A program made the translations under genes and the position numbers. From positions 1 through 6,282 of IMG/VR virus record IMGVR_UViG_3300023216_001723: 6,282 nucleotides of DNA. The stretch is one strand, 5' to 3'. Within the stretch, counting starts at the first letter, position 1. Each line of letters begins with the position of its first letter. The stretch is from a virus. The notes under the pieces are model-generated. The model had not been told where the DNA came from. It searched no databases and was given only the letters and a program-made list of their open reading frames with translations. This document shows, piece after piece, positions 1 to 6,282 of this stretch.

Positions 1-24
1 AAATAAAAGGGGCCGCAAGGCCCC
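1..24 (-). terminator. Rho-independent terminator of the minus-strand structural operon (copy 1)
   Basis: Stem GGGGCC (9-14), loop GCAA (15-18), stem GGCCCC (19-24). On the minus strand the hairpin is followed by TTTTATTT (complement of 1-8). On the plus strand the 3' flank is TATCAGTT, which is a poor terminator tail. Confidence 0.7.
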
Positions 25-26
25 TA

Positions 27-218
27 TCAGTTCGCACAATGGACATTATGTGTAAATCCGGGCCACGGCCCCGACATTGTCCGCGTCCCGGATTCGGGCG
101 CCTGCCCGCCTTTCAGATAACATAATGTTTTCACATTATGCGCACTGAAAAAACGGGACGTGTGCGGCGACGATGGCAGATGCTTTTCAGTGAGACGACT
201 CGCAGGCTCGCTGCTCAC
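27..218 (-). CDS. Doubtful 63-aa ORF downstream of zot (hypothetical)
   Basis: For: the GTG start overlaps the zot TGA (GTGA), and the ORF ends 2 nt before the terminator hairpin. Against: there is no Shine-Dalgarno sequence, the product is S/P/H/T/G-rich with no hydrophobic core, and the ORF runs through both dif-like sites and the hairpins. An open frame of this length is not rare by chance. Confidence 0.2.
   Translation of the reverse strand: MSSEPASRLTEKHLPSSPHTSRFFSAHNVKTLCYLKGGQAPESGTRTMSGPWPGFTHNVHCAN
29..57 (+). other. dif-like XerC/XerD site A (11-6-11 layout), attP candidate
   Basis: The site reads AGTTCGCACAA-TGGACA-TTATGTGTAAA(T). E. coli dif, recalled from the literature, is GGTGCGCATAA-TGTATA-TTATGTTAAAT. 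The left arm matches 8/11. The right arm matches 8/11, or all 11 dif positions if one inserted G is allowed. A second copy lies at 6167-6195. Confidence 0.5.
115..146 (-). other. dif-like XerC/XerD site B, inverted relative to site A, with a 10-bp central region
   Basis: The minus strand reads AGTGCGCATAA-TGTGAAAACA-TTATGTTATCT. The XerC-type arm matches E. coli dif 10/11 and the XerD-type arm 9/11. The spacer is 10 bp instead of 6. A second copy starts at 6253 and is cut by the window end. Confidence 0.55.
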
Positions 219-224
219 TGAAAA
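143..224. repeat. CACTGAAAA motif cluster: two direct copies, one inverted copy, and two hairpins
   Basis: CACTGAAAA lies at 143-151 and 216-224, and its reverse complement TTTTCAGTG at 184-192. Segment 143-151 can pair with 184-192, giving a 9-bp stem. CAGTGAG (188-194) can pair with CTCACTG (214-220), a stem that spans the zot stop codon. Confidence 0.6.
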
Positions 225-1396
225 GAATCAGCCACATCGCCTACGTATGAGCGATCTAACTGATCTATTCGTTCAGGTTCTTTGTAACTGTAGTACGTGA
301 CCATCTTTCCCTCGATCACGCAGAAAGGTTCACCAGTGCGGCGGGTTTTGGCACAAATGCGCGAATGGATCTTTCTGGTACCGGTTTCGCCCCATATCCA
401 ATACACGCCGTTGACCTCGCCAACGATGCGCCATTTATCAGACAGCGGGAGAAACTCTCCCTCGATTTCGAACTTGCTCTGATAGGTTTCCCGGAGTGTC
501 CGGGTTTCATCGTCACGGCGTATGACCGCCTTCTGAAGCGTGCCCGATCCGGCAGGCTGCACTGGTTGTTCCTGTACGGGTTCGGGCTTGGAACTACCGC
601 CAAGATCACGATTAAAGTAGCCATAGACGTTCCAGACGCCCCAGCCGATCAGGAGGAAGGCAGCAGGCATGACGTAACGGATAAACGGGCTTTTCCAAAT
701 GTTCGCCCGATCATCGGCCTTTTCTTCCATGCCAGCCGCAAAATCCGTCTTGTTCTTCGTGTGCGACCGGTAATATTTGTAAATCTCCGGCTTGTACCTG
801 CCAAACAGCTGACGCAACGGCTGGCCGCCCTGGCTAAGCTTGTGCGGGCCGGTATGGACATCAACACGAAACTTCTTATTGGAACCAAGCGCGGTCAGCT
901 TGCGGGCCGTGTACGTTTCTTCTACCAGATCACGAATGCACGACGCCACCTGCTGCAAATCCTGAGTGACGAGAACAATCTCGTTGGTTCTGCCGTCCGG
1001 GCCAACACAGTGACGATGCTCAGTGAAGAACTGCATCTCCTTTTCAGGGATGGCGCTGGCCTTGGTGCCGTTCTTCCAGTATCTCCACGCCTCATCAATG
1101 ACCCATATCACGCCCTGTTCATGGCGGTCGAGATCCCAAAAGTTGCTGACCAAAACCTGCCGCTTGCGGCCATTGATTTCCCGCTCTTCGTAGACGTTCC
1201 ACTCTTCGCTCAGAGGTTCGCGGACTTCAAACGAAATGAGCTTGCCCTTTGGATAATCTTCCTCAAGATAGCCCTTACGTACGGGAATGTTCGTTATCAC
1301 TGTCCTGCCCTGCTCCAGCGCCGGGAGGATCACATTTTCAACGACTCCGTAAGACTTACCGGAGCCCGGAAGGCCTGTGTAAGCAATAATGGACAT
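215..1396 (-). CDS. zot: Zot-family / pI-like phage assembly ATPase (zonula occludens toxin-like protein)
   Basis: 393 aa. The N-terminal Walker A is GLPGSGKS (residues 8-15) and the Walker B is VIWVIDEAW. One central TM segment (FIRYVMPAAFLLIGWGVWNVYGY, about 237-259) is followed by a C-terminal domain. It is the last gene of the structural operon, and its ATG overlaps the upstream stop (TAATG at 1396). Confidence 0.9.
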   Translation of the reverse strand: MSIIAYTGLPGSGKSYGVVENVILPALEQGRTVITNIPVRKGYLEEDYPKGKLISFEVREPLSEEWNVYEEREINGRKRQVLVSNFWDLDRHEQGVIWVIDEAWRYWKNGTKASAIPEKEMQFFTEHRHCVGPDGRTNEIVLVTQDLQQVASCIRDLVEETYTARKLTALGSNKKFRVDVHTGPHKLSQGGQPLRQLFGRYKPEIYKYYRSHTKNKTDFAAGMEEKADDRANIWKSPFIRYVMPAAFLLIGWGVWNVYGYFNRDLGGSSKPEPVQEQPVQPAGSGTLQKAVIRRDDETRTLRETYQSKFEIEGEFLPLSDKWRIVGEVNGVYWIWGETGTRKIHSRICAKTRRTGEPFCVIEGKMVTYYSYKEPERIDQLDRSYVGDVADSFQ

Positions 1397-1665
1397 TAGC
1401 CGATCACCGGTATTCGACGAAGGGCAAAGCGCGCGATCAGGGCACCGAAGACGACAGAGAGCCCGTAGTTAACCTCGAATAGCGTTGTGAAATACACCAG
1501 ATCACCGGGAAGGCCTTGGAATGTGGTTTGTATCTGGCCAGAGAGATCCGGCAATTTCGTCATGGAGTATTCGACGAGATCCGCAAGATTCCGAAAAATG
1601 AACCTCGGCAGCCAGAGTATGCAGGTCAGAAACCAGTCGAGAATAAACTGTCCAAATTCTTCCAT
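1396..1665 (-). CDS. Small membrane protein, pVI / Ace positional analogue (minor coat protein candidate)
   Basis: 89 aa counted from ATG 1665 (MEEFGQF...). The start lies 2 nt after the pIII-like stop (TGATAATG), with GAGG about 9 nt upstream. Hydrophobic segments occur at both ends. The gene sits between the pIII-like and Zot-like genes, as gene VI does in Ff and ace in CTXphi. The ORF-track start at 1707 would overlap the previous gene by 40 nt and is less likely. Confidence 0.75.
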   Translation of the reverse strand: MEEFGQFILDWFLTCILWLPRFIFRNLADLVEYSMTKLPDLSGQIQTTFQGLPGDLVYFTTLFEVNYGLSVVFGALIARFALRRIPVIG

Positions 1666-1667
1666 TA

Positions 1668-3023
1668 TCAGGCCCTCAGAAATACCGCGATTGCAGTAAG
1701 CGACCACACAGCAACCATGATCAGAGACAGGATTGAGCGATTTTCTTCAAGGATGATGCAGTGCATATCCATGGTGAGCGATTCCGTCCACTTGGTGGCC
1801 GGGATGGTATAAATCGGGCATGACGTAACAGATGGCAATTGAGGGATGGTCGTAAAGGCGTCAACCGTTGGATGGCCGAAAATAGCGGAATTCATGCGGT
1901 CAAGACTGGCCGTAATGGTGCCTTCTTCTGGCAGGTTCGGGCCGGTGGCATTGTCGCTGATATCCAGTTTTTCATTGATCTGACGAGTAAAGCCGACAAT
2001 CTCACCAATACCTTTTGAGTTGTTCTCCAATTCTTTCCCGATATCGTCCAAACGATCATTTGTACCCTTGCCGATCTTCTCCAGATTGCCAAGTGACTTG
2101 TTAGCTTGATCCTGACCTTGGTTGAGATCATCCAACTGCTTACGGTTTATATTGGGATCATTGTCAGGGTTGTATTCATCCGGCTGACCGTCACCGTCAG
2201 TATCAGTATTCGGATCTTCAGGGGTTGGCTGCTCTTCAGGAGTATCATCAAGCCCGGCACAGATAACGCCGTATTCATCAATAATGAAAATTTCATCGGC
2301 TGCACATTCATTCTGCTCGCCGTAATTATCCGCTATGCAACGAAGCTCGCCATTGACAAGGCCTACCTTTCCGGGCGAACCGTCAGCGCATTGATCAAAA
2401 TCACCACAAGCGGGAATAACAGGCTTACCGTAACCCTGGACTAATACGCCACGGTAATCAGGGGAATCTTTGTTGCATTCTTTCTCTGGCTCTGGAGGAG
2501 GAAGGCAAACACCGTTGAACATACCGTGTTCGCATTCTTCGGAACAAAACGAACCTTGAGGAGTCTGCGTTTCTGCAAGACCTAGATCAGAACATTCGCC
2601 AGGCTCACGATTGCGCATACATTCGAAAGGAGCACCGTAAGAGGAATCAACCAAAATGTAACCAAGCGAACATTGACCACACAAACTCTCGTCAATAGTG
2701 CCGCCGGGTTCGTGATTTAGTTGTTCACACTCTGGGGGATCGAAATACCAAACGACATAACGATATTGACCATACTTCTCGCCAGACTCGCCTTGACATC
2801 CCTGAGGATACTGAGAGTTACAAGCAGCCAATACATCACTTAGCTTCGAAGATGCCTGTTCAAGTGAGGATGCTGTATTTTTGGTATATATAATGGCGTT
2901 ATCGGGCTCATTGAGCCAAGCAGCAGAGACAAAAGGCGGGAACAAAGAGAGCAGCAGGATCAGAGATCTTTGAAGAGATACCATACTGGCATAGCCCCCA
3001 TGATGAAGAACGTCCAATCCCAC
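1668..3023 (-). CDS. pIII-like minor coat / host adsorption protein
   Basis: 451 aa. The signal peptide is MVSLQRSLILLLSLFPPFVSA|A, so ATG 2984 is an alternative start; GTG 3023 is preceded by AGGTGGGAG. Architecture: a 16-Cys N-terminal region (residues about 67-256), an acidic D/P/N/T linker (about 259-291), a polar helical region, and a C-terminal hydrophobic anchor ILSLIMVAVWSLTAIAVFLRA. It lies immediately after the major coat gene. Confidence 0.85.
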   Translation of the reverse strand: MGLDVLHHGGYASMVSLQRSLILLLSLFPPFVSAAWLNEPDNAIIYTKNTASSLEQASSKLSDVLAACNSQYPQGCQGESGEKYGQYRYVVWYFDPPECEQLNHEPGGTIDESLCGQCSLGYILVDSSYGAPFECMRNREPGECSDLGLAETQTPQGSFCSEECEHGMFNGVCLPPPEPEKECNKDSPDYRGVLVQGYGKPVIPACGDFDQCADGSPGKVGLVNGELRCIADNYGEQNECAADEIFIIDEYGVICAGLDDTPEEQPTPEDPNTDTDGDGQPDEYNPDNDPNINRKQLDDLNQGQDQANKSLGNLEKIGKGTNDRLDDIGKELENNSKGIGEIVGFTRQINEKLDISDNATGPNLPEEGTITASLDRMNSAIFGHPTVDAFTTIPQLPSVTSCPIYTIPATKWTESLTMDMHCIILEENRSILSLIMVAVWSLTAIAVFLRA

Positions 3024-3042
3024 AGCTCTCCCACCTGCTACC

Positions 3043-3291
3043 TCACTTTTTCTTGATAGTAGACAGGATCAGTGCAGCACCGGTCATTACGATCAGAACA
3101 CCAGCGATAACGCCGACGATGGCCTGAATGCCGGTGATTTCACCGGAGTAATCAACCGCGCTTGTGACTGTTGACCAGTCAGCCGCGTTAACGGCAGCGC
3201 CGTATGCCGCGAGACCAACGGCACCAGCAGCCTGTTTCATACGGGTAGTGAATTTGCGTGCTTTTGCGACTTCGAACTTACGTGCGTTCAT
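3043..3291 (-). CDS. Major coat protein precursor (pVIII-like, Pf1-type architecture)
   Basis: 82 aa from ATG 3291, with GGAGG 8 nt upstream. A basic leader ends in VNA|A. The predicted 46-aa mature peptide is ADWSTVTSAVDYSGEITGIQAIVGVIAGVLIVMTGAALILSTIKKK, with an acidic N-terminus, a hydrophobic helix and a KKK tail. The upstream 61 codons of ORF 3043-3474 lie in a different frame over the better-supported 3309-3524 CDS. Confidence 0.9.
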   Translation of the reverse strand: MNARKFEVAKARKFTTRMKQAAGAVGLAAYGAAVNAADWSTVTSAVDYSGEITGIQAIVGVIAGVLIVMTGAALILSTIKKK

Positions 3292-3308
3292 AGCTTTGCC
3301 CTCCAGGG

Positions 3309-3524
3309 CTATCTGCGTAGAATTTGCTTGAGGATTAACCGGCCGCCGAAGACCGTAGCCATCACGGCGACGTTTGCAGAGAAGCCCTGAAATATCGCTT
3401 CCATTGCCATCTCTGCCGTATATTCCACAGGTGCGGAATACACGATCTGTGTGACCGTGCCGGCGCACTCCCAAGCAGCGCCCGAGAGTGTCCAGTCACC
3501 ATCACACAAGATCAGTTTGCTCAC
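3309..3524 (-). CDS. Hypothetical small protein, candidate minor virion or membrane protein
   Basis: 71 aa. GTG start with GGAGG 7 nt upstream; the start overlaps the stop of the preceding small ORF (GTGA). The C-terminal hydrophobic stretch AIFQGFSANVAVMATVFGG is followed by a basic tail KQILRR. The stop lies 17 nt before the coat ATG. Confidence 0.65.
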   Translation of the reverse strand: MSKLILCDGDWTLSGAAWECAGTVTQIVYSAPVEYTAEMAMEAIFQGFSANVAVMATVFGGRLILKQILRR

Positions 3525-3682
3525 GGCATGACCTCCAACGGGCAGCCATGAACGTTGAGGTATTCGAGAACGGAGGATTCCAATTCATGGAGGGTGTGAG
3601 CCATGCCAACGAAATAGCCGACCGTGACAAACGCCATCACCAGACAAAAAGCCTCGAAATACCTCACGGGAGAACGTTTCAC
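3521..3682 (-). CDS. Small hydrophobic ORF absent from the ORF track (53 aa), candidate pVII/pIX-type or Psh-position protein
   Basis: My own translation gives (M)KRSPVRYFEAFCLVMAFVTVGYFVGMAHTLHELESSVLEYLNVHGCPLEVMP. GTG 3682 overlaps the ssb-like TGA (GTGA), and its own TGA overlaps the next GTG. A basic N-terminus precedes a TM-like segment. Alternative in-frame starts are GTG 3667 and ATG 3637. It fills an otherwise unexplained 154-nt gap in a tightly packed operon. Confidence 0.5.
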   Translation of the reverse strand: MKRSPVRYFEAFCLVMAFVTVGYFVGMAHTLHELESSVLEYLNVHGCPLEVMP

Positions 3683-3987
3683 TTTGTACCAACCGGCTTG
3701 CCGTCACCGGAGAACATCCACTGAACGTCAGCGGAGCCGTCACGGCGGGTAAACGTGTTCGGGAAAACATCAGCCATGACTTCCTGACCCTTGATGCGCT
3801 CATAGGCGGCCATCAATCCGGCTTCCTGCTGGCGACGGGTAATCTGGACTTCCTGAGTTTCCATTTCGCCTTCAAAGCCGCCCGTTTTGGGAGCCTGAAA
3901 GCCGACATAGAAATTGTCATACGCGCCGTTCTGACCGTTGCGTGTGACTGTCTTTACACCGAGGACTGTGCCTTTAATTTTGAACAT
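3679..3987 (-). CDS. Putative ssDNA-binding protein (gene V / RstB positional analogue)
   Basis: 102 aa from ATG 3987 (MFKIKGTVLGV...), with GGAG 9 nt upstream. It overlaps the rep stop by 14 nt. The size, the Gly/Val/Thr-rich composition suggesting beta structure, and the position right after rep fit inovirus ssDNA-binding proteins. The function is inferred from position and architecture only. The ORF-track start at 4071 lies deep inside rep and is unlikely. Confidence 0.7.
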   Translation of the reverse strand: MFKIKGTVLGVKTVTRNGQNGAYDNFYVGFQAPKTGGFEGEMETQEVQITRRQQEAGLMAAYERIKGQEVMADVFPNTFTRRDGSADVQWMFSGDGKPVGTK

Positions 3988-5122
3988 GAATATTGCTCCA
4001 GTGGTTGCGGCGCTGCTCTTGCCAATCAATAGACAATTCGCACGGCCTGACGACCGTATGCACCTGTTCATAAAGATGTGAGTAATTGAGCCGGTACGGC
4101 TCGATTTCTTCTGTTTTGGGTTCCTGAGTGACCCAAACTAATCGCCCTGGTACACCTTCACGCACCAACGCCGAGACGATCTGATCAGGGCTCATGCCCT
4201 TCTTTTGAAGCATGTAATTGACGAGAGCGCCGTACGCACGGCGGCCATGGCTGACGAGGTGCGCGTACTCGATGCGCTCCCGCTGCTTTTTCGACTGGAT
4301 GACTTCGCGGGCCTTGGAGATAAAAGACAGAACAGGGTAACCGCCTGAAAGGTATCGGCGGGGATATCTGAGAGCGTCCAAGGGAATGTCGATCTGCTTA
4401 GCGGATAGTTCAAGTTCCCACCGAACCCATGGAGAAATGGAATCCCCAAGTTGCTTGCCCTTTTCGTATACCCGAAGGTAGCGACCACTCTCACGGGAGC
4501 CAACGTACATGGTTCGCCCGTCGTTGCTTCCCATATCGTCAATAAACTGCCCTTTCGGGGGACGTCCGTTACCAGCAAAAAGCCCCGCGCTGTATGAATC
4601 TTTCGCGTAGTCAACGTCTCGCTGGCCTTGGTGGTCGTCATAAGCAATATCGATCCTTGTCAGCTTTGGGGAGTACTCAGCCAGCGGGCCAGTCAGCGCA
4701 CGGTAAACACGGCCCCAGTCAGTGACCTGTCTGCACCCTTCCCCGCTGATATACACCTGCACCCGCTCATGCCGGGTTTCGGTTTCGCCCTTGTGATTCA
4801 CCACTTTGTTGTTGCCGCCGAACGCGAGGAAACCGGCCCGGTTTTCAAGGCTGATCGAGTTTTGAAAGAAGTTGCGACCAGTGGTGAATTTTTCGGACAG
4901 GCTGAACACCCGATCACCGAAAATAGCCGTGAGGAAGGTTTGGAACGCAGCCCACAGAAAATGATTGTCGTTGGCTTGGGGCTCCTGCATACCCGATGCA
5001 ATGAGCTGCCAGTGAAACGGCGAGAGATCGACGACCGCAGCAAGATCAATGGTGAGCGAAAGCGTGTCAATCGACACTTCGCCCACATCGTGCTGACAAG
5101 AAGGATGATCTTGAACTACCAT
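3974..5122 (-). CDS. Rolling-circle replication initiation protein, Rep_trans (RstA-like) family
   Basis: 382 aa. It contains motifs I recognise from the Rep_trans / replication initiation factor family: LTRIDIAYDD, MYVGSRESGRYLRVYEKG and VRWELELS. It is the first gene of the operon. AAGGA lies about 9 nt upstream of the ATG. Confidence 0.88.
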   Translation of the reverse strand: MVVQDHPSCQHDVGEVSIDTLSLTIDLAAVVDLSPFHWQLIASGMQEPQANDNHFLWAAFQTFLTAIFGDRVFSLSEKFTTGRNFFQNSISLENRAGFLAFGGNNKVVNHKGETETRHERVQVYISGEGCRQVTDWGRVYRALTGPLAEYSPKLTRIDIAYDDHQGQRDVDYAKDSYSAGLFAGNGRPPKGQFIDDMGSNDGRTMYVGSRESGRYLRVYEKGKQLGDSISPWVRWELELSAKQIDIPLDALRYPRRYLSGGYPVLSFISKAREVIQSKKQRERIEYAHLVSHGRRAYGALVNYMLQKKGMSPDQIVSALVREGVPGRLVWVTQEPKTEEIEPYRLNYSHLYEQVHTVVRPCELSIDWQEQRRNHWSNIHVQN

Positions 5123-5165
5123 TGAGCCGTATCCTTAGCTGGGATATGTACCAAGCGATCAGGAG

Positions 5166-5209
5166 GGTTGCCGCCCTACCCGATCACCAAAGCCCTGTTG
5201 GTTGCCGCC
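5166..5209. repeat. Direct 10-mer repeat GGTTGCCGCC (x2) in the rep leader
   Basis: The copies lie at 5166-5175 and 5200-5209, 34 bp apart. In each copy TTGCCG can be the loop of a hairpin: AGGG/CCCT (4 bp) for the first and the 10-bp stem at 5192-5217 for the second. Confidence 0.6.
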
Positions 5210-5223
5210 AACGGGGCTTTTTT
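5192..5223 (+). other. Strong hairpin plus T6; terminator-like on the plus strand, weaker on the minus strand
   Basis: GCCCTGTTGG (5192-5201) pairs with CCAACGGGGC (5208-5217), giving 10 bp including one G-T/U pair, around loop TTGCCG, followed by TTTTTT (5218-5223). There is no plus-strand gene upstream. On the minus strand the stem has a C-A mismatch and the tail is TTTGGTG. It could be an attenuator or an origin element. Confidence 0.45.
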
Positions 5224-5271
5224 ATGCCCTACTGGTCTCAATCTGCAAAAATCACAAATCAAGGATGAGGC

Positions 5272-5302
5272 AATATTGCAGGAATCACATTCACAAAGTC
5301 AA
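5272..5302 (-). promoter_or_regulatory. Candidate rep operon promoter
   Basis: Read on the minus strand: -35 TTGACT (5302-5297) and an extended -10-like TGCAATATT (5280-5272). The spacer is long (19 nt to AATATT). It overlaps the second operator-like repeat. Identified by eye only. Confidence 0.3.
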
Positions 5303-5319
5303 CAATGCATTTCTAAATT
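5290..5319 (+). promoter_or_regulatory. Candidate promoter of the 74-aa regulator ORF
   Basis: -35 TTCACA (5290-5295), an 18-nt spacer, and -10 TAAATT (5314-5319), 33 nt upstream of ATG 5352. It lies back to back with the candidate rep promoter. Identified by eye only. Confidence 0.3.
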
Positions 5320-5351
5320 TATGTAAAACGCTGAAAATCACAGGTGCAAAC

Positions 5352-5576
5352 ATGACCGAGATCAGGAAGCCCGACCAAATGAGCGATGGCCACACAGTAA
5401 GAATCCGCGATCACAGATGGGAAAAAGTGAAAGACCATGCTTGGAAGCTTATGAATCAGAACAAAGAGATAGTGAAGCCAACAGACATCGTTGACGCCTG
5501 CATATGGCTTTACATCGACAAAATAACGATGGAAGACATTGAAAACGCAAAGAAAACACAGAATCCAGATGATTAA
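5352..5576 (+). CDS. Putative phage transcriptional regulator/repressor (RstR position), ribbon-helix-helix-like pattern
   Basis: 74 aa from ATG 5352 (MTEIRKPDQ...), with AGGTG 5 nt upstream. It is transcribed divergently from rep across a 229-bp control region. The sequence fits a strand-helix-helix layout: HTVRIRD, then HRWEKVKDHAWKLMNQ, then PTDIVDACIWLYIDKI, as in Arc/CopG-type proteins. The ORF-track TTG start at 5202 lies inside the hairpin and the promoter region and is rejected. Confidence 0.6.
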   Translation: MTEIRKPDQMSDGHTVRIRDHRWEKVKDHAWKLMNQNKEIVKPTDIVDACIWLYIDKITMEDIENAKKTQNPDD

Positions 5577-5590
5577 TGTGTAACCTGCCC

Positions 5591-5614
5591 GGGCCGTTCC
5601 GGCCCTGCTTTGTT
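5591..5614 (+). terminator. Candidate intrinsic terminator after the regulator ORF
   Basis: GGGCCG-TTC-CGGCCC (5591-5605) followed by TGCTTTGTT, 15 nt after the TAA stop at 5574-5576. Confidence 0.45.
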
Positions 5615-5649
5615 GCGGGAGCCCTGGCAGGCTCCTGACGACTCCCGCT

Positions 5650-5672
5650 AAGGCTTTCAGCCTTTGTTCGTT
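5650..5672 (+). terminator. Second terminator-like hairpin
   Basis: AAGGCT-TTC-AGCCTT (5650-5664) followed by TGTTCGTT. It directly abuts a third hairpin, TGTTCG-TTC-CGAACA (5665-5679). Confidence 0.35.
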
Positions 5673-5829
5673 CCGAACACCGCTCCCGTCTGACTCGGCG
5701 TTATAGGAGACTTTACCCACGTATTACTAGCGTGGATTAGGTGCATGACCGCCGTTACGTGAACTCTTCCCCGGTGATGCCTGAAACGTCGTGTTCGTTT
5801 CTGTGCACTCCCATCATACCCCCGTGCTC

Positions 5830-5878
5830 GGGGCGTCAAGGACAAGCGGGGCCGTTCCGATGGAATCCTTGACGCCCC
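5830..5878. repeat. Perfect 13-bp inverted repeat with a 23-nt loop (long hairpin in ssDNA)
   Basis: GGGGCGTCAAGGA (5830-5842) pairs with TCCTTGACGCCCC (5866-5878). There is no T-run on either strand, so it is not a terminator. The loop carries GGGCCGTTCCG (5849-5859), which also occurs at 5591-5601. Confidence 0.7.
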
Positions 5879-5944
5879 TGCGCGCGGGGGCCTGCTGAGC
5901 GCACACAGACCCGCCCACTAAAGGGCCAATCAGGAGTGCGCAAA

Positions 5945-6139
5945 ATGACTGAAGAACTGTATCTGAAAATCGACGAGGAAATGCGGATTCACCTGGAGGA
6001 AGCGCAAGCAATACGGAAGATACTTTCCGAGATGGAAGCGGGAGATCCAGACGGAAGAAGGTTCGCAGAACGGAGAAGCGAGATCGCAGAAAGACTCGGC
6101 AGGATGGTACTAGCGAAGATGAAGGATGTACCGTTCTGA
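5945..6139 (+). CDS. Hypothetical 64-aa highly charged helical protein
   Basis: ATG 5945 is preceded by AGGAG (5932-5936) with an 8-nt spacer. The product is MTEELYLKIDEEMRIHLEEAQAIRKILSEMEAGDPDGRRFAERRSEIAERLGRMVLAKMKDVPF, two predicted helices joined by GDPDG. The stop abuts the terminator hairpin. I recognise no family. Confidence 0.5.
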   Translation: MTEELYLKIDEEMRIHLEEAQAIRKILSEMEAGDPDGRRFAERRSEIAERLGRMVLAKMKDVPF

Positions 6140-6162
6140 AATAAAAGGGGCCGCAAGGCCCC
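6139..6162 (-). terminator. Rho-independent terminator of the minus-strand operon (copy 2, in full genomic context)
   Basis: Identical to 1-24. It also lies directly after the stop of the plus-strand ORF 5945-6139, so it may act weakly in both directions. Confidence 0.7.
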
Positions 6163-6282
6163 TATCAGTTCGCACAATGGACATTATGTGTAAATCCGGG
6201 CCACGGCCCCGACATTGTCCGCGTCCCGGATTCGGGCGCCTGCCCGCCTTTCAGATAACATAATGTTTTCACATTATGCGCA
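6139..6282. repeat. Terminal direct repeat, copy 2 (exact match to 1-144); wrap-around of a circular genome or start of a second tandem unit
   Basis: Same as copy 1. It begins at the last base of the TGA stop of the 5945-6139 ORF. Confidence 0.95.

Follow-up and report, generated by a model that had tools for sequence, protein, structure and literature searches.

Positions 27–148 of the viral DNA described here probably form the attachment site (attP) of a filamentous phage that carries no integrase, working like the attP(+) of CTXphi by means of a single-strand hairpin. By "the window" we mean the whole stretch of DNA that was analysed, 6,282 nucleotides in length, which stems from a marine-type metagenome. 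The evidence supports reading this region as an attP of the CTXphi kind, in which two inverted sites resembling dif, the chromosome dimer-resolution site, are acted on by the host recombinases XerC and XerD (XerCD). It is very likely that integration depends on XerCD, takes place at dif and involves a XerC-side crossover. The DNA itself shows integration at a dif-type site, a crossover on the XerC side within one of the two sites (site B) and the lack of a recombinase gene, as well as the conservation and covariation of the hairpin. That single-stranded DNA is the substrate, that only XerC catalyses and that replication resolves the product would follow by analogy with CTXphi.

The phage genome and its dif-like sites

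The window holds a 6138-bp inovirus unit that is circular or tandem: positions 1–144 recur at 6139–6282 with 100% identity, as an assembly overlap, and the head-to-tail join could come from either a replicative circle or a tandem prophage. The recognisable genes all lie on the minus strand, in the usual inovirus order, and two small ORFs run divergently on the plus strand. Pfam and PHROG scans of every ORF, long antisense ORFs included, detected no recombinase domain, in agreement with the initial annotation, which had described a phage without an integrase; the matches obtained in the window were limited to Zot, DUF2523, G5P, Rep_trans and coat-like proteins. The main features of the genome are:

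215–5122, minus strand: phage gene block, which sets the packaged strand; none of the genes is a recombinase
5122–3974, minus strand: Rep_trans protein, RstA-like
4071–3679, minus strand: G5P-like protein
Between the G5P-like and pIII-like genes in gene order, minus strand: small coat and minor proteins
3023–1668, minus strand: pIII-like protein
1707–1396, minus strand: DUF2523 protein (pVI/Ace-like)
1396–215, minus strand: Zot
8–25, minus strand: terminator-like hairpin, AGGGGCCTTGCGGCCCCT, followed by the T-run TTTATTT, directly downstream of the attP on the phage strand
6166–6282, minus strand: second copy of 28–144, arising from the 144-nt terminal overlap; the site itself repeated, not a further one

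In inoviruses, the coding strand is the one that is packaged. Since the phage genes are on the minus strand of the window, the packaged single strand is presumably that strand (i.e., the phage plus strand), as judged from gene orientation. It follows that the single strand relevant to folding is the minus strand, on which site B is the top strand. The terminator-like hairpin at 8–25 abuts the stop codon of a plus-strand ORF of 64–67 amino acids that ends at 6139. Another ORF, of 63 amino acids (27–218), overlaps the att region; we take it to be spurious, as it has no family match and no gene call in L016, an integrated copy of the phage described below.

The two sites, each consisting of a XerC arm, a centre and a XerD arm, are inverted relative to one another and lie 58 nt apart:

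115–146, minus strand: site B, counterpart of CTXphi attP1 and top strand of the hairpin, AGTGCGCATAA-TGTGAAAACA-TTATGTTATCT
146–136, minus strand: site B XerC arm, AGTGCGCATAA
135–126, minus strand: site B centre, 10 nt, TGTGAAAACA
125–115, minus strand: site B XerD arm, TTATGTTATCT
29–56, plus strand: site A, counterpart of CTXphi attP2, whose complement is the bottom strand of the hairpin, AGTTCGCACAA-TGGACA-TTATGTGTAAA
29–39, plus strand: site A XerC arm, AGTTCGCACAA
40–45, plus strand: site A centre, 6 nt, TGGACA
46–56, plus strand: site A XerD arm, TTATGTGTAAA

Both sites had been called dif-like in the initial annotation, with a site B XerC arm identical to E. coli dif at 10 of 11 positions, and recomputation gave the same result for AGTGCGCATAA. 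Over both arms, site B matches dif at 19 of 22 positions and site A at 16 of 22 (8/11 in each arm). To see how often such scores arise by chance, we shuffled the 6138-bp unit 500 times with its dinucleotide content kept. Site B was never equalled (0/500), an inverted pair within 200 nt appeared in 1/500, and a site scoring as high as site A appeared in 23%. The pair is therefore significant, but site A alone is weak evidence because an equally good site arises so often in shuffled DNA. Attachment sites of the CTX type combine a long centre with a centre of 5–7 nt (PMC4246890), and the centres here are 10 nt (site B) and 6 nt (site A).

Integrated copies and the point of crossover

The crossover point was located with an integrated copy of the phage, L016, a 6383-bp metagenome contig (sample 3300028892) found by exact-protein look-up of Zot. 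Positions 133–6282 of L016 are 100% identical to the minus strand of the window. At its left end, a host-type XerC arm is joined to the remainder of site B, giving ACTGCGCATAA-TGTGAAAACA-TTATGTTATCT, with the host-type C at arm position 2; the sequence at its right end, AGTGCGCATAA-TGTATA-TTATGTTAAAT, is that of a perfect dif. Site A has stayed intact within the prophage at 221–248, 58 nt further in from the left site. The host dif before integration would thus read ACTGCGCATAA-TGTATA-TTATGTTAAAT. Phage and host dif have a block of 12 nt in common, and this block holds the crossover:

133–144, minus strand: 12-nt block shared by phage and host dif, TGCGCATAATGT, defined by the L016 junctions

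At the left join, host sequence ending in CCAGAC is followed by the block and then by phage sequence GAAAACATT; at the right join, phage sequence ending in TTTTTTCAG is followed by the block and then by host sequence ATATTATGTTAAAT. Over a longer span, the left end runs from host GGATACCAGAC through TGCGCATAATGT into phage GAAAACATTATGTTATCT, and the right end from phage CGTTTTTTCAG through TGCGCATAATGT into host ATATTATGTTAAATAGG. The phage centre, TGTGAAAACA, and the dif centre, TGTATA, share the TGT beside the XerC arm. In L016, the left centre is wholly that of the phage and the right centre wholly that of dif. Given the C/G difference in the arms as well, the crossover must have taken place within the 12-nt block, on the XerC side. 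This also excludes a XerD-first exchange. Cleavage by XerC is predicted at the border between arm and centre, between 136 and 135. The host flanks of L016 are short (~130 and 87 nt) and gave no match to the other loci. The expectation that the phage would be found at host dif with hybrid sites is thus borne out by L016, with the crossover in site B and the dif rebuilt at the right end.

Relatives were collected by means of the Rep protein (56–73% identity) and fetched with their flanking DNA. All nine distinct phages of this Rep clade (the window, L024, L027, L029, L190, L191, L192, L194 and L196) have paired sites between zot and the divergent small genes. The centre of site A is 6 nt in 9/9. 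The centre of site B is 9–11 nt in eight of the nine (mostly 11 nt, with two at 9 or 10 nt), the exception being L194/L195, a natural variant with a 6-nt centre in site B. Several relatives are themselves integrated. In a metagenome-assembled Marinobacter genome, a contig of 186 kb holds L024/L025, a two-copy tandem prophage. This prophage has the host AC arm at its left end, the phage AG arm at its internal junction and a dif, AGTGCGCATAA-TGTATA-TTATGTTAAAC, at its right end. L030 has the same layout, with both ends present. L027 has the AC arm at its left end and the AG arm at the start of its second copy, and its contig ends before the right end. Among more distant Rep relatives, L032 is a prophage with both ends in the genome of an Agaribacterium haliotis isolate, and L078 consists of tandem copies in Hahella sp. 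CCB-MM4. In total, tandem copies are seen in three relatives (L024/L025, L027 and L078), and a left hybrid, an intact second site and a right-hand dif occur together in L016, L024/L025, L030 and L032. GC-skew across the insertion sites is too noisy to mark the replication terminus. The relatives of both Zot and Rep bear the name Marinobacter, pointing to Marinobacter or a relative as the likely host.

Broader searches delimit the distribution of the paired sites. The whole window had no megablast (near-identity) match in the phage collection, and megablast against 5,426 complete E. coli genomes found no near-identical DNA. Neither genome nor viral contigs contained the exact core of site B, GCGCATAATGTGAAAACATTATGT. 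In viral contigs, the gapped pattern CGCATAATG N5-11 TTATGTTA N50-80 TTTACACATAA was absent and a Rep-based search returned no relative. In Zot relatives from viral contigs (L001–L015, 55–58% identity), the hairpin after zot is of another, non-dif kind. In Marinobacter genomes, Zot relatives use Rep_1 or their own tyrosine integrase. Since the closest Zot modules are paired with Rep_1 or with integrases of their own, the attP travels with the Rep module and not with the morphogenesis genes. A gammaproteobacterial dif model was also applied to 160 Rep_trans loci of greater divergence (Rep identity of ≤43%), most of them betaproteobacterial; it detected paired sites only in L030, L032 and L078, although the dif sites across these loci differ from the model, such that absence says little.

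The predicted forked hairpin and evidence for selection on its fold

The att region folds in silico into a forked hairpin, with the following elements:

27–148, minus strand (coding, packaged): whole attP(+) forked hairpin from DNA folds; the base of the stem pairs 148 with 27
55–94, minus strand: larger of the small hairpins inside the fork (arms 55–68 and 81–94), from the minimum-energy fold
95–108, minus strand: small 5-bp hairpin inside the fork, present in minimum-energy structures

Segment 28–41 matches the reverse complement of 134–147 at 12 of 14 positions, and of its two mismatches, one forms a T.G wobble on the minus strand. Segment 43–51 pairs perfectly with 120–128 over 9 bp. Between these stems, position 42 faces 129–133 (1 nt against 5 nt), and the minimum-energy fold adds a G-C pair of 42 with 132. 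These pairings, which had all been listed in the initial annotation, were correct when recomputed, and its proposed fold of 20–155 is stable on both strands, more so on the minus strand (−34.7 kcal/mol, z −6.1) than on the plus strand (−28.6 kcal/mol, z −4.5). None of 200 shuffles folded as well. The z-score of −6.1 for the minus-strand hairpin is from dinucleotide shuffles; mononucleotide shuffles give −7.5. A duplex XerC arm followed by a bubble, as first described, is thus upheld, but the duplex XerD arm proposed alongside them is so for only half its length: 6 of 11 nt are paired. The duplex on the XerD side consists of the inner 6 nt of the arm (TTATGT) and 3 nt of the centre only. The outer 5 nt (TATCT versus GTAAA) are unpaired and open into the multi-branched fork. 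All relatives have a counterpart of the hairpin at 55–94, and compensatory changes in it are seen in columns 108–113 with 138–142 of alignment A2; relatives as well as CTXphi also have a hairpin at the place of 95–108.

All nine phages of the clade retain the hairpin. Evidence for selection on the fold comes from an alignment of the nine att regions, from which RNAalifold recovers the stem. In this alignment, the share of paired cells is 94.8%, versus 87.0% in column-preserving shuffles, and nine pairs change on both sides, versus 4.3 in shuffles. The observed values were unmatched by 500 shuffles on four of five measures; the fifth (further pair types) was reached by 19/500. When the register is slid, only 25–53% of cells are paired. 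The 3–4 nt of the centre beside the XerD arm co-vary between sites B and A (ACA/ACA, ACG/ACG, GGGA/GGGA). Dif has ATA at this place, and similarity to dif therefore cannot account for the agreement. There is also a marked difference between strands. The coding strand folds better by 2–12 kcal/mol in 10 of 11 elements. Stem positions that depart from Watson-Crick pairing form G.T/T.G wobbles mostly on the coding strand (24 cases, against two for the other strand); the corresponding counts for CTXphi are 2 and 0. The covariation comes from nine sequences that are related, and many wobble positions are inherited together. Site A is kept in every member of the clade even though it is never the crossover site, and in the hairpin the bottom strand gives a 6-nt centre in every element.

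All catalytic steps of the mechanism that we propose are modelled on CTXphi (PMC3089051, PMC4246890). After infection, or once rolling-circle replication has taken place, the phage plus strand (window minus strand) would fold, pairing site B with the complement of site A into a duplex XerC arm followed by a centre, in which the bottom strand would have 6 nt and the top strand would bulge by 4 nt. Past the centre would come a 9-bp duplex over the inner half of the XerD arm, and then the fork with its two small hairpins. XerC and XerD would bind the assembled site, and XerC would cut the top strand between AGTGCGCATAA and TGT, and likewise in dif, such that the top strand would be exchanged with the top strand of host dif (ACTGCGCATAA TGTATA TTATGTTAAAT). 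The crossover in site B fits the phage plus strand, with site B as top, and not the minus strand. The shared TGT could stabilise the exchanged strand, forming three Watson-Crick pairs into dif and, into the hairpin, T-A, G-C and one mismatch. With no homology on the XerD side, the reaction would halt at a pseudo-Holliday junction, and replication would turn the one-strand exchange into a double-stranded prophage. In the expected product, the left flank would consist of a hybrid, non-functional site B and then site A, and the right flank of a rebuilt dif. Because the hairpin cannot form in duplex DNA, integration should be irreversible, with virions produced from tandem copies.

It is uncertain whether XerD binds the half-duplex arm, of which the outer 5 nt are unpaired in the window and in most relatives. 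We consider it unlikely, though worth stating, that XerD does not need a full duplex arm in these marine phages and that the fork hairpins double as a minus-strand origin or packaging signal. As part of this suggestion, the XerD consensus may be divided between the strands of the fork, with TTATGTTA retained in the top strand and the complement of TTATGT-G-TAAAT in the bottom strand. If true, the same single-stranded structure would be needed for both integration and complementary-strand synthesis, which would then be in competition, and the 6-nt centre of L194/L195 could mark a switch between single- and double-stranded integration.

The junctions alone do not prove that the substrate is single-stranded, since the hairpin and a duplex site B give the same prophage. 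Indeed, if double-stranded DNA were integrated through site B alone, in a VGJphi-like manner with XerC exchange and replication, exactly the observed left and right ends would be predicted, and site A and the hairpin would be incidental or serve another purpose. The L194/L195 variant, in which the site B centre is 6 nt, could be such a duplex site. We nevertheless regard this route as quite unlikely. The site B centres of 9–11 bp compare with 6–8 bp in established Xer sites, and the 12-bp centre of CTXphi attP1 is reported to be unusable as a duplex (PMC4246890). Moreover, site A is conserved in 9/9, always with a 6-nt centre, and compensatory changes hold the pairing between A and B at centre positions that owe nothing to dif. 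Lastly, both the wobbles and the fold energies favour the packaged strand. It is this combination of centre length, site A conservation, covariation and strand asymmetry that favours the fold over a duplex site B.

A second alternative starts from the fork. Intergenic regions of inoviruses carry replication and packaging signals, as in the Ff phages, and the inverted repeat could be mainly a signal of this kind (a minus-strand origin or packaging hairpin), its likeness to dif being secondary. The small hairpins of the fork, conserved in position and covarying, are what would be expected. However, a signal leaves unexplained the 19/22 match of the arms to dif, the crossover inside site B and the dif rebuilt at the right end. 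We therefore consider this very unlikely as the main function; at most it would be an extra job of the fork, and as such is compatible with the hairpin attP. Finally, double-stranded VGJphi-style integration via site A, which the initial annotation had raised on account of the 6-bp centre and which the 8/11 match of each arm to dif might seem to favour, is extremely unlikely: site A is intact inside the prophage and the junction lies in site B in L016, L024/L025, L030, L027 and L032, recombination at site A would place the prophage in the opposite orientation to dif, its centre TGGACA has only TG in common with dif, and a site of its quality arises in 23% of shuffles.

Relation to other Xer-exploiting elements and implications

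The single-strand hairpin reading can be assessed against CTXphi itself, in which attP1 and attP2 form attP(+) (Val et al. 2005, as reviewed in PMC3089051 and PMC4246890). The centres of attP1 and attP2 are 12 nt and 5–7 nt, respectively, and neither is usable as a duplex (PMC4246890, PMC3089051). As a positive control, we passed a CTXphi prophage array (GQ466608.1) through the same scan and fold pipeline. The scan returned an attP1(+)/attP2(−) pair at each CTXphi element and, at the right end, dif1. With a fold energy of −45.6 kcal/mol (z −7.9), the att region of CTXphi takes the same shape as that of the window: a duplex XerC arm, a top strand bulged by 5 nt, a further duplex, and a fork bearing two hairpins.

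The likenesses extend beyond the fold. Both phages are integrase-less inoviruses with a Rep_trans protein of the RstA type, and in both, the inverted dif-like sites lie after the last gene for morphogenesis or cargo and are bordered on the other side by divergent small genes. In each, the long centre is on the coding strand (10 nt in the window, 12 nt in CTXphi) and begins with TGTG, and the short centre is on the other strand (6 nt in the window, 5–7 nt in CTXphi). Each has a forked hairpin with a top-strand bulge, in which homology to dif is limited to the TGT beside the XerC arm. Once integrated, each has a pair of dead sites to its left and a new dif to its right, and each forms tandem arrays. 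There are also differences. The Rep of the window is <60% identical to any in the phage collection, CTXphi records included, and the best-covering matches are at ~30%. The spacer between the sites is 58 nt in the window and ~90 nt in CTXphi, and the paired part of the XerD arm is the inner 6 nt only, as against nearly the whole arm in CTXphi. In the window, Rep is followed by a G5P-like gene and not by rstB, and there is no toxin cargo. The XerC arm of the host dif, ACTGCGCATAA, differs from that of the CTXphi host, and the hosts here are marine Marinobacter-like Gammaproteobacteria. Judged by its DNA, the window has every testable property of a CTX-type IMEX (integrative mobile element exploiting Xer).

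Other classes of element resemble it less closely. VGJphi-type elements likewise use host XerCD, with XerC acting first and replication resolving the product (PMC4246890), steps that for the present phage would hold by analogy. However, integration of VGJ-type elements is reversible and relies on one short-centred site, unlike the present pair of inverted sites, of which the recombining one has a 10-nt centre. A single duplex attP with a short centre holding the crossover, the hallmark of the VGJ type, is not what the window contains. In the TLC type, XerD acts first and the crossover is on the XerD side. This type is ruled out by the AC arms on the left and AG arms on the right, and by the centres, which are wholly of the phage on the left and wholly of dif on the right; a XerD-side exchange would reverse the arrangement of the centres. 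The attC sites of integrons offer a further parallel, by analogy only: one folded strand forms the site, with extrahelical bases, and the exchange of one strand is resolved by replication (PMC4792948). In contrast to the present case, the recombinase is IntI and the sequences are unrelated.

Among the papers searched on Marinobacter or inoviruses in connection with filamentous phages and Xer or attP, none describes these phages. To our knowledge, experimental proof of single-strand hairpin integration by host XerCD exists for CTXphi alone, with a few enterobacterial prophages recognised from sequence. Two of these, YpfPhi and CUS-1Phi, are enterobacterial elements of about 8.7 kb. They are filamentous prophages of Yersinia pestis and E. 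coli, respectively, that lie at dif outside Vibrio and have single-strand attP features according to sequence analysis (PMC3089051; Table 2 of PMC4246890). The kind of mechanism is thus already known, and CTX-type relatives outside Vibrio have been proposed before (PMC3089051, PMC4246890). What is new is (i) the host range, comprising Marinobacter-like and other marine Gammaproteobacteria, as judged from named relatives; (ii) a full clade with natural att variants; and (iii) the half-paired XerD arm.

Nine genomes of uncultured marine inoviruses share this architecture with the more distant relatives from Agaribacterium and Hahella, and the prophage junctions are clean. Compensatory mutations, together with the strand-specific wobble bias, provide evolutionary evidence of selection on the fold. 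The clade also supplies a natural set of attP variants on which pairing rules may be tested, the centre being 6, 9, 10 or 11 nt long and the XerC-side homology spanning 1–3 nt, and a simple signature by which such elements can be spotted beside dif in genomes. Together, these observations suggest that the CTX strategy is a general inovirus solution and not a peculiarity of Vibrio.

Contig ends and assembly

Positions 1-144 of the window are repeated exactly at 6139-6282, a terminal overlap of 144 nt that brings the real unit down to 6138 bp. The last base of the window contig is also the point at which the phage sequence diverges from L016, the metagenome contig that carries the host junctions. 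This coincidence suggests that the assembly graph branched at the contig end, with reads that cross into the host as well as reads that link phage to phage, in a circle or a tandem array. Assembly also shaped L030, a more distant Rep_trans prophage locus. Its right-end dif is separated from the internal site B by a run of N (9721-9819), where a second tandem copy is expected; the tandem prophage is collapsed or masked in this assembly.

Replication and integration in related prophages

L018-L023 are the Marinobacter prophages whose Zot proteins come closest to that of the window. Their morphogenesis module is 55–60% identical to the window's, and they encode either a Rep_1 replication protein, in which case they occur in tandem arrays, or a tyrosine integrase of their own. 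Exchange of the replication and integration modules is independent of the structural genes. Among the Rep-clade relatives, L027 carries a tyrosine integrase gene (6483-7751) that is not part of the 6.2-kb phage unit but sits ~700 nt beyond the left end of the prophage. This gene may belong to a neighboring element that used the same insertion site; the L027 contig lacks the right end of the prophage.

Two distant Rep_trans prophages, L074 and L082, come from metagenome-assembled genomes of Gallionellales and Nitrosomonadales. Both have the dif-like site AATACGCATAA-TGTATA-TTATGTCAAAT (L074 15549-15576; L082 17185-17212), ~6–8 kb downstream of Rep and on the opposite strand. Paired sites were not found in either locus by the gammaproteobacterial dif model, which may not fit the dif of these hosts.

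The zot-attP interval and further inverted repeats

In L196, a related phage, an Acyl_transf_3 gene (6250-6912) lies between zot and attP. This slot equals that of ctxAB in the Vibrio cholerae phage CTXphi, and the zot-attP interval may therefore be a cargo position. Two further inverted repeats are present in the window:

174-234: 21-nt inverted repeat, 90% complementary, 19-nt loop
5830-5878: 13-nt inverted repeat, perfect (GGGGCGTCAAGGA ... TCCTTGACGCCCC)

The first spans the zot stop codon, immediately upstream of attP on the phage strand, and could be a further single-strand signal (packaging or origin) or a transcription structure. The second falls within the non-coding DNA that separates the two divergent small ORFs, where it may act as an operator or as part of an origin.

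The attP fork and a natural variant of site B

Two small hairpins occupy the attP fork (window 55-108; columns 45-52 and 108-142 of the att-region alignment A2), with positions conserved in all nine phages; the CTXphi attP fork likewise has two small hairpins at those positions. The larger one follows a conserved GAA(T/A) motif and shows compensatory changes among the nine phages. The site B center varies in length. It is 11 nt (TGTAATCAACG) in L192 (2028-2060), whereas in the otherwise near-identical L194 and L195 (1865-1892 in each) it is 6 nt (TCAACG), a 5-nt deletion that removes the TGT held in common with dif. Comparing L194 and L195 with L192 offers a natural test case for center length versus integration.
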